Part shown: positions 1 to 64,000 of the stretch, one piece after another
How the letters are laid out: each line of letters begins with the position of its first letter
Numbering within the stretch: position 1 is the stretch's first letter
Assembly (NCBI GenBank): GCA_017513085.1
Contig: JAFWDK010000015.1
Span: forward strand, 128,001-192,000
DNA length: 64,000 nt
Origin: Clostridiales bacterium
GTDB lineage: Bacteria > Bacillota > Clostridia > Saccharofermentanales > Saccharofermentanaceae
Reading direction: 5' to 3'
The notes under the pieces: generated by a model
What the model was told of the DNA's origin: nothing
Seen by the model: the letters and a program-made list of their open reading frames with translations, nothing else
Database searches by the model: none
Made by a program: the position numbers and the translations under genes

Positions 1-579
1 GATGTATCCCTGGATCTCTTCTCGAAGCGCGGCTTCTCGGCTGTGTCCGTAAGAGACATCTGTGGCGCACTGAACCTGAAAGAGAGCGCGCTCTACTACC
101 ACTTCAAGAACAAGGAAGCGATCCTGACATATCTCTATCAGCAAGTAGATCAGCTGGTCGACAGGATGCGCGAGCGTTTCGATTCGGCTTTCTCCATAGC
201 AAAGAAGGTCTCCACGAAAGAGATGGCAGGTGTGGCGCAAGGATTTTTCGCGCATTATTATTGCGACAAGAATATCCGCAGATTGATCTGCATGTTAAGT
301 ATCGAGCGCTTGTCGGATCCCATCGCCAATGATAAGTACCTGAAGATCATGTACGAGATGCCCCTGGAACAATGCAATAAGGTTTTCCGCCAGATGGCAG
401 AGCGAAAGCTGATAAAAGATATGCCGGCGGATCTTCTGGCCCAAGAGTATCTGGGCATCATTACGATGGCCTTCGACAGACATATTCTTGGAAGCACCGA
501 CGTGGATCAAGGGATCCTCGCCGGATGCGAAGAAATCGCCCGGAATGTCAGTGCTTTTTACAAGGAGATCAAGGCATGA
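1..579 (+). CDS. TetR/AcrR family transcriptional regulator (5' end outside window)
   Basis: Frame open from base 1: LDLFSKRGFSAVSVRDIC...ESALYYHFKNKE, a TetR HTH signature. Stop overlaps next ATG (ATGA). Confidence 0.9.
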   Translation, partial: DVSLDLFSKRGFSAVSVRDICGALNLKESALYYHFKNKEAILTYLYQQVDQLVDRMRERFDSAFSIAKKVSTKEMAGVAQGFFAHYYCDKNIRRLICMLSIERLSDPIANDKYLKIMYEMPLEQCNKVFRQMAERKLIKDMPADLLAQEYLGIITMAFDRHILGSTDVDQGILAGCEEIARNVSAFYKEIKA

Positions 580-1499
580 GCCAGACAAAAGTATATAAAA
601 ATGCGAAGGCAGAAAAAGCGATTCGGGAAAGCTACGATGCGCTTCTCAAGATGTGGGGAACCGATATCGAAGAACGGGATATTTCCGGTCAGTATGGAAC
701 CACGCACGTGATTGAAACAGGAGACAGAAATACACCTCCGCTGGTGCTTTTTCACGGCGTGGGAGATGATGCCGCGCTTATGTGGGTCTATAATGCGGAG
801 GAGCTGAGCCGGCACTTCCATATTTTTGCCGTGGATACGATCGGCGGCCCCGGAAAAAGTATGCCCGGAGAGGGGTACGATAAAACTTTTGATGATGCCG
901 TCTGGATTACCGAGATCCTGGATAAGTTGGGATTGGAGAAGGTCTTTATGGCCGGGGTCTCCAACGGCGCGTATCTGACTCAGATGTACATGATCAAGCA
1001 TCCCGAGCGCGTGATCAAGGGCGTCAGCATGGCCGGCGTTCCTGTGAAAACATCCGGCAGCGGCAAAAAGGCCGCCATGAAGGCAATGATGAAAGTCTTC
1101 CTTCCGGAAGCGCTGTTTCCTACTGACAAAAATGTGAGGAAACTGATCCGCAAGATGACCGGCAACAATTACAGTGCTTTTACAGATAACGAGGTCGTGT
1201 TTCATCATTTCAAGCAGCTCATGACCGGGTTCCGGAGAAGTGCCATGATGAATCACAAGGTGCTTGGTTTTTCCGAAGAAGAGATCCTTTCTCTTTCTGA
1301 TCGGCTGCTCTGTATCGTAGGAAAGAAAGATCCGTTTATCATGCTCGGCGGCGCACATCTGGAAGAGGAACTGAAGCGATATCCTCTGCGTGTTGAATTC
1401 ATAGAAGACGCCGGACACGGGATCAATCATGAAAAAGCACTAGAAGTGAATGCCCTGATCGAAGATTTTTTCGGCGTGAGAAGCACCGGCCGTATGTGA
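576..1499 (+). CDS. alpha/beta hydrolase (esterase-like)
   Basis: LFHG oxyanion motif, GVSNG nucleophile elbow, C-terminal AGH. ATG at 576 is coupled to the TetR stop. Confidence 0.85.
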   Translation: MSQTKVYKNAKAEKAIRESYDALLKMWGTDIEERDISGQYGTTHVIETGDRNTPPLVLFHGVGDDAALMWVYNAEELSRHFHIFAVDTIGGPGKSMPGEGYDKTFDDAVWITEILDKLGLEKVFMAGVSNGAYLTQMYMIKHPERVIKGVSMAGVPVKTSGSGKKAAMKAMMKVFLPEALFPTDKNVRKLIRKMTGNNYSAFTDNEVVFHHFKQLMTGFRRSAMMNHKVLGFSEEEILSLSDRLLCIVGKKDPFIMLGGAHLEEELKRYPLRVEFIEDAGHGINHEKALEVNALIEDFFGVRSTGRM

Positions 1500-1506
1500 T
1501 CATTTT

Positions 1507-2061
1507 TCACGGATGTTTTCCGGGCAAACACTTCATATATGATTCGATGATCTTTTCCGGCTTTTCTTTCAGGCCCCTTGCTATCCACCATTTGACCGTA
1601 TGGATGAAGCTTCCGATGACGAACTGTTTCTTAAAAGCATCCGGTACATCCACATCCATATGCACGATGACTTCGCCAAAAGCACTTTCCAGATATTCGG
1701 TGAAGTATCTCGTAAATATCTTCTCCGACTCGCCGTTCATGATCGACCGGATATTCTCTTTATGGTCAAGAATGTGGTACAGGATATGCTCCAGAAGTGC
1801 CCGCATATCTTCGTGATTCTTCGAATAGTCGTGACTCTTTTCCGGCGTCAGAGTATCGGAGAAAACATGCGAAAACATTTCCTTACACATCTGTTCCAGA
1901 AGCTGGTCCTTCGTCTCAAAATGCGAGTAAAAAGTGCTTCTTCCGATATTCGCTTCATCGATGATCTGCTGTACCGTGATCTCTTCGAAACGGTACTTCC
2001 GAAGAAGTCCCGTCAATGCATCGTAGATGGCTGTCCTTGTTTTGATCTGTCGTCTGTCCAT
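1507..2061 (-). CDS. TetR/AcrR family regulator
   Basis: MDRRQIKTR...ITVQQIIDEANIGRSTFYSHF. Start moved to the ATG at 2061. Confidence 0.9.
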   Translation of the reverse strand: MDRRQIKTRTAIYDALTGLLRKYRFEEITVQQIIDEANIGRSTFYSHFETKDQLLEQMCKEMFSHVFSDTLTPEKSHDYSKNHEDMRALLEHILYHILDHKENIRSIMNGESEKIFTRYFTEYLESAFGEVIVHMDVDVPDAFKKQFVIGSFIHTVKWWIARGLKEKPEKIIESYMKCLPGKHP

Positions 2062-2159
2062 ATTTCCGTTCCCGTACATTTTCGCGATTCTGTTCAGTAA
2101 TAGACATATCGCCGATTCTGATTCTGTTATCTGTTTCACGTAGATTATATCATTTTATC

Positions 2160-2172
2160 GAACAGAGTGTTC
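2160..2172. promoter_or_regulatory. Candidate TetR operator GAACA-GAG-TGTTC
   Basis: Palindrome between the divergent TetR and DMT genes. Confidence 0.35.
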
Positions 2173-2200
2173 AGAAACTTCTGCTTAGAAAGTGAAACCT

Positions 2201-3073
2201 ATGACGAACAGAAAAGCCATCCGATATGCCATATATGCCGCACTTCTTTATGCCATCAGCACGCCCTTTTCAAAGGTCCTCCTAAAGGAGATCCCACCGG
2301 TCTTCCTGGCGGGGCTCCTCTACCTCGGAGCCGCGATCGGAATGTGCCTTCTCAAGTGCTTTTCCAAAGGGAAGAAAGAAGAAGGAAAGCCCTTCACCCA
2401 TAAGGATTATCCGTACCTCATCGGGATGGTCGTGCTCGATATCCTTGCCCCTGTATTTCTCATGATCGCTATCTCGAGATCCTCGGCAGAATCGGTGTCA
2501 CTTCTCAATAACTTCGAGATCGTCGCCACCTCGCTGATCGCTCTTTTTCTCTTTAAAGAGAAGATCTCTCCCAGGTTAGGTTTCGCTATCTTTCTGATCA
2601 CGGTCGCCAGTCTACTTCTCTCGCTCAGTGACATCTCTTCTTTGTCCTTCTCCACATATTCACTTCTTGCGATCCTGGCCTGTTGCTGCTGGGGACTGGA
2701 AAACAACTGCACACGCATGCTTTCAAAGAGTGCGCCGTCGAAGATCGTGATCATTAAGGGATTTGGATCCGGTACCGGATCCGTCATTGTTTCCTTGATC
2801 TGTAGAGAACATATCACGCTGTCCCCCTACATTCCTCTGGCGCTGCTTCTGGGGTTCATCGCTTACGGGTTAAGTGTCTATACCTACGTCTACGCCCAGC
2901 GCTACATCGGTGCGGCCAGGACATCTGCTTTCTACGCCCTGGCACCTTTCATCGGTGCATTTCTATCCATCGCGATCTTCCCGAAGATCCCTTCTGTACT
3001 ATTTGTTATTTCATTCATGATCATGGCGGCAGGGGCTTATCTCGCTGCCGAGAAAGAGAGGAAAGAGACATGA
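2201..3073 (+). CDS. DMT/EamA family transporter
   Basis: About 10 hydrophobic helices in two EamA-like halves. Confidence 0.85.
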   Translation: MTNRKAIRYAIYAALLYAISTPFSKVLLKEIPPVFLAGLLYLGAAIGMCLLKCFSKGKKEEGKPFTHKDYPYLIGMVVLDILAPVFLMIAISRSSAESVSLLNNFEIVATSLIALFLFKEKISPRLGFAIFLITVASLLLSLSDISSLSFSTYSLLAILACCCWGLENNCTRMLSKSAPSKIVIIKGFGSGTGSVIVSLICREHITLSPYIPLALLLGFIAYGLSVYTYVYAQRYIGAARTSAFYALAPFIGAFLSIAIFPKIPSVLFVISFMIMAAGAYLAAEKERKET

Positions 3074-3663
3074 AAAAGAACACAGAAAAAAGAGACTTCA
3101 AATTCGATAAGCGCGCCGACAAATACGACGACCACTTCGAAGGAAAACTATCGAAAAGATTCTATGCGCTTCTATACCGTTTTACCGGTCTATCCGATGG
3201 AGACAAAGTACTGGATGTAGGCTGTGGTACCGGAACGATCCTGAAGGCATTCCGTGACTTTCAGAATATCGACGGGCACGGCATCGATGTCGAACCGAAT
3301 ATGCTGGAGGTCGCCCGAAGGAAATGCCCCGACATGGACATCCGTGAATGCTCCTGCGAAAACACTCCCTATGAGGATGCATACTTCGATACCCTCACAG
3401 CCTGCATGGCCTACCACCACTTTCCGGATAAAGAAGCTTTCGAAAAAGAAGCCCTCCGGATCTTAAAACCCGGAGGACGCCTCTATATTGCCGATCCGAA
3501 TCTTCCGCATCCGGTCAGAAAACTTGTGAATTTCCTCTGCCGGAACATCAACGGAGAATTCTTCTCGGATAAGGAATTCCGAGAAAGATTTGAGAAGCAG
3601 GGCTTCACCTATATCGGAACACAGAAAGATAAGTACGCCCAGCTGGTCATCTTCCGGAAATGA
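3070..3663 (+). CDS. Class I SAM-dependent methyltransferase
   Basis: VLDVGCGTG motif I and RILKPGGRL. Confidence 0.9.
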   Translation: MKKNTEKRDFKFDKRADKYDDHFEGKLSKRFYALLYRFTGLSDGDKVLDVGCGTGTILKAFRDFQNIDGHGIDVEPNMLEVARRKCPDMDIRECSCENTPYEDAYFDTLTACMAYHHFPDKEAFEKEALRILKPGGRLYIADPNLPHPVRKLVNFLCRNINGEFFSDKEFRERFEKQGFTYIGTQKDKYAQLVIFRK

Positions 3664-3714
3664 CCCTTCGTGCGCACTCTTTCCGAACACGTATACCTCC
3701 TCAATTTAATCGGC

Positions 3715-4452
3715 TCACTTCTGGATATGGTATCCGCCATCCGCATAGACATTCGTACCGGTCATGTAGTCCGCAAGATCCGAAAGAAGGAACATCACCA
3801 CATTGGAGATATCCTCCGGCTGCCCGAGTCTACCCTCCGGGATGAGGGCTTCGGACTGCTTTCTGACCTCTTCATTATCGAATGACTTCTTCGTCATGCC
3901 GGTATAAGTAAAGCCCGGCGCGACTGAATTCACCTGAATATGGAAAGGCGCCAGATCCAGCGCCATCGCCGAAGTCAGGGCCACGATACCGCCCTTCGAT
4001 GCGGCATAGTCAGTCATGTTATTCCTGAAGATTCCTGCACGCAGGCAGCTGATATTCACGATCTTGCCCTGCTTCTTCGGGATCATTACTTTCGAGACAT
4101 ATTTCGACACGATATAGGTTCCTGTAAGGTTCACCGACAGGATCTTTTCCCAATCCGATGTCTCGATCTCGTAGAAAGGCTTACTGTTTCCCCAGATTCC
4201 GGCAGCATTGACAAGTCCGTCGATCCTCCCGAACTTGTTCTCTATATCACTTACCACACGGGCGATTTCTTCATCGTCCGTGACGCTGACTTCGTAGTGC
4301 GAATAAAGAGGATCTTTCAGGTCACTTTCTTTGGCATCGATACCGACGACATTGGCCCCGGATCGGATCAGTTGCTCCACACAGCTTCTGCCGATACCGG
4401 AAGACGCTCCGGTCACAAGAAAAACCTTACCTTCATTGTTCCATTCCTTCAT
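3715..4452 (-). CDS. SDR family oxidoreductase
   Basis: TGASSGIG, NAAG, YAASK. Confidence 0.92.
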   Translation of the reverse strand: MKEWNNEGKVFLVTGASSGIGRSCVEQLIRSGANVVGIDAKESDLKDPLYSHYEVSVTDDEEIARVVSDIENKFGRIDGLVNAAGIWGNSKPFYEIETSDWEKILSVNLTGTYIVSKYVSKVMIPKKQGKIVNISCLRAGIFRNNMTDYAASKGGIVALTSAMALDLAPFHIQVNSVAPGFTYTGMTKKSFDNEEVRKQSEALIPEGRLGQPEDISNVVMFLLSDLADYMTGTNVYADGGYHIQK

Positions 4453-4659
4453 GGTCCTGCCTCCGATCGAGATTCATTTGTTCAATTATATAGCATTTAT
4501 CACAGAAAAAGTGGCACAAATGAAGTGATTATATCAACGGTTGAATCGTTCCCGAAAAATGCATAGAAGTTTTACGAAAAAAGTACTTGAAAAGAATTTT
4601 TAATCATATTAGCCTCTTTATCAGGACGTCCAAATCCTACATTAAACGAGGCAAACAGA

Positions 4660-5649
4660 ATGAACCAGAAACAGCTTCACAACTTCATAGAAAACAGTAC
4701 AGGAAACGAGAGCAACATCTGCCAGATTTACGCCATAAAGGACGGAAAGACCGTCTATGAAGACAACTGGCGCGGCTTCACGACCGAGGATGCCATGAAC
4801 GTCAACTCCGTGACGAAGGGCATCATAGGTCTTCTGGCCGGCATCGCCATCGATCAGGGCTACATTAAGAGCGTAGATCAGAAGGTCATGGACTTCTTCC
4901 CGGACTACGAAGTCAAGCGCGGCGAGAAGACGATCTACGAGGTCACGGTCCGTCACCTTCTCACGATGACCGCACCATATAAATACAAGTCAGAACCTTG
5001 GAAGAAGGTTTGTACTTCCCAGGACTGGACCTTGACCGTACTGGACTTTCTCGGCGGCAGGAAAGGCATCACCGGCGAGTTTAAGTACGCCACACTCGGC
5101 ATCCAGATCCTTGGAGGGATCATCGAGCATGCCACCGGCGAGAAGTGCATTGATTTCGCGAACCGAACTCTCTTTCTTCCCCTCGGTCTTCCCGCGCGCA
5201 TCCCTCACGGCGATTCATCGAAAGAGGATCAGTTCGACTTTCTCATGAACAAGAATCCTCGAAAGAACGAGTGGTACTCCGATCCTCAGGGCGCCGTCAC
5301 TGCCGGCTGGGGACTCTGCGCTTCGGCAAAAGATCTGGCACGGATCGGTCAGCTTGTGGTACACGACGGCGAATACGAAGGTAAAAGGATCATCTCGAAG
5401 AAATATCTTCAGGACATGACCGCTTCGCATCTTAAGCTCGGCGAGCGTTTCGGCAACATGAACTACGGCTACTTGTGGTACACACCCTATGACGGAAAGA
5501 AGATCCACGCCGCCATCGGTGACTGCGGAAACATCATCTACGTCAACAAAGAGAAAAACGTATCTGTCGGCATGACAGGTACGTTCAAACCCCGTATCTT
5601 TGACCGCGTGGAGTTCATCGAGAAGCAAGTGCTTCCGCTCTTCTCTTAG
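4660..5649 (+). CDS. Serine hydrolase, beta-lactamase/AmpC-like family
   Basis: SVTK (SxxK), HLLTMT, FKYAT, YGYLW. Confidence 0.85.
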   Translation: MNQKQLHNFIENSTGNESNICQIYAIKDGKTVYEDNWRGFTTEDAMNVNSVTKGIIGLLAGIAIDQGYIKSVDQKVMDFFPDYEVKRGEKTIYEVTVRHLLTMTAPYKYKSEPWKKVCTSQDWTLTVLDFLGGRKGITGEFKYATLGIQILGGIIEHATGEKCIDFANRTLFLPLGLPARIPHGDSSKEDQFDFLMNKNPRKNEWYSDPQGAVTAGWGLCASAKDLARIGQLVVHDGEYEGKRIISKKYLQDMTASHLKLGERFGNMNYGYLWYTPYDGKKIHAAIGDCGNIIYVNKEKNVSVGMTGTFKPRIFDRVEFIEKQVLPLFS

Positions 5650-6158
5650 AGACCCAGCTTCTTATAGATCCCTTCGATGAAGGGTGTCTTATGCTGGATA
5701 TACTGATCGATATCATGCGGGAAAAGCACTGCTCCCTCTTCCTTTATGCGGCTGTATTCAACGACCGCCTCCGGATGAGCCCTCAGATAATCCCGGAAAG
5801 AAACATGCCGCTTCAGTTCCGATGCATCCTTACAGCAGACATACATGTGGTGATTTCGGAGGTGCTCTTTCCCTTCATATCCGAACACTTCACGTCCCGG
5901 AATGTCCTTGTTTCCTTCGTGGTAGTACCCGATTTTCGAAAGAGCACTCACCACGGAAGGAAACACGGATTCATCCTCGATCACCACATCGATATCGATG
6001 ATTGGTTTGGCAGAAAGTCCTTTTACCGAAGTACTTCCCACGTGCTCGATCCGAAGCGCCAGATCTCCGAGCGCATCTTCAAGCTCCGACTTTATCTTCA
6101 AAAAATCCTGCTCCCAAGCGCAATCATAGGGAACCACTTTGATCGTTCTCACTGCCAT
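5646..6158 (-). CDS. GrpB family protein (nucleotidyltransferase fold)
   Basis: IEHVGSTSVKGLSAKPIIDID, FRDYLRAHP. Start at MAVRT. Confidence 0.9.
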   Translation of the reverse strand: MAVRTIKVVPYDCAWEQDFLKIKSELEDALGDLALRIEHVGSTSVKGLSAKPIIDIDVVIEDESVFPSVVSALSKIGYYHEGNKDIPGREVFGYEGKEHLRNHHMYVCCKDASELKRHVSFRDYLRAHPEAVVEYSRIKEEGAVLFPHDIDQYIQHKTPFIEGIYKKLGL

Positions 6159-6172
6159 TTTTCTTTCCTCTC

Positions 6173-7063
6173 TTACTTCTTCTTGATCGGGATCCACAGC
6201 TCGCAGAAGACCTCCGGATGTGTGCCGTCGAAGTACAGCTCGTAGTCCGTCTGTTCCGATGCTTCGTAGCCCATCTGCGGCAGGAACTCCTTATAGAACT
6301 TCACCCATGTTTTCGCGATGCAATCGCCGTCTTCTCCCACACAGTCAAAGACCACATATGTGCCCGGGGTAACGTCCCAGATGCGGAAGCCTTTCTTTTC
6401 CAGTTCCGCCTGGTCAAACTCTTTCGTGTCCTCATCGATGATGATTCCGATGCCATACTCGAAGGTATCTTTTCCTTCAGTCGTCGGAGAGCAAAGACCA
6501 TAAAGATCACGCTTTCCATCTTCACGCAGCATCCAGATCGGAGAGAGCATCTGGTTGCTGTTGACCTCGCCCCAGAAATCCGCCACCTCGTGGTTGGCTT
6601 CGTCGTTAATGATCGCGTTACTGAATTCTCTTACCAGTGCGATAAACTTCTTTTCTTTTGTTTGAACAATACGGTAATCCATACTTTTACCACCTTTCAC
6701 AGATAAAGTAATCGTAAGCGGATTAAAAAGCACCAGCTTGACGGGTTCTTCTCTGGCTGTTTTTGGAGCAACACCGTGAAACCTCGTGAATGCTTTGGTA
6801 AAGCTTTCCGGTGTCTCATAGCCGTACTTCATCGCCAGATCCGTGATCTTCGCATCGGTCTCCACCAGTTCTTTTCCCGCCAGAGACAAGCGGCGGCTTC
6901 TGATATATGTGTTGGCCGTTAAGCCCGTCACGAAACTGAAAGCTCTGTGAAACTCGTAGCTCGACGTGTGCACCTGCCTGGCTACGTCTTCATAGTTGAT
7001 CTCCTCGAGAAGATGCTCTTCCATATACGTGATGGCTTTCTGTAATGCTTCGATCCATTCCAT
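6173..7063 (-). CDS. AraC family regulator with GyrI-like effector domain
   Basis: YIRSRRLSLA, YGYETPESFTKAFTRFHG, C-terminal CELWIPI. Confidence 0.9.
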   Translation of the reverse strand: MEWIEALQKAITYMEEHLLEEINYEDVARQVHTSSYEFHRAFSFVTGLTANTYIRSRRLSLAGKELVETDAKITDLAMKYGYETPESFTKAFTRFHGVAPKTAREEPVKLVLFNPLTITLSVKGGKSMDYRIVQTKEKKFIALVREFSNAIINDEANHEVADFWGEVNSNQMLSPIWMLREDGKRDLYGLCSPTTEGKDTFEYGIGIIIDEDTKEFDQAELEKKGFRIWDVTPGTYVVFDCVGEDGDCIAKTWVKFYKEFLPQMGYEASEQTDYELYFDGTHPEVFCELWIPIKKK

Positions 7064-7090
7064 GCTTTCGTCCTCCTTCTTACACGTCCA

Positions 7091-7303
7091 TTATGGACGA
7101 GATCCGTAAAGGGCACATTTCCTCGTTTGCGGAGTTTTGTCAGGTCCCTCGATATTGATTCCGGGCTCATATCTGATCGGACTCAGACGATAGGTATTCC
7201 CATCATAGAAAAGAGCATACTCTCCGTCCGCTTGTCCAAACTTGATTTCATCATCTTGATAGATTATATTCCATGCAGGTTCATCCATAGAGACCTCCTT
7301 CAT
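7091..7303 (-). pseudogene. Probable 5' gene fragment interrupted by the AraC promoter region
   Basis: GGAGG RBS before MDEPAWNIIY. After about 50 codons the frame runs into the AraC upstream region. Confidence 0.45.
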
Positions 7304-7332
7304 CGGGTATACTCATATAATATCTCTAAAAC

Positions 7333-8484
7333 CTAGATTTCCGTAAAGGACACTATGATCTTCGTTTTCTCCAGATATTCTATCCTGTACTGCTTTCCTT
7401 CTTCCGGTTGTTCTCCAAAAGCACTTCGTAACAGGATCAATCTGCTACCTGGTCTGGATGTAAGAACAGGGCGGAAAGAATGACGCTGTGCATATTCATA
7501 CTCTGTCCAGCCGACTTCGTTTCGGTTACACGCTCCAAGTTCCTTGTATGTTCCTTCGACAGCACAGAACTCGCCTGCTTTATACGACCTATAGTCCTCT
7601 CTGGCCCGCTCCGCATCCTGATACCATGTCCCGATCGCCCCGGCCAAAAACATGGCTATTACGATCAGTAATATCGCCGTAACTGTGATCCGGTTTCTCT
7701 TGGTTAACTTGTCCTTAAAATGTATCGGCTTGATAAAACAGCGGACTATAAATGCCACCAGTGCCGATACTGCAGTAATCACGATCGCTTTCAGGAAATA
7801 CTCTACTTCATACGATGAGTAGAACAAGAACCGTTCTATCGCGTTTTCCGGTGCCGCAGCAGAAAGAAATCTCGGATAGAATATCATTGAAAGCGTGAAG
7901 ACAATGGATATGAAAACGACGAGAACAGACGTACAGGGAAGTTCCCCTTTCGTCCTCTCCTCAGATTCAAGCGGATCGACCGGATACTCGATCTTATCCA
8001 TGTATCCGTGTCCGTTTTTAAAGTAGATTATCGTATTATCATACGGAACCGATACCCGTCCGGCTTTCGGAGCAATTTGTGTATGGATGCCCTTATTTCT
8101 TTTCCATCTCGATATCTCATTACGCTTAAAAACTTTCTTGTTGAACATACCGAAATACACCAGCACATCTTTAGTCAGAAGATATCTTCCACGCTTGATA
8201 GTATCGGGTATTTCTTTCTTGACGGCTTCCTGCATCTCTTCCGGCAAAAGTTTCAAACTCTTGTAGAATTTTACGTTGGAAACGATCTGATATATGAAAA
8301 GTCCTGATCCTGTAACCACTGCTATAGCAATCAGAAAACGGAAAAACAAATCTAAACTGAAAGGCCTGTCGGATGTCTCATGTAAATATACAAAAATCTC
8401 TGCCAGAAAAATAACAGGCAGCAGGCTTAAAAACCAGTATGTAAATCTCTCGTTCCTATAGTATTTGTTAAGTTTGTTGATCAT
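7333..8484 (-). CDS. Hypothetical multi-pass membrane protein
   Basis: Several TM segments; start at MINKLNK. Confidence 0.7.
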   Translation of the reverse strand: MINKLNKYYRNERFTYWFLSLLPVIFLAEIFVYLHETSDRPFSLDLFFRFLIAIAVVTGSGLFIYQIVSNVKFYKSLKLLPEEMQEAVKKEIPDTIKRGRYLLTKDVLVYFGMFNKKVFKRNEISRWKRNKGIHTQIAPKAGRVSVPYDNTIIYFKNGHGYMDKIEYPVDPLESEERTKGELPCTSVLVVFISIVFTLSMIFYPRFLSAAAPENAIERFLFYSSYEVEYFLKAIVITAVSALVAFIVRCFIKPIHFKDKLTKRNRITVTAILLIVIAMFLAGAIGTWYQDAERAREDYRSYKAGEFCAVEGTYKELGACNRNEVGWTEYEYAQRHSFRPVLTSRPGSRLILLRSAFGEQPEEGKQYRIEYLEKTKIIVSFTEI

Positions 8485-8537
8485 ACCAGTTCTATAACTC
8501 CAGCTCCGCCTGCTCATATCCGACACCGGCCGTGATG

Positions 8538-9251
8538 TCACTTCTCCAACCAGTATACCGCGTATTCGGCTTGAGGTACAAAACCATGACCGACCGCCAT
8601 CTTTGATGACATCGTATTCTGTGCATCCCAGTGCACGGTCAGACCCTTAGCATGACTTTGCCGGATCATCTCATAGACACAGTGATCGGCCAGTCCCTTA
8701 CCCCTGTGTTCCTCATCCGTAAACACGTCCAGTTCCACATGGTCTTCGAAAGTCAGGAAACTCGACGATGCCGACACGACCTTCCCGTCAAAAAGCACCA
8801 CCGCTCCGGTTCCTCTTTCCGAAAAGTCCTGGTAATCCGCATATCCCCGCCCATGATCGAATGGATGTGCTTCAAAGATCTCTTCTGTAAAAGAACTGAT
8901 GCTGTAGCCTTTCGGAAGTGGTTGCAGTTTCTTATCCGATGCACAGCGAAGCGGAGCCATCAACTCTCTTCGCAGGATAAACTTGATGGGAAGTTTACGG
9001 ATATACTCCTCCCATTCAGAACTCATACAGACCAGTCTTGTGTTATAGATCAAGTCCTGATTCTCTGCGAGAAATGCTTCATCCGGTTTTCCGCACAAAT
9101 ACGTAAAAATCGTCTTGTAAATCGCGCCGCCCGGATATGACAATACTGTCCCGAGCTTTCCTTCTTTACATGCCGTAAAGATCAGCGGTTCCTTCGAAAG
9201 AACGCCGCTTCCATCCTTGTTCCAGATCTCATAAATATCTTGCGTTGCCAT
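8538..9251 (-). CDS. GNAT family acetyltransferase
   Basis: EHRGKGLA acetyl-CoA motif, WDAQN. ATG overlaps the DinB stop (TAATG). Confidence 0.85.
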   Translation of the reverse strand: MATQDIYEIWNKDGSGVLSKEPLIFTACKEGKLGTVLSYPGGAIYKTIFTYLCGKPDEAFLAENQDLIYNTRLVCMSSEWEEYIRKLPIKFILRRELMAPLRCASDKKLQPLPKGYSISSFTEEIFEAHPFDHGRGYADYQDFSERGTGAVVLFDGKVVSASSSFLTFEDHVELDVFTDEEHRGKGLADHCVYEMIRQSHAKGLTVHWDAQNTMSSKMAVGHGFVPQAEYAVYWLEK

Positions 9252-9775
9252 TATTTTGTTACTCTGCCTTTCCGATATCTTCCGAACAGAATACCATCGT
9301 CGACATACTTGTCCGCCTGAGAGACCCACATAGGGAACTTTCCCGTAGCCAGCGCAGTTTGTCCGTTAAGCATTCCGGTGTGGAAGGAAATATGTCTGAA
9401 CTGGCGAAGTACCAGCTCCAATCGTGTATGCTCACAGTTTTCAGGACACTCGTAAAGCATCTCGTCTGTCAGCGAATCGAGATACTCATTTGTCTTCTTT
9501 TCGATGTTGTCCAGATATTCCAGCAGCTGTTCGTCAGTCAGAACCACAGATGTCGGGTTATCCGGATTATCCATACCTTCCTCATAGAATTCCGGTTCTT
9601 CAAAAACGCACGGGTTGATAAACCATTTGTCCGCAGAATGAAGTGCGTGAAAAGCCCATCTCCAGCACGGTGCGCCACAGCACAGAGCATCTCTGTCATA
9701 CGCCTGGATAGAAGTTCTTATGTTAAGGAAATTCGGTTTCACCATATCCTTGATTATCTTACATAACTCGTTCAT
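9251..9775 (-). CDS. DinB family protein
   Basis: WRWAFHALH...RHISFHTG histidine pattern. Confidence 0.75.
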   Translation of the reverse strand: MNELCKIIKDMVKPNFLNIRTSIQAYDRDALCCGAPCWRWAFHALHSADKWFINPCVFEEPEFYEEGMDNPDNPTSVVLTDEQLLEYLDNIEKKTNEYLDSLTDEMLYECPENCEHTRLELVLRQFRHISFHTGMLNGQTALATGKFPMWVSQADKYVDDGILFGRYRKGRVTK

Positions 9776-9858
9776 ATTCGGTCATCTTCTTCCTCATACT
9801 TTTTCTATATCATATCATGTTGTGCGGACGAAAATGCCATTTTAGAACACAGGTATAA

Positions 9859-10314
9859 TCACGTGGTCAAATCGTATTCAAATACCTTCTCGCCATCGAT
9901 GACCTCACCGGTCGCCTCAAAGCCGACGGATCTGTATAATCGGATCGCATTGACGTTGCTCTCCTTTGTGGAAAGTCGGATGTTTGTAGCCCCATTGTCT
10001 TTGAAATATGTAACAATGTTATTCAGTGCTTCTTTCCCGTATCCACGGCCCTGATACTTCTCATCGATCATGAATCTCCATAACCAGTACCGGTCATTGG
10101 GATCTTCGCATGCCAGGTCAAAGGCAAACATGGTGAACCCGACTGCTATCCCATCTGCATAGATCACAAAAGGTCTGGCGACATCCGGGTGCTCTTTCGC
10201 TGCTTCAAATGAACTTGCGTTCGTTGCGATGTTCTCCGTCTGCGCTTCCGACACTTTCATGCGAAAGCATTCCTCTTTATTCGCTTCACTTAGAGGCCTC
10301 AATTCAATACTCAT
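9859..10314 (-). CDS. GNAT acetyltransferase (polyamine acetyltransferase-like)
   Basis: WRFMIDEKYQGRGYG, NVNAIRLYRSVGF. Confidence 0.88.
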   Translation of the reverse strand: MSIELRPLSEANKEECFRMKVSEAQTENIATNASSFEAAKEHPDVARPFVIYADGIAVGFTMFAFDLACEDPNDRYWLWRFMIDEKYQGRGYGKEALNNIVTYFKDNGATNIRLSTKESNVNAIRLYRSVGFEATGEVIDGEKVFEYDLTT

Positions 10315-10326
10315 ACTCGACCTTTC

Positions 10327-10854
10327 TCAGTTTCCCATGATCCAGAAGAAAAACTTAAAGACTCCGTAAAAGAATGCTGCCGAAATGGCAAGGTACAAAA
10401 GGCTCCCGAAAAAGTGGGTCTTCGTCTGGCTGTTATAATCGGCCAGCGGAAGGTTATCATCCGGATTATTCGGATCATAGCATATCGTCTGCTGCTTCGT
10501 TTTTCCAAACGCCCAGGAACCATACCCGCTTCCCTTGTATGTAGTTTCTCCGACCTCAAATTCATAGAAAATGACCATACCGCGCGATCTTGTTTCAAGA
10601 CGTCCTTCTTCATCCCGCGTCTGATATGTATCCTCATAGTGGTTTGTGATCCGGCCTTCCGTTCTTTCGGTAAGATGCGCCAGTTTCTTTCTAGCACGCA
10701 GTTTTTTGGGAATTGAATTAATCTCCACAGCCAAGAATAAACCGACAACGGCCACCGCTATAAAAATGCCCGCTGATTTCGGATCACGGAGCATGTCCAT
10801 GCCCCAGAATTTCACAAAAGCTGCCAGTCCGATACAATACAGGATTATGAACAT
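10327..10854 (-). CDS. Hypothetical membrane protein (DUF3592-like)
   Basis: TM, beta-rich loop (YEFEVGETTY...YDPNNP), TM. GAGGTG RBS. Confidence 0.65.
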   Translation of the reverse strand: MFIILYCIGLAAFVKFWGMDMLRDPKSAGIFIAVAVVGLFLAVEINSIPKKLRARKKLAHLTERTEGRITNHYEDTYQTRDEEGRLETRSRGMVIFYEFEVGETTYKGSGYGSWAFGKTKQQTICYDPNNPDDNLPLADYNSQTKTHFFGSLLYLAISAAFFYGVFKFFFWIMGN

Positions 10855-10864
10855 AATTCTCACC

Positions 10865-11346
10865 TCATCCAGGTTCAATGATTCCGAAAAGCTGACTCGC
10901 AGATGTACAGTTGTACGTTGCCCAGCCATTCTCATCGCTTCTGTCCTTCTTATTGAGCCACGCCGACTTAATTCCGGCCTTATGCGCTCCGACTACATCG
11001 GGATATTCCGTTCACTGCATTGCTGAAGGAATCTTTCAATTTCCGGATCCAGTTCGAATTCATTGCACTGCATCAGGAAATCGGCTTCTTCCTCCGCATT
11101 CATATCGACCTTATCCCCACCGAATTTCTGCGCATAAAGAGGCAGTTCTTCTTTCACGAAAGGATACTCTTCCCCGTTTTTGTGTTTCTCCATCAGCACC
11201 TGGAACAGGTCCTCGCCGTATTTCTTTATGTCCTCGAACGGACATTTGTCCTGGTAGTAGTCTTTCCAGAACTCATAAAGACAACGGTTAAAATCCATAC
11301 TCTTTGTGTTAAGAAGAGTTTCAAAATAGTCGAAGATCAGAATCAT
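10865..11346 (-). pseudogene. HAD hydrolase pseudogene with internal deletion and frameshift
   Basis: N-terminus MILIFDYFETL...ERNIPM*. HAD C-terminus DVVGAHKAGIKSAWLN...EPG* continues in another frame from 10999. Central HAD motifs are absent. Confidence 0.75.
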
Positions 11347-11980
11347 AATCTGTTGCTCTCCTGCCATTGATTCAGCCAGTACAGCTGATAGTCGATAAAC
11401 TGTTCATCGATGCAGTCTATTCCATGTACTTCCAGTATCGTGGCCTGAAGCTGGAAATGCCGGATCGCTACCCAATCCGGAAAAGAAAGCACTTCTTCAA
11501 GGCTGAGTGCATGGTATTTCGAATACCCGGAAAGAAACTTCTGATACACTTCTTTGGTAAGCTCGATGTCCTCCGGTTTCAACATGAAATAGTCCGTCAT
11601 ATCGCACATCACCATGATATCAAACATGATGGGCGCACGGCAGACCGTATCAAAGTCGATAAGGTAGATCTTTCCATCCGGACTTTTAAGAAGATTTCCT
11701 CTATGCAGATCCCCGTGACAGTTCCCGCAAGGAAGATCGCGTCCCCGTCTTTCGTCAGTATCGTCTTGGGAACCGGGAATCCACAGCCTTCCAGATATCT
11801 CATAATAGAAACCGACTGCATTGCAGTATCGGAAAAAGCAGAACTAATAACCTTAAGGAGAAATTTCCCCTTCCCATTCACAACATAGGTGTGGGTGCCT
11901 CCTTCTCGCAGAAATTCCAGAGAAGGGGACTCGATTCCATATTTATCCGTTAGTATCTCTTGTAGTGTTCTTTCGTCCAT
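11343..11980 (-). pseudogene. APH/homoserine kinase-type phosphotransferase pseudogene with internal deletion
   Basis: N-lobe (FLLKV, GFPVPK) jumps at about 11735 to a different frame carrying CHGDLHRGN and IDFD. Confidence 0.8.
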
Positions 11981-12016
11981 GATCGTTGTTCTTCATCCTT
12001 GCTTTCTCCGACGAAC

Positions 12017-12778
12017 TCAATCCGTCACATAGCACGCGAGTTCCAGAGCGATATCAAAGTGTCCCGGGTCGTGCTGTGTATGTTTCTTCTGGTTTTTCTC
12101 CATCCTTGCATCCCACTTCGGTGCATCGAGAAGATCTCCACAGGTAAGAAAATAGTAAACGTTCAATCCTCTGAAATCACACATGGCCTGCACCGAGGCA
12201 CACTCCATCTCAACAGAGATACAACCTTCACTCTTTCTCTTTTCAAAATTCCCTCTGGTTTCACGGTGCGGAGCGTCCGTTGTCCATGTCTTTCCCTGAA
12301 TATATGGAAGGCCTGCCTCTTCCATGAATGCGGCCACTACATCGCTGTTTTTCACATCGATATAATCCGATGCCGGAGCGAAATGATACGATGTTCCTTC
12401 GTCACGATAGGCCGCTGTCGGAACCATGACCTTGCCTCTTGCGATCTCTTTATTCAGACATCCGCTTCCACCGAAAACGATGTATTTTTTCGTGTAGATA
12501 ATAGACATAGTATCTTCCATATCGCCCACACAACCGGGTCCTCCGATAAAGGACAAATACACGGCAAATTCTTTTCCCTTGTACGTAAAACCATATATCG
12601 GTTTGGGACCATTCGAGGAGTACAGATCTCCTATTTTTGCGCAGTCAAATGCTTCCAGTACATACCGGAAGATCTCATTTGAAAAAGTCAGGATACACGC
12701 ATCCACTTTCTTGGCATCTTCGTTCTTCCAGACCTTAATGATCTCCTCTGTTTTGTTATCAAATGAATCCGTGATCAT
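12017..12778 (-). CDS. Nucleoside phosphorylase (PNP/UDP family)
   Basis: FGGSG, YRDEGTSYHF, WTTDA, VEMECA. Confidence 0.88.
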   Translation of the reverse strand: MITDSFDNKTEEIIKVWKNEDAKKVDACILTFSNEIFRYVLEAFDCAKIGDLYSSNGPKPIYGFTYKGKEFAVYLSFIGGPGCVGDMEDTMSIIYTKKYIVFGGSGCLNKEIARGKVMVPTAAYRDEGTSYHFAPASDYIDVKNSDVVAAFMEEAGLPYIQGKTWTTDAPHRETRGNFEKRKSEGCISVEMECASVQAMCDFRGLNVYYFLTCGDLLDAPKWDARMEKNQKKHTQHDPGHFDIALELACYVTD

Positions 12779-12861
12779 GACTCATCACCTCCACAATAGA
12801 TATCCGATACGGAAAACAAAACTGCTTTTCCCCGTCTTTGCATGCTTCCTTAACTATAGGC

Positions 12862-13746
12862 TTATTCAGTCCCCTTCCGTCTTTTCAGCTCTTCAGCCAT
12901 CCAGCCGGTCATCCCTTTCGGGAGCCGCGGATCCATCGGAGTCCCGTCCAAAAACATAAGGTTCGACTGCACACCGTTCATCAGGCAATGCTGACCCATC
13001 TCGAAGCCGAAGTTGATCGAAGCGATGCCCTTGTCCGCATTTCTAACCCAATCCGGGGTATAGATGAAACTGTTTTTCATCCTTTCCATACGTGCGCGCC
13101 TTGCCTCGATTTTCTCGTGGCTTACGATTTCATCGCGTATACCGTCGGCAAAGAATAGTGTAACACCATTTCTTTCCAGCTCGTCTATCACGTCATCATC
13201 CGGGATCGCATCGGTTCCGACGGGAACCAGCACATCAAATTTATCCGGGGCATGTGTCGCCAGCGCAAACGTGAACCTCGCGCCGGCAGAATTTCCCAGC
13301 AAGAACTTCACGCCGACACCGTCTGTATGTTTCTCTTCAAAAACATTGATCAATTTCATGACCGGGTCGATATAAGTTTCATCCCAACTGCCCGCATAGC
13401 CGCCACTCTCTAACCTGTATTCATTTGCAATCGGGATCAGGATATATGCACCACCAAGAGTCTTTTGGTACTCATCCGAAGCATAGTATTCCGCACCCGT
13501 ATAGTTAATGCAGAGCTCACCAACCAGCGCATTCGATCCTCCGTGCAGGAAGATAAGGAGCGGATAGTCCTTTTTCTTCGGGAAACCATGCTCAGAAGGA
13601 TCGAAGAAATAGTACTTCAGTCCTTCCGCCTGATCATTCCTAAAGCGGTCGAAATACTTACCTGTTTCATACGATGGTTCTGTGGAAATAAAAGCACCTT
13701 CAGGGATCTCATCGATCCAGGGGGGAGTTGGAGTAGCCATAATCAT
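12862..13746 (-). CDS. alpha/beta-fold esterase or peptidase
   Basis: YPLLIFLHGG and GNSAG nucleophile. Confidence 0.75.
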   Translation of the reverse strand: MIMATPTPPWIDEIPEGAFISTEPSYETGKYFDRFRNDQAEGLKYYFFDPSEHGFPKKKDYPLLIFLHGGSNALVGELCINYTGAEYYASDEYQKTLGGAYILIPIANEYRLESGGYAGSWDETYIDPVMKLINVFEEKHTDGVGVKFLLGNSAGARFTFALATHAPDKFDVLVPVGTDAIPDDDVIDELERNGVTLFFADGIRDEIVSHEKIEARRARMERMKNSFIYTPDWVRNADKGIASINFGFEMGQHCLMNGVQSNLMFLDGTPMDPRLPKGMTGWMAEELKRRKGTE

Positions 13747-13878
13747 CTATGTCCTTTCTTTGCCTGTTTGTTGAATAATACACCATCGGAACCGGAGTGT
13801 TCAATTTCATCCGTTACCACTTTCTGATACCACTTCAAGTCATACCATCTGTCGAATTTGTATTTGCTTTTGTCTTAT
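13743..13878 (-). pseudogene. Collapsed GNAT (phosphinothricin acetyltransferase-like) remnant
   Basis: GAGGTAGG RBS, ATA-RQKQIQIR, then another frame reading YKFDRWYDLKWYQK...GHR*, whose TGA overlaps the esterase ATG. Confidence 0.6.
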
Positions 13879-13954
13879 ACCTACCTCACAGTTATATTGA
13901 ACTGCGTAGAAAGGAAGATCACAAGAACTTGCAAGTATAATACTCTTCTCAGAC

Positions 13955-13963
13955 TTATCCACA
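13955..13963 (+). promoter_or_regulatory. Perfect DnaA box TTATCCACA
   Basis: Exact consensus in intergenic DNA. Confidence 0.35.
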
Positions 13964-13990
13964 AGGTGATCTCATTATCTTTCGTCTTGA

Positions 13991-14221
13991 TCAGTCTGCA
14001 TAACTGCATCCGGATCTTTCCGGTCCGTCATTTCCGGAAACATAACGGGCATTAAACTCCATGTTGATTTCACGGATCTCTTTCTTTCCGTCAATATAGT
14101 CCTGATACATCTCGGCAAGCCCGGCCATGCAGCCGTCACACGCACCATCAATGTTTCCCAGCGACTCCTTAACGATCCTTTCGCGTTCTTCTCTTGTCGT
14201 ATCTTTAATCAGAATGCTCAT
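13991..14221 (-). CDS. Small hypothetical protein with CxxC
   Basis: MSILIKDTTREER...CDGC...MYQDYIDGKKE; GAGG RBS. Confidence 0.7.
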   Translation of the reverse strand: MSILIKDTTREERERIVKESLGNIDGACDGCMAGLAEMYQDYIDGKKEIREINMEFNARYVSGNDGPERSGCSYAD

Positions 14222-14238
14222 TCTCATTTCCTCTCTCC

Positions 14239-14967
14239 TCATTCAGCAGGTGATTCCGTTTTCAGACGGATCAGATTGAATAGTTCGATGATGTACTTTC
14301 TCCTGGTATTCAGGACACAACCTTCCGGATTATCGGGGCGTACGAATTGAATTGTCTGTAATTCGTTATCGTGCGAATTACGCATAAACATATCTTCCAG
14401 TTCTTTTCTGGTATGATCCGTTTTCACTTCGTAGAGGAGACCGACAGGGGAATAATACTCATCGTCGGAACTGGTCTTAAGATACTTCAGTTCATATCGG
14501 AAATGCTCGTCAGTGATATCAATACCCATCTCTTCTTTGCTCTCTCTGATGAGGCAAAGTTCAGGAACAAACCGGCCATCTTTGAAGTCGTCTTTTGATG
14601 CCAAACCACCAATAAGATTGATCTGATTTTCCCAGTCCACAGCGAGGCAATAGTATCCGTCGCTTGTGAGGATGTAGCCACCCGAGAACAGGCTTCTTGT
14701 CAGGATGTTGCCGACATATTTACTGTAGAAAGCCTCGTAGTAATTGATCCATCCGATACGAAGTTTCAAGCCATCTTCAGTCTCTTCTTTATCGAAAAGA
14801 TTCAGGATCTTTTCGCTGAACGCAGAAGGATTATGAAAGCAGTGCTTTTTCCACACGGTCTCGATATCTTCTCGGAATCGGGTGAACGGGTCCGCCGTTT
14901 CGATGATCTCAAATTCTACGTTTTTCACTTCGCGTATCACGGTCCGCGTTGTTGCTCCCTTTGTCAC
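14239..14967 (-). CDS. NUDIX-like hypothetical protein
   Basis: IGG...CLIRESKEEMGI resembles a Nudix box. Confidence 0.6.
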   Translation of the reverse strand: MTKGATTRTVIREVKNVEFEIIETADPFTRFREDIETVWKKHCFHNPSAFSEKILNLFDKEETEDGLKLRIGWINYYEAFYSKYVGNILTRSLFSGGYILTSDGYYCLAVDWENQINLIGGLASKDDFKDGRFVPELCLIRESKEEMGIDITDEHFRYELKYLKTSSDDEYYSPVGLLYEVKTDHTRKELEDMFMRNSHDNELQTIQFVRPDNPEGCVLNTRRKYIIELFNLIRLKTESPAE

Positions 14968-15042
14968 TTCTATTTTTCTGAAAACTTGTCTTTATCCATG
15001 CCCGCTTTTATAGTTAGTTTTGTTAAAAGATAGCGGTCTTTG

Positions 15043-15306
15043 TTAAAACATCCGAATTACGTTCTTTTCAAAAAGAGAATCTGCTACGCCTTTCTTACAC
15101 GTATTGCATAGCCAGAATGACATGGAGTCAAATTGACCGGGTTCGAAGTCGGGGTTACCAAAAACCTTCGCTCCCTTCTTCTTTACCCTGATATCAGGTA
15201 CATATCTTGTAGGTTTTTCCCCATCCGGATACCACGGAAATCCACTTCCCTGACCGGAATATAAAAAGCCATGAACCATTTCTTCTCCACAAAACGGACA
15301 TTTCAT
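15043..15306 (-). CDS. Small zinc-ribbon protein (DUF6487-like)
   Basis: MKCPFCGEEM...CNTCKK. Confidence 0.7.
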   Translation of the reverse strand: MKCPFCGEEMVHGFLYSGQGSGFPWYPDGEKPTRYVPDIRVKKKGAKVFGNPDFEPGQFDSMSFWLCNTCKKGVADSLFEKNVIRMF

Positions 15307-15409
15307 AATATTCAGCTTCCTTATCCTATATCATTAATCCAACAAAGGACCTTCTTTTGTCCCAATCATTATACCATTTTGTAAATAGCGCGGCTCTACT
15401 ATTAATACG

Positions 15410-15973
15410 CTATGCCATTGCATTTCCATCGTTAAAGAAACTACTAATATCTATAACTCCTTGAACGGTTTTCTCATCCCGGATCGCCGGCACGCTGTTC
15501 GTGTTATGACTAGATACCAGCTCGTGAATATCACGACAGTTCATGTGATGCAGAAGTGTGCACGCCGTTCCAAATGCTTTTTCCATATTGCCGTCCCCAC
15601 CACCAACCAGAATGACTGCGCCTTTCTTCACTTTCGGAATCGGTTTTTCTTTTCGAAAAGCACTGGCACAGAAGTATGTCTGTAAACGGCTTCCGACATC
15701 AAGTGTTTTTCCTGTCAGTTCCGAAAAATACACCGGAGATGCAATCAGTATGTTGTCACAGTCCTGTATATACTCATACACCTGCTGCATTTCATCGTTA
15801 ATGGCACAGCCCGGATTCGTCCAGCAATACCGGCAATCCATACACGGTGAGATATCGCATCGGTATGCATTCACGATCTTAATTTCACCTTGAAGTTTAG
15901 AAACAATCAAGTCAATAAGATTGGCGGTATCACCTGATACTCTTGGTGACCCATTGAAAATTAATGTCTTCAA
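15410..15973 (-). CDS. Flavodoxin family / iron-sulfur flavoprotein
   Basis: NGSPR...T, CMDCRYC...C, ASPVY. TTG start after GGAGG. Confidence 0.88.
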   Translation of the reverse strand: MKTLIFNGSPRVSGDTANLIDLIVSKLQGEIKIVNAYRCDISPCMDCRYCWTNPGCAINDEMQQVYEYIQDCDNILIASPVYFSELTGKTLDVGSRLQTYFCASAFRKEKPIPKVKKGAVILVGGGDGNMEKAFGTACTLLHHMNCRDIHELVSSHNTNSVPAIRDEKTVQGVIDISSFFNDGNAMA

Positions 15974-16034
15974 GATATTGCCTCCGCACTATGATTCTAG
16001 AATAATTGATTTGGTGAAGTCGCAAATAAAGATA

Positions 16035-16337
16035 GTGATTGGTGTTATAAGTTTTACCGTCTAGGGCAGTTATTCGAAATTTTCGAATAACTGAATTTTC
16101 CTGCAATTCACTGTCTGCAAGGATCTTCTTAATATGATAATTGATAGTATTAGGCTCAACATCATAAAGCTGCGCCATTAGTTTCTGCGTAAGCCAGATA
16201 TTCTCATCCTCATAACGCATCTCAATCCCGGTATCTTCACCATCGGTTCCGGTAGATGCAATATAAGTAAGATATTCCGATGCGCTTGATCTTACAGACA
16301 ATCCTTCTTTTTTCTTGTTTTTATTCGCGTCAGACAT
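16035..16337 (-). pseudogene. Truncated RhuM-family protein (N-terminal about 100 aa)
   Basis: EDENIWLTQKLMAQLYDV...INYHIKKI...VIRKFRITALDGKTYNTNHY. Similarity then stops and the frame runs into the flavodoxin upstream region. Confidence 0.75.
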
Positions 16338-16571
16338 AGATTCGAATACCATCCTTTAGTATTTCGTCTGTTAATTCTATATTGTTCTTTAGCTGGTCTA
16401 AATCCAGAACATCCACTCGTTTATGCAAAACTTCTCTAAGTTTCTCAACCATTCATAAAACTTCAGACCCTTGACATCAGATGAAATCAGAAGATCCACA
16501 TCACTGGATTCGCGAGCCTTTCCCTTGGCATACGATCCGAATAGAATACAATAATGAACCGGATACTCATC
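16330..16571 (-). pseudogene. Partial, frameshifted second copy of the MNT antitoxin gene
   Basis: 16335-16571 aligns to 22743-22980 with about 31 differences in 238 nt by hand count, including a 1-nt deletion. Encodes DEYPVHYCILFGSYAKG...SDVD. Confidence 0.85.
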
Positions 16572-16580
16572 TCTGACTAT

Positions 16581-17435
16581 TCACAGATCCCAATCCTCTG
16601 CCAGATCCTGATCGCTGACATGCATTTTTATATAGTCGGCATATGTGTATAAAGGCGTCGGGAACACATCGCTGACCCCCATGGAAACATCGGCGTCGTT
16701 CATAATCTGAAGCACTTCTTCATACGAATAATCACTTCCGAGATACATCACAAGAAGATAAGAAACATCATCGCAGAAGATCCCGACTTCCTTGTCGTAG
16801 GCAAATCCTTCCGGCTTATACATGATATAGCCGGGTTTTCCGTCCACTTCTACGATCTCATAGCGTTCCGCTTTCTCCACGGGAAAAGCAAGCATACCAT
16901 CCTGATCTAGCATAACCAGAAATGGTGAGATGCCGAGATTCTCTCCCTCTTTCTCGAATTTGTTTGTATCTCCCGGATTCCGTGTTACCCCATCCGGCAA
17001 AGATTTCCATTCGACATGAGCAGGAGGTATATCTATGCGGGAACCATCCATATATGTCATCACATACTGCGTTTTCCCGTCCTTCTCGATGGCCTCCGTC
17101 AAGCTTCTCTGGCTTCTTTGCCCCACGCTTTTCCGGTCGTCCTCTGCCGGTGTATATACCACAAATGTATATTGCATCAGATCTATTCTCTTTTCTATAC
17201 TGAGTGTGGGTCCGCCCGATTCATTTTCTTTTAGGAAATAATATATAGATCTTTCCTCTTCTGATTCTTCCGTCGCGATCGATTCCACGTCATCCGACAT
17301 ACTGACCCCGGTCTGTGTCCCGCTTACCGAAAGGCTGTCCGTTACAGAAGATTCCCGGCTCACTTGCTTAGAACAAGCTGACACGAATGTAGACAGTATA
17401 AGCAGAACCGCCAGCATATTCATTCTATTTTTCAT
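16581..17435 (-). CDS. Lipoprotein homologous to the neighbouring anti-sigma ectodomain
   Basis: Signal peptide with VSAC lipobox, Ser-rich linker, then a domain colinear with 17435..18331. Confidence 0.75.
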   Translation of the reverse strand: MKNRMNMLAVLLILSTFVSACSKQVSRESSVTDSLSVSGTQTGVSMSDDVESIATEESEEERSIYYFLKENESGGPTLSIEKRIDLMQYTFVVYTPAEDDRKSVGQRSQRSLTEAIEKDGKTQYVMTYMDGSRIDIPPAHVEWKSLPDGVTRNPGDTNKFEKEGENLGISPFLVMLDQDGMLAFPVEKAERYEIVEVDGKPGYIMYKPEGFAYDKEVGIFCDDVSYLLVMYLGSDYSYEEVLQIMNDADVSMGVSDVFPTPLYTYADYIKMHVSDQDLAEDWDL

Positions 17436-18331
17436 CATGCTCCGCCTCCCCACATTTTCACAAACTCTTCATAGGTCATAATGATCGCCGGCATCTCGGC
17501 AAATCCCTCTTCACAGTATGGTTTCTCCTCCACCACGACGCCGGCCAGGATCTTTTCGATCTCCTCCTCACTGATTTCTTTTCCAACAAACATATCAAGC
17601 ATGAGGTTCCGGTCCTCAAGAAGCATTCCCACCTCGCAGAACCCATTTGTCTTATATACGGCAAAAGCACTGTGCCCGTTGACTTCAAATGTTTTTACAT
17701 CGGTACCTCCTCTATAAGGGAACTCCCATTTCTGATCTTCATCCAGAATGACCAGTACCGGCGTAATCCCCAAATCCCCTGAAACCGTTTCGTATTTTTG
17801 CGGTTCTAGCGGATTCCTTCGGATTCCTTCAGGAAGATAGGAAAACGTTAGAAAATAGAAGTCTTCTTTCGACATATCGACTTCGATTCTCGTTCTTTGA
17901 TTTCCTTCTTCGATCCATGCTTCCTTTCTGGGAAAATACCTGAATGATCCATCCGGATTCTCCTGCACTTCGATAACGGTCTGCCAAATAATTGTTGTCG
18001 ATTCTTTCGTCGGTTCGAAACCTGTATTTTCCTCTGTAGAAGATGTTCTTTCCTTCGCTACGACAACTGTCAGATAACTCTCGCTGTTCGTGTCTTTCTT
18101 AAATGAGATCCGATATAGGCTTGAGACGGCAAATATCGTCACGGGCACCAACATAACAAGGATACATATAACCGCCGCTGTCAGGAACCATCTCCATCTT
18201 GACGTTCCATAGTGCTCCTCGGGTTGCGTCATCTTCGTTATTTCAGCCTTCTCCAGTATCCGTGTTTTCAAGTTTTCAGATAGGCGGACATCTTTCAATT
18301 CTTCATCGATTTTTCTTTTTAGATCATTCAT
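17435..18331 (-). CDS. Putative anti-sigma factor (single TM, extracellular domain)
   Basis: Short helical N-terminus, one TM (WFLTAAVICILVMLVPVTIFA), overlaps the ECF sigma stop. Confidence 0.7.
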   Translation of the reverse strand: MNDLKRKIDEELKDVRLSENLKTRILEKAEITKMTQPEEHYGTSRWRWFLTAAVICILVMLVPVTIFAVSSLYRISFKKDTNSESYLTVVVAKERTSSTEENTGFEPTKESTTIIWQTVIEVQENPDGSFRYFPRKEAWIEEGNQRTRIEVDMSKEDFYFLTFSYLPEGIRRNPLEPQKYETVSGDLGITPVLVILDEDQKWEFPYRGGTDVKTFEVNGHSAFAVYKTNGFCEVGMLLEDRNLMLDMFVGKEISEEEIEKILAGVVVEEKPYCEEGFAEMPAIIMTYEEFVKMWGGGA

Positions 18332-18806
18332 CGTCAAACACCTCCTTCAGTTCCGAGCGAAGCAAATCTCTCGCCCGTTTCAGACGTGTCTTAATCGTTG
18401 CCTCCGATTCACCCAGGATCTCCGCGATCTCGGCAAGTTTCAGTTCCTGATAATAATGAAGAAGAATGACCTCTTTGTACTTCGGCGGAAGATCTGCGAT
18501 CTTCCCGGATATCACATAGCGTTCCTCAGAAGAGAGACCCGGCTCCGGCGCAGTCGTTTCCGGAAGCTCTTCATCGGCCCGGTGTCTCATCCATGGATCC
18601 GTCAGCATGTCCTTACAGACATTGATCGCGATGCGTGTGATCCATGTTTTGACCGATGCTTTCCCTTGAAAATCACTTTGGTGCCGGAATGCCCGCAGAA
18701 ATGTTTCCTGAACCGCATCCTCTGCCATCGCATGATCCTTGAGATACAAGAGACACATGCGAAGCAGCCCATCACCATATTCATTTACGATTCGTTCCAG
18801 ATCCAA
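18324..18806 (-). CDS. ECF RNA polymerase sigma factor
   Basis: AEDAVQETF, WITRIAINVCKD, TIKTRLKRAR. Confidence 0.92.
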   Translation of the reverse strand: MDLERIVNEYGDGLLRMCLLYLKDHAMAEDAVQETFLRAFRHQSDFQGKASVKTWITRIAINVCKDMLTDPWMRHRADEELPETTAPEPGLSSEERYVISGKIADLPPKYKEVILLHYYQELKLAEIAEILGESEATIKTRLKRARDLLRSELKEVFDDE

Positions 18807-18856
18807 CCGGCCGTCCTCCCGAAGAACAAGATTATCGTTCCTCTTCTATTCTATAC

Positions 18857-18887
18857 ATTAGACGGTCAAAAGAGAAAAAAGGTGACA
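18857..18887 (-). promoter_or_regulatory. Putative ECF autoregulatory promoter TGTCAC-N17-CGTCTAAT
   Basis: ECF-type -35/-10 upstream of the sigma gene; same geometry as 40226-40256. Confidence 0.55.
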
Positions 18888-18991
18888 ATTCTCTATATCA
18901 CAGGCATGATGAAAATATATCCACGAAATGGGCAACTTGGCGAGCAAAAGATAAAGGACTGGAAACGTCCTATTTCCGTCCTTTTCCACCA

Positions 18992-19669
18992 TCACGCCGG
19001 CGTTATCTTATAGCCTCTTCCGTATACTGACTTGATCTTTTTTCCTGAAGAGCCCAGTAGTTTTCTGAGGTTTTTGACGTGATTATCAACTACTCTGTCT
19101 GTACAGAAAGAATCCATTCCCCAGACAAGATCCATAAGCTGATCTCTGGTAAGAACCGTATCGGCATTCTGCATCAGCTGCAGTAGTATTCCATATTCCT
19201 TGGGCGGGAGTTCTACTTCAATGCCGTCTGACGTCACGCGAAGTGTTCTTCTGTCCAATGTAATATCACCACAAGTCAGGATTCTGTCCTTATCCTCTTT
19301 GCGGGCGCGCTTTAAAAGGTTCTTGATCTTGGCACAAAGCTCCTCAACGAGAAAAGGCTTGCATATATAATCATCACAACCCAATTCGTATCCGTATAGC
19401 CTGTCCGAAAGACTTACGCGGGCCGTCAGGAAGATAACGGGGATATCGCTCGTCTTTCTGATCTCGCGCATCAGGGCAAATCCGTCAAGACCGGGTAACA
19501 TAATGTCGAGAAGCAGAAGATCATATTGCGTATTCCTTACCGCATTCAAGCCTTCGATCCCGTCAGATGCGGTATCGAGCGTAAAAACATCGCTCATCGT
19601 TCCTGTGATGTAATCGGATATACCCTCACGGATGTTCGCATCGTCTTCGACCAGTAATACCCTCTGCAT
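18992..19669 (-). CDS. OmpR-family response regulator
   Basis: LVEDD, LLDIMLP, KPF, VDNHVKNLRKLL. Confidence 0.93.
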   Translation of the reverse strand: MQRVLLVEDDANIREGISDYITGTMSDVFTLDTASDGIEGLNAVRNTQYDLLLLDIMLPGLDGFALMREIRKTSDIPVIFLTARVSLSDRLYGYELGCDDYICKPFLVEELCAKIKNLLKRARKEDKDRILTCGDITLDRRTLRVTSDGIEVELPPKEYGILLQLMQNADTVLTRDQLMDLVWGMDSFCTDRVVDNHVKNLRKLLGSSGKKIKSVYGRGYKITPA

Positions 19670-19766
19670 AACCCCTTTTCCTTCCCGGTCCCGAACCGTC
19701 GATCCTTTACATATGATCCTTGAAAAGCACCTACTACCAGATTATATCAAAATATTGCAACCGGTA

Positions 19767-21221
19767 TCATAATCTCTTCCGCGGGATCAATACCGTAATA
19801 GTGAACATCTTTGTCTTCTCATCGTAATCGGCTTTGCAAATCCACTTATGGATTTCGAAAACGCCTTTTGCAATTGACATTCCAAGTCCACTGCTGCGGG
19901 AGTTGCTCCTGGCATTGTCGCCTTTGACGAACGGCTCCCAGATCTTCTCCAGATGCTCTTTATCGACAGGGTCAGATGTATTCGAAATCGTAAGCTTGGC
20001 ATTTCTGCCTTCTCTTGATGCCAGTATATCGATCTTTCCACCATCCTTACAGTAATCTACAGCATTCGAGATTATATTCCCCAAAGCGGCCTGCATCTGT
20101 CTCTGATCCAAGCGTACCACCATCTTTCCCTTTATTGTTGTCTCGATGTTTCTGGCCTTAAGGATATTTTCGTAGGATGTAATCTTATCCGAAGCGATCT
20201 TGACGATGTCATATTCTCCGAGTTTCAGATCGATCTGCTCATTTTCGAGGGCAAGCAGATGAAGATTGTTCATTATCATGTCATTCAGCTTCCCGGTTCC
20301 TTTTATGATTTCTTCCGCGTAATAATCCTTCTTCTCCGAATGAACATTTGCCTTAAGATTCTCAGCATAAGAGGAGATCACCATGAGAGGTGACTTCAGG
20401 TCATGGATCATGGCTGACATCATATGCCTTCTGTAGGCATTGCCTTCATACTTTGAGCTCTTGATGAAAAGATGCCTGCCTGCAAGTGCTGCAAGTGCAA
20501 GGGAGAATACATAGAAAAGGATAAACTTTTCTGCATAATCCTTCCAGACGACCCAGTAGACATTGTTCACTCTGATATAGTAATCCCAGACCATATGGTC
20601 ATTATTCTCATTTTCTAATATCGCACGGTAAGAGAATGCTATATAGTTACTTGGACCATAATAGAAACAACATGTCTCAAAATCAGAATCCCACCTAGAT
20701 TTCATGTATCTGAAATGATTCTCGGTAAAGGAAGTACCGGGTTCATCATATCCGATATGATGAGACTCAGACTCCAAAATGCCAACTACACCAACTTCAT
20801 CTTCTGCAAGATTGCATTTTTCGAAATTCCCGATAGAATCGCTCTCGATCTCGACATGGCTATATACCATGCAAGGATACTCTTTTTCTACCTTATAAGA
20901 GATAATATCACTTAATCTGCTTTCGAATTCTGTGCGATCCAGTACGATCGTATACTTTTCAGCAGTTACTTCACCGTTTTCTGAGCGATGCGTTTTGATC
21001 ACATTAATTTCTTCGTTGATTTTTTTGAAACAGGAAGTTTCAAAATCTCTCTGCTCATCGCGTAACCTGCGTTCATATACAATACTCAGCTTATTTTCGA
21101 AAACCAGAACAAGATAGCTTAATGCAAGAAATGTGATTATTGCACACAGGACAACTGCAACACCCATGCAGCCCAAAAAGTAAGGCCGTGAACCCGCATA
21201 CTTTCTCAGTGGTTTCTTCAT
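19767..21221 (-). CDS. Sensor histidine kinase
   Basis: Two TMs, HDLKSPL H-box, NAVDY N-box, SGLGMSI G2 box. Confidence 0.92.
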   Translation of the reverse strand: MKKPLRKYAGSRPYFLGCMGVAVVLCAIITFLALSYLVLVFENKLSIVYERRLRDEQRDFETSCFKKINEEINVIKTHRSENGEVTAEKYTIVLDRTEFESRLSDIISYKVEKEYPCMVYSHVEIESDSIGNFEKCNLAEDEVGVVGILESESHHIGYDEPGTSFTENHFRYMKSRWDSDFETCCFYYGPSNYIAFSYRAILENENNDHMVWDYYIRVNNVYWVVWKDYAEKFILFYVFSLALAALAGRHLFIKSSKYEGNAYRRHMMSAMIHDLKSPLMVISSYAENLKANVHSEKKDYYAEEIIKGTGKLNDMIMNNLHLLALENEQIDLKLGEYDIVKIASDKITSYENILKARNIETTIKGKMVVRLDQRQMQAALGNIISNAVDYCKDGGKIDILASREGRNAKLTISNTSDPVDKEHLEKIWEPFVKGDNARSNSRSSGLGMSIAKGVFEIHKWICKADYDEKTKMFTITVLIPRKRL

Positions 21222-21334
21222 GAATCCGCCCTCCTTAAGCTTTATGAGTCTATCATACCTGCAAATTGTATCGAAAATATATTGTCCGAGTTCAGTTTAA
21301 AGTAATGTGGTAATTCTTGTCGATTATCTTGCGA

Positions 21335-22027
21335 TCAGATCAACTCAGAAAGAGAATGAATCTTTCTGTATGGCGTATCTACATCGGATGCCGGATTTGC
21401 AGCAATCAGTATAGGTGTAATACCGATCTCAGCCGCCCCATCCAAATTACAAGGGCTGTCATCAATAAAAACCGTTTCTTTTGCATCGTGTCCACATTTC
21501 TGCAGTGCATCCAGATACATCCGCCTATCAGGTTTAAACACCCCCAAAGAGAAGCTATATGTGGCAAAGGAAAAGAATTGCAAAACATCCAAAGCACGCA
21601 GCTGGTTCTCAATACTCGGCCATGTGTCTGAGATAATTCCAAGACGATGTGTTTTGCTGAGCGTTTGAATAACCTCATTCGCATCCGGATAAATGATGTA
21701 GTTATCCATATTGTATGTCCGATCTCTGGCTATTGTAGTGAGCTCATTATCAGTCAGTTCCAGTTCCAGGCTTTCAGATACAATGCGGTAGTACTGATAA
21801 AACTGTTCGGCTTCCTCCTCTTGCGTACGGATCAAATGATCCCTATCCAGAAAACCCGCTCCTGCTTCTCTTGCTTTTCTGATCTTTGTCTCTGAACATT
21901 GCTTCAGACGTTCTCCGGCTAGTTCATAAAACCGGTTCGTAAACATCCAATCTCCGGAAGCCGGATAATCTATCGTATATCCGACGTCAAAAAATATAAC
22001 ATGTTTATCTGAGAGAAAATCGTTCAT
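21335..22027 (-). CDS. HAD family hydrolase
   Basis: FFDVGYT, ISD, KPD, FIDDS. Confidence 0.88.
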   Translation of the reverse strand: MNDFLSDKHVIFFDVGYTIDYPASGDWMFTNRFYELAGERLKQCSETKIRKAREAGAGFLDRDHLIRTQEEEAEQFYQYYRIVSESLELELTDNELTTIARDRTYNMDNYIIYPDANEVIQTLSKTHRLGIISDTWPSIENQLRALDVLQFFSFATYSFSLGVFKPDRRMYLDALQKCGHDAKETVFIDDSPCNLDGAAEIGITPILIAANPASDVDTPYRKIHSLSELI

Positions 22028-22054
22028 AACTGTAGACCTCCTTCATAGTCCAAT

Positions 22055-22390
22055 CTATACGACTCTTTTCCCTCCAAATGCATGAATGGAACGTGTCCCG
22101 GCCTTTACTCGTCCGCCTTGAAGACTTCCTTTAGGAATAAACAATTCATCACCTGCATGAAGAATATGCTCTTCCCCGTTTATCGTGACGATATACTCTC
22201 CTTCAACACAAATCATATACTCATCGTAATCATGCATATGCTCTTTAGATATCCGATCTGCTTTATAGATCCAGAATGCCATCTGACTTCCATCATTAGC
22301 AGTATAGTAATACCCTTCAATATCAGGAGTATTTTGCTGCGAAGCAGGTATCCTATTTTTCTCTCTAAACATAAACTCCGGGAAACTCAT
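22055..22390 (-). CDS. Cupin domain protein
   Basis: HMHDYDE...GDELFIPKG. Confidence 0.85.
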   Translation of the reverse strand: MSFPEFMFREKNRIPASQQNTPDIEGYYYTANDGSQMAFWIYKADRISKEHMHDYDEYMICVEGEYIVTINGEEHILHAGDELFIPKGSLQGGRVKAGTRSIHAFGGKRVV

Positions 22391-22415
22391 ATTTCTATCT
22401 TCCTTCGATCTCTAT

Positions 22416-22745
22416 TTACTCGTTAATCTGTTCTAACAGAACAGGAATATCATCTATCAGAGTATCAAATAATACTCTCAAATCTACACTTCCATAATCA
22501 TGGACGATTCTATTTCTTAACCCAAATATTGCCTGCCACGGAACATTATCTTTCCGCCTTCTATAATCTTCTGAAAGTTTCTTCGCATTCTCGGATATCT
22601 GTATCATCCGGAAAAGCATCGAATCTTGAAGTACTTCGTTTTCTTTAAGACTCTGGATATCAACCTTCTCCATATGCTTCACGATGAACAGAAGATCTGC
22701 TTTTATTTTTACAATATAGTACTGATCATTCTTCTCGTTGTGCAT
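22416..22745 (-). CDS. HEPN (DUF86/HepT-like) RNase toxin
   Basis: RNRIVHDY (RX4H followed by Tyr); overlaps the MNT stop. Confidence 0.88.
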   Translation of the reverse strand: MHNEKNDQYYIVKIKADLLFIVKHMEKVDIQSLKENEVLQDSMLFRMIQISENAKKLSEDYRRRKDNVPWQAIFGLRNRIVHDYGSVDLRVLFDTLIDDIPVLLEQINE

Positions 22746-23211
22746 AGATTCGAATACCATCCTTCAGTATTTCATCTGTTAATTCAAGATTGTTTTTCAG
22801 CTGGTCTAAATCCAGGACATCCACACGTTTATGCAAAGTCTCTCTGAGTTTTTCGACCATTTCGAAAAACTTCAGACCCTTAACATCAGACGATATCAAA
22901 AGATCTACATCACTGGATTCACCTGCATTTCCCTTGGCATAGGATCCGAATAAAATACAATAATGCACTGGATATTCATCAAATACCTGCTTGCATTTTT
23001 GTGTAATAGAATCTATCGATAAGATTCCATGATCTTCATCCAGACGGTTGAGTTCTTTCAGTTTGTCCAGAATGTATTTATACTTGAGGGTGCCCGCTTT
23101 ACTTTCATCGTTCTCATAAGACTTAAAAGAGCGTATCGAAATACCGATCAGTTCGGCTGCCTGCTGCTGAGTTAGATTCTGCTCTTTTCTTATTTCTTTA
23201 ATAGCGCTCAT
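22726..23211 (-). CDS. Xre-HTH fused to MNT nucleotidyltransferase antitoxin
   Basis: N-terminal LTQQQAAELIGIS HTH; GSYAKGNAGESSDVD (GSX10DXD). Confidence 0.9.
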   Translation of the reverse strand: MSAIKEIRKEQNLTQQQAAELIGISIRSFKSYENDESKAGTLKYKYILDKLKELNRLDEDHGILSIDSITQKCKQVFDEYPVHYCILFGSYAKGNAGESSDVDLLISSDVKGLKFFEMVEKLRETLHKRVDVLDLDQLKNNLELTDEILKDGIRIYAQREE

Positions 23212-23233
23212 ATTGCACCTCCGCTAACTATAT

Positions 23234-23302
23234 AGTGCAACATTTGCACTTTCCTGTCAACTATAAGTGCATTCTTTGCACTTATGTAGAGGTGTTTGCA
23301 CT
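23234..23302. promoter_or_regulatory. Palindromic operators AGTGCA-N5-TGCACT over the TA promoter
   Basis: Full sites at 23234-23250 and 23266-23282, half-site at 23296-23302, flanking minus-strand TTGACA (23255-23260). Confidence 0.7.
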
Positions 23303-23309
23303 AACGAGG

Positions 23310-23351
23310 AAAAAAGAAAATCCTGAGTACTCATCTCTGAGTATCCAGGAT
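23310..23351 (-). terminator. Intrinsic terminator after tRNA-Ser
   Basis: Imperfect hairpin followed by a T-rich tract on the minus strand. Confidence 0.6.
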
Positions 23352-23358
23352 CTTATAC

Positions 23359-23446
23359 TGGCGGAGCCGGTGGGATTCGAACCCACGTGCCTTTTGGGCA
23401 AACGGTTTTCAAGACCGCCTCGTTATGACCGCTTCGATACAGCTCC
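23359..23446 (-). tRNA. tRNA-Ser(TGA)
   Basis: GGAGCTG acceptor stem, anticodon loop CTTGAAA, long variable arm, GGTTCGAATCC, encoded CCA; 88 nt. Confidence 0.95.
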
Positions 23447-23510
23447 ATCACTTGTAACTTGCTAATTTTACTAACTTTCACGTTTCTTGTCAATAAATCT
23501 ACATTTCATC

Positions 23511-23551
23511 CAAAAACACCTGAAAACTACAAATAGTAGTTTTCAGGTGTT
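23511..23551 (-). terminator. Intrinsic terminator after parB
   Basis: 16-bp perfect stem AACACCTGAAAACTAC/GTAGTTTTCAGGTGTT plus T tract. Confidence 0.8.
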
Positions 23552-23581
23552 CCTATTTCACTCATATATTTGCTTAACTTC

Positions 23582-24454
23582 TCAACTTCCCATCATTTCA
23601 AGTAGACGATCAAGATCATCATAAGAATAGTATTCGATTACAATCGAGCCTTTTCCCTTCTCCTCATCTTTGACTTTAAGCTTAACCTTGGTCCCGTAAA
23701 AAGAAGTAAGCTTATGTTCCACATCTTTTGTACTGAGGGCTACAGCAGAGTTTGAAGATACAGGTTTCTTTTTGACTGTAGGTTTAGGATCCAAGAGTTT
23801 TTTAACGTATTCTTCCGTTTGGCGGACACTTAACTCTTTTATAATCACTACATCTGCTGCTTTTTTCTGTTCTTCCTTGTCAGTAATCGCCAACAAAGCT
23901 CTTGCATGACCGGCAGATAAATCACCATTTCGAATGAAGTCCTGAAGTGATTCATCGATGTTCATCAATCTAAGTGTATTCGCAATCGCAGGACGACTTT
24001 TTCCTAGTTTTTTTGCAAGTTTTTCTTGTGTGAGTCCATGCTCTTTCATAAGATTATCCATTGCAAAAGCTTCTTCAAGAGGATTGAGATCCTGTCTTTG
24101 AATATTCTCGATCAACGCCTGTTCCATAGTCTGCTGATCAGTCAGATCCCTTACAATAGCAGGTATTACTTTTAAGCCGGCAAGCCTGGAAGCTCTCCAA
24201 CGTCTCTCACCTGCAACGATTCGGTATCCAGTACCTCTCTTGGCAACAATAATCGGCTGAATTACCCCATTTTCTTTAATTGAATCAGCAAGCTCTGCTA
24301 ATGCAGTATCATCAAATCTCTTACGAGGCTGATCACTATTAGGAGATATATCGTTAATCTTTAATTCAACAACAGAATCTTTATTTGTTTCCGGAATTCC
24401 ATCAACCGATAATAATGCGCCTAACCCTTTACCTAATCCCTTATTTGCAGCCAT
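23582..24454 (-). CDS. parB: Chromosome partitioning protein ParB/Spo0J
   Basis: GLGKGLGAL, QPRK, GERRWRA, ENIQRQDLNPLEEA. Confidence 0.96.
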   Translation of the reverse strand: MAANKGLGKGLGALLSVDGIPETNKDSVVELKINDISPNSDQPRKRFDDTALAELADSIKENGVIQPIIVAKRGTGYRIVAGERRWRASRLAGLKVIPAIVRDLTDQQTMEQALIENIQRQDLNPLEEAFAMDNLMKEHGLTQEKLAKKLGKSRPAIANTLRLMNIDESLQDFIRNGDLSAGHARALLAITDKEEQKKAADVVIIKELSVRQTEEYVKKLLDPKPTVKKKPVSSNSAVALSTKDVEHKLTSFYGTKVKLKVKDEEKGKGSIVIEYYSYDDLDRLLEMMGS

Positions 24455-24477
24455 ATTCTCACCTCATATATTGATGC

Positions 24478-25248
24478 TTATCTATCTTTTGTTCTCTTAA
24501 TTACTTCCTGAGCTAATTCCTGATATGCAATTGCTCCTTTTGACTTTGGATCGTAATCTCCGATTGTTTTTCCATGACTTGGCGCTTCAGCAAGACGTAC
24601 ATTTCTAGGAATGTGCGTTTTAAATACCTTGTCACCGAAATACTTCTCTACTTCTTCCACAACTTGCTTTGTGAGTTGCGTTCTGCTATCAAACATGGTT
24701 ATAACTACACCAAGTATTCCAACTACAGGATTGAGTTTCTTTTTAATCATATTAATAGTATCAATCAACTGTGTCAGGCCTTCCAAAGCATAATATTCGC
24801 CCTGAATCGGTACAATTACACCTTCACATGCAGATAATGCGTTAATTGTAAGCAATCCTAAAGACGGCGGGCAATCGATAATAATATAATCGTATTCATC
24901 TATGACTGGCTCAATTGCTCTTTTCAAGATCGTCTCACGACTAATTGCAGACACTAATTCAACTTCTGCTCCGGCCAGATTGATATTTGTCGGGCACATA
25001 TCCACGTTTTTCACGTTTGTGTGCTGAATAACATTCTCAATGTCTTCTTCGTTTACAAGAAGATCATATACTGTGTTTTCAAGTTCCATCTTATCAAAAC
25101 CATATCCACTGGTCGCATTTCCTTGTGGATCAAGGTCAAAAATCAGCACTTTTTTGCGTTTGGCGGCCAAAAAAGAGCCTAAATTGACAGCTGTGGTCGT
25201 TTTTCCAACTCCGCCTTTTTGATTTACAATTGAAATTACGTATCCCAT
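24478..25248 (-). CDS. parA: ParA/Soj ATPase
   Basis: NQKGGVGKTT, DLDPQGNA, IDCPP, RNVRLAEAPS. Confidence 0.96.
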   Translation of the reverse strand: MGYVISIVNQKGGVGKTTTAVNLGSFLAAKRKKVLIFDLDPQGNATSGYGFDKMELENTVYDLLVNEEDIENVIQHTNVKNVDMCPTNINLAGAEVELVSAISRETILKRAIEPVIDEYDYIIIDCPPSLGLLTINALSACEGVIVPIQGEYYALEGLTQLIDTINMIKKKLNPVVGILGVVITMFDSRTQLTKQVVEEVEKYFGDKVFKTHIPRNVRLAEAPSHGKTIGDYDPKSKGAIAYQELAQEVIKRTKDR

Positions 25249-25357
25249 ATGTGCTCCTTTTACTATTCTTTCTTATTCTATATTATCAGATTTTGTGTTT
25301 TTATATATGTCATTTACTTTACATATATTCTATTTAGAAACAAATTTGTCTGGTGTA

Positions 25358-25373
25358 TGTTTCACGTGAAACA
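25358..25373. promoter_or_regulatory. parS site 1
   Basis: Perfect TGTTTCACGTGAAACA. Confidence 0.95.
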
Positions 25374-25407
25374 GTATTTCAGATAATTCTGCATTTTTTA
25401 GCATCTT

Positions 25408-25423
25408 TGTTTCACGTGAAACA
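25408..25423. promoter_or_regulatory. parS site 2
   Basis: Perfect TGTTTCACGTGAAACA. Confidence 0.95.
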
Positions 25424-25454
25424 GTAATCTATAACAGAATTTAAAAATGGATAA

Positions 25455-25470
25455 TGTTTCACGTGAAACA
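25455..25470. promoter_or_regulatory. parS site 3, at the centre of a 36-bp palindrome (25445-25480)
   Basis: Perfect TGTTTCACGTGAAACA. Confidence 0.95.
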
Positions 25471-25514
25471 TTATCCATTTCATTTAATCTAATATTATTA
25501 AAACGTGATTCTAT

Positions 25515-27614
<2,100 letters not shown>

Positions 27615-27682
27615 TTACATTCCTTCCTTATTTCCGCCATATATCCGGGCATAAACTCTGAAATGGCGAAAAGCACTGATTT

Positions 27683-27943
27683 TTAAGGATCTGTAACAAT
27701 GTTACTCGTCCTTATTCGTTTATTTAGAGTCGAAACCGAAAGGGGAGAGACGTACACACGGTCGCCTGTAATGACAATAGATCTGGGTATCTCTTCCGAA
27801 ACATATTCCAGAATATTATCCTCTTCAGAAATCTTCAGAAAAGAATTCATATCAGAAGATGAAGCCGGAACAGTTTCAAGATTGATCAAGCCAACGATGG
27901 ACTTTGACAGGATCGTATATTCTCCGCCAATGTGAACGTACAT
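27683..27943 (-). CDS. remB: DUF370/RemB family protein
   Basis: MYVHIG...PRSIVIT...VYVSPLSVSTL, in the usual recF-gyrB position. Confidence 0.8.
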   Translation of the reverse strand: MYVHIGGEYTILSKSIVGLINLETVPASSSDMNSFLKISEEDNILEYVSEEIPRSIVITGDRVYVSPLSVSTLNKRIRTSNIVTDP

Positions 27944-28032
27944 GCAAAAGCCTCACAAATCTTACTTATCCTTCAATTTTGACCTTTAATATTATACCAT
28001 AAAAGGGAAAATATAGTAATATTTTCTAACTT

Positions 28033-29229
28033 TTACACCCTTGTCACAGCACCCTTAACTACCTCAAAAAAGGCTATTTTCGAGTTCTCTTGCATGGAGT
28101 CGACAAGTTCTTGTTCAATAAAGGATTTATCGGTGCACGTTATAAAAATCTGAGCATCACCAATCTCCGACAAAAGACATCTCCTTCTTTGGGCGTCTAA
28201 TTCCCCAAAAACGTCGTCGAGCAGAAGAACAGGGGAATCTTTCGTTTCTTCACGTACAACGTCTAATTCGGCCAATTTCATGGATAATGCGGCCGATCTC
28301 TGCTGTCCCTGGGAGGCAAACATGCGAAGACCATCTCCATCCAGAGACATTAAAAGGTCATCTCTCTGAGGTCCGAAATTCGTTATACCATGCTGAAAAT
28401 CATCTTCAACAGAATCATTCCATTTCTGATATAAGTATTCCACAACTTTTTCTTCATTGAAATTTTCAAGCATATCAACAGGAACACATGTCTTATATTT
28501 TACAAAAAGAGTTTCACTGGAATGGGAAATGCTTTCATGGTGTTTTCTGGCAAAAGCATCTATCCTGAGAGAGAATATATACCTATCCCGGATGATCCTG
28601 GCAGCTGCCCGTGCCATCGGTTCACTCCAGATCGATAATTCTTCTTTTAAAGCACTGTCCATCACTTTGCTGTTTTTTATCCTGGCATTCTTGATGATCC
28701 GGTTACGGTTCATAAGAAGTCGGGCAAAAGTGGTAAGCTCATGAAAGTACATCGGCTTGACCTGAGAAAGAAGAACATTCAGATACTTCCGACGTACAGA
28801 AGGTCCTTCTTTTATGAGCATCAAGTCTTCCGGAGCAAATATAACAGCGTTAAAAATACCGAAATATTCGGACATTTTCTCATATGGCACATCATCATGG
28901 AAAACTGTCTTTTTAGCTTTTTTAGAAGGGGAGAGATCCCCGTTTTTATTCGTTCCGTCAGTATATATGACAGAAACAGATTCGTCATATGCATTATAAG
29001 AAGAAGTCAGTTTAAGTTTTACTTTATAGTCGTGTTCACCATGAGTGATCAGTTCCTGATCTTTACTTGTACGATGAGAATGAGTAGAAGTACATAAATA
29101 TATAGCTTCTATAATATTCGTTTTACCTTGGGCATTTGCTCCGAAAAAAACATTAACAGAAGGCTCAACCTCAAGGTCAAGCCTTCTGTAATTTCTGAAG
29201 TTTTCTAATTCAATGGAGCGTATATACAT
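28033..29229 (-). CDS. recF: DNA replication/repair protein RecF
   Basis: GANAQGKTN, SQGQQR, LLLDDV. Confidence 0.95.
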   Translation of the reverse strand: MYIRSIELENFRNYRRLDLEVEPSVNVFFGANAQGKTNIIEAIYLCTSTHSHRTSKDQELITHGEHDYKVKLKLTSSYNAYDESVSVIYTDGTNKNGDLSPSKKAKKTVFHDDVPYEKMSEYFGIFNAVIFAPEDLMLIKEGPSVRRKYLNVLLSQVKPMYFHELTTFARLLMNRNRIIKNARIKNSKVMDSALKEELSIWSEPMARAAARIIRDRYIFSLRIDAFARKHHESISHSSETLFVKYKTCVPVDMLENFNEEKVVEYLYQKWNDSVEDDFQHGITNFGPQRDDLLMSLDGDGLRMFASQGQQRSAALSMKLAELDVVREETKDSPVLLLDDVFGELDAQRRRCLLSEIGDAQIFITCTDKSFIEQELVDSMQENSKIAFFEVVKGAVTRV

Positions 29230-29267
29230 ACCTTCCGCCCTTCAAAAGAGTAATTCTTCGTGAAAGA

Positions 29268-30371
29268 TTACTTACGAAGCGGCAGGATCAGATAGATAAA
29301 TTCATTTCCTTCTACAGGAACGATCAAAGAAGGTCCATTGGCACCGGAAAGTGTAAATTTAACCGACTCATCATCAATAGAACGAAGTGCATCCATAATG
29401 TACTTGTGATTGAAATCCACATTGATCAGTTCACCTGTGATCTGACACTTAACTTCTTCACGAAGATTACCAAGTTCTGTGCTGGAACGGATCACCAGTG
29501 TCTCTTCGTCTGTCATAGAAAGATTTACAGGACAACGACGGTCTTCCTTCTGAATAATAAGAGAAGCACGCTCTACAGCATTCAGAACTTCATCTTTGTT
29601 TACGATCATCGTTGTCGAGGAGTTACTAGGAATGATTGACTGATAAGCCATAAACTCACTATTGATCAGACGGGAAACAATACGGAATTTGCCAGTATCG
29701 AAAAGAATGTGGTTAGTAGAAGCATAAATAACTACTTCTGCATCCTTTCCAGTCAAAATACGTGCTGCTTCATGGAGAGCCTTACCTGGAATAAGGAACT
29801 TCATTGTCGGAATATCGTCTCCGATCTCTTTCTTACGGAGAGCCATACGATAGCCGTCGATTGATACAAGATTGATATTCTTTCCGTCAGATTCGAAAAG
29901 AGAACCATTCAGACCCGGACGTCCTTCATCCGTAGAAATAGCAAAAATAGTCTGATTGATCATATTTCTCAGGATCTCCTGGTTCAGGATGATCTTATTC
30001 TCATCACTTACTACCGGAATCGTCGGGAATCCTTCTGCAGAAATACCATTAATGGAAAATTTCGAATTACCACTCTCGATATCTATCATCATTCTCTCGT
30101 TAGAAGAGATTGAAACTTCTTCATCCGGAAGTTTTCTGACGATTTCACCGAAAATACGGGAAGGGATTACAATTGAGCCCTCTTCCATCACGTCAGCGTC
30201 AACTAATGCTTCAATACCTGTTTCCAAATCATATCCGGTCAGCTTTAATCCCTTGCTGTCCGCTTCAATTAAAATACCATCTAATATAGGTAAAGTAGAA
30301 CGAGTTGAAACTGCTTTCTGTACGATCGAGATCGCCTCTACAAGATTGTCTCTGGAACTTACAAGTTTCAT
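29268..30371 (-). CDS. dnaN: DNA polymerase III beta clamp
   Basis: TLPILDGILI, DGYRMA, YLILPLR; 367 aa; next to dnaA. Confidence 0.96.
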   Translation of the reverse strand: MKLVSSRDNLVEAISIVQKAVSTRSTLPILDGILIEADSKGLKLTGYDLETGIEALVDADVMEEGSIVIPSRIFGEIVRKLPDEEVSISSNERMMIDIESGNSKFSINGISAEGFPTIPVVSDENKIILNQEILRNMINQTIFAISTDEGRPGLNGSLFESDGKNINLVSIDGYRMALRKKEIGDDIPTMKFLIPGKALHEAARILTGKDAEVVIYASTNHILFDTGKFRIVSRLINSEFMAYQSIIPSNSSTTMIVNKDEVLNAVERASLIIQKEDRRCPVNLSMTDEETLVIRSSTELGNLREEVKCQITGELINVDFNHKYIMDALRSIDDESVKFTLSGANGPSLIVPVEGNEFIYLILPLRK

Positions 30372-30813
30372 CGTTTTCTTTCCTCCATAACTTCTAAATA
30401 AATTATCTCTATATATTATACAGGAAAATTACAAAAATGCTACAAATAATGAGGCATATAAGTGATAAAAATCCAAAGAATCTCTTGTATTTCAAGGCTT
30501 GAGAGTTTTCCACACTTTTCCACATTTAAAAAAATATGAAGAGATGACGGAAAGATGAAAAAACGCATAAAAACAAATAAAAACAACAAGAATATAAGGA
30601 ATTATTCATCTATATTATTATGTCGTGTGGAAAAGTGGTAAAAGTACTTATAAGGCTTACATTTCAAGCTTTTTTGTGTGTAAAAAGAGTTTAAAAACGG
30701 TGAAAAAGAAGAAGTGCTTTTGCACATGATAAACACAACAAAGTTATGCACATTTTATTAACTGGAAATCCTCTTGAAGTTTTCCACAATTCAACTAAAA
30801 AAAGTGGAAAACT
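30372..30813. other. Replication origin oriC (dnaA-dnaN intergenic region)
   Basis: AT-rich. DnaA boxes TTTTCCACA at 30506, 30516 and 30780; TGTGGAAAA at 30626; TTATGCACA at 30744; further degenerate boxes. Gene strand bias switches here. Confidence 0.88.
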
Positions 30814-32139
30814 TTAAGTGAAAAGGCGCTTCTTTATAGACTCGACATGGACGAAAACTTCGTTGTCCGAATCTTTCACGCAGTTTTCAATTTTGTTACA
30901 AGCATGTAGAACAGTGGAGTGATCTTTGCCTCCAAAATACTCGCCTATCTTAGGATAAGTCATGTTTAATTCCGAACGGCAAAGGAACATACAGATCTGA
31001 CGCGGAACAAGGATATCCTTGCTGCGCTTGTTTGACATTATGTCATTAACAGTGATGTTAAAAGCACGGGCTACGACTTCTACTACCAGATCAGGGGTGA
31101 CCTGACGGGCCTGCTTAGGAGAAATCATATCTTTCAGAGCTATTTTAGCGTCATCCAATGTAAAAGAACCGGCCAGCATGCAGTAGGCGACTACAGTCTT
31201 GTAGGCTCCCTCGAGCTCACGGATATTGGATGCGAAATTAGAAGCAATATAGTCAATTACAGAGTCAGAAAGATGTGTATTATCTTCCTGCATTTTTCTG
31301 TTTAGGATGGCGATACGTGTCTCGTAATCCGCAGGCTGGATATCTACGATCAAACCGGATGAGAAACGCGAACGAAGACGCTCTTCAAGATAAGAGAGGC
31401 TCTGAGGCGGGCGGTCACAGGTCATGAGAATAATACTTCCGGAATCGTAAAGATCGTTGAAAGTATGGAAAAACTCAATCTGAATCTGTTCTTTTCTCTC
31501 CAGAAACTGAATATCGTCAATGAGAAGATAATCTGCATTTCTGTATCTTTCTCTGAATTCATCGTATTTTTGTTCCTTGATGGTTGCGATGAACTCATTT
31601 ACGAAACGCTCGCAATTTACATAGACAACTTTGGCGGAAGGCTTATGTTTTGTAACGTAATTGCCGACAGCATGCATGAGGTGTGTCTTACCTAAACCGG
31701 AACCACCATACAGGAAAATAGGGTTATATTGTTTTCCGCCTTCGGCAACAGAAACACAGGCTGCGTGTGCAAAACGGTTACCGTCGCCTACAATAAAAGA
31801 ATCAAAAGTATAGTTAGAATTTAATCTGGAAGCATTGGAGGAAACAGTCGGCATCTGCTCGAAAGAATCCTCATGGATCTTAGCAAGTGTAAAGTCGGAA
31901 CCCGGCAATTCAAGCTTAACTTCCATTTTCTTGCCGATTGCTACTTCAATACAGTTTTCGATCAGACTCTTCATCGGTTCTGTTTGTTCCAGGCTGAAGG
32001 CATCTTTGACGGTAAGTATGATGAGGCTGTCATTGGAAAAAGTAGGTTCAATAGGGAGGATGAAAGTTTTATATTTCACCTCTGTAAGCTCTGATACCAG
32101 TATATCCAGAGTTTTTTTCCAAATTGTAATCGCGTCCAT
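30814..32139 (-). CDS. dnaA: Chromosomal replication initiator DnaA
   Basis: YGGSGLGKTHL, LLIDDIQF, RLRSRF, GGKDHSTVLHA. Start at MDAIT. Confidence 0.97.
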   Translation of the reverse strand: MDAITIWKKTLDILVSELTEVKYKTFILPIEPTFSNDSLIILTVKDAFSLEQTEPMKSLIENCIEVAIGKKMEVKLELPGSDFTLAKIHEDSFEQMPTVSSNASRLNSNYTFDSFIVGDGNRFAHAACVSVAEGGKQYNPIFLYGGSGLGKTHLMHAVGNYVTKHKPSAKVVYVNCERFVNEFIATIKEQKYDEFRERYRNADYLLIDDIQFLERKEQIQIEFFHTFNDLYDSGSIILMTCDRPPQSLSYLEERLRSRFSSGLIVDIQPADYETRIAILNRKMQEDNTHLSDSVIDYIASNFASNIRELEGAYKTVVAYCMLAGSFTLDDAKIALKDMISPKQARQVTPDLVVEVVARAFNITVNDIMSNKRSKDILVPRQICMFLCRSELNMTYPKIGEYFGGKDHSTVLHACNKIENCVKDSDNEVFVHVESIKKRLFT

Positions 32140-32375
32140 ACCAGTCCCCGTAACCAATCCAAAACGTATCACGTCAGAATGTTTACCCCCCCTCAGGGGT
32201 AAAAAGTAAGAATAATGATAGCAGAAATTCCCACTATTTGAAAGTATCTGATATAATAAAGTGCATAATTTTATCGAACAAATTTGCCTTAATGAGGGAG
32301 ATTGTAACATCGTTAAGGATAGAAATGTATGATGGGATTTATAAAACTACGATAAAAGAGGATAATACAGAACAT

Positions 32376-33089
32376 ATGTCCAGAAGGGATCCATATAAGA
32401 AAATAAGCATTAGAAATGTGATATTGATCGTTTTGGCTGTCATTTGCCTGGTCATCGGCGTGATCCTTCTTCTGATCGATCCGATCAAGAATATGAAAAG
32501 ACAGGCAGTTACAGACGATATGATGGAGAGCATCGTTGAAGGAAGCCAGGCTGTTTTCGTAGTAAAATCTGATGAGAACGAGGTCAATGGCGAAGAATAC
32601 GAGTACGATTTCGGTGTTGAAGAATTAAACAATGCCGGAGGAAATTACCAGGAGATCATCGAGGAATTACCGGATGAGACCGTTCTCACAGCACTAGGCT
32701 GGATCAATATTCCTTCGGTCAAGATCAATATTCCGCTTTGGAATGAAGCAACAAAGGTATCATTGAGATATGGGGCAGGAAGACTGGAGAAGACAGCTGA
32801 TCCCGGAGATGAAGGAAACATGGTCATTCTTGGCCACAGAATGCGTGCAGAAGGTAAACTTTTTAACAGATTGGGTGATGTTAAGATCGGTGACGATATT
32901 ATTATCACTACGATCGATGGTGCGGTATACACATATAAAGTCGACAAGATTTTAGAGGCTGTAAAGCCTGAAAATCTCGAAGATTATGTGGATATCGATG
33001 ATGGTGAGGGAACACAGGTCACGCTTGTTACCTGTACGCCATTGGGTGTTGCGACTCACAGACTATTGATCATCGGTCATCTGATTTAA
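32376..33089 (+). CDS. Sortase (class C/D-like)
   Basis: N-terminal TM; catalytic triad in GHR, TLVTC and HRLL. Confidence 0.9.
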   Translation: MSRRDPYKKISIRNVILIVLAVICLVIGVILLLIDPIKNMKRQAVTDDMMESIVEGSQAVFVVKSDENEVNGEEYEYDFGVEELNNAGGNYQEIIEELPDETVLTALGWINIPSVKINIPLWNEATKVSLRYGAGRLEKTADPGDEGNMVILGHRMRAEGKLFNRLGDVKIGDDIIITTIDGAVYTYKVDKILEAVKPENLEDYVDIDDGEGTQVTLVTCTPLGVATHRLLIIGHLI

Positions 33090-33110
33090 AGTAATGGAAG
33101 GAATAAATAA

Positions 33111-34568
33111 ATGGCTTCATTTCGATATCATTTTGCCATCCTCTCCGCTAAAGCCACACGACTGGCCTTGCGGATCATGGGGCGTGGCGCCACAACTTTG
33201 CCCGGAAAAGTAGCGGTAAAGTTCGATCCTCTCTTGCTTCAGAAACTTTGCGAGGGAAGAAATTGTGTAACGATCACGGGGACAAATGGTAAGACGACGA
33301 CAACCCACATGATCACGGATATTTTCCGCAATTGCGGATATACTGTTGTTACGAATGTTTCCGGAGCCAATCTTCTTTCCGGTGTTACGACTTCCATGAT
33401 ATTCGGTCTGAAAGATATCAAAAAGGCTGAAAAAGCGGGAAAGAAAGTGATCTGTGTCTTAGAGACTGATGAAGCGGCATATGGAAAAATAGCCTGTCAG
33501 ATCAAGCCGAAGGTGTCTGTGGTGACGAATCTTTTCAGAGATCAGCTGGATCGCTTCGGTGAGCTTGCCCATACCCGTGAATTGATTGCAAAAGGATTGG
33601 ACAGCTGTGATGCGGATATTCTTCTGAATAGTGATGATTCTTTGGTTTCCGAGTTATATTCCGGACGTGAGAAAAGAACTGTATTTTATGGTCTTTCCGA
33701 AGAATCGATGCACTACAATAATGTGACCTATCCGGATAAATCCGGTGTGCTTCCGGCTTCTTCCGATGCGGAATACTGTACCGGCTGCCGGACAAAATAC
33801 ACATACACCGCACGGAGCTTCGGACACTTGGGTGCTTTTTCCTGTGAAAAATGCGGAAAGACAAGAAAGAAACCACGTTTCTATGTGGAATACGATCTCT
33901 CGAGAAATCCTTCGGATGAAGGATACGAGCTGTCTCTTTGCGATGGAGAAGGATCTTCGCAAAAGAAAAAGCAAGTCAAGCTTCCGATTCCGGGTATGCA
34001 TAACTTCTATAATTCCATTTCTGCAGTGGCGGCTTGTGTCCGTATGGGCGAGATCATCGGAGATAAGGAAGAGCTTTCTTTTGAAAAATGTGCTGCCGCT
34101 CTGGAACATGTGGAAGCTGCGTTTGGACGAATGGAGAAGATCAGTATCGGAGACAAAAAGATCTGTGTCCTTCTTGTCAAGAATCCTGTTGGATTGGACA
34201 GAGCGCTTTCTTTTGTAGCCGGAGCCTCCGACGCAGAAGGCATATATATGCTTTTGAACAGTAATATTGCTGATGGCAAGGACGTTTCCTGGATCTGGGA
34301 CGTGGACTTCGAGTCGAAAGAGTTTCCGAAGAAGGTCTATGTTTCCGGTGACCGTTATGGAGACATGATGCTTCGTATCGTTTATTCAGGAGTGGACCGT
34401 TCACAGATCGTGGCAAAACCTATGGAGGAATGCGCGGATCTTCTTGATCAGGCGATTTCCGATTCAACCCCTGGAAAGTGTCTTTATATCCTGCCGAACT
34501 ATACTTCGATGCTGGCTCTTCGATCGATCCTGGTCAAGAGGTATCATCTGAAAGATTTTTGGAAATGA
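33111..34568 (+). CDS. murT: Lipid II isoglutaminyl synthase subunit MurT
   Basis: TGTNGKTTT, NLFRDQLDRFGE, Cys4 zinc finger, DGKDVSWIWD. Confidence 0.92.
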   Translation: MASFRYHFAILSAKATRLALRIMGRGATTLPGKVAVKFDPLLLQKLCEGRNCVTITGTNGKTTTTHMITDIFRNCGYTVVTNVSGANLLSGVTTSMIFGLKDIKKAEKAGKKVICVLETDEAAYGKIACQIKPKVSVVTNLFRDQLDRFGELAHTRELIAKGLDSCDADILLNSDDSLVSELYSGREKRTVFYGLSEESMHYNNVTYPDKSGVLPASSDAEYCTGCRTKYTYTARSFGHLGAFSCEKCGKTRKKPRFYVEYDLSRNPSDEGYELSLCDGEGSSQKKKQVKLPIPGMHNFYNSISAVAACVRMGEIIGDKEELSFEKCAAALEHVEAAFGRMEKISIGDKKICVLLVKNPVGLDRALSFVAGASDAEGIYMLLNSNIADGKDVSWIWDVDFESKEFPKKVYVSGDRYGDMMLRIVYSGVDRSQIVAKPMEECADLLDQAISDSTPGKCLYILPNYTSMLALRSILVKRYHLKDFWK

Positions 34569-34589
34569 TGAAAGGATAGTGTCTGGCAC

Positions 34590-35369
34590 ATGGAAAACCG
34601 TGAAATTGAACTTCGTATATGTCATATGTATCCGGATCTTCTGAATCTTTATGGTGATCGGGGAAATGTCCTGAGTCTGATCCGTCGGGCGGAACTTCGC
34701 GGGATCAAAGTGAAACTGGTACCTGTTTCGATCGGTGATGAATTCGACGAGAAGGATTTCGATATCGTTTTTCTGGGCGGTGGTCAGGATGCCGAACAGA
34801 ATGTGATCCGTAGGGATTTTGTTGAGGTAAAAGGACCCAAGGTCAAAGATGCGATCGAGCATGGCATGGTTTTTCTCTGTATCTGTGGAGGTTATCAGAT
34901 GCTGGGTAAATACTATCAGGAGCATGATGGTACAAAAATCGAGTGTCTCGGAGCTATCGATGTTTATACGGTCGGGGAAGATGTGCGCTTTATTCAGGAT
35001 ACGGTCTATGAAGCGGATTTTCTCAAAGATGACAAGGCAGAGGACAGTTCACGCCTTTATGGATTTGAGAACCATAGTGGACGCACTTATCTCGGTCCTT
35101 CCGTCAAGCCAATGGCAAAGGTGGTGGAAGGTGCCGGAAATAATGGTAAAGACGGCTATGAGGGGGCAATATACAACAATGTATTCTGTACCTATTCTCA
35201 TGGCAGTTTTCTTCCGAAAAACCCTCGTATGACAGATCATCTTATCAGGATCGCGTTAAAGCGCAGATATGGCGAAGACTACGAGCTTCCTGAACTCTCT
35301 ATGGAAACCGAGGAATTTGCGCGCGCAGCACTACTGCGGTACAAGGAGAAAGGAAATACTGCACCGTAA
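34590..35369 (+). CDS. gatD: Lipid II isoglutaminyl synthase glutaminase subunit GatD
   Basis: YPDLLNLYGDRGN, ICGGYQ, FENHSG, YSHG. Confidence 0.92.
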   Translation: MENREIELRICHMYPDLLNLYGDRGNVLSLIRRAELRGIKVKLVPVSIGDEFDEKDFDIVFLGGGQDAEQNVIRRDFVEVKGPKVKDAIEHGMVFLCICGGYQMLGKYYQEHDGTKIECLGAIDVYTVGEDVRFIQDTVYEADFLKDDKAEDSSRLYGFENHSGRTYLGPSVKPMAKVVEGAGNNGKDGYEGAIYNNVFCTYSHGSFLPKNPRMTDHLIRIALKRRYGEDYELPELSMETEEFARAALLRYKEKGNTAP

Positions 35370-35414
35370 GTATTGAGGCTGACCTTCGTAGCAAGGACTA
35401 CTACAGGAAAAGGA

Positions 35415-36368
35415 TCATGTGGTACGGTCGCGGCCAAGATTCTTCGATGTAAAGAGACGATCATCAGCCATGTGGATCAGTTCTCCTGCATCATTACAAT
35501 CTGCATAGCAGGCAATTCCCATACTTACCGTGAGACGGATCGGTTCACTGCTGTCATCCAGAAAAAGAGGATTGCTTGCCAGTGCGGAACGGACGCGCTC
35601 TGCTTGCGTCTTTGCGCCCTTAAGCGGGGTATCCGGCAGGATCATCATGAATTCATCTCCACCGATGCGGAACACCATGTCGGATTTTCGGCATTGGGAA
35701 GTCAGGATGCTTGCAATAACACGAAGCACGTCATCACCCTTGCTGTTTCCAAAACGGTCGTTGATCTTCTTGAAGAAATCAATATCCAGAGAGATCAGCG
35801 AGAAAGTATTTTTCGGATCATCCGGATTTCCGGTCTTCACCCGGCGGTTGTACTGGTACGAAGTTTTTTCCAGCATCTCGTAAAAGTATCTTCTGTTGAA
35901 AAGCCCTGTCAGGTCATCGACCTGGGATAGTCTCTTCAGTTTCTCATTGGTACGGCTGAGCTCTTCTTCCACTGTTTTCAATGCGGTGATATTTCTCGAA
36001 ATACCCCAGGTACCGATCACTTTTCCTTTATCGTCAAAGACAGGATATTTGGATGCGGAGTACCAGATCACGGAGCCATCCGGCTTCTCGAGTTTCTCGA
36101 TATTGGAAATGAGAGGAGTTTTGCTGTCCATGATCTCCAATTCTTCTTTTCTGGCACGTGTGGCAAACTCCTTGGGAAAATAATCAAAATCGCTTTTCCC
36201 CACCATCTGTTTCGGATCATCTATGCCAAACTGAGAAGCATGAGCCTTACTGTTCCAGACGAAACGAGAATCGCTATCCTTAAAATAGATCGTATCATTT
36301 GAATAATTACGGATGATTTCGAGGATCATTTCGTTATTGAAAAAAGATTTGTTGTTATCTTTAGCCAT
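35415..36368 (-). CDS. PAS-GGDEF diguanylate cyclase
   Basis: PAS domain, DDLTGLFNRR, RKSD I-site, intact GGDEF. Confidence 0.9.
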   Translation of the reverse strand: MAKDNNKSFFNNEMILEIIRNYSNDTIYFKDSDSRFVWNSKAHASQFGIDDPKQMVGKSDFDYFPKEFATRARKEELEIMDSKTPLISNIEKLEKPDGSVIWYSASKYPVFDDKGKVIGTWGISRNITALKTVEEELSRTNEKLKRLSQVDDLTGLFNRRYFYEMLEKTSYQYNRRVKTGNPDDPKNTFSLISLDIDFFKKINDRFGNSKGDDVLRVIASILTSQCRKSDMVFRIGGDEFMMILPDTPLKGAKTQAERVRSALASNPLFLDDSSEPIRLTVSMGIACYADCNDAGELIHMADDRLFTSKNLGRDRTT

Positions 36369-36517
36369 TTTTTCCACTCCTTCCCCGATCGGGGCATATG
36401 AAAAGACAAACCACCGCGTTTATTATCTCAAAAAGTTGTGAAAAAAGGAATAGAAAAATGCGGTGAAGCGGACTTTCTGCTATACTGTGTCTATATTACA
36501 GAGGCAGAGGTGCTAGT

Positions 36518-38050
36518 ATGAAATTGGAAATCATGGATACCACCCTCAGAGATGGCGAACAGACCCCGGGAGTATCATTCTCCCCGAGCGAAAAACTCAG
36601 CATAGCAAAGATATTGCTTGATGAGGTTAAGGTCGACCGCGTCGAAGTTACCTCTGCACGTATATCCGACGGCGATTTTGAAGCGCTTTGCAAGATCACA
36701 GAATGGGCAAAAGAGAAGGGTTACCTGGATAGTATTGAAGTATTGGCTTTTGTTGACCGTGGTCATTCTCTTTCCTGGATCGAGAATGCCGGCGGGCATG
36801 TCGTCAATCTTCTCTGCAAGAGCTCTCTGCATCATCTTTCGGCTCAGCTTGGAAAGACGCCTCAAGAGCATGTAGGCGAGATCCGTCGGGTGATTGAAGA
36901 TGCTAATTCACGTGGCATGCGCATCAATGTTTATCTGGAAGACTGGTCGAATGGGATCCAGAAGGATCCGGAATATGTTAAGATGCTCGTCTCAGAACTG
37001 TCAGTCCTTCCTGTCGAGCGCTTCATGCTGGCAGATACTCTCGGAGTTCTGACACCGGATATGACGTATGAATATGTATCGAAGATGACAGAGCTTTTTC
37101 CGGAAGTGCACTTCGACTTCCATGCCCATAACGATTACGACATGTCGGTAGGAAATACGATCATGGCGGTAAAAGCAGGTGCTAAGGGCGTTCACGTTAC
37201 AGTTAACGGACTTGGTGAGCGTGCAGGAAATGCCCCGTTGGCCTCAATCGTCGGTGCAGTGGCGGACTTTTGTGAGGACCGTGAGACCGGTATCGAAGAG
37301 GCTGCTTTGAATCATGTAAGTAAGCTGGTCGAGAGTTTTTCGGGAATGAGGATCCCGAAGAATCAGCCGATCACGGGTGCCAGTGTTTTTACGCAGACCT
37401 GTGGTGTACATGCAGATGGTGATACGAAGGATTCTTTATACTGCAATAAGCTGGCGCCGGAGAGATTCGGACGCATGCGCCGGTATGCACTCGGAAAGTC
37501 CAGCGGTCGGGCCAGTATTGCGAAAAACCTTGAGGAATTCGGTTTGGATCTGGATAAAGAATCCTTGAAAAAAGTTACAGCCAGGATCGTCGAGATGGGT
37601 GACAACAAGGAGAGTGTATTGACGGATGAACTGCCGTATATCGTGGCCGATGTGCTGGGCAAGGGCAATGGGGAATCCAATGTTAAGATCTTGAATTACT
37701 ATGTCTGCCATGCCCGGGATCTGAAACCTGTTGCGACGATGAGGATCCAGATCGACGATAAAGTCCATGAGGCGAGTGCATCCGGTGATGGTCAGTTTGA
37801 CGCCTTCATGCGCGCTTTGCAGAAGATCTATCAACAATTCGGAAGAACGCTTCCTTTCTTCGCCGACTATACGGTAACGATTCCACCGGGAGGCCGCACG
37901 AATGCTTTTGTCGAGAGTGTTATCACCTGGCGGGACGGCGATCATGAGTTTAAGACACGAGGCCTCGACCGAGATCAGGTCGCGGCTGCGATCAAGGCGA
38001 CTGCCAAGATGCTGAATATCATTTACGAGCAGGAGCAGTTGAACGAGTGA
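36518..38050 (+). CDS. cimA: Citramalate synthase / isopropylmalate synthase family (CimA-like)
   Basis: DTTLRDGEQ, YLEDWSNG, HAHND, GLGERAGN, C-terminal regulatory domain. Confidence 0.8.
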   Translation: MKLEIMDTTLRDGEQTPGVSFSPSEKLSIAKILLDEVKVDRVEVTSARISDGDFEALCKITEWAKEKGYLDSIEVLAFVDRGHSLSWIENAGGHVVNLLCKSSLHHLSAQLGKTPQEHVGEIRRVIEDANSRGMRINVYLEDWSNGIQKDPEYVKMLVSELSVLPVERFMLADTLGVLTPDMTYEYVSKMTELFPEVHFDFHAHNDYDMSVGNTIMAVKAGAKGVHVTVNGLGERAGNAPLASIVGAVADFCEDRETGIEEAALNHVSKLVESFSGMRIPKNQPITGASVFTQTCGVHADGDTKDSLYCNKLAPERFGRMRRYALGKSSGRASIAKNLEEFGLDLDKESLKKVTARIVEMGDNKESVLTDELPYIVADVLGKGNGESNVKILNYYVCHARDLKPVATMRIQIDDKVHEASASGDGQFDAFMRALQKIYQQFGRTLPFFADYTVTIPPGGRTNAFVESVITWRDGDHEFKTRGLDRDQVAAAIKATAKMLNIIYEQEQLNE

Positions 38051-38054
38051 GGAG

Positions 38055-38096
38055 AAAAAAAGTCGAATACCTGATTTCAGGAGATTCGACTTTTTT
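38055..38096. terminator. Bidirectional terminator between cimA and serpin
   Basis: A7-GTCGAAT...ATTCGAC-T6. Confidence 0.8.
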
Positions 38097-38196
38097 ATTT
38101 TGTCAGAAGAAAGTCGCAAACGCGAAAACGTCCAATGTCGACTTCCCCTTTTACCCACCTTCACGAATTCCGCCACGAATTCCGCAAGGAGCAAAT

Positions 38197-39645
38197 TCAA
38201 GCAACGGGCTGGTTGACGATACCGATAAACAGCGGTACTCCGGTGGGGCTGACGATCTCAAAGATAAATGGACGGTCAAAGACGAGTTCGATCCGATCGT
38301 CCGGCGGCATAGCGGCACCCGCGAGCATCATTGCGGTAACGGCTGCGGCTTTACATCCCTCTTCATCGATCGTGACGCGTACGTTCTGAATGGCCTGAGA
38401 AATACAGAGATCGTTTTGCCCTGTTCCAAGAGTGGAAAAGTCAGCGCTAGAAGAATCGAAGATATCCGTGATACCCATCGATTTCAGTTTTCCGTTCAGA
38501 TCCAGCGAGTTCGATATATCGAACTTCGGAAGAGAAAGCGTGACGAGCATGTCCTTTTTTGCGACATTGTTTTTGTTAAGCATAAAACCGAGACATTCTT
38601 CGTCAGACAGAAGTGCTTCCGGTGAGATTCCTTCATTGGGAAGGATCAGCCGCATATAACCGTTTCCATTCGTATCGAGAGAAATGGAGTCGAAGGATTC
38701 ACCACGGTAGAACATGGTGTGATTTTCGGCTTTCATGAAATCACAGGTCAGATCCTTGTCCGGTGCGTGGAAAGTGCCGGATTTGGTAGCCTGTTCATTA
38801 AACGGTAAGTCCCATTTTGCGGAATAATTCACCGTGGACACCAGAGCCAGAACGGTCTGCGGATCCAGCTTCAGATCCTGTACAAAATCGGAAAGAAGAC
38901 CATCGGTCTGTTCGTTGATCCAGGAGCGGTACATTTCATTGTATTTTTCGGATGCCGGATCACCGGTGAACGCGGAAGCGTAGTAATAGGCGGCCAGGTT
39001 TTCCAGAACCTTGGAATCGTACTTGCATTTGTTGTTCGTCCAAAGTGAATCGGCGAGGATACAGGTGGCCATCCCATCATTCGCATACGTCACCTCAAAA
39101 AGCGACTTGCTGTGGTTTCGGAGGGAATCTATGTCCTTTTCGTGGAGAACGTTCAGGATCTGTTGACGGCTCTGTCCACCAGAGATCTCTGCGGTCATTC
39201 CCAGAGCCAGATAGAGGCTGAGAGGAGAGAACACAAAGTTTTCCTTACTGTCCGGTTCCGACATGGCGCTGACGACTTCTTTGAAGTATTCAAAATAGGC
39301 TGTCTGGTAGCCGGTCGGCTGTTGTAAAAGCACTTCACGGGTTTCGTGCCAGAGCTTGTACTGTTTGTCAAATTCAGAGAAGGACAAAGCTTTTTCGTCC
39401 GGATACTCGGCCATTTCCGGATAGTTCGGAGCGGCCAGGACCTTCGCGGTAGCATGGCTTTCTCCGATGAGATTGCTGACGAATTTCGGAGGGAAAAGCG
39501 CCAGAAGCAGTACTGCTGCGGCGACGACGACGGCCACAGAAGAGATGAAGAGGACCTTGTGGCTCTTTTTACGGGGAGACAGATTGGGGATCAGTTTTTC
39601 GTCGATCTTTCCGATGGCATCTAATAATTCTTCGTTCTTTTTCAT
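38197..39645 (-). CDS. Membrane-anchored serpin with anti-sigma-like N-terminus
   Basis: ELLDAIGKIDEKLI, one TM, then FSPLSLYLALGM, AKWDLPF, DEEGCKAAAVT hinge, VFDRPFIF. Confidence 0.88.
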   Translation of the reverse strand: MKKNEELLDAIGKIDEKLIPNLSPRKKSHKVLFISSVAVVVAAAVLLLALFPPKFVSNLIGESHATAKVLAAPNYPEMAEYPDEKALSFSEFDKQYKLWHETREVLLQQPTGYQTAYFEYFKEVVSAMSEPDSKENFVFSPLSLYLALGMTAEISGGQSRQQILNVLHEKDIDSLRNHSKSLFEVTYANDGMATCILADSLWTNNKCKYDSKVLENLAAYYYASAFTGDPASEKYNEMYRSWINEQTDGLLSDFVQDLKLDPQTVLALVSTVNYSAKWDLPFNEQATKSGTFHAPDKDLTCDFMKAENHTMFYRGESFDSISLDTNGNGYMRLILPNEGISPEALLSDEECLGFMLNKNNVAKKDMLVTLSLPKFDISNSLDLNGKLKSMGITDIFDSSSADFSTLGTGQNDLCISQAIQNVRVTIDEEGCKAAAVTAMMLAGAAMPPDDRIELVFDRPFIFEIVSPTGVPLFIGIVNQPVA

Positions 39646-39646
39646 G

Positions 39647-40195
39647 TTATACACCTTCTTTTTCCAGTAGATCTTTCAGCTTCTTTCGGATCCGCACAAG
39701 CTTCATCTTGATGGCGGCTTCGGAGATCTTGTATCTTTCTGCGATCTCTTCGATGGAAAGAAAATACCAGTAACGGTAGAGAAAGATGTCTTTGTCTTTT
39801 GTGTTCAGGCTTCGAAGAAAACTCTCGATCAGATCCTTCAGGATCACCTGTTCTTCGATGGCACTGTCTTCTTTTCCGATGCATTCACCCAGTTCATCCA
39901 GGCAAAGTGCGGTCTGGCTGCCCTGATATTTCTGTGCATGATCCTTGCGGTACCGGTTCAACGCAAGGTTTCGGGTGATCGTGCCAAGGAAGACCGAGAG
40001 GCGGGAAGGGCGGGCAGGTGGTATGGCATTCCAGGCCCGGAACCATGTGTCATTGACACACTCTTCCGAGTCTTCGCGGCATTGAAGGATATTCTGCGCG
40101 ATGGTAGAACAGTATGCACCGTATTTTTCCGAGCATGCCGTTATGGCAGAATCGTCCCTTGCAAAGTAAAGATCCAGGATCTTTTCGTCTTCCAT
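39647..40195 (-). CDS. ECF RNA polymerase sigma factor
   Basis: EDSEECVNDTW, ITRNLALNRY, FLYRYW, IKMKLVRIRKKL. Confidence 0.92.
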   Translation of the reverse strand: MEDEKILDLYFARDDSAITACSEKYGAYCSTIAQNILQCREDSEECVNDTWFRAWNAIPPARPSRLSVFLGTITRNLALNRYRKDHAQKYQGSQTALCLDELGECIGKEDSAIEEQVILKDLIESFLRSLNTKDKDIFLYRYWYFLSIEEIAERYKISEAAIKMKLVRIRKKLKDLLEKEGV

Positions 40196-40225
40196 TTTCC
40201 ACCCTCGCTTTCGTTCTCTCACTAT

Positions 40226-40256
40226 TATAGACAAGATAGCGATGTAAAAAGTAACA
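40226..40256 (-). promoter_or_regulatory. Putative ECF promoter TGTTAC-N17-TGTCTATA
   Basis: Same geometry as the promoter at 18857-18887. Confidence 0.5.
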
Positions 40257-40321
40257 CGATTTTCGGAAAAATCAGAAAAACAAGATTGCAAATCTTTTGA
40301 TCCATACTATAATAATCATGC

Positions 40322-40376
40322 GCGGAGATTCCGCCGCCAAGCAGTTCGGGTCCGATATCCTGCTTGTAAAACCTAA
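40322..40376 (+). ncRNA. preQ1-I riboswitch candidate
   Basis: Upstream hairpin GCGGA-GA-TTCCGC; P1 AAGCAG/CTGCTT; loop TTCGGGTCCGATATC; A-rich tail GTAAAACCTAA able to form a pseudoknot. Lies just before the RBS of a VUT gene. Confidence 0.7.
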
Positions 40377-40394
40377 AACCAAAGGAGCAATTAT

Positions 40395-41147
40395 ATGCAA
40401 ACGATTCGTCGTATTCGAGAGGATTATCGTACTCTCTTACGTAGCGTACCATCCATGGTGACGGTAGCTTTCATACTTTCCGTAGTCTTCATGAACCTCA
40501 TGGCCAGTAAAGAATTATACCGGTCGGAATATTTCTGTCTCAATTGCGGTCTGGCTTTGTCCTGGATCTCTTTCTTGTGCATGGACTGCATCTGCAAGCG
40601 ATTCGGTCCGAAAGCCGCCACCAAGATCTCTATTTTGGCTATCGGCGTAAACGTGATCTGCGTAGTTATCCTGAAGCTTTTCAGCATGGCTCCGGGAAAC
40701 TGGGCGGCTTATTACTCGGCTCCGGATGCAGCAACAGGCGCGCTGGTCTCTTCCGGTGTGGACAGCACTTTCGGCGGTGCATGGTATGTTGTAGTCGGTT
40801 CCGCAGTAGCGATGTTTCTCTCCACTCTGGTGAATTCTTCTCTGAATCACTTCATCGGCAAAAAGACCGACAATGGTCATTACAGCGGATTTGCCAAGCG
40901 GTCTCTGATCTCGACGGGTATCGCCCAGTGGGTCGATAATTTCGTATTTTCCGCGATGGTATCGCACGTATTCTTCGGTTGGAACTGGACACAGGTCCTG
41001 ATCTGCTCCACGACATCCATGGCTGTCGAGCTGATTTTGGAAGCTGTTTTTTCACCTGTCGGATACCGTGTGTCCACGCGTTGGGAGAAAGAAAAGATCG
41101 GACAGGAATATATCAACCGTATGGAAAAGCTCGCCGCACAGGCATAA
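40395..41147 (+). CDS. VUT family transporter (putative queuosine precursor transporter)
   Basis: MNLMASK, DCICKRFG, STGIAQWVDN; about 6 TMs; riboswitch context. Confidence 0.8.
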   Translation: MQTIRRIREDYRTLLRSVPSMVTVAFILSVVFMNLMASKELYRSEYFCLNCGLALSWISFLCMDCICKRFGPKAATKISILAIGVNVICVVILKLFSMAPGNWAAYYSAPDAATGALVSSGVDSTFGGAWYVVVGSAVAMFLSTLVNSSLNHFIGKKTDNGHYSGFAKRSLISTGIAQWVDNFVFSAMVSHVFFGWNWTQVLICSTTSMAVELILEAVFSPVGYRVSTRWEKEKIGQEYINRMEKLAAQA

Positions 41148-41171
41148 GAGACGCACAGAGGTCACGATCCT

Positions 41172-42638
41172 ATGGAACTAGAGAAACTATCCGGATTGGC
41201 CCTTGGGAACGAGGTGCGAAGCGGCCACATCACCCCGACAGAAGTCATCGATTATTTCGAAGACCGGAACGTAAAAAGAGATCCGAGTCTTCATGCGTTT
41301 ACCTATACACGCTTTGACGAAGCCCGTTCCGAGGCAAAAGCACTGGAGATGCGGCTTGCCGGAGGAGAAGAGGTGGGTCCGCTTTGTGGTGTGCCTGTGG
41401 GACTTAAGGATTTCCTTCCTTCGAAGAAAGGCTGGACCAATTCCCATGGTGGCGTCCGTTCTTTGATCCGCGAAGACGAAGCCGATTCCATGTTCTATAT
41501 CGCGGCAAAGGAAGCAGGTGCGATTGCGGTCGGAAAGACGAATGCACCGGCATTTGCGTTCCGCGGAACCTGTGACAATAAGATGTATGGTCCGACGAGC
41601 AATCCTTTCGATACACGTTATAATTCCGGAGGATCTTCCGGTGGGTCTGCAGCGGCGGTTGCTGACGGAATGCTTCCTATCTCGGAAGGTTCCGATGGTG
41701 GCGGTTCGATCCGTATCCCGTCGGCCTGGTGCGGTTGCTTCGGCTTTAAGGCATCTGTGGGCACGATCCCCAGTATCTGCAGACCGGACGGATGGACCGC
41801 GACGCATCCTTATTGCTTCAACGGTGCAATTACGAGAACGGTTGAAGACAGCGCGCTCATGCTCAACTACATGGCGCGGTATAACCCGAGAGATCCGCTG
41901 AGTCTGAATCACGGAAAGAAGGACTTTACCGAACTCATGCGCAAACCGATCCGCGATTGGAAGATTGCTTTTACGACAGATTTCGACGTGTTTACGGTTG
42001 ACGCTGAAGTGGCCCGGATCGTTCGGGAAGCAGCATGGAAGATGGAGCTTGCCGGCGCGAAAGTGGAAGAAGTGCACTTTCATTTCAAGCATAGCCAGAT
42101 GGAGTTTTCCGAACTCTGGTGCAGAAGCATCAGCATCGATACCGCGATCGATATGGAGCTCTGGAAGAAGGACGGGCTGGATCTGGTACGCGACCACAGA
42201 GACGAGATCCCTGAGGAATTCATCTACTGGAATGAAGTGGCGCTTCGTTCTTCGGTCATGGATTATCGTTATTTCAATGAACTGCGCACCGAGATCCTCG
42301 ATGCCCAGCAGGACATCTTCGATCACTACGATCTGATCCTTTCGCCGGTCACGATCTGCCCTCCGGTCCTAAATGCTACAGATGGCAATACAAAAGGACC
42401 GACGGAAATGAACGGACGAAAGATCGAGCCGTTGATCGGTTTCTGCGAGACGTTCTTCGAAAACTTTACGGGCAATCCTGCCGCTTCGGTACCTGCCGGG
42501 CTGACATCGGCGGGCCTTCCTGTGGGATTGCAGATCATCGGAAAGAAATTCCGGGATGAAGACGTACTGGCGGCGGCAAAGACCTTTGAAGAGATCTGTC
42601 CGTGGAGTTACGACATTCCGTATGCGAGAAAAATATAA
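41172..42638 (+). CDS. Amidase signature family enzyme
   Basis: GLKD (Lys), [15 protein letters not shown]. Confidence 0.92.
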
Positions 42639-42654
42639 GAATGACAGAATAAAG

Positions 42655-42682
42655 AAAAAGCACCTGCCAGAAGGTGCTTTTT
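42655..42682. terminator. Bidirectional terminator between amidase and fabF
   Basis: AAAAAGCACCT...AGGTGCTTTTT. Confidence 0.8.
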
Positions 42683-42711
42683 ACTATATGAAGATTTGTC
42701 CCTCCGGGTTT

Positions 42712-43941
42712 TCAGACTGCTGCGAAAAGCAAGGAGGCGTTATGCCCGCCAAACCCTAAAGAATTACTCATAGCATAGCGGACCGGACGGATCTTTCCTT
42801 GACGGAAAGTATAGTCCAGATCCAGTTCCTCTTCACATGCGCTGGAATTGCGGGTCACGTGAACGAAACCGTTGTTGATCGTGCAGACGCAAACGATCGA
42901 TTCGATCGCGCCGGCCCCGCCTAACAGATGTCCGGTCATGGATTTGGTGGAATTGATAGAAATCTTTTCAGCGGAATCTCCCATGGCGAACTTGATGGCG
43001 CGGGTCTCATACAGATCATTCAGATGAGTCGATGTTCCGTGGGCGTTGATGTAGTCGATATCCGATGGAAGGACAGATGCCTGCTTCATGGCGATCTTCA
43101 TGGCCATACCTGCTCCACTTCCATCCGGAGCCGGGGAAGTGATGTGGTAGGCGTCGTTGGTCACGCCGTATCCGACGATCTCTGCCAGGATCTTCGCATC
43201 TCTACGTCTTGCATGCTCGTATTCCTCAAGCACCAGAATACCGGCGCCTTCTCCTAGTACAAAACCATCCCGGTCCTTGTCAAAAGGACGTGAAGCCAGA
43301 TTCGGATCAGAACAGGTGGAGAGTGCTTTTAGAGCAGAAAAACCGTTGATTGCGGATGTTGTAATAGCGGCTTCGGTTCCGCCGGCAACGATCAGGTCTG
43401 CTTCGTCCAGACGGATGGCGTTATAGGCCTCGCCGATGCAATGACTTCCGGTCGCGCAGGCAGTGGATATATCCATGTTCTTGCCTTTAAGGCCGAACTG
43501 AATGGCAATATTAGCGGAGGCCATATTGGTAATTACCAAGGGAATGTAAAGGGGGTCGGTTTTGGCTCCGCTAAGGAACTTCGGAATCTCTTTCTCGTGT
43601 TTTTGCATGGCGCCGATGCCACAGCCGACAATAACGCCCATGCGATAGGGATCCTCACGGGAAAGATCCAGACCGGAGTTTTGAAATGCTTCTCTTGTTG
43701 CAGCGACAGCATACTGGGAGAAAAGCTCCATACGCTTGGCGGACTTAAAATCCATGAAATCGCGGGCATCGAATCCACGAACTTCGCCTGCCAGCTTGAT
43801 GGGGGATTCCGAGACGTCAACCTTCGTTATGGGGCCGATTCCGTTGGTGCCGTCTTTCAAGCCCTGCCAGAAAGCGGGCACATTATTGCCAAGCGGAGTG
43901 ACCGCACCCATACCAGTTATAACTACTCGTCTCGTTTCCAT
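42712..43941 (-). CDS. fabF: Beta-ketoacyl-ACP synthase II
   Basis: TACATG, NAHGTST, GHLLG, NSLGFGGHN. Confidence 0.93.
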   Translation of the reverse strand: METRRVVITGMGAVTPLGNNVPAFWQGLKDGTNGIGPITKVDVSESPIKLAGEVRGFDARDFMDFKSAKRMELFSQYAVAATREAFQNSGLDLSREDPYRMGVIVGCGIGAMQKHEKEIPKFLSGAKTDPLYIPLVITNMASANIAIQFGLKGKNMDISTACATGSHCIGEAYNAIRLDEADLIVAGGTEAAITTSAINGFSALKALSTCSDPNLASRPFDKDRDGFVLGEGAGILVLEEYEHARRRDAKILAEIVGYGVTNDAYHITSPAPDGSGAGMAMKIAMKQASVLPSDIDYINAHGTSTHLNDLYETRAIKFAMGDSAEKISINSTKSMTGHLLGGAGAIESIVCVCTINNGFVHVTRNSSACEEELDLDYTFRQGKIRPVRYAMSNSLGFGGHNASLLFAAV

Positions 43942-44189
43942 TTCTGCTTTCTCCTATCCTTGCCATTACTTCGCAACAAATCTCTGAAGCATGATTTCGA
44001 ATAAAGTTTAATCAATCGGTGCTTAAACAGGAACGGGCAACTTCCTCAAAGTATTCAAATTTGGGGAAAAATGAAAAAGCATGAAAAATAGGATAAAAAT
44101 ATACTTTTGCGCAAATTCTGAAATGCCGGAGGAAGGAACGGGAAAGTGTGGTATCATGCTTTCTAGGAGAAAGAACGGAGGAAGAAACA

Positions 44190-44732
44190 ATGGCGTTGTT
44201 GACGAAGGGTGCGATCATGCACGCTTTTGAAGAAATGCTCGAGGAGATGGCTTTCGATAAGATCACGGTCTCTGCACTTGTGAAGAGGAGCGGCATCAGT
44301 CCGAATACTTTCTACTATCACTATTGCGACAAATATGCACTGCTGAACGAGTGGTTCGGCATGAAGCTTCGTGACATCCGAAAAGATGACGACGACTACG
44401 CCGGCTGGCAGAAACGCATCAAGTACTTTTTCCGCATGTGCCACGACAATCCGAGGCTGATCCACCACATCGTGGACTCGCTTTCACGTGAGCAATTAGA
44501 GCACTATATCTTCGAGATCACCGATAAAGTATTTATCAGCTATGTCCGCAAGAAAGCCGCGGGCAAAGACGTGTCGGAGAGCAAGGTCCGCGAGATCGCA
44601 CGCTTCTATACATATGCTTTTATCGGGTTCTTCCTGGAATATATCTGGGATGAGATGGAAGACGATGTAGATGCGAAAGTCGACCACTTAAGTGAGATGT
44701 TCGACCGCTTTATCGAGAGCGCGATCCGTTAA
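44190..44732 (+). CDS. TetR family regulator
   Basis: KITVSALVKRSGISPNTFYYHY. Confidence 0.85.
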   Translation: MALLTKGAIMHAFEEMLEEMAFDKITVSALVKRSGISPNTFYYHYCDKYALLNEWFGMKLRDIRKDDDDYAGWQKRIKYFFRMCHDNPRLIHHIVDSLSREQLEHYIFEITDKVFISYVRKKAAGKDVSESKVREIARFYTYAFIGFFLEYIWDEMEDDVDAKVDHLSEMFDRFIESAIR

Positions 44733-44797
44733 ATATTTATCATGTAACAAAAACATTTTCTCATGCGCCTTTAATGCAGGAATGCTGAATCGGCTCT

Positions 44798-46213
44798 TTA
44801 TGCGCGCTTCATCTTCCGCCAGATCACAAAATACATGGTCGTAAAACAGATGCTGGCGCCGGTGAACTGACTGATGCATTCGGCCCAGAACACGCCGTCT
44901 ACACCAAGCCCGATGCCGGGCAGAAGCAGCGTCAAAGGTGTGACCAGAAGGATCTTTCTCAGCATGGAGAAAAATAGTGCATGCTTCGGATAATTCAGGG
45001 CGACGAATGTGGTCTGTCCGCTCATCTGCAATGCCATGAACGGGAAGGCGAGGAAGTAGATCCTGGCACAGTGGATCGTTAGGCCGATCAGTTCGGGATC
45101 GTCCGTAAAGATGCGGATGATCGGTCCGGGAACCAGAAGGATCGATGCCCACATCAGAGTATTTACGGTAAGGCCGCTGAAGAAGATGAAACGGATGCAT
45201 TCCGAGACACGGCGACGTTCTTTGGCGCCGTAGTTGTAGCTCATGACATTCTGGCCTGCGCCGGTAATCCCGCTGAGAGGAAGGCTCATGATCTCACGGA
45301 CGGAATTGTTAAGGCTCATGGCGCCTACGTACAGCGTGCTCAGCGTACCACCCCAGCTTTTCAGCATGATGTTTACGATGGCTTGCGTCACACTGGTGGT
45401 GACTTTGAACGTGAAGCCGGTTGCGCCGAGCTTGATGAGACCGCCGATCTGTTTTTTGTCGATCAGGAGTCTGGTGAGTCGTAGCGGTGGCCGTTTACTC
45501 CGAAGAAAAAGCACTACCCACAGGGCGCTTACGCTCTGGGAAAGGATCGTGGCCAGTGCCGCGCCATGGATCCCCATTCCGAAAGCAAAGATAAAGAGAG
45601 GATCGAGCGCGATGTTCATGACGGCGCCGATGATGACGGTCATCATGCCGATCTTCGGGAAGCCTTGCGCGTTGATAAAAGGATTCATACCGAGGCTGAT
45701 AAGGACCGGGATGGTACCGATCACATAGATACGGAAATAGCCGACGGCGTAGGGCAGCGAGAACTCGTCTCCGCCGAGAAGTTCCAAAAGCCAGGGCGCT
45801 GCGATAAAAAGCAATATGGTAAGAGTTGCGCCGATCAGAAGAAGAAGAGTAAACGAAGTACTCAGCATGCGCTGTGCTTTGGCATCGTCTTTTTCGCCAC
45901 GTGCAATGGTGGCCAGGGTGGATCCGCCGGTGCTGCATAAGTTGGCAAAAGCACCGATCAAAGTGATCAGGGGAAAGCATACTCCGAGGCCTGTGATGGC
46001 GTACGTACTGCTGTCTCCCATATGTCCGATGTAGGCGCGGTCAACGATGTTATAGAGAACCACGACCAGCTCGGCCAGCATGATCGGAAGCCCGAGTTTC
46101 AGAATGAGAAACGATATTTTTCCTTTTGAAAAATCACCTTTTGCGGAAGAGACTTGGACAGAAGGAGTTGTATCTGTTTTCGGGTCAGTTTCTTTTCGCA
46201 TCATCTTCTCCAT
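44798..46213 (-). CDS. MATE efflux transporter
   Basis: YNIVDRAYIG, NIALDPLFIF, GAALAT, NYGAK. Confidence 0.92.
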   Translation of the reverse strand: MEKMMRKETDPKTDTTPSVQVSSAKGDFSKGKISFLILKLGLPIMLAELVVVLYNIVDRAYIGHMGDSSTYAITGLGVCFPLITLIGAFANLCSTGGSTLATIARGEKDDAKAQRMLSTSFTLLLLIGATLTILLFIAAPWLLELLGGDEFSLPYAVGYFRIYVIGTIPVLISLGMNPFINAQGFPKIGMMTVIIGAVMNIALDPLFIFAFGMGIHGAALATILSQSVSALWVVLFLRSKRPPLRLTRLLIDKKQIGGLIKLGATGFTFKVTTSVTQAIVNIMLKSWGGTLSTLYVGAMSLNNSVREIMSLPLSGITGAGQNVMSYNYGAKERRRVSECIRFIFFSGLTVNTLMWASILLVPGPIIRIFTDDPELIGLTIHCARIYFLAFPFMALQMSGQTTFVALNYPKHALFFSMLRKILLVTPLTLLLPGIGLGVDGVFWAECISQFTGASICFTTMYFVIWRKMKRA

Positions 46214-46227
46214 ATAGTGACGTTAGT

Positions 46228-47394
46228 CTAGACATAGGACCGGTCGATCTTGATCACGCAATAATAATGAGGATGCACGCGAAGTACTTCATCATGTACT
46301 TTTCTGATCAATTCCCGCTCAGGTAGATCTACGTCGTGAGGCACGACCATATCAAAAATGAGATTGGTATGACTCTCTCCCGGAACCATGCGGAAGTCGT
46401 GGATGGTGATCCGGGGATCGATGGAACGGGCGATTTCGCGGGCTTCGTTCTGCAGACGCATGAGATCTTTGTTTTTGGTATCGATAGGGTCCATATGGAT
46501 CACGGCTTCGCAGTCCAGTTCCCGGGCCAGATCCATCTCGATATTATCGATGCAGTCGTGGATATAAAACATATCCTGGAATGCGGACACTTCCGCGTGG
46601 AGAGAAATCATCTTACGGCCCGGACCGTAGTCATGGACGACTACATCGTGGAGTCCGCTGACACACTCGTGAGAAAGAACGATCTCCGAGATCTTATCCA
46701 GAAACTCTTTGGATGGCGGGGTGCCGAGAAGAGGTTCGATGGTCTCCCGTGCGGCATTGATTCCGGAATAGAGTATGAAGACGGCCAGTGCGACACCGAT
46801 ATAGGCATCGACCGGAAGATCCGTAAACTTCGTGGAGATCACGGCGAGGAGAACAACGGCTGTAGAGATCATATCATTCCGGCTGTCGATGGCAGTAGCT
46901 TTCATGGCGGAAGAATCGATGATCTTGGCCCAGTGGAAGTTGTAGTACATCATGTATGCTTTTACGAGCAACGAAGCCAGAAGGATGGTGATCGCGGGAA
47001 GCGTGCAGTCCACCGCCGTCGGATGGATGATGCCCTCGATGGAAGACTTGCCGAGTTCGAAGCCCATGATGCAGATCAGGAGCGAAACGATGAGGCCCGA
47101 GATATACTCGATACGGCCATGTCCGAACGGATGGTCCGCGTCAGGTGCTTTGCCCGCGAGGCGGAATCCGATCATGGTGATAATGGACGATCCTGCATCG
47201 GAAAGGTTATTCAGCGCATCACCGACGATGGCGATGGAGTGGGTGAGGATACCCATGATCAGTTTTCCGAGAAACAGGAGAATATTGAAGAAGATCCCGC
47301 AGGCACCGCTGATCTCACCGACTTTCCGTCGGACATGCGGTTGTTGGGACTGCTTATAGTCAGGTACCAGTTTTCGAATCAGAAATGAAACCAT
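46228..47394 (-). CDS. Cation diffusion facilitator (CDF) transporter
   Basis: DALNNLSD, HPFGHGRIEY, DSRND, HDYGPG. Confidence 0.92.
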   Translation of the reverse strand: MVSFLIRKLVPDYKQSQQPHVRRKVGEISGACGIFFNILLFLGKLIMGILTHSIAIVGDALNNLSDAGSSIITMIGFRLAGKAPDADHPFGHGRIEYISGLIVSLLICIMGFELGKSSIEGIIHPTAVDCTLPAITILLASLLVKAYMMYYNFHWAKIIDSSAMKATAIDSRNDMISTAVVLLAVISTKFTDLPVDAYIGVALAVFILYSGINAARETIEPLLGTPPSKEFLDKISEIVLSHECVSGLHDVVVHDYGPGRKMISLHAEVSAFQDMFYIHDCIDNIEMDLARELDCEAVIHMDPIDTKNKDLMRLQNEAREIARSIDPRITIHDFRMVPGESHTNLIFDMVVPHDVDLPERELIRKVHDEVLRVHPHYYCVIKIDRSYV

Positions 47395-47555
47395 ACGATC
47401 TCCTCTAACTTGTCCGTCTGTCGATCCCGGCATCGGATGTGCAGGATCTATCCGCATTATTTTACTACAGAAAAAGCACTTGCTCCATGTTAAGAAGAGA
47501 TCATCCGTGATTTGTTGTAAAATGGTGATATAGATTAACGAAAACGGAGAAAACC

Positions 47556-47843
47556 ATGCTTCCATCTGATGAAACAAAACTGGAACGTCTCGAGCGCCTT
47601 AGCGGGCTTTCTTTGTCGATCAAGGAACGAGAACTCCTCGCTTCGGATATGAAGCGGATCATCGACTATATGGAGTGCATAACAAAGCTGGATATTGAAA
47701 AAACGCCGGATGTCGTGAATCCTTCTATGCAGACGCCTCTTCGCGAGGATCTGGCGGTGTGTCCGGCCATCGCTTCCGACATTCTTTCCGGGGCTCCGGA
47801 GAACGAAGATGGAATGTTCATCGTTCCACGGACGGTGGAGTGA
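47556..47843 (+). CDS. gatC: Asp/Glu-tRNA amidotransferase subunit C
   Basis: PLRED...AP...FIVPR; immediately upstream of gatA. Confidence 0.88.
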   Translation: MLPSDETKLERLERLSGLSLSIKERELLASDMKRIIDYMECITKLDIEKTPDVVNPSMQTPLREDLAVCPAIASDILSGAPENEDGMFIVPRTVE

Positions 47844-47852
47844 GGTATCGGC

Positions 47853-49331
47853 ATGGAAAGAGAAACGATACTTCACCTTTCTGCATTGGAGCTGGCAAAG
47901 GCGATCCGCAAACAGGAAATCACATCAGAACAGGCAGTTGAAGCGGTTTTGGAAAAAACAGATAAAACTGAAACCGATCTTCATGCTTACGTTTCCGTGT
48001 TCCGTGAGGATGCTCCGGAGATTGCGCGCAAACGTGATGCCTTCGTTCGTGAAATGCCTGAAGGCACTGAATTGCCGCCGCTTTGGGGTGTTCCGGTTGC
48101 AATCAAAGATAACCTTTTGTTGCAGGGGAAAAAGACGACTTGCGGGTCAAAAATGCTGGAAAACTATATATCACCTTACACCGCGACTTGTGTGGAGAAA
48201 CTGGAAAAAGCCGGCGCGATCGTGATCGGAAAGACGAACATGGATGAGTTCGGCATGGGTGTTTCTACGGAAAACTCCTTTTTCGGACCAACGATCCATC
48301 CTCTTGACCCGACACGTGTTCCCGGAGGCTCGTCCGGAGGTTCAGCCGCAGCAGTAGGAAGCGGCAGTGCTTTTGCAGCATTAGGAACAGATACCGGCGG
48401 ATCTGTACGGCAGCCGGCCGCATACTGTGGCCTGTTCGGTCTTCGTCCTACATATGGAACGGTCTCCCGGCATGGCTTAGTGGCGTTTTCTTCCTCGATG
48501 GATGTGGCAGGTCCGATAACACGTTCAAGTCTCGATCTGGCCGCGATCTATAACATTGTTACGGGTGCGGATGATAAGGATATGACCTCGGTTTGCGCGC
48601 CTTCTGTGGACCTTTTGGCTATGAAGCAGTATTCGCCGAAGGGGAAGCGCATCGGCATTCCCAAACAGCTTTTTTCGGAAGAGAAGATGGATCAGGAGAT
48701 CCTGAAAGCCATGAAAATTGCAATAGAAGAATTGGAATCTTCGGGGGCACGGATCGATCTTATCGATATGCCGATCCTTGATTACGCGGTTGCTGTGTAC
48801 TATATCCTTTCTTCTGCCGAGGCATCTTCCAACCTCTCCCGATATGACGGAATACGATACGGATATCGGGCTTCAGACGTGAAGGACCTGGCAGATCTTT
48901 ATACGAAAACACGAAGTGAAGGATTCGGGCTGGAGGTAAAAAGAAGGATCCTTCTGGGGAATTACGTACTCTCTTCGGAGCATTTTGAAGATTGCTACAG
49001 AAAAGCGGAAAAGGCGAGAGATCAGGTCCGGAGTGCTTTTGACGAAGCATTTTCAGAGCACGATCTGCTTCTTAGCCCTACTTCGCCGATGGTGGCGCCC
49101 AAGCTCGGAGAGAGCCTGAAAGATCCGCTGGCGGCGTATGTTTCGGATCTTTGTACGGTGCCGGCGAGCCTTGCGGGGATCCCGGCGGTCAGTATTCCGG
49201 TCCAAAGCAGTACAGGTTTCCCTTGCGGTATCCAATTGATGGCCCGTAAGTTCGGCGAACAGGAGCTCCTCGGTGCTTCGTATTTCCATGAGAAGCACTG
49301 CACTTCCCTCGAAAGGAGGGGTGACGCGTGA
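47853..49331 (+). CDS. gatA: Asp/Glu-tRNA amidotransferase subunit A
   Basis: GKTNMDEF, GGSSGG, DTGGSVRQP, RYDGIRYG, GFGLEVKRRI. Confidence 0.95.
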   Translation: MERETILHLSALELAKAIRKQEITSEQAVEAVLEKTDKTETDLHAYVSVFREDAPEIARKRDAFVREMPEGTELPPLWGVPVAIKDNLLLQGKKTTCGSKMLENYISPYTATCVEKLEKAGAIVIGKTNMDEFGMGVSTENSFFGPTIHPLDPTRVPGGSSGGSAAAVGSGSAFAALGTDTGGSVRQPAAYCGLFGLRPTYGTVSRHGLVAFSSSMDVAGPITRSSLDLAAIYNIVTGADDKDMTSVCAPSVDLLAMKQYSPKGKRIGIPKQLFSEEKMDQEILKAMKIAIEELESSGARIDLIDMPILDYAVAVYYILSSAEASSNLSRYDGIRYGYRASDVKDLADLYTKTRSEGFGLEVKRRILLGNYVLSSEHFEDCYRKAEKARDQVRSAFDEAFSEHDLLLSPTSPMVAPKLGESLKDPLAAYVSDLCTVPASLAGIPAVSIPVQSSTGFPCGIQLMARKFGEQELLGASYFHEKHCTSLERRGDA

Positions 49332-50785
49332 GAGATTTTGAGACGGTCGTCGGGTTAGAAGTCCATGTAGAGTTGAAAACGGAATCAAAGATCTTCTGTT
49401 CCTGTCCAACGGCTTTCGGTGGTGCGCCCAATGCCCATATCTGCGAGGTCTGTGCCGGCCTTCCGGGTGCGCTTCCGCGTCTGAACCGAAAGGTAGTGGA
49501 TCATGCGGTGATGACAGCGCTTGCGCTAAACTGCGAAGTGACCCGGGAAAGCCGTTTTGACCGGAAGAACTATTTTTATCCGGATCTTCCGAAAGGCTAT
49601 CAGATTTCCCAGCTCTATGCGCCGATCGGACGGGACGGCTATGTAGATATCGAGTATCCGGACAAGAAGGACGGGACTTCGATGCTGAAGAAACGCATCC
49701 GTATCCATGAACTGCATATGGAAGATGATGCGGGGAAACTGGTCCACGACCCGATAAAGAATATTACGAAGATCGACTTTTCCCGTTGCGGGGTGCCGCT
49801 TCTGGAAATCGTGACCGAACCTGATTTCAGATCCGAAGAAGAAGTGGTGGCCTTCCTTGAACAGTTGCGCATTATGCTGAGATTCCTGGGAGTATCGGAC
49901 TGTAAGATGCAGGAGGGCTCTCTTCGTGCGGATGTTAACCTTTCTGTACGGCCGATCGGTCAAACGTCTTTGGGAAACCGTACCGAAATGAAGAATCTGG
50001 CTTCCTTCCGTGCTGTAGCAAAAGCCATCGGCTATGAAGCGGCACGGCAATGGGCGGTCGTTTCGGAAAGTGGCCGGATCCCTCGCGAGACACGGCGATG
50101 GGATGAAGAAAAAGAGATGTCTTTCCCTATGCGTAAGAAAGAGGACGCTTCTGAGTACAAGTATTTTCCTGAACCGGATCTTCCGGCGATACGGATCACG
50201 GACGAAAAGATCGAGGAGGTCCGAAAACAAATACCGGAGCTTCCTTCAGACAAAAGAAGACGATATATTGAACAGCTCCGCCTTCCGGCATACGATGCAG
50301 GGATCCTGACTTCACAGAAACCACTGGCAGTGCTTTTTGAGCGGACGGCGGAACTCTGCGGGGATCCGAAAGAAGCTTCGAACTGGATCATGGGAGAATT
50401 CATGAAGATCCTGAATGACCATGGGAATAGTGGTGAAGATTTCGATTTGCGCCCGGATTCCTTGGGCGAGATCATCCTCCTTTTGCAGAAGGGAAGGATC
50501 TCCCGTGCTTCGGCAAAAGCACTTCTGCTTTCTGCTTATGAGGACGGATCGATTCCGGAGAAGGAGGCGGAGAAACGGGATCTCTGGCTGATCGGGGACA
50601 AGGAGGTCTTACGCCCGATCGTGAAAAAAGTCTTGGAGGATAACCCTAAGGCGCTGTCCGAATACCGTTCCGGAAAGCTTAAGAATAAACAATTCCTGCT
50701 TGGTCAGGCGATGCGTGAAACGAAGGGAAAAGCCGATCCTTCTATACTGGAAGGAGTCTTGCAGGAGTACCTCGAGAGCGAGTAA
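49328..50785 (+). CDS. gatB: Asp/Glu-tRNA amidotransferase subunit B
   Basis: GLEVHVEL, RKNYFYPDLPKGYQISQ, YFPEPDLP. Confidence 0.96.
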   Translation: MRDFETVVGLEVHVELKTESKIFCSCPTAFGGAPNAHICEVCAGLPGALPRLNRKVVDHAVMTALALNCEVTRESRFDRKNYFYPDLPKGYQISQLYAPIGRDGYVDIEYPDKKDGTSMLKKRIRIHELHMEDDAGKLVHDPIKNITKIDFSRCGVPLLEIVTEPDFRSEEEVVAFLEQLRIMLRFLGVSDCKMQEGSLRADVNLSVRPIGQTSLGNRTEMKNLASFRAVAKAIGYEAARQWAVVSESGRIPRETRRWDEEKEMSFPMRKKEDASEYKYFPEPDLPAIRITDEKIEEVRKQIPELPSDKRRRYIEQLRLPAYDAGILTSQKPLAVLFERTAELCGDPKEASNWIMGEFMKILNDHGNSGEDFDLRPDSLGEIILLLQKGRISRASAKALLLSAYEDGSIPEKEAEKRDLWLIGDKEVLRPIVKKVLEDNPKALSEYRSGKLKNKQFLLGQAMRETKGKADPSILEGVLQEYLESE

Positions 50786-50829
50786 AATAGTGATACAAAG
50801 GGTCCTTGAGGGAGAGCAGGAAGGCGGAA

Positions 50830-53301
50830 ATGGAAGAAAAAGAGAGAAATATCTACGATAGAGCCAAGAGCGCGATCCATGCTTTTATCTTCCGGGAACC
50901 CGGTGCATTGGCACAGACGGCATATGACCGTCAGTGGAGAAAGAAGGAGGTTGATGACCGATCCTTCCAAATGTACCGGGAAGCTGCGGAGACAGGGCAG
51001 CCTTTTGCATGTTTCAGTGTCGGCCGTTGTTATGAAGAGGGCCGTGTGGTGGAGAAGGATCTTCAGAAAGCATATGAATGGTACCAGAAGGGCGCTTCCG
51101 GCGGAGATATCAATGCTTGGGTGGCCTTGGGGAGAATGTTTGATCTGGGTATCTATGTCGACAAAGATCCGCAGCTTTCCCATATGTGGTTAGAGCGTGC
51201 CGCCGGTAAAGGGCATCCGCTCGGTATGATCGGAAGCGGTAAACACTATGCCAGCGGAGAGGGCGTTCCCAAAGACCCGAAGCGCGCGCTGGAGCTTTTC
51301 GAACAAGCACATGAATTGAATAAAGGCCTGGCCAGCTATGTCCTCGGAGAAGCGATCGGGGACGGGATCGGTTGTGAGAAAGACTATAAGAAAGCTTTTG
51401 AATTATTTAAAGAAGCAGACCAGAACGGATATGCTCTGGGAACGTTCAATGTCGGCATGATGCTCGAGATGGGCCTGGGTTGCGATCAGAATAAAGAGCA
51501 GGGTTTCGAGTATATTACTAAAGCCGCGGATATGGGTGTTCCGGAAGCGCTCTATCGTCTTGCTTTCGACTATCGGGATGGTTCGGATATCGTGAAGCAG
51601 GATAAAAAGAAGAGCTTCGAGTTATTCCTGAAAGCTGCAGACAAGGGCTATATATCGGCATGCCTGGAAGTCGGTCTGATGTACGAGAACGGCGACGGGT
51701 GTGAAAAAGACCCGAAGAAGGCATTTCACTACTATGAGATTGCGGCGAATGCAGGATTGCATACTGCGGTGGTCTGTCTTGCCGTGTGCTATCGGAGCGG
51801 CATCGGTTGTGATCCGGATCCGGTTAAAGCCAGAGATCTTCTTGAACTCGGAGTCAAGATGGGGAATACACGTGCTTATCACCTCCTGGCGCTGACGCTT
51901 TTTGAAGAGGATCCTTACGATGAGCGAGCGGTGAACCTGGAAATGGTGGCGTCCCGAGGAGGTTTCAACCGTTCCTCTATGAAAATGGCGTCTTTCTTCC
52001 TTCAGGACGGGGAGACGGGACCGGACAAAGGAAAGGCCGAGTTCTATTATCGTCAGGCGGCCTCTCAAGGAGATACCTTTGCTGCTTTTGAATTGGCAGA
52101 GTTGCTGAATACGGAAGAAAACCGTGGCGATGAAAAAGTGCAGAAAGAGATCCGCCGGCTATACCGTTACAGCGCGGATGCCCACCACCCGCTTGCGGCC
52201 TACCAGTTGGCCAAAGAATACCTGTCTCCAAAAGAAGAGACGCATTCTCTTGAAACATCGGATTCGGAAAATAAAGTTTCCGGCATGCACGAAGTTTCGG
52301 AAAAGGACGAGGAACGTTATGTTCATTACATGAGCATCGCCGCGACCGGAGGAATACCGGATGCTGCCGTGGAAGTAGCCGGCCGTCATTTCTGGGGAGC
52401 CGGAATGTCGGTCAACATTCCCGTAGCCAGTGCGCTTTTTAAGTACGCAGCGGATGAACTGGAGTCAGAGGAACTTTCTGCCAAAGCAGCGATCACGAGG
52501 ATCATTACCCGTTATGAGACGAAATATTGGAATATCGGGAATACGTATCCGAATAAACAGACGAAGGGCGAATTAAAGATGCCTTTGGATCCGAAGAATA
52601 AAGAAGAAGCGATGACTTGTCTGGAGCAACTGTCCACCTTGGCGGAGAAGGGAGTGGAAACAGCCAGGATCTATCTTCCGCTGGCGAAGATACTGGTGTT
52701 TGACTCGAGGCTTTCCGATCCGGAAGATACAACACTGCTTTCTGCTATCGATACGCTTCCGGAATCGAAGGAGAAGTTCTTTTTCCAAGGACTTATCCAT
52801 GCATGCCTGCATAAGGAGGATATTCCGGAGTCGATACGGCTTTTCTCGAGGGCAAAAGAACTCGGTGCTTCCAATGTGACGGTCTTCATCGGGAATCTTT
52901 ACCGCAGTCTGGCTTATTCCGGCCGTAAGATCCGTAAAGAATCCCAGACGGTCCTTCTTGGGAAAGCCAAGGATCTGTACCTGGAGGCTTATCGGAATCA
53001 GGAAGTGAAGACTCCGTTGCTTTTCTATTCTTGTGTGGAAGAAGAATCCGAACGGAGTATACGGAAGATGCTCGGGATGATCTATATATGCTCTGCGCTT
53101 GCCGTGCCGTTGATCTGGCTTTTGGATATCTGGGAGGAGCGGACACAGCTATCAGGATCTCAGATGCTGGAGAGATTGGAATATGTGATAGCCTGGGTAT
53201 TGCTGTTTACGATCATCGCTACGCTGATCGTCGAAGTGATCTATCAGGTGTCCAAGATCAAGCAGAAGAAAAAGATGAAAGAGTTATTGGAGAAGAAATA
53301 A
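50830..53301 (+). CDS. Sel1-like repeat protein with C-terminal TMs
   Basis: Many A...LG..Y..G.G...D..KA repeats; two C-terminal TMs. Confidence 0.88.
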   Translation: MEEKERNIYDRAKSAIHAFIFREPGALAQTAYDRQWRKKEVDDRSFQMYREAAETGQPFACFSVGRCYEEGRVVEKDLQKAYEWYQKGASGGDINAWVALGRMFDLGIYVDKDPQLSHMWLERAAGKGHPLGMIGSGKHYASGEGVPKDPKRALELFEQAHELNKGLASYVLGEAIGDGIGCEKDYKKAFELFKEADQNGYALGTFNVGMMLEMGLGCDQNKEQGFEYITKAADMGVPEALYRLAFDYRDGSDIVKQDKKKSFELFLKAADKGYISACLEVGLMYENGDGCEKDPKKAFHYYEIAANAGLHTAVVCLAVCYRSGIGCDPDPVKARDLLELGVKMGNTRAYHLLALTLFEEDPYDERAVNLEMVASRGGFNRSSMKMASFFLQDGETGPDKGKAEFYYRQAASQGDTFAAFELAELLNTEENRGDEKVQKEIRRLYRYSADAHHPLAAYQLAKEYLSPKEETHSLETSDSENKVSGMHEVSEKDEERYVHYMSIAATGGIPDAAVEVAGRHFWGAGMSVNIPVASALFKYAADELESEELSAKAAITRIITRYETKYWNIGNTYPNKQTKGELKMPLDPKNKEEAMTCLEQLSTLAEKGVETARIYLPLAKILVFDSRLSDPEDTTLLSAIDTLPESKEKFFFQGLIHACLHKEDIPESIRLFSRAKELGASNVTVFIGNLYRSLAYSGRKIRKESQTVLLGKAKDLYLEAYRNQEVKTPLLFYSCVEEESERSIRKMLGMIYICSALAVPLIWLLDIWEERTQLSGSQMLERLEYVIAWVLLFTIIATLIVEVIYQVSKIKQKKKMKELLEKK

Positions 53302-53304
53302 TAT

Positions 53305-53847
53305 ATGGCAGTACATGTAGTTTTATTTGAACCGGAGATCCCGCAGAACACGGGAAACATCTTAAGGACTTGTGTGGCAACGAATACGAAAGTGCATATC
53401 ATCGAGCCGATCGGATTTGAATTGACGCCCAAGTCTCTGAAACGATCGGCCTCAAATCATCTTGAAATGGCCGAATACACGATCTATAAAAACTTCGAGG
53501 ATTTTGAATCCAGGAATCCCGGCACATATTTTTATATGACACGCTACGGTAAAAAACCGCACAGTGGTTTTGATTTTACGAAGGTGGAAGGAGAGATCTA
53601 TCTGATCTTCGGAAAGGAAAGCACCGGTATCCCTTACGACCGTCTGGCTGCGCATCTGGATCAGTGTTTCCGCATCCCGATGTCCGGAAACTGCAGAAGC
53701 CTGAATCTGTCCAATGCGGTAGCGATCGCTCTGTACGAAGTCATGCGTCAATTGGACTATCCGGATCTTTCATTTTGTGAAGTGCAGAAAGGAGAAGATT
53801 TTCTGGAGTCCTTCGACATCCATCCCATCGGGAAGAAAGAAGGGTAG
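53305..53847 (+). CDS. trmL: tRNA (cytidine(34)-2'-O)-methyltransferase
   Basis: PEIPQNTGNI, FGKESTG, RSLNLSN. Confidence 0.93.
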   Translation: MAVHVVLFEPEIPQNTGNILRTCVATNTKVHIIEPIGFELTPKSLKRSASNHLEMAEYTIYKNFEDFESRNPGTYFYMTRYGKKPHSGFDFTKVEGEIYLIFGKESTGIPYDRLAAHLDQCFRIPMSGNCRSLNLSNAVAIALYEVMRQLDYPDLSFCEVQKGEDFLESFDIHPIGKKEG

Positions 53848-53849
53848 TT

Positions 53850-55955
53850 ATGCGTGATAAAGAGGAACCGGAAGGAGCGGTCGTTTCTTCTGAAAACCAA
53901 AATGGATCTGCAAGACTATGGCAAAGTCTGATTGCTTCATTCTGGCTGCCGATCGTGGCAGTCATTTCCGAATGCTGCTTCGCGCTTATGATCGGAAACC
54001 GGATAACGGTCAATATGCTGCTCCTTGCGATGAGCATGCTTCTATTCGTCTCCCTTCTGATCCTTCTTGTACCGAAAACGCGATTCCGCGTGATCTCCAC
54101 AGGTATCTTCACCACGCTTCTTGCCGTTATTTACATTGCGCAGTTTATCTACTACAGGATCTTTTCCACAATCTTCATCTGGGCCTCGCTTCAAGGGAGT
54201 AATGCCGTGATCGAATACAACGGTGTGGTGATCTCCGCTATTACCAAAGGCTGGTGGGGCCTTCTGATCCTTATGGTTCCCTCTGTTTTCTACTGGTCGT
54301 ACGGACGAAAGCTGATCCGGTCGATCCCTGCCAAACAAAAGAAATACAGTATTACGGTGGCAAGTGCTTTTGTCGCAGTCACGCTTCTTGGAACGGGCCT
54401 GGTCGTATCTGACCGTAAAGGCGCCGCCAGTCCGAGACGCCTGTATCTTACTGAGTTTTCCCAGGAAGCGTCTCTTCGTGCTTTCGGGCTTCTGCCTACC
54501 ATGGGTCTGGACTTCCGATACAATGTTCTGGATATCTCCTGGCAGGAAAAATCGAATGTGGACATAAGCGATATTGTTATCGAGACGATCGTACCGCAGG
54601 AAACAACGGCGGTTCCAACTGTTTCCCCGACGCCTGTTCCTCCGACAAAAGCACCCGAAGCAACTCCTTCTCCGTCTCCGACACCTTCGCCTTCCCCGAC
54701 GCCGTATCCGAAAAATGTTCTGGATATTGAATTTGATCTGGAAGAGGATGACAAAGTCTACCGGCACATGAACGAGTTCTTTTCCCAGCGCGAACCGACC
54801 ACTATGAACGAGTTTACCGGGCGTTTTAAAGGGAAAAACCTGATCCTGATCACGGCGGAAGCTTTCTCCGGATTCGTCATAGATCCGACGTTGACTCCGA
54901 CTCTCTATAAACTCTCGACGACGGGTTTTGTTTTCAATAATTTCTATACACCGGAATGGTATGTCAGTACTTCTGATGGAGAGTTCGTGGAGACCACCGG
55001 ACTGATTCCGAAATCCGGTGTGTGGAGTTATACGAAGATTGCCAAAAACTATATGCCGTTTGCTTTCGGCAATCAATTCAAGGCTTTAGGATATCAGACC
55101 TATGCTTACCATAACAATACCTACACATACTACAACCGGGACCGTTCGTATCCGGTCATGGGTTATACCTACCGTGGCCTGGGAAATGGTCTGAACGTAA
55201 AAAAGCAGTGGCCGGAATCGGATGTGGAGATGATTGAGGATACGGTTCCGGAATACCTTAACGGTCAGCCTTTCCATGTCTACTACATGACGGTCAGCGG
55301 TCATCTTCCTTATGCGTTCGGCGACAACCAGATGTCTTCCAAAAACCGGGATCTCGTAAAAGATCTGGACTACAGCAATGGCGTGAAGGCGTATATCGCC
55401 TGTCAGATCGAACTTGACCATGCACTGGCGCTTCTTCTCGAAGAACTGGAGGCTGCCGGTGAACTGGAAAACACGGTCATTGCGCTAGGCGCAGACCACA
55501 ATCCGTATGGCCTGACGGCATCCGAGTATCGGGAACTGGCAGGAAAGAAAGTCACATATCCGTTCTCTTACTTTGAGAATGCGTTTATTCTCTGGTGTGG
55601 CGACATGGAAGAACCGGTCGTGGTCGACAAGTATTGCTGCAGTATGGACATAGCCCCTACACTGGCCAATCTTTTCGGGTTGCCGTATGATTCACGTCTT
55701 TATATCGGTACCGACATTTTAGCACCGGAACCGAACTATGTGATCTTCGATGACAAGAGCTTCATTAATGACAAGATCATGTATGATGCGGGCAGCCGTA
55801 AAGTGACCATGCTTGTGGACGAAGAGATATCTGATGAGTACCTCAGATCCTGTATTGAATATGTGGACGAATTATTCTATAACTCGGCGCATATAATCGA
55901 TAAAAACTACTATGGATATCTTTTCCCGGACGGAGTTCCCTGGCAACAGGATTGA
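53850..55955 (+). CDS. LTA synthase family protein (sulfatase fold)
   Basis: 5 TMs, PT-rich linker, AEAF, STSDGEF, SGH, ADH. Confidence 0.85.
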   Translation: MRDKEEPEGAVVSSENQNGSARLWQSLIASFWLPIVAVISECCFALMIGNRITVNMLLLAMSMLLFVSLLILLVPKTRFRVISTGIFTTLLAVIYIAQFIYYRIFSTIFIWASLQGSNAVIEYNGVVISAITKGWWGLLILMVPSVFYWSYGRKLIRSIPAKQKKYSITVASAFVAVTLLGTGLVVSDRKGAASPRRLYLTEFSQEASLRAFGLLPTMGLDFRYNVLDISWQEKSNVDISDIVIETIVPQETTAVPTVSPTPVPPTKAPEATPSPSPTPSPSPTPYPKNVLDIEFDLEEDDKVYRHMNEFFSQREPTTMNEFTGRFKGKNLILITAEAFSGFVIDPTLTPTLYKLSTTGFVFNNFYTPEWYVSTSDGEFVETTGLIPKSGVWSYTKIAKNYMPFAFGNQFKALGYQTYAYHNNTYTYYNRDRSYPVMGYTYRGLGNGLNVKKQWPESDVEMIEDTVPEYLNGQPFHVYYMTVSGHLPYAFGDNQMSSKNRDLVKDLDYSNGVKAYIACQIELDHALALLLEELEAAGELENTVIALGADHNPYGLTASEYRELAGKKVTYPFSYFENAFILWCGDMEEPVVVDKYCCSMDIAPTLANLFGLPYDSRLYIGTDILAPEPNYVIFDDKSFINDKIMYDAGSRKVTMLVDEEISDEYLRSCIEYVDELFYNSAHIIDKNYYGYLFPDGVPWQQD

Positions 55956-55990
55956 TTTAGGAGCATATTCTGCTCAAGCGCTTCCTCGGA

Positions 55991-56998
55991 TCAGTTCAGG
56001 GGATCCTGCTTATTTGTTTCTGTCTTCCGGCCCTTCCGCTGCTTCTTGGCATCAAAAAGACTCTGGTCAGCCTGCATGATCATCTCGGAGGAATCCAGCT
56101 GGTCTCCATAGGAAGAATACCCGAAGCTTAAGGTCAGGAGGATTTCTTTGTCCTCTGCGATCAGCGGTGCACGGGCCAGGGATTCCCGTATCCTTTCAGA
56201 AAGTGTCTGGGCGCCCTCGAGGTTTGTATCCGAAAGGATCATGGCAAATTCGTCGTTGCCTACTCGGAAGATGTCATCTGAAGAACGGGAACATCTCCGG
56301 AGAACATCAGCCATATGCTTTAACGCGACATCCCGATACAGAGGACCGAATTTATTACAGAAGTCGGTAAATCCATCGATATCCATCAATATAATGGAAA
56401 AGCCGGTGGAGTATCCACGTCCGCGGACACGTGAGAAGAGCCGCATATTTCTATCAATGCTCGATTCAAAATACCGACGATTGTATAGCCCGGTAATCTC
56501 GTCGATCGTGGAAAGCTGAAGGATCTTCGAATTGAGTTCATCACACTGCTTATTCTTCTGCATCAGCTTCTGTTCGGTGTTCTTAGCAGAAGTAATGTCC
56601 TGGGAAATGCCCCAGACACCACAAACATCGCCGTTTGTGTCGATCAGAGGATAGATGGATGTGGAGATCCAGACATCGTCTGAAAGAGACTTGGAGTGAA
56701 GAAGCTCAACATGCTCTTCGAGACCAACGACGGGGGTGCGCTGACGAATGATCCTGCGCTCTTCTGCACAGATCTTCTCTGCCTGAGAAGGCGCAACCAG
56801 ATCGGCTAGTTCTTTTCCCACAATAGAGGATGGGGAAGAGTACCCTAAAAGTCTTGCAAATGAGGCGGAACACAGTACGAACTTCCCGTTAAGATCTTTA
56901 AAAAACACATAGAAATCGACTTGATTCAGAAAGGCAGAAAAAAGCTGCTCCTTCGAGAGGGACCGGAAGAATTCGGCGTCAGATGATTCGTTTTTCAT
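55991..56998 (-). CDS. PAS-GGDEF protein with variant GNDEF motif
   Basis: PAS domain, DEITGLYNRR, RSSD, RVGNDEF. Confidence 0.85.
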   Translation of the reverse strand: MKNESSDAEFFRSLSKEQLFSAFLNQVDFYVFFKDLNGKFVLCSASFARLLGYSSPSSIVGKELADLVAPSQAEKICAEERRIIRQRTPVVGLEEHVELLHSKSLSDDVWISTSIYPLIDTNGDVCGVWGISQDITSAKNTEQKLMQKNKQCDELNSKILQLSTIDEITGLYNRRYFESSIDRNMRLFSRVRGRGYSTGFSIILMDIDGFTDFCNKFGPLYRDVALKHMADVLRRCSRSSDDIFRVGNDEFAMILSDTNLEGAQTLSERIRESLARAPLIAEDKEILLTLSFGYSSYGDQLDSSEMIMQADQSLFDAKKQRKGRKTETNKQDPLN

Positions 56999-57027
56999 AG
57001 TATCTCCATCTGTACAGATAAAGTCGA

Positions 57028-57573
57028 TCAGAGAAGGGCGATCGCACCGATTACAAAAACGATGAGAAGTGCGATCAGAACGATAATACCGATGATCGTG
57101 AAAGTCTGTGCATTGTGTGTTTCGTAGGCGGCAGGGAAGAGACGCTTCGTCAACAGTTTGTACTTATCCCACTGGTCGGAAAACCAGACTGCGATCTTGC
57201 GCAGTGTAACGATGACGCGCGTCCCGAATTTCATATCTTTCGTATAAGTCAGCTGTTCATCGGAAAAGTGGAAATAGTCTTTCACTTCTTTCTCTGTCAG
57301 GATCGATGCGTTATCGGGAGCCATAGGGCGCTCGTCCGATTTGGAAAAATCGTCATCGATGGAGAAAAAAGCAGATCGCTCATCGACTAAAGTCTCTTTC
57401 TTCTTAGGAGCAGCAACGGAACTCTTCATTTTCCAGGCAGGTGCAGATGCGGAAGAAACGTGATGCAATTCTTCCACCCAAGGGTTGGATTCTGTGGCTT
57501 TAGGTACCCGAATGGACTGTGATTGCTCGAGATCCTCTTCCAATACTCTTTCCCTGTTTGCCGTCCGCCGCAT
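57028..57573 (-). CDS. Hypothetical protein with C-terminal TM
   Basis: AAAGGAG RBS, charged N-terminus, hydrophobic tail. Confidence 0.65.
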   Translation of the reverse strand: MRRTANRERVLEEDLEQSQSIRVPKATESNPWVEELHHVSSASAPAWKMKSSVAAPKKKETLVDERSAFFSIDDDFSKSDERPMAPDNASILTEKEVKDYFHFSDEQLTYTKDMKFGTRVIVTLRKIAVWFSDQWDKYKLLTKRLFPAAYETHNAQTFTIIGIIVLIALLIVFVIGAIALL

Positions 57574-57759
57574 AGTGTGCTCCTTTAACGTCTTTTCTAT
57601 TCCCTCAATATATAGTGACAGTATATCACGAATTAGAGAAATATACAGCCAACTGTGAAGAATTGCACGAAATCTTAAAGAGTTTTTTGATGTGTTTGTG
57701 CAAATTGCCTTATACTTGAGTTATAATACTATGGAATATCGTTTGTGGGGGAATAATGA

Positions 57760-58890
57760 ATGAATCTGGTTTTCTTTGATCTTGGAGTTTTTCTCTATTG
57801 GTCGGAAGAATCTATTGTCAGTAAGAGTCTTGCTTCCAAGGGTGGCGTGATCGTCTCAAATAAGGAAGATTTACGGGCTCTTAAGGATAAGCATGCCGTT
57901 TTGGATCCGGAAATCATTGATATGCTGAAAGCGTTGAAGAGTTCCGGTTTCAGCCTGTGTGTTTGTGACAATCTCCCCCAGACACAGATCAAAGAGTGCT
58001 TGAATAAACTTGAGATCATAGATTATTTCGATGCTTTTGTCAGTGCCCGGACTGAAGATACGATGGCTAAGGCCTTGAACAAAAAACGTGCGACGGGTGA
58101 TTTTGCCGTTTATGTCGGTTCGGAAGAAAAGATCATCCGTGCGGCATCTAAAGTTCGGATCCCATCCATTGCTTACGGACAAGAGTGGGCAAGCGTCTGC
58201 CCGCTGGCTTTTTCTTCGGCACTGAGCCCTATGGAGATCGAGGAGCAGGTCCGGATAACTTTCCTGATCTTCAATATCGTGGAAAAGACGATCGACAAAA
58301 AATCACGCGTGCTTGGTATCGATGGCATCACGTTTGCCGGGAAGAAAGTACTGGCCGATAAGATTTCCCATTATATGGATTTTGTCGGACAGGAAAACAT
58401 AATCGTCGATCTGGAAGATTACCATCGGGCCGTGGAGGAGAGCTACAAAGGAGAAGATCCGGTCGAAGCTTATTATTTTAACGGATATAATAACGAGAAG
58501 CTGATCGATGAGGTCCTTCATCCATACAGGAAGCAGGGAAAGATCGACAAGACGGTATATTGTCTTGATATTTCCAATGATTCTTTTGTGAATGAACGGC
58601 ACTATACGCTTTCCGAAGATGGTGTCATGATCCTACTGGGAACCATGATGTACAGAGAACCTTTGATGCGTTATTTTGATACGACGGTATATATCCGTGT
58701 GGATTATCGGGAAGCCGAGCATCGGGTATCTCTGGTCGATGCGCCGATTTACGGAGACGATCCGTTGGAAGAATATAAGGAGAAGACTATTCCGGCGCAG
58801 AAAATGTATGTTGCCAGACATAACCCATTTGAGAATAAGGATTTCATTATCGATAATACGAACTATCACAGACCGTTTTTTATCGTTTGA
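57760..58890 (+). CDS. HAD-like domain fused to uridine-kinase-like P-loop domain (motifs degenerate)
   Basis: FFDLGVFL in the N-half; GIDGITFAGKK and DLEDYH in the C-half. Confidence 0.7.
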   Translation: MNLVFFDLGVFLYWSEESIVSKSLASKGGVIVSNKEDLRALKDKHAVLDPEIIDMLKALKSSGFSLCVCDNLPQTQIKECLNKLEIIDYFDAFVSARTEDTMAKALNKKRATGDFAVYVGSEEKIIRAASKVRIPSIAYGQEWASVCPLAFSSALSPMEIEEQVRITFLIFNIVEKTIDKKSRVLGIDGITFAGKKVLADKISHYMDFVGQENIIVDLEDYHRAVEESYKGEDPVEAYYFNGYNNEKLIDEVLHPYRKQGKIDKTVYCLDISNDSFVNERHYTLSEDGVMILLGTMMYREPLMRYFDTTVYIRVDYREAEHRVSLVDAPIYGDDPLEEYKEKTIPAQKMYVARHNPFENKDFIIDNTNYHRPFFIV

Positions 58891-58987
58891 TGCTTCCTTT
58901 CTGGGAAAAGAAGAATTAGAATATTATTTGGAAGAGTAAGGGACAAAAGAAATAATAAGATTACTGAAATAAAGGGGTTGTCGTGTC

Positions 58988-60199
58988 ATGCAAAGAGTTT
59001 TGATCATCGGATGCGGTAAAGTTGCAAGAGCTGCTATACCGTTGCTTTCCAAGAACTCGGTCTATTTCCGAGAGATTTGCCTTTCCGGTCGTTCAAAGGA
59101 AAAGTGTGACGTATATAAGACAAAATATTCCAATGACAAGCAGAAGATCATGACTGCATTTGTCGATGTCCGCAATAAAGAAAAGACCCGTCTGATGGCG
59201 AATATTTATCATCCTGATCTGGTCATTAATCTGGCACCTTCTTATCTGAATACAACTGTCATGGAGCTTTGCCTGGATATTGGAGCCAATTATATTGATG
59301 CATCTTTATATACTCCGAAGGGTGAAACCATATGTGATATCGATGAGGAGTACTCTTTTGACCAGAGATTCCAGGAGAAAGGTCTGACTGCCGTGATCGG
59401 CTGCGGTTTTAATCCCGGAGTGATCAATGCTTTTGCCCAGTATTCTGCTATCAAACTTCTCGACAACATAGATTCTGTCGATGTTATCGATATGAATGCC
59501 GGCGAGAACGCCAACCCGTATCTGATGAATACGTCCATGATGACCAGTCTGCATCAGATTTCATCAGATTGCCGCATGTGGTCATCCGGGGAACTGGTCA
59601 GTGTTCCGCCGACAAGTGTCAAAGCCGCCTTTGATTTCCCGGAGATCGGCAAGAAAAACTTGTATATGGTCGACCACGAAGTGATCGACGCGCTTAGCGG
59701 AGAGCTTCCTGAGGCACAGTCCATCCGTTTCTTCTCTGCTTTTAAAGAGCCTTTCCTTTCTATGGTCAAAGTACTTGACGATCTGGGAATGACTTCTACG
59801 AAGCCGGTGGATATCGATGGTCAGCAGATCGCGCCACTGGATTTCCTTTATGAAGTTATGCCACAGCAGGAAGACCTTGCTGCCACTGCTACAGGAAAGA
59901 ATGGTATCGGCGTGCTTGTAAGAGGAAGCAAGGACGGCCAGGAAAAGAAATACCTGATTTATAGCATGGTGGATCACAAAGAATGTTTTGAAAAGTATGG
60001 CGCTTCCTCAACAGACTTCATGGCGGCCGCTCCGCTTGTTGCCGGAGCAGGTCTGATTGCGCTTGGGATCTGGAAGCGGCCGGGTGTACATATGATATCT
60101 GAATTTGATCCGCTTCCGTTTTTTAAAGAGATCCAGAAGCAGGGCATGGATTATAAGGTAACTGAAGCCACATCAGACTTAGAAATCCTGACCGAATAA
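58988..60199 (+). CDS. Saccharopine dehydrogenase / carboxynorspermidine dehydrogenase-like protein (divergent)
   Basis: VLIIGCGKV Rossmann motif, PDLVIN, GCGFNPGV, W..PGV, FDPLPF. Confidence 0.8.
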   Translation: MQRVLIIGCGKVARAAIPLLSKNSVYFREICLSGRSKEKCDVYKTKYSNDKQKIMTAFVDVRNKEKTRLMANIYHPDLVINLAPSYLNTTVMELCLDIGANYIDASLYTPKGETICDIDEEYSFDQRFQEKGLTAVIGCGFNPGVINAFAQYSAIKLLDNIDSVDVIDMNAGENANPYLMNTSMMTSLHQISSDCRMWSSGELVSVPPTSVKAAFDFPEIGKKNLYMVDHEVIDALSGELPEAQSIRFFSAFKEPFLSMVKVLDDLGMTSTKPVDIDGQQIAPLDFLYEVMPQQEDLAATATGKNGIGVLVRGSKDGQEKKYLIYSMVDHKECFEKYGASSTDFMAAAPLVAGAGLIALGIWKRPGVHMISEFDPLPFFKEIQKQGMDYKVTEATSDLEILTE

Positions 60200-60322
60200 G
60201 AAAGCAAAAGTACCATTAATGGTACAGTGACAAGTCCATAATCTAACCATCGAAGTTACATGTGACGATGAATTGCGAGTTTTAGCGATTGCATATGAAC
60301 AGGAAATGGGAGGAATTGGACG

Positions 60323-60502
60323 ATGTGGTTATCAATAGTTATGATCGTAGGTTTAGTAGGTTTTTCTTATCTTTATTTAGATTCGATCTTCTGCGATTTC
60401 ATGGATGATTTTTTCGGTGATGACTTGGAAAAAAAGTATATAGCAAGAAACAGGAAAGATACGGCTGAAAGAATACCTCCGATGAAGAACCCCGGAGCCT
60501 GA
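60323..60502 (+). CDS. Candidate 59-aa small membrane protein (below ORF-track cutoff)
   Basis: GGGAGG RBS; MWLSIVMIVGLVGFSYLYLDSIFCDFMDDFFGDDLEKK...PGA*. Confidence 0.45.
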   Translation: MWLSIVMIVGLVGFSYLYLDSIFCDFMDDFFGDDLEKKYIARNRKDTAERIPPMKNPGA

Positions 60503-62088
60503 TAGTGGAAAAAGACCTGATAATTTCCGGCAGATACCGGCACACAGATGAAAGCATTTTCGTATGAAGAAATGTCAGATCGTATACCGTTCAGATATAC
60601 GGTCCAGCCCTTTTCGTAAGGGATATTGGTTAGTATCAGGGAATCGGAAGCGGCGAGTACAACAGCGGAGAGACCGTCTTGGGAAAGTTCTTGTTCCAAG
60701 ACACCGAAATTGGCGCTTTCCGTATATCTGTTCCAATCGAAGGAATTGAGGTATCCGAAGCGCACATTCACTTCCTTTAAATCGGAAGGGTGATCGGACT
60801 TTAGATCAAGAGTCAGGAGCTGTCCGGCATTAAATGTACCAAGCCGGATCAGAACGGTTCCGCTATTGAAATATATGGAATCGATAGGGTTATCATTCAG
60901 AAACACGTCAACCCGATGAGAACGATTTGGAAGTGTAATGGCAGCATATAACGGATCAGAAAAGAGTGTCGATACTGTGAAGCGGACAGACCCGGCACTG
61001 GTAAATTCAGGCGTGGTCGATGCAGTAGTAGAAGTTTGGAAAGGAACACTAGGAAGATAAGGCCATAGTGAATATATCCATTCATTCAATAAAGCAAAGT
61101 GATCAGTATAAGGTGTTTCTGTAGAAAAGTTTGCTGCATTGTGGCCGGTAAGCACCATTGAACCGCCATGTCCGTAAAGTAAGTCGGTAATTGGAGATTC
61201 GATGGTCATATCAGTCTTGTGGGAAGATGTGTCAGAACCGATCTTCTGCAGGAAAGAAGATGTGCGATCCTGTTTTTCCATCAGAGAAGGAATCTGCATA
61301 AAAGCAGGGATAGTTATAAACCCGCATACACTGACGGAAAGGAGGATATGTGCCATGAGGCGCAGTAGAGTTTGTGATAAGTTATTATCTTTTCTCCTTG
61401 TGATGAGGTATAGAGAAGCGCAGATCAGAGCAGGTAGCAAGATCAGAGCCAAGATAATGTTGGATACCAGATACAGGCAGAGTGACAGAAGCAAGGAAAT
61501 AGAAATGAAAGGGCAGCGCGGCTCGCGGAAAGCTTTTTGAACAAGAAAAAGCGATAGAGGAAGCATAGCATAAACACCGCTGACAGGAAAATGAAGAATA
61601 TAAGAAATGGAGAAGACGGCTATGGTATACAGAAGAGAGAAGAAGAGATGACGGAGCAGGGTATTTTTTTGAAGAAACAAGGACAGCAGTTTTGAAAAGA
61701 AGAAAGCGGAGAGTCCTAGACGTAGTGCACTTAGGACAAGAATAGCCTGCGGAAAGACCGATTCCGGAAGTAAACTGAAGGGGATCGTAAGCAGACCACC
61801 GAATCCGCGCAATGCTATGCGTGGAAGATTGGTGCCCAGGCCGAATTGAAACGAATAGTTACTGAAATCGGCGTGAAACAGTTTATAGCGGAAAACAGAC
61901 AGAGCGGCGATCTCTTCTGAGGCGAAGCAAGTTTTTGTATTCAGAAACACTGACGTGAGCTGGAAAAAACAAAACCACAGAATGAAGAAAAGAGAAGCAG
62001 ACAGAAGAGGAAAACTCCGTTCTGATGCAAACAGGTCCCGTAAAACAGTCCGGGTGTGCTTGGGTTGTGGCGATTGTTTTTCCGACAT
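60373..62088 (-). CDS. YfhO family membrane protein (GT-C glycosyltransferase-like)
   Basis: Multi-TM N-terminus; C-terminal IPYEKGWTVYLNG...Y.APG plus TM. Confidence 0.75.
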   Translation of the reverse strand: MSEKQSPQPKHTRTVLRDLFASERSFPLLSASLFFILWFCFFQLTSVFLNTKTCFASEEIAALSVFRYKLFHADFSNYSFQFGLGTNLPRIALRGFGGLLTIPFSLLPESVFPQAILVLSALRLGLSAFFFSKLLSLFLQKNTLLRHLFFSLLYTIAVFSISYILHFPVSGVYAMLPLSLFLVQKAFREPRCPFISISLLLSLCLYLVSNIILALILLPALICASLYLITRRKDNNLSQTLLRLMAHILLSVSVCGFITIPAFMQIPSLMEKQDRTSSFLQKIGSDTSSHKTDMTIESPITDLLYGHGGSMVLTGHNAANFSTETPYTDHFALLNEWIYSLWPYLPSVPFQTSTTASTTPEFTSAGSVRFTVSTLFSDPLYAAITLPNRSHRVDVFLNDNPIDSIYFNSGTVLIRLGTFNAGQLLTLDLKSDHPSDLKEVNVRFGYLNSFDWNRYTESANFGVLEQELSQDGLSAVVLAASDSLILTNIPYEKGWTVYLNGIRSDISSYENAFICVPVSAGNYQVFFHYQAPGFFIGGILSAVSFLFLAIYFFSKSSPKKSSMKSQKIESK

Positions 62089-62257
62089 GATCCTTCCTTA
62101 TTGCAGATGGATAAGAGTGCATCTTGTCTCTATATAATAACACACAATGTTGAAATACCCGGCTAAATCTGATATATTCATCTTTAATATATTATTCGTT
62201 AGTGCACGAGGTTACTGTGGAAGGATCCGCAGAACATAGGGAAGGAAAGGAACGAAA

Positions 62258-63601
62258 GTGCCCGAAGACAGTATAGGTGCGATATTATTCGACCTAGCCA
62301 TAGTATTAATGTTTATTCTGATCAACGCCTTTTTCTCGGCAGCCGAGATGGCGGTGATTTCTCTCAATGATGCCAAAGTAAAAAAACAGGCGGAAGATGG
62401 CAATAAAAAAGCCAAGAGGATCCTGAAGTTTATCGAAAATCCGGCTAAATTCCTAGCTACTATCCAGGTCGGCGTAACGCTTGCCGGATTCTTGTCGAGT
62501 GCTTTTGCAGCAGATAAGTTTTCCGGAAGATTAACATATTTGTTGGATCCGAACGGGAAGTATTCATTTCTTGGAACAGTCTGTACGGTAGGTGTTACTA
62601 TAATTCTGTCGTATTTTTCGTTGGTCCTTGGCGAACTGGTTCCGAAGCGTATCGCACAGAACAATGCTGAGAAACTGGCTTTCCGCTCTTCTTCCATCGT
62701 CCGTGCCTTTGGTACGATCATGAAGCCTTTTGTCCGATTCCTGACACTTTCTACGAATGCAGTACTCAGACTTCTTCATATCGATCCGGAAGTGAAAGAG
62801 ACGAATGTCACAGAGGAAGAGATCCGCATGATGGTCGATGTCGGTTCGGAAGAAGGTTCTATCGAGGATTCCGAAAAGCAGATGATCCAGAATATCTTTG
62901 AGTTTAACGATAAGGATGTTGTGGAGATCATGACGCACAGAAAGAAGATCGTTGCTTTGCCGATCGATGCTTCCTACGATGAGGTCATGGATGTTGCGAG
63001 AAACGAAAAATATACGCGTATTCCGATCTATAAGGAAACGATCGATGAGATCGTCGGTATCCTGCATATTAAGGATCTTCTGGGAATCACGAAAGAGGAT
63101 GGAGAGTTCTCGTTGGAGAAGATCATGCGACCGCCGCTTTTTGTTCACGAGACGAAGAAGATTTCTGACTTGTTCCACGAAATGAAGAAGGGCAAGATGC
63201 AGCTGGCAGTTATTGTTGATGAATATGGCGGAACAATGGGTATTGCTACCATAGAGGATATGCTCGAAGAAATCGTAGGAAATATCACAGACGAATTCGA
63301 TGAGGAAGAGCCGGAGCTTCTGAAGATGAATGATGGAGGTTTCCTGGTGAAGGGCGATATGACCTTAAGCGATCTGGAAGAGGCTATCGGCGTCGATCTT
63401 GTGAGCGACGATTATGATACGATAGCAGGTCTTACATTGAGTCTTCTCGATAGAGTTCCGGATCACGGAGAAACGCCGGAAGTGCAGTATAAGAATGTCA
63501 AGATTAAGGTAGTCCAGGTCGAAGAAAACTGGATCTCCAAGTTGCTTCTCCATGTTATTCCGGAAGAGAATGAAGACGCTGAGGAAGAAGACGACGAATA
63601 A
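62258..63601 (+). CDS. Hemolysin-family CNNM/CBS/CorC protein
   Basis: FFSAAEMA, GELVPK, YTRIPIY, VDEYGG, IEDMLEEIVG. Confidence 0.92.
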   Translation: MPEDSIGAILFDLAIVLMFILINAFFSAAEMAVISLNDAKVKKQAEDGNKKAKRILKFIENPAKFLATIQVGVTLAGFLSSAFAADKFSGRLTYLLDPNGKYSFLGTVCTVGVTIILSYFSLVLGELVPKRIAQNNAEKLAFRSSSIVRAFGTIMKPFVRFLTLSTNAVLRLLHIDPEVKETNVTEEEIRMMVDVGSEEGSIEDSEKQMIQNIFEFNDKDVVEIMTHRKKIVALPIDASYDEVMDVARNEKYTRIPIYKETIDEIVGILHIKDLLGITKEDGEFSLEKIMRPPLFVHETKKISDLFHEMKKGKMQLAVIVDEYGGTMGIATIEDMLEEIVGNITDEFDEEEPELLKMNDGGFLVKGDMTLSDLEEAIGVDLVSDDYDTIAGLTLSLLDRVPDHGETPEVQYKNVKIKVVQVEENWISKLLLHVIPEENEDAEEEDDE

Positions 63602-63658
63602 TACGCAGGTTTTTCCGGGAGAGCGCAAGAGTGTCTGAGTCCTGCTGATGTTTATACT

Positions 63659-64000
63659 TCAGATCAATGTGAAGTATAAAACTACGACTATACCCAGAGC
63701 GATACGATACCAGCCGAAGACTTTGTAGTCGTGCTTTTTTACGTAGTTGAGCAGTGCCCGCAGAACGAACATGGAAACGGCGAAAGCCACGAGGCAACCG
63801 ACCAGAAGGACAAGAAGCTCGGTGCCGCTAAAAGAAAGTCCAAACTTCAAGAGCTTGATGAAACTTAAGCCGAACATGACCGGAACAGCCATAAAGAAGG
63901 TAAACTCTGCAGCGGCAACACGGGAGATTCCGATAGACAGGGAACCGATGATCGTTGATCCTGAACGCGATGTACCCGGGATGAGGGAGAGACACTGAAA
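63659..64000 (-). CDS. uppP: Undecaprenyl-diphosphate phosphatase (5' end outside window)
   Basis: PGTSRSGSTI, AAEFTFFMAVP, FGWYRI. Confidence 0.92.
   Translation of the reverse strand, partial: FQCLSLIPGTSRSGSTIIGSLSIGISRVAAAEFTFFMAVPVMFGLSFIKLLKFGLSFSGTELLVLLVGCLVAFAVSMFVLRALLNYVKKHDYKVFGWYRIALGIVVVLYFTLI

What the first reader, a model, noticed from the sequence alone, without database searches (positions are those of the whole stretch)
38197..40256. ECF sigma factor coupled to an anti-sigma-like protein whose ectodomain is a serpin: possible protease-sensing system
Seen: the ECF sigma stop (39647) lies 1 nt before the ATG (39645) of a 482-aa protein. It has a short cytoplasmic segment (MKKNEELLDAIGKIDEKLI), a basic patch, one TM, a linker and a full serpin. 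The serpin keeps its shutter (FSPLSL), breach Trp, inhibitory-type hinge EEGCKAAAVT and signature VFDRPF. Counting from P17 gives P1-P1' = Ala-Ala. An ECF-type promoter precedes the sigma. Known: ECF anti-sigmas usually have an N-terminal sigma-binding segment, one TM and a sensor domain, and inhibitory serpins change conformation irreversibly when cleaved. Inference: the serpin acts as protease bait, and its cleavage releases the sigma factor. I know of no characterised system like this, but could not check the literature.
Basis: partly seen in the sequence, partly recalled or inferred. Interest (0 to 1): 0.8.

Follow-up and report, generated by a model that had tools for sequence, protein, structure and literature searches.

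The report
Serpin-tipped anti-sigma partner of ECF sigma
A two-gene unit pairs a stress-type sigma factor with a membrane protein that carries a short sigma-binding peptide inside the cell and a protease-trapping serpin outside, which may be an undescribed way for gut bacteria to sense or buffer outside proteases.

Summary
An ECF sigma gene (39647-40195, minus strand) ends 1 nt before a 482-aa protein (38197-39645). That protein has a 30-aa cytoplasmic head, one TM helix, a linker and a full inhibitory-type serpin.

The head is a discrete module. Of 62 related serpin genes examined, 39 carry it and 35 of those have an ECF sigma directly upstream. None of the 23 serpins with a lipoprotein or plain anchor does. 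All 8 sigma paralogs in this genome are followed by a single-pass protein with the same head and unrelated ectodomains. Head variants follow the sigma clade, not the ectodomain.

A complex model places head residues 3-26 between sigma-2 and sigma-4: score 0.82, best control 0.02. The TGTTAC-N17-TGTCTAT promoter is conserved in orthologs and unique in the genome in its strict form.

Release of sigma by a protease is inferred, not shown. No paper found joins serpins with ECF or anti-sigma signalling. This scan noted the same architecture earlier in other genomes.

Verdict: real; a new variant of ECF/anti-sigma signalling.

The parts
40224..40256 (-). ECF-type promoter: -35 TGTTAC (40256-40251), 17-nt spacer, -10 TGTCTATAAT (40233-40224)
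   Evidence: Sequence. The same (T/C)GT(T/A)AC-N17-(C/T)GTCTAT layout lies upstream of orthologous and paralogous sigma genes. The strict pattern occurs once in the 3.06-Mb genome, here. Function is not tested.
39647..40195 (-). ECF sigma factor gene, 182 aa; sigma-2 about 39941-40105, sigma-4 about 39674-39832
38197..39645 (-). Gene for the 482-aa single-pass membrane protein (head + TM + serpin). Its ATG lies 1 nt after the sigma stop; a GAAGGTG ribosome-binding site lies inside the sigma 3' end.
39568..39645 (-). Cytoplasmic head (N-module), residues 1-26, consensus LLDxIGxIDExLI; the proposed minimal anti-sigma segment. The basic patch PRKKSHK (24-30) follows.
   Evidence: Alignment A2; association with sigma; co-variation; complex model with contacts at residues 3-26; 6825 representative proteins match the head+TM profile.
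39493..39555 (-). Transmembrane helix, residues 31-51 (N-in signal anchor)
   Evidence: Sequence; conserved position in alignment A2.
39445..39492 (-). Juxtamembrane linker, residues 52-67, low-confidence and probably flexible; candidate site-1 cleavage region (inference)
   Evidence: pLDDT below 50 for 55-64; length and sequence vary among relatives.
39277..39444 (-). Structured pre-serpin extension, residues 68-123, with the YPEMxxYPDE motif; shared by sigma-coupled and lipoprotein-anchored relatives
   Evidence: pLDDT 89-95; motif present in both classes.
38206..39276 (-). Serpin domain, residues 124-480
   Evidence: Pfam 1.3e-67; PDB sequence hits to conserpin 4e-37 and tengpin 6e-35; Foldseek hits to serpins at 1e-28.
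38311..38364 (-). Reactive-centre loop, P17 E428 to P1' A445; hinge EEGCKAAAV; P1-P1' Ala-Ala
   Evidence: Alignment to conserpin with the alpha-1-antitrypsin loop; exposed low-pLDDT loop 435-448; hinge conserved in relatives.
38056..38096 (-). Terminator hairpin with U-run that closes the two-gene operon
   Evidence: Fold -19.7 kcal/mol, z -4.9, 0 of 200 shuffles as stable.

Best explanation
This is a self-contained two-gene ECF module. The sigma factor is held at the membrane by the first ~26 residues of its partner. That segment is a minimal anti-sigma peptide which wedges between sigma-2 and sigma-4. The partner crosses the membrane once and displays an inhibitory-type serpin (P1-P1' Ala-Ala) on the cell surface.

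Proposed working. When an outside serine protease attacks the serpin, the ectodomain changes state or is consumed. The exposed juxtamembrane stub is then trimmed and passed to the site-2 protease. The head is degraded and sigma is freed. Sigma then transcribes from its own TGTTAC-N17-TGTCTAT promoter, which replaces the spent serpin, and possibly drives other genes.

Shown here: gene layout, domains, inhibitory-type hinge, conserved promoter motif, and the head-sigma association and co-variation.
Predicted: head-sigma binding.
Inferred: the protease trigger, intramembrane proteolysis and autoinduction.
For: Layout and domains.

Association. The head motif is in 39 of 62 related serpin ORFs. 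An ECF sigma lies directly upstream in 35 of those 39, against 0 of the 23 without the motif. In clusters at 90% identity the counts are 26 of 29 against 0 of 22.

Blind subset. I picked 13 further loci by N-terminal alignment alone. Of the 12 motif-bearing ORFs in them, 11 had the sigma. None of the 3 motif-less ORFs in the same loci did, and none of the 8 ORFs in 7 control loci did.

Own genome. All 8 sigmas of this clade (the window's own and its 7 paralogs) are followed, mostly with a 4-nt overlap, by a single-pass protein with the same head and unrelated ectodomains.

Co-variation. Head variants follow the sigma clade. The Mantel-type Spearman correlation is 0.59, with 0 of 2000 permutations as high. 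The non-serpin pair at L010:7309 is 68% (sigma) and 55% (head) identical to a serpin-bearing pair in a genus-mate, but only 36% and 18% identical to the window's pair.

Complex model. The score is 0.82 in the best run (0.82/0.82/0.81), and the best of 3 controls is 0.02. That mark was reached by 58 of 80 solved complexes and 2 of 110 mismatched pairs. The runs agree in at least 90% of contacts, and the partner pLDDT is at least 72. Contacts are partner residues 3-26 with sigma residues 63-83 and 116-154.

Serpin. It has the serpin fold with an exposed loop, the hinge is conserved, and P1-P1' is fixed by alignment.

Promoter. The motif is conserved, and the strict form occurs once in the genome.

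Other support. A site-2 protease gene is present. The same head carries a second, unrelated protease trap, an alpha-2-macroglobulin-like ectodomain, in P0074.
Against: No experiment of any kind backs this. The binding is a model built on my own alignments, and the score may draw on resemblance to solved ECF/anti-sigma complexes (caveats).

The head is about 26 aa. It matches no Pfam anti-sigma family and no solved chain.

Four of the 39 head-bearing serpins lack an upstream sigma. One of them (L032) has the sigma downstream instead. L033 is cut about 230 nt after the serpin gene, so a downstream sigma cannot be judged. Two (L046, L037) are orphans, one of which has a decayed motif.

A serpin-protease complex is larger, not smaller, than the free serpin. 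Entry into a site-2 protease therefore needs an extra trimming step that I cannot point to.

Nearly the same reactive loop occurs on plain lipoprotein serpins that have no sigma. Inhibition does not need the sigma link.

RNA-library contigs cover parts of both genes but none bridges the junction, and the tool states that transcription is not shown.

Relatives are kin, so the counts overstate independence.
Confidence: 0.45

Rival explanations
1. The head is an anti-sigma segment, but the serpin is the output and not the sensor. Sigma is released by some other envelope signal or by ordinary turnover. Making the inhibitor and the sigma-holder as one polypeptide simply sets serpin level by negative feedback.
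For: The strict promoter form is found only in front of this operon, so serpin may be the main product. The same reactive loop works on lipoprotein serpins without any sigma. The genome has two further lipoprotein serpins. Paralog partners carry ectodomains of no known ligand.
Against: In the ECF systems I know, the outside domain of a single-pass anti-sigma is the sensor (RsiV, RsgI, RseA; my own knowledge). The serpin has been joined to at least 3 separate sigma clades. An alpha-2-macroglobulin-like trap sits on the same head. This recurrence is easier to explain if protease trapping is the signal.
Confidence: 0.25
2. This is plain co-transcription. The N-terminus is only a signal anchor or signal peptide, the sigma merely drives serpin expression, and any anti-sigma is elsewhere or absent.
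For: The head matches no known anti-sigma family. Public records call these proteins hypothetical or 'serpin B'.
Against: A 22-aa conserved motif in front of the basic patch is not needed for anchoring. Lipoprotein-anchored relatives lack both the motif and the sigma (0 of 23). The motif co-varies with the sigma clade. In one orphan serpin without a sigma the motif has decayed (L037). The complex model passes its mark.
Confidence: 0.08
3. The head binds sigma but acts positively. It would be a membrane tether or co-factor needed for sigma stability or activity, not an inhibitor.
For: Only binding is predicted, not its sign. Non-canonical ECF regulation exists: a review of it appeared in a search listing (PMC8999054), of which I saw the title and abstract only.
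Against: The modelled position, clamped between sigma-2 residues 63-83 and sigma-4 residues 116-154, is where inhibitory anti-sigma domains sit in solved complexes (my own knowledge). It would keep sigma closed.
Confidence: 0.07
4. The ectodomain is a non-inhibitory serpin that senses a ligand other than a protease, in the way hormone-carrying serpins bind small molecules.
For: P14 is Cys and P13 is Lys, which is unusual. Earlier scan notes report crippled serpins in some sigma-coupled relatives in other genomes (unchecked).
Against: P15 Gly and small P12-P9 residues are kept here and in nearly all full-length relatives of both anchor classes. Loop length and the MPP/IPP register match alpha-1-antitrypsin.
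Confidence: 0.05

Closest known systems
SigV-RsiV (Bacillus subtilis, Clostridioides difficile, Enterococcus faecalis); my own knowledge
   Same: An ECF sigma is co-transcribed with a single-pass anti-sigma whose outside domain directly binds an attacking host or foreign enzyme (lysozyme). Binding licenses site-1 cleavage, then site-2 cleavage. The operon is autoregulated and its output protects against that enzyme.
   Different: RsiV has a longer cytoplasmic anti-sigma domain and a DUF3298-type ectodomain, not a ~26-aa head and a serpin. The enzyme sensed here would be a protease, and the sensor is itself a suicide inhibitor.
SigI-RsgI modules of cellulolytic clostridia (abstracts of PMC10328401 and PMC6582324 in the listing; the rest is my own knowledge)
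   Same: These are multiple paralogous sigma/anti-sigma pairs in one genome with swappable outside sensor modules, in Clostridia. This genome has 8 pairs with different ectodomains.
   Different: SigI is not a canonical ECF sigma. The RsgI N-domain is a distinct fold, and its sensors bind polysaccharides and signal by autoproteolysis. No serpin ectodomain is described for it.
Class I/II anti-sigma domains (RseA, RsiW, ChrR, CnrY); abstract of PMC7406223 in the listing, and my own knowledge
   Same: The predicted position is between sigma-2 and sigma-4, with a single TM helix and N-in topology.
   Different: There is no Pfam match and no zinc motif. The cytoplasmic part is about 30 aa, against about 45-90 aa in those domains.
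Tengpin of Thermoanaerobacter tengcongensis (PMC1905895; abstract and found passages read)
   Same: It is among the closest solved chains, after the engineered conserpin (6e-35). It is a clostridial serpin with an extra N-terminal region ahead of the serpin domain that controls the metastable native state.
   Different: No sigma coupling is described for it ('sigma' occurs in that text only as I/sigma in a statistics table). Whether the extension here (residues 68-123) is homologous or has the same role was not tested.
Surface or cellulosomal bacterial serpins: C. thermocellum PinA (passage in PMC12484212), siropins and miropin (listings)
   Same: These are inhibitory serpins displayed outside Firmicutes or gut bacteria to protect surface proteins. 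This genome also has two lipoprotein serpins.
   Different: Those are anchored by dockerins, lipid or secretion, with no link to a transcription factor.

Membership tests
ECF (group 4) sigma-70 factors | Sigma-2 and sigma-4 domains only, about 180-200 aa | tested here: met
   182 aa. Sigma70_r2 1.8e-10, Sigma70_r4_2 3.9e-10, Sigma70_ECF 9.3e-7, and no region 3 or 1.1 hit. TIGR02937 5.7e-19, above its cut-off.
ECF (group 4) sigma-70 factors | Cognate regulator encoded next to it, and a conserved -35 AAC-type / -10 CGT-type promoter in front of its own operon | tested here: met
   A partner gene follows 1 nt after the stop. The GT(T/A)AC-N17-(C/T)GTCTAT motif is conserved upstream of orthologs and paralogs. 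Promoter activity itself is not tested. The ECF group number is not assigned, because the classification tables are in supplements I could not open.
Inhibitory serpins | Serpin fold with shutter, breach Trp and the C-terminal signature | tested here: met
   Pfam 1.3e-67. Model pTM 0.81. Foldseek 1.2e-28 to alpha-1-antitrypsin and tengpin. W202 invariant.
Inhibitory serpins | Hinge with P15 Gly and small P12-P9 residues; exposed loop of 17 residues from P17 to P1 | tested here: met
   E428-E-G-C-K-A-A-A-V. The register against the alpha-1-antitrypsin loop gives P1 A444. Loop 435-448 is unstructured in the model. The hinge is conserved in relatives.
Inhibitory serpins | Forms a covalent, SDS-stable complex with a target protease | not testable with these tools
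   Needs purified ectodomain and proteases.
Class I anti-sigma domain (zf-HC2 / RsrA-like / RskA-like) | Recognisable ASD sequence family; cytoplasmic four-helix domain of about 80-90 aa | tested here: not met
   No ASD family at E up to 0.1 in this protein, nor at E up to 1 in 9 partners with the same head (7 own-genome paralog partners and 2 from L006). Only 30 residues precede the TM helix. The profile against PDB gives TM-type hits only.
Anti-sigma factors in the functional sense | Binds its cognate sigma between sigma-2 and sigma-4 (in silico only here) | tested here: met
   Score 0.82 against a best control of 0.02. The mark was reached by 58 of 80 solved and 2 of 110 mismatched pairs. 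Runs agree in at least 90% of contacts, and partner pLDDT is at least 72. This is a model, not a measurement.
Single-pass anti-sigma factors controlled by intramembrane proteolysis (RseA/RsiW/RsiV type) | N-in single TM helix, and a site-2 protease in the genome | tested here: met
   The basic patch lies before the helix. A Peptidase_M50 gene is at C13:31685-32920, 4.6e-53.
Single-pass anti-sigma factors controlled by intramembrane proteolysis (RseA/RsiW/RsiV type) | Signal-dependent site-1 cleavage of the ectodomain | not testable with these tools
   There is only a flexible 52-67 linker as a candidate.
RsiV family | DUF3298/DUF4163-type lysozyme-binding ectodomain (family make-up recalled from my own knowledge) | tested here: not met
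   The ectodomain is a serpin. DUF3298 does occur on 2 of 73 other proteins that carry the same head.

The most novel reading that the evidence does not exclude
A ~25-aa N-terminal peptide, present in thousands of unannotated Clostridia proteins, is a minimal and modular anti-sigma element. It couples ECF sigmas to interchangeable outside domains. Bacteria have repeatedly mounted suicide protease traps on it: serpins at least three times, and an alpha-2-macroglobulin-like protein at least once. The irreversible conformational change of a sprung trap would then be read out as a transmembrane signal. This would be a dedicated protease-sensing pathway that also replenishes the inhibitor on demand.
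Probability: 0.35. Interest if true: 0.9.

Novelty: new variant of a known kind. Interest (0 to 1): 0.78.

Why it matters
How gut and rumen bacteria detect host, dietary or rival proteases is largely unknown, and bacterial serpins are treated as passive shields. A serpin wired to a sigma factor would make the one-shot, irreversible serpin mechanism into a sensor and a supply controller. It would give serpin biochemistry a new role.

It would also define a very small anti-sigma element that annotation pipelines miss. Public records call these proteins 'hypothetical' or 'serpin B'.

The unit is small, at about 2.1 kb: one promoter, one sigma and one partner. It could therefore be rebuilt in a laboratory host to test the idea directly, and perhaps used as a protease-responsive switch.

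Tried and rejected
- Homolog search with residues 1-60 returned only 3 close orthologs, because the head is too short for word seeding.
- The head+TM profile against PDB chains gave only TM-like hits at E 0.028 or worse.
- Pfam found nothing for the head in 9 partners.
- The ECF group number could not be assigned.
- The sigma-70 consensus scan found no more sites than shuffles (2 against a mean of 2.5), and the terminator scan missed the two-tier hairpin.
- Rfam gave no hits in 37900-40600 or 40270-40420.
- RNA runs: contigs of three metatranscriptome libraries cover pieces of the sigma gene (39920-40189) and of the serpin gene (39078-39316, 38243-38393). None bridges 39645, several stretches have no cover, and the tool says transcription is not shown.
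- The context of the alpha-2-macroglobulin fusion P0074 could not be recovered. The metagenome scan found no relative, and the protein is known only from run assemblies.
- Twelve P0074 homologs in sampled Clostridia genomes have plain TM anchors and no sigma.
- The N-terminus of the G617 homolog resembles the head only weakly (hhalign probability 62%, 13 columns).
- Look-ups of earlier findings by place, by sigma sequence and by a second word set returned nothing.
- No model coordinates are given to scripts, so I could not see where the pre-serpin extension docks.
Full report
OBSERVATION

On the minus strand, an ORF from ATG 40195 to TAA 39649-39647 encodes a 182-aa protein. Pfam finds Sigma70_r2 (1.8e-10), Sigma70_r4_2 (3.9e-10) and Sigma70_ECF (9.3e-7) in it, and NCBIfam finds TIGR02937 (5.7e-19). 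After one base, ATG 39645 opens a 482-aa ORF that ends at 38197. A GAAGGTG ribosome-binding site lies inside the sigma 3' end.

The second protein has these parts:
- a head, MKKNEELLDAIGKIDEKLIPNLS;
- a basic patch, PRKKSHK;
- a 21-residue hydrophobic helix (31-51) followed by Pro-Pro;
- a linker;
- a serpin domain (Pfam 1.3e-67, residues 124-480).

- FSPLSL is at 139-144.
- W202 is invariant in 47 relatives.
- The hinge EEGCKAAAVT starts at E428.
- VFDRPF is at 455-460.

Alignment to a solved serpin that carries the alpha-1-antitrypsin loop puts P1-P1' at A444-A445, with MPP matching IPP.

A hairpin with a U-run at 38056-38096 closes the operon (-19.7 kcal/mol, z -4.9). The next gene is convergent. 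The unit is therefore two genes.

IS THE N-TERMINUS MORE THAN AN ANCHOR?

I collected relatives of the serpin from three sources:
- species genomes by a pattern scan (6 loci);
- 300 genomes of the same order, where 244 of 300 have some serpin at E<=1e-10, with 30 loci stored;
- 20 further regions.

I chose 13 of those 20 regions only because the match began at query residue 6 or lower (one began at 37). The other 7 were controls whose match began beyond residue 100.

In all, 62 serpin ORFs were read, including the window itself and one probable duplicate genome (L001 = L013).
- 39 have the head motif (LLDxIGxIDExL type). The regex found 37 and I added 2 by eye.
- 23 have a lipoprotein signal or another plain anchor. 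One of these, L054, is cut at a contig end.

An ECF sigma ends within -30 to +150 nt of the serpin start in 35 of the 39, and in 0 of the 23.
- Collapsed at 90% identity, the counts are 26 of 29 against 0 of 22.
- Collapsed at 70% identity, they are 20 of 23 against 0 of 17.

In the subset picked blind to sigma status, 11 of the 12 motif-bearing ORFs had the sigma. None of the 3 motif-less ORFs in the same loci did, and none of the 8 control ORFs did.

The four exceptions are told in full:
- L032 has the sigma immediately downstream instead.
- L033, its near relative, is cut about 230 nt after the serpin gene.
- L046 is an orphan.
- L037 is an orphan whose motif has decayed (AMRKPDG).

In L003 the sigma is truncated: only query residues 47-182 remain.

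Both anchor classes share the pre-serpin YPEMxxYPDE segment and the inhibitory hinge. Lipoprotein forms L026-L030 have almost the window's loop: EEGVTAASFTAMMxxGA|AMPPEEE. The same inhibitor therefore exists with two alternative anchors, and only one of them comes with a sigma.

THE HEAD BELONGS TO THE SIGMA, NOT TO THE SERPIN

The window's own genome holds 8 sigmas of this clade (35-47% identical to each other) plus a ninth at 28%. Each of the 8 is followed, mostly with an ATGA overlap, by a single-pass protein. These partners start with the same motif, then have a basic patch and a TM helix. Their ectodomains are unrelated and have no Pfam family. Four of these pairs lie in tandem on one contig (L010).

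I built a sigma tree of 39 rows with quick IQ-TREE. I left out L032, whose sigma has no downstream partner, and the 28% paralog L011. Duplicate sequences went in once. Serpin-partnered sigmas form four clades interleaved with non-serpin-partnered ones. Well-supported branches force at least 3 gains or losses of the serpin label.

The head variant follows the sigma clade. The own-genome pair at L010:7309 has a 216-aa non-serpin partner that starts MNGKAILDMMGDLD. It is sister to the clade of serpin partners that start MNGKDMLEMMSELDE. Its sigma is 68% and its head 55% identical to L016, against 36% and 18% to the window's pair.

Across 32 pairs, sigma identity and head identity correlate (Spearman 0.59; 0 of 2000 permutations as high). 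Adjacent genes are co-inherited anyway, so this test is weak on its own. The ectodomain swaps are what give it weight.

PREDICTED BINDING

I folded the sigma (alignment of 33 rows) with partner residues 1-34 (alignment of 31 rows).
- The scores were 0.82, 0.82 and 0.81, and the best of 3 controls was 0.02.
- The mark was reached by 58 of 80 solved complexes and 2 of 110 mismatched pairs.
- The runs agree in at least 90% of contacts, and the partner pLDDT is at least 72.

Partner residues 3-26 touch four parts of the sigma:
- residues 27-31;
- residues 63-83, the end of sigma-2;
- residues 98-107, the linker;
- residues 116-154, sigma-4.1 and the start of the HTH.

The tightest contacts are between sigma 120-143 and partner 8-20. 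This is the clamped position that inhibitory anti-sigma domains take in solved complexes (my own knowledge).

The tool's caveats apply. This is the model's confidence and not a measurement. My own alignments were used. Likeness to solved ECF/anti-sigma pairs may help the score.

THE SERPIN

The AlphaFold model was built from 47 sequences and has pLDDT 81.8 and pTM 0.81.
- It is confident from residue 68 to the end.
- The loop 435-448 is the exception: it is unstructured, as in a native, uninserted serpin.
- Residues 1-35 and 55-64 are of low confidence.

Foldseek returns serpins only, among them 1iz2 at 1.2e-28, tengpin and miropin. Residues 68-123 are a confident, structured extension. Tengpin, among the closest solved chains after the engineered conserpin, has an N-terminal region that traps the native state (PMC1905895, abstract and passages). 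Whether this extension does the same was not tested.

PROMOTER

Upstream of the sigma lie TGTTAC (40256-40251), 17 nt, and TGTCTATAAT (40233-40224). Orthologs and several paralogs show (T/C)GT(T/A)AC-N17-(C/T)GTCTAT at the same distance. This is an ECF-type layout, like the B. subtilis SigX/SigW-type sites (my own knowledge).

The strict pattern GTTAC-N16-18-YGTCTAT occurs once in 3.06 Mb, here. A looser pattern occurs 21 times. This suggests autoregulation and a narrow regulon but does not show either.

HOW WIDE IS THE HEAD FAMILY?

A profile of head plus TM helix finds 6825 representative proteins at E<=1e-3, and 93 at E<=1e-10, among 1.84 billion. Nearly all of the best 150 match from residue 1, and their lengths run from 47 to 1664 aa. 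Their consensus is MKxE(K/R)LLDAIGxIDDxYIEEAAP...KKK..W.KWGAxAAC.

I scanned 73 of the 79 hits of 200 aa or more against Pfam:
- 7 have a serpin;
- 6 have Big_14;
- 2 have DUF3298;
- 2 have DUF4367;
- 1, P0074 (1664 aa), has an alpha-2-macroglobulin-like ectodomain.

For P0074 the hits are A2M_BRD 28.9 bits, A2M 24.5 and bMG10 31.5, all just above their cut-offs. That is a second, unrelated protease trap on the same head. Its gene context could not be recovered, so this remains a lead.

Twelve homologs of P0074 in other Clostridia have plain anchors and no sigma.

MECHANISM

Shown: layout, domains, conservation and association.
Predicted: head-sigma binding.
Inferred: everything after that.

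The reading I think most likely (0.45) is as follows. The partner sequesters sigma. A protease that springs or consumes the serpin leads to trimming of the flexible 52-67 linker. The site-2 protease, whose gene is present, then cleaves within the membrane and sigma is released. Transcription from the operon's own promoter follows and replaces the spent inhibitor.

The weak point is the step from a sprung serpin to site-1 cleavage. By analogy with RsiV, a masked cleavage site could become exposed (my own knowledge; speculation).

The main rival (0.25) keeps the anti-sigma role but makes the serpin the output rather than the sensor.

LITERATURE AND EARLIER NOTES

Five full-text searches found no paper that describes serpins and ECF or anti-sigma factors as one system.
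- I read only listings and abstracts, plus passages of PMC12484212, where serpins and anti-sigma factors appear separately.
- The main text of PMC8233489 has no mention of sigma or operon.
- The library lacks most subscription journals, and supplements were closed, so absence from print is not proven.

Public records name these proteins 'hypothetical protein' or 'serpin B'.

This scan has noted the same architecture before in other genomes (e1-957879, e1-5082403, e1-5021972, e1-2363808, e1-2112164, e1-2159923, e1-3774904). Those are unchecked AI notes. I reached the points above from my own calls before reading them, and they agree.

VERDICT

The feature is real and recurrent. It is not a member of any described anti-sigma sequence family, but it most likely works like one. 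It is best filed as a new variant of ECF/anti-sigma signalling, with a minimal head and a protease-trap sensor.

Noticed in passing
L010 (G000:C26:96500-108000), L007, L008, L009: The genome holds seven further ECF sigma/partner pairs of the same clade, four of them in tandem within about 10 kb. Each partner has the same ~22-aa head, one TM helix and a different ectodomain with no Pfam family.
   Followed up: partly
P0074 (representative protein): A 1664-aa protein carries the same N-terminal head and TM helix, followed by an alpha-2-macroglobulin-like ectodomain (A2M_BRD, A2M, bMG10, bMG3, Big_5). This is a second kind of protease trap on this module. Its gene neighbourhood could not be retrieved.
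   Followed up: partly
L076:1955-7757 (G617:C18): An alpha-2-macroglobulin-like membrane protein of 1768 aa is overlapped at its start by a 174-aa gene. That gene joins an XRE-type HTH (HTH_3, 1.5e-10) to a sigma-70 region 4 (1.4e-9), so it looks like a hybrid regulator. The membrane protein's N-terminus resembles the head only weakly.
   Followed up: partly
window 40336-40387 (+): A stretch of about 50 nt just upstream of the membrane-protein gene 40395-41147 (YhhQ-like by my reading of the sequence, not tested) matches many RNA-library contigs from several studies, with unlike flanks on both sides. This suggests a conserved leader element. Rfam gives no hit.
   Followed up: partly
L024, L035, L045, L047, L051: In several relatives a second serpin without the head (lipoprotein or plain TM anchor) sits immediately beside the sigma/head-serpin pair. 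These could be a sensor serpin plus an effector serpin.
   Followed up: no
L062 (G029:C1:8000-27000), L063 (G017:C16:8000-17000): One head-bearing serpin has its sigma downstream instead of upstream. Two others are orphans, and in one of them the head motif has decayed.
   Followed up: yes
G000:C26:45241-46317 and G000:C11:74202-75287: The genome has two further serpins, 23-25% identical to the window's. Both have lipoprotein signals and inhibitory-type hinges, and neither has an adjacent sigma hit.
   Followed up: partly
L003:3816-4004 and 5683-6885: In one Ruminococcus relative the sigma upstream of the serpin is truncated. A recombinase-like ORF lies just downstream on the other strand.
   Followed up: no
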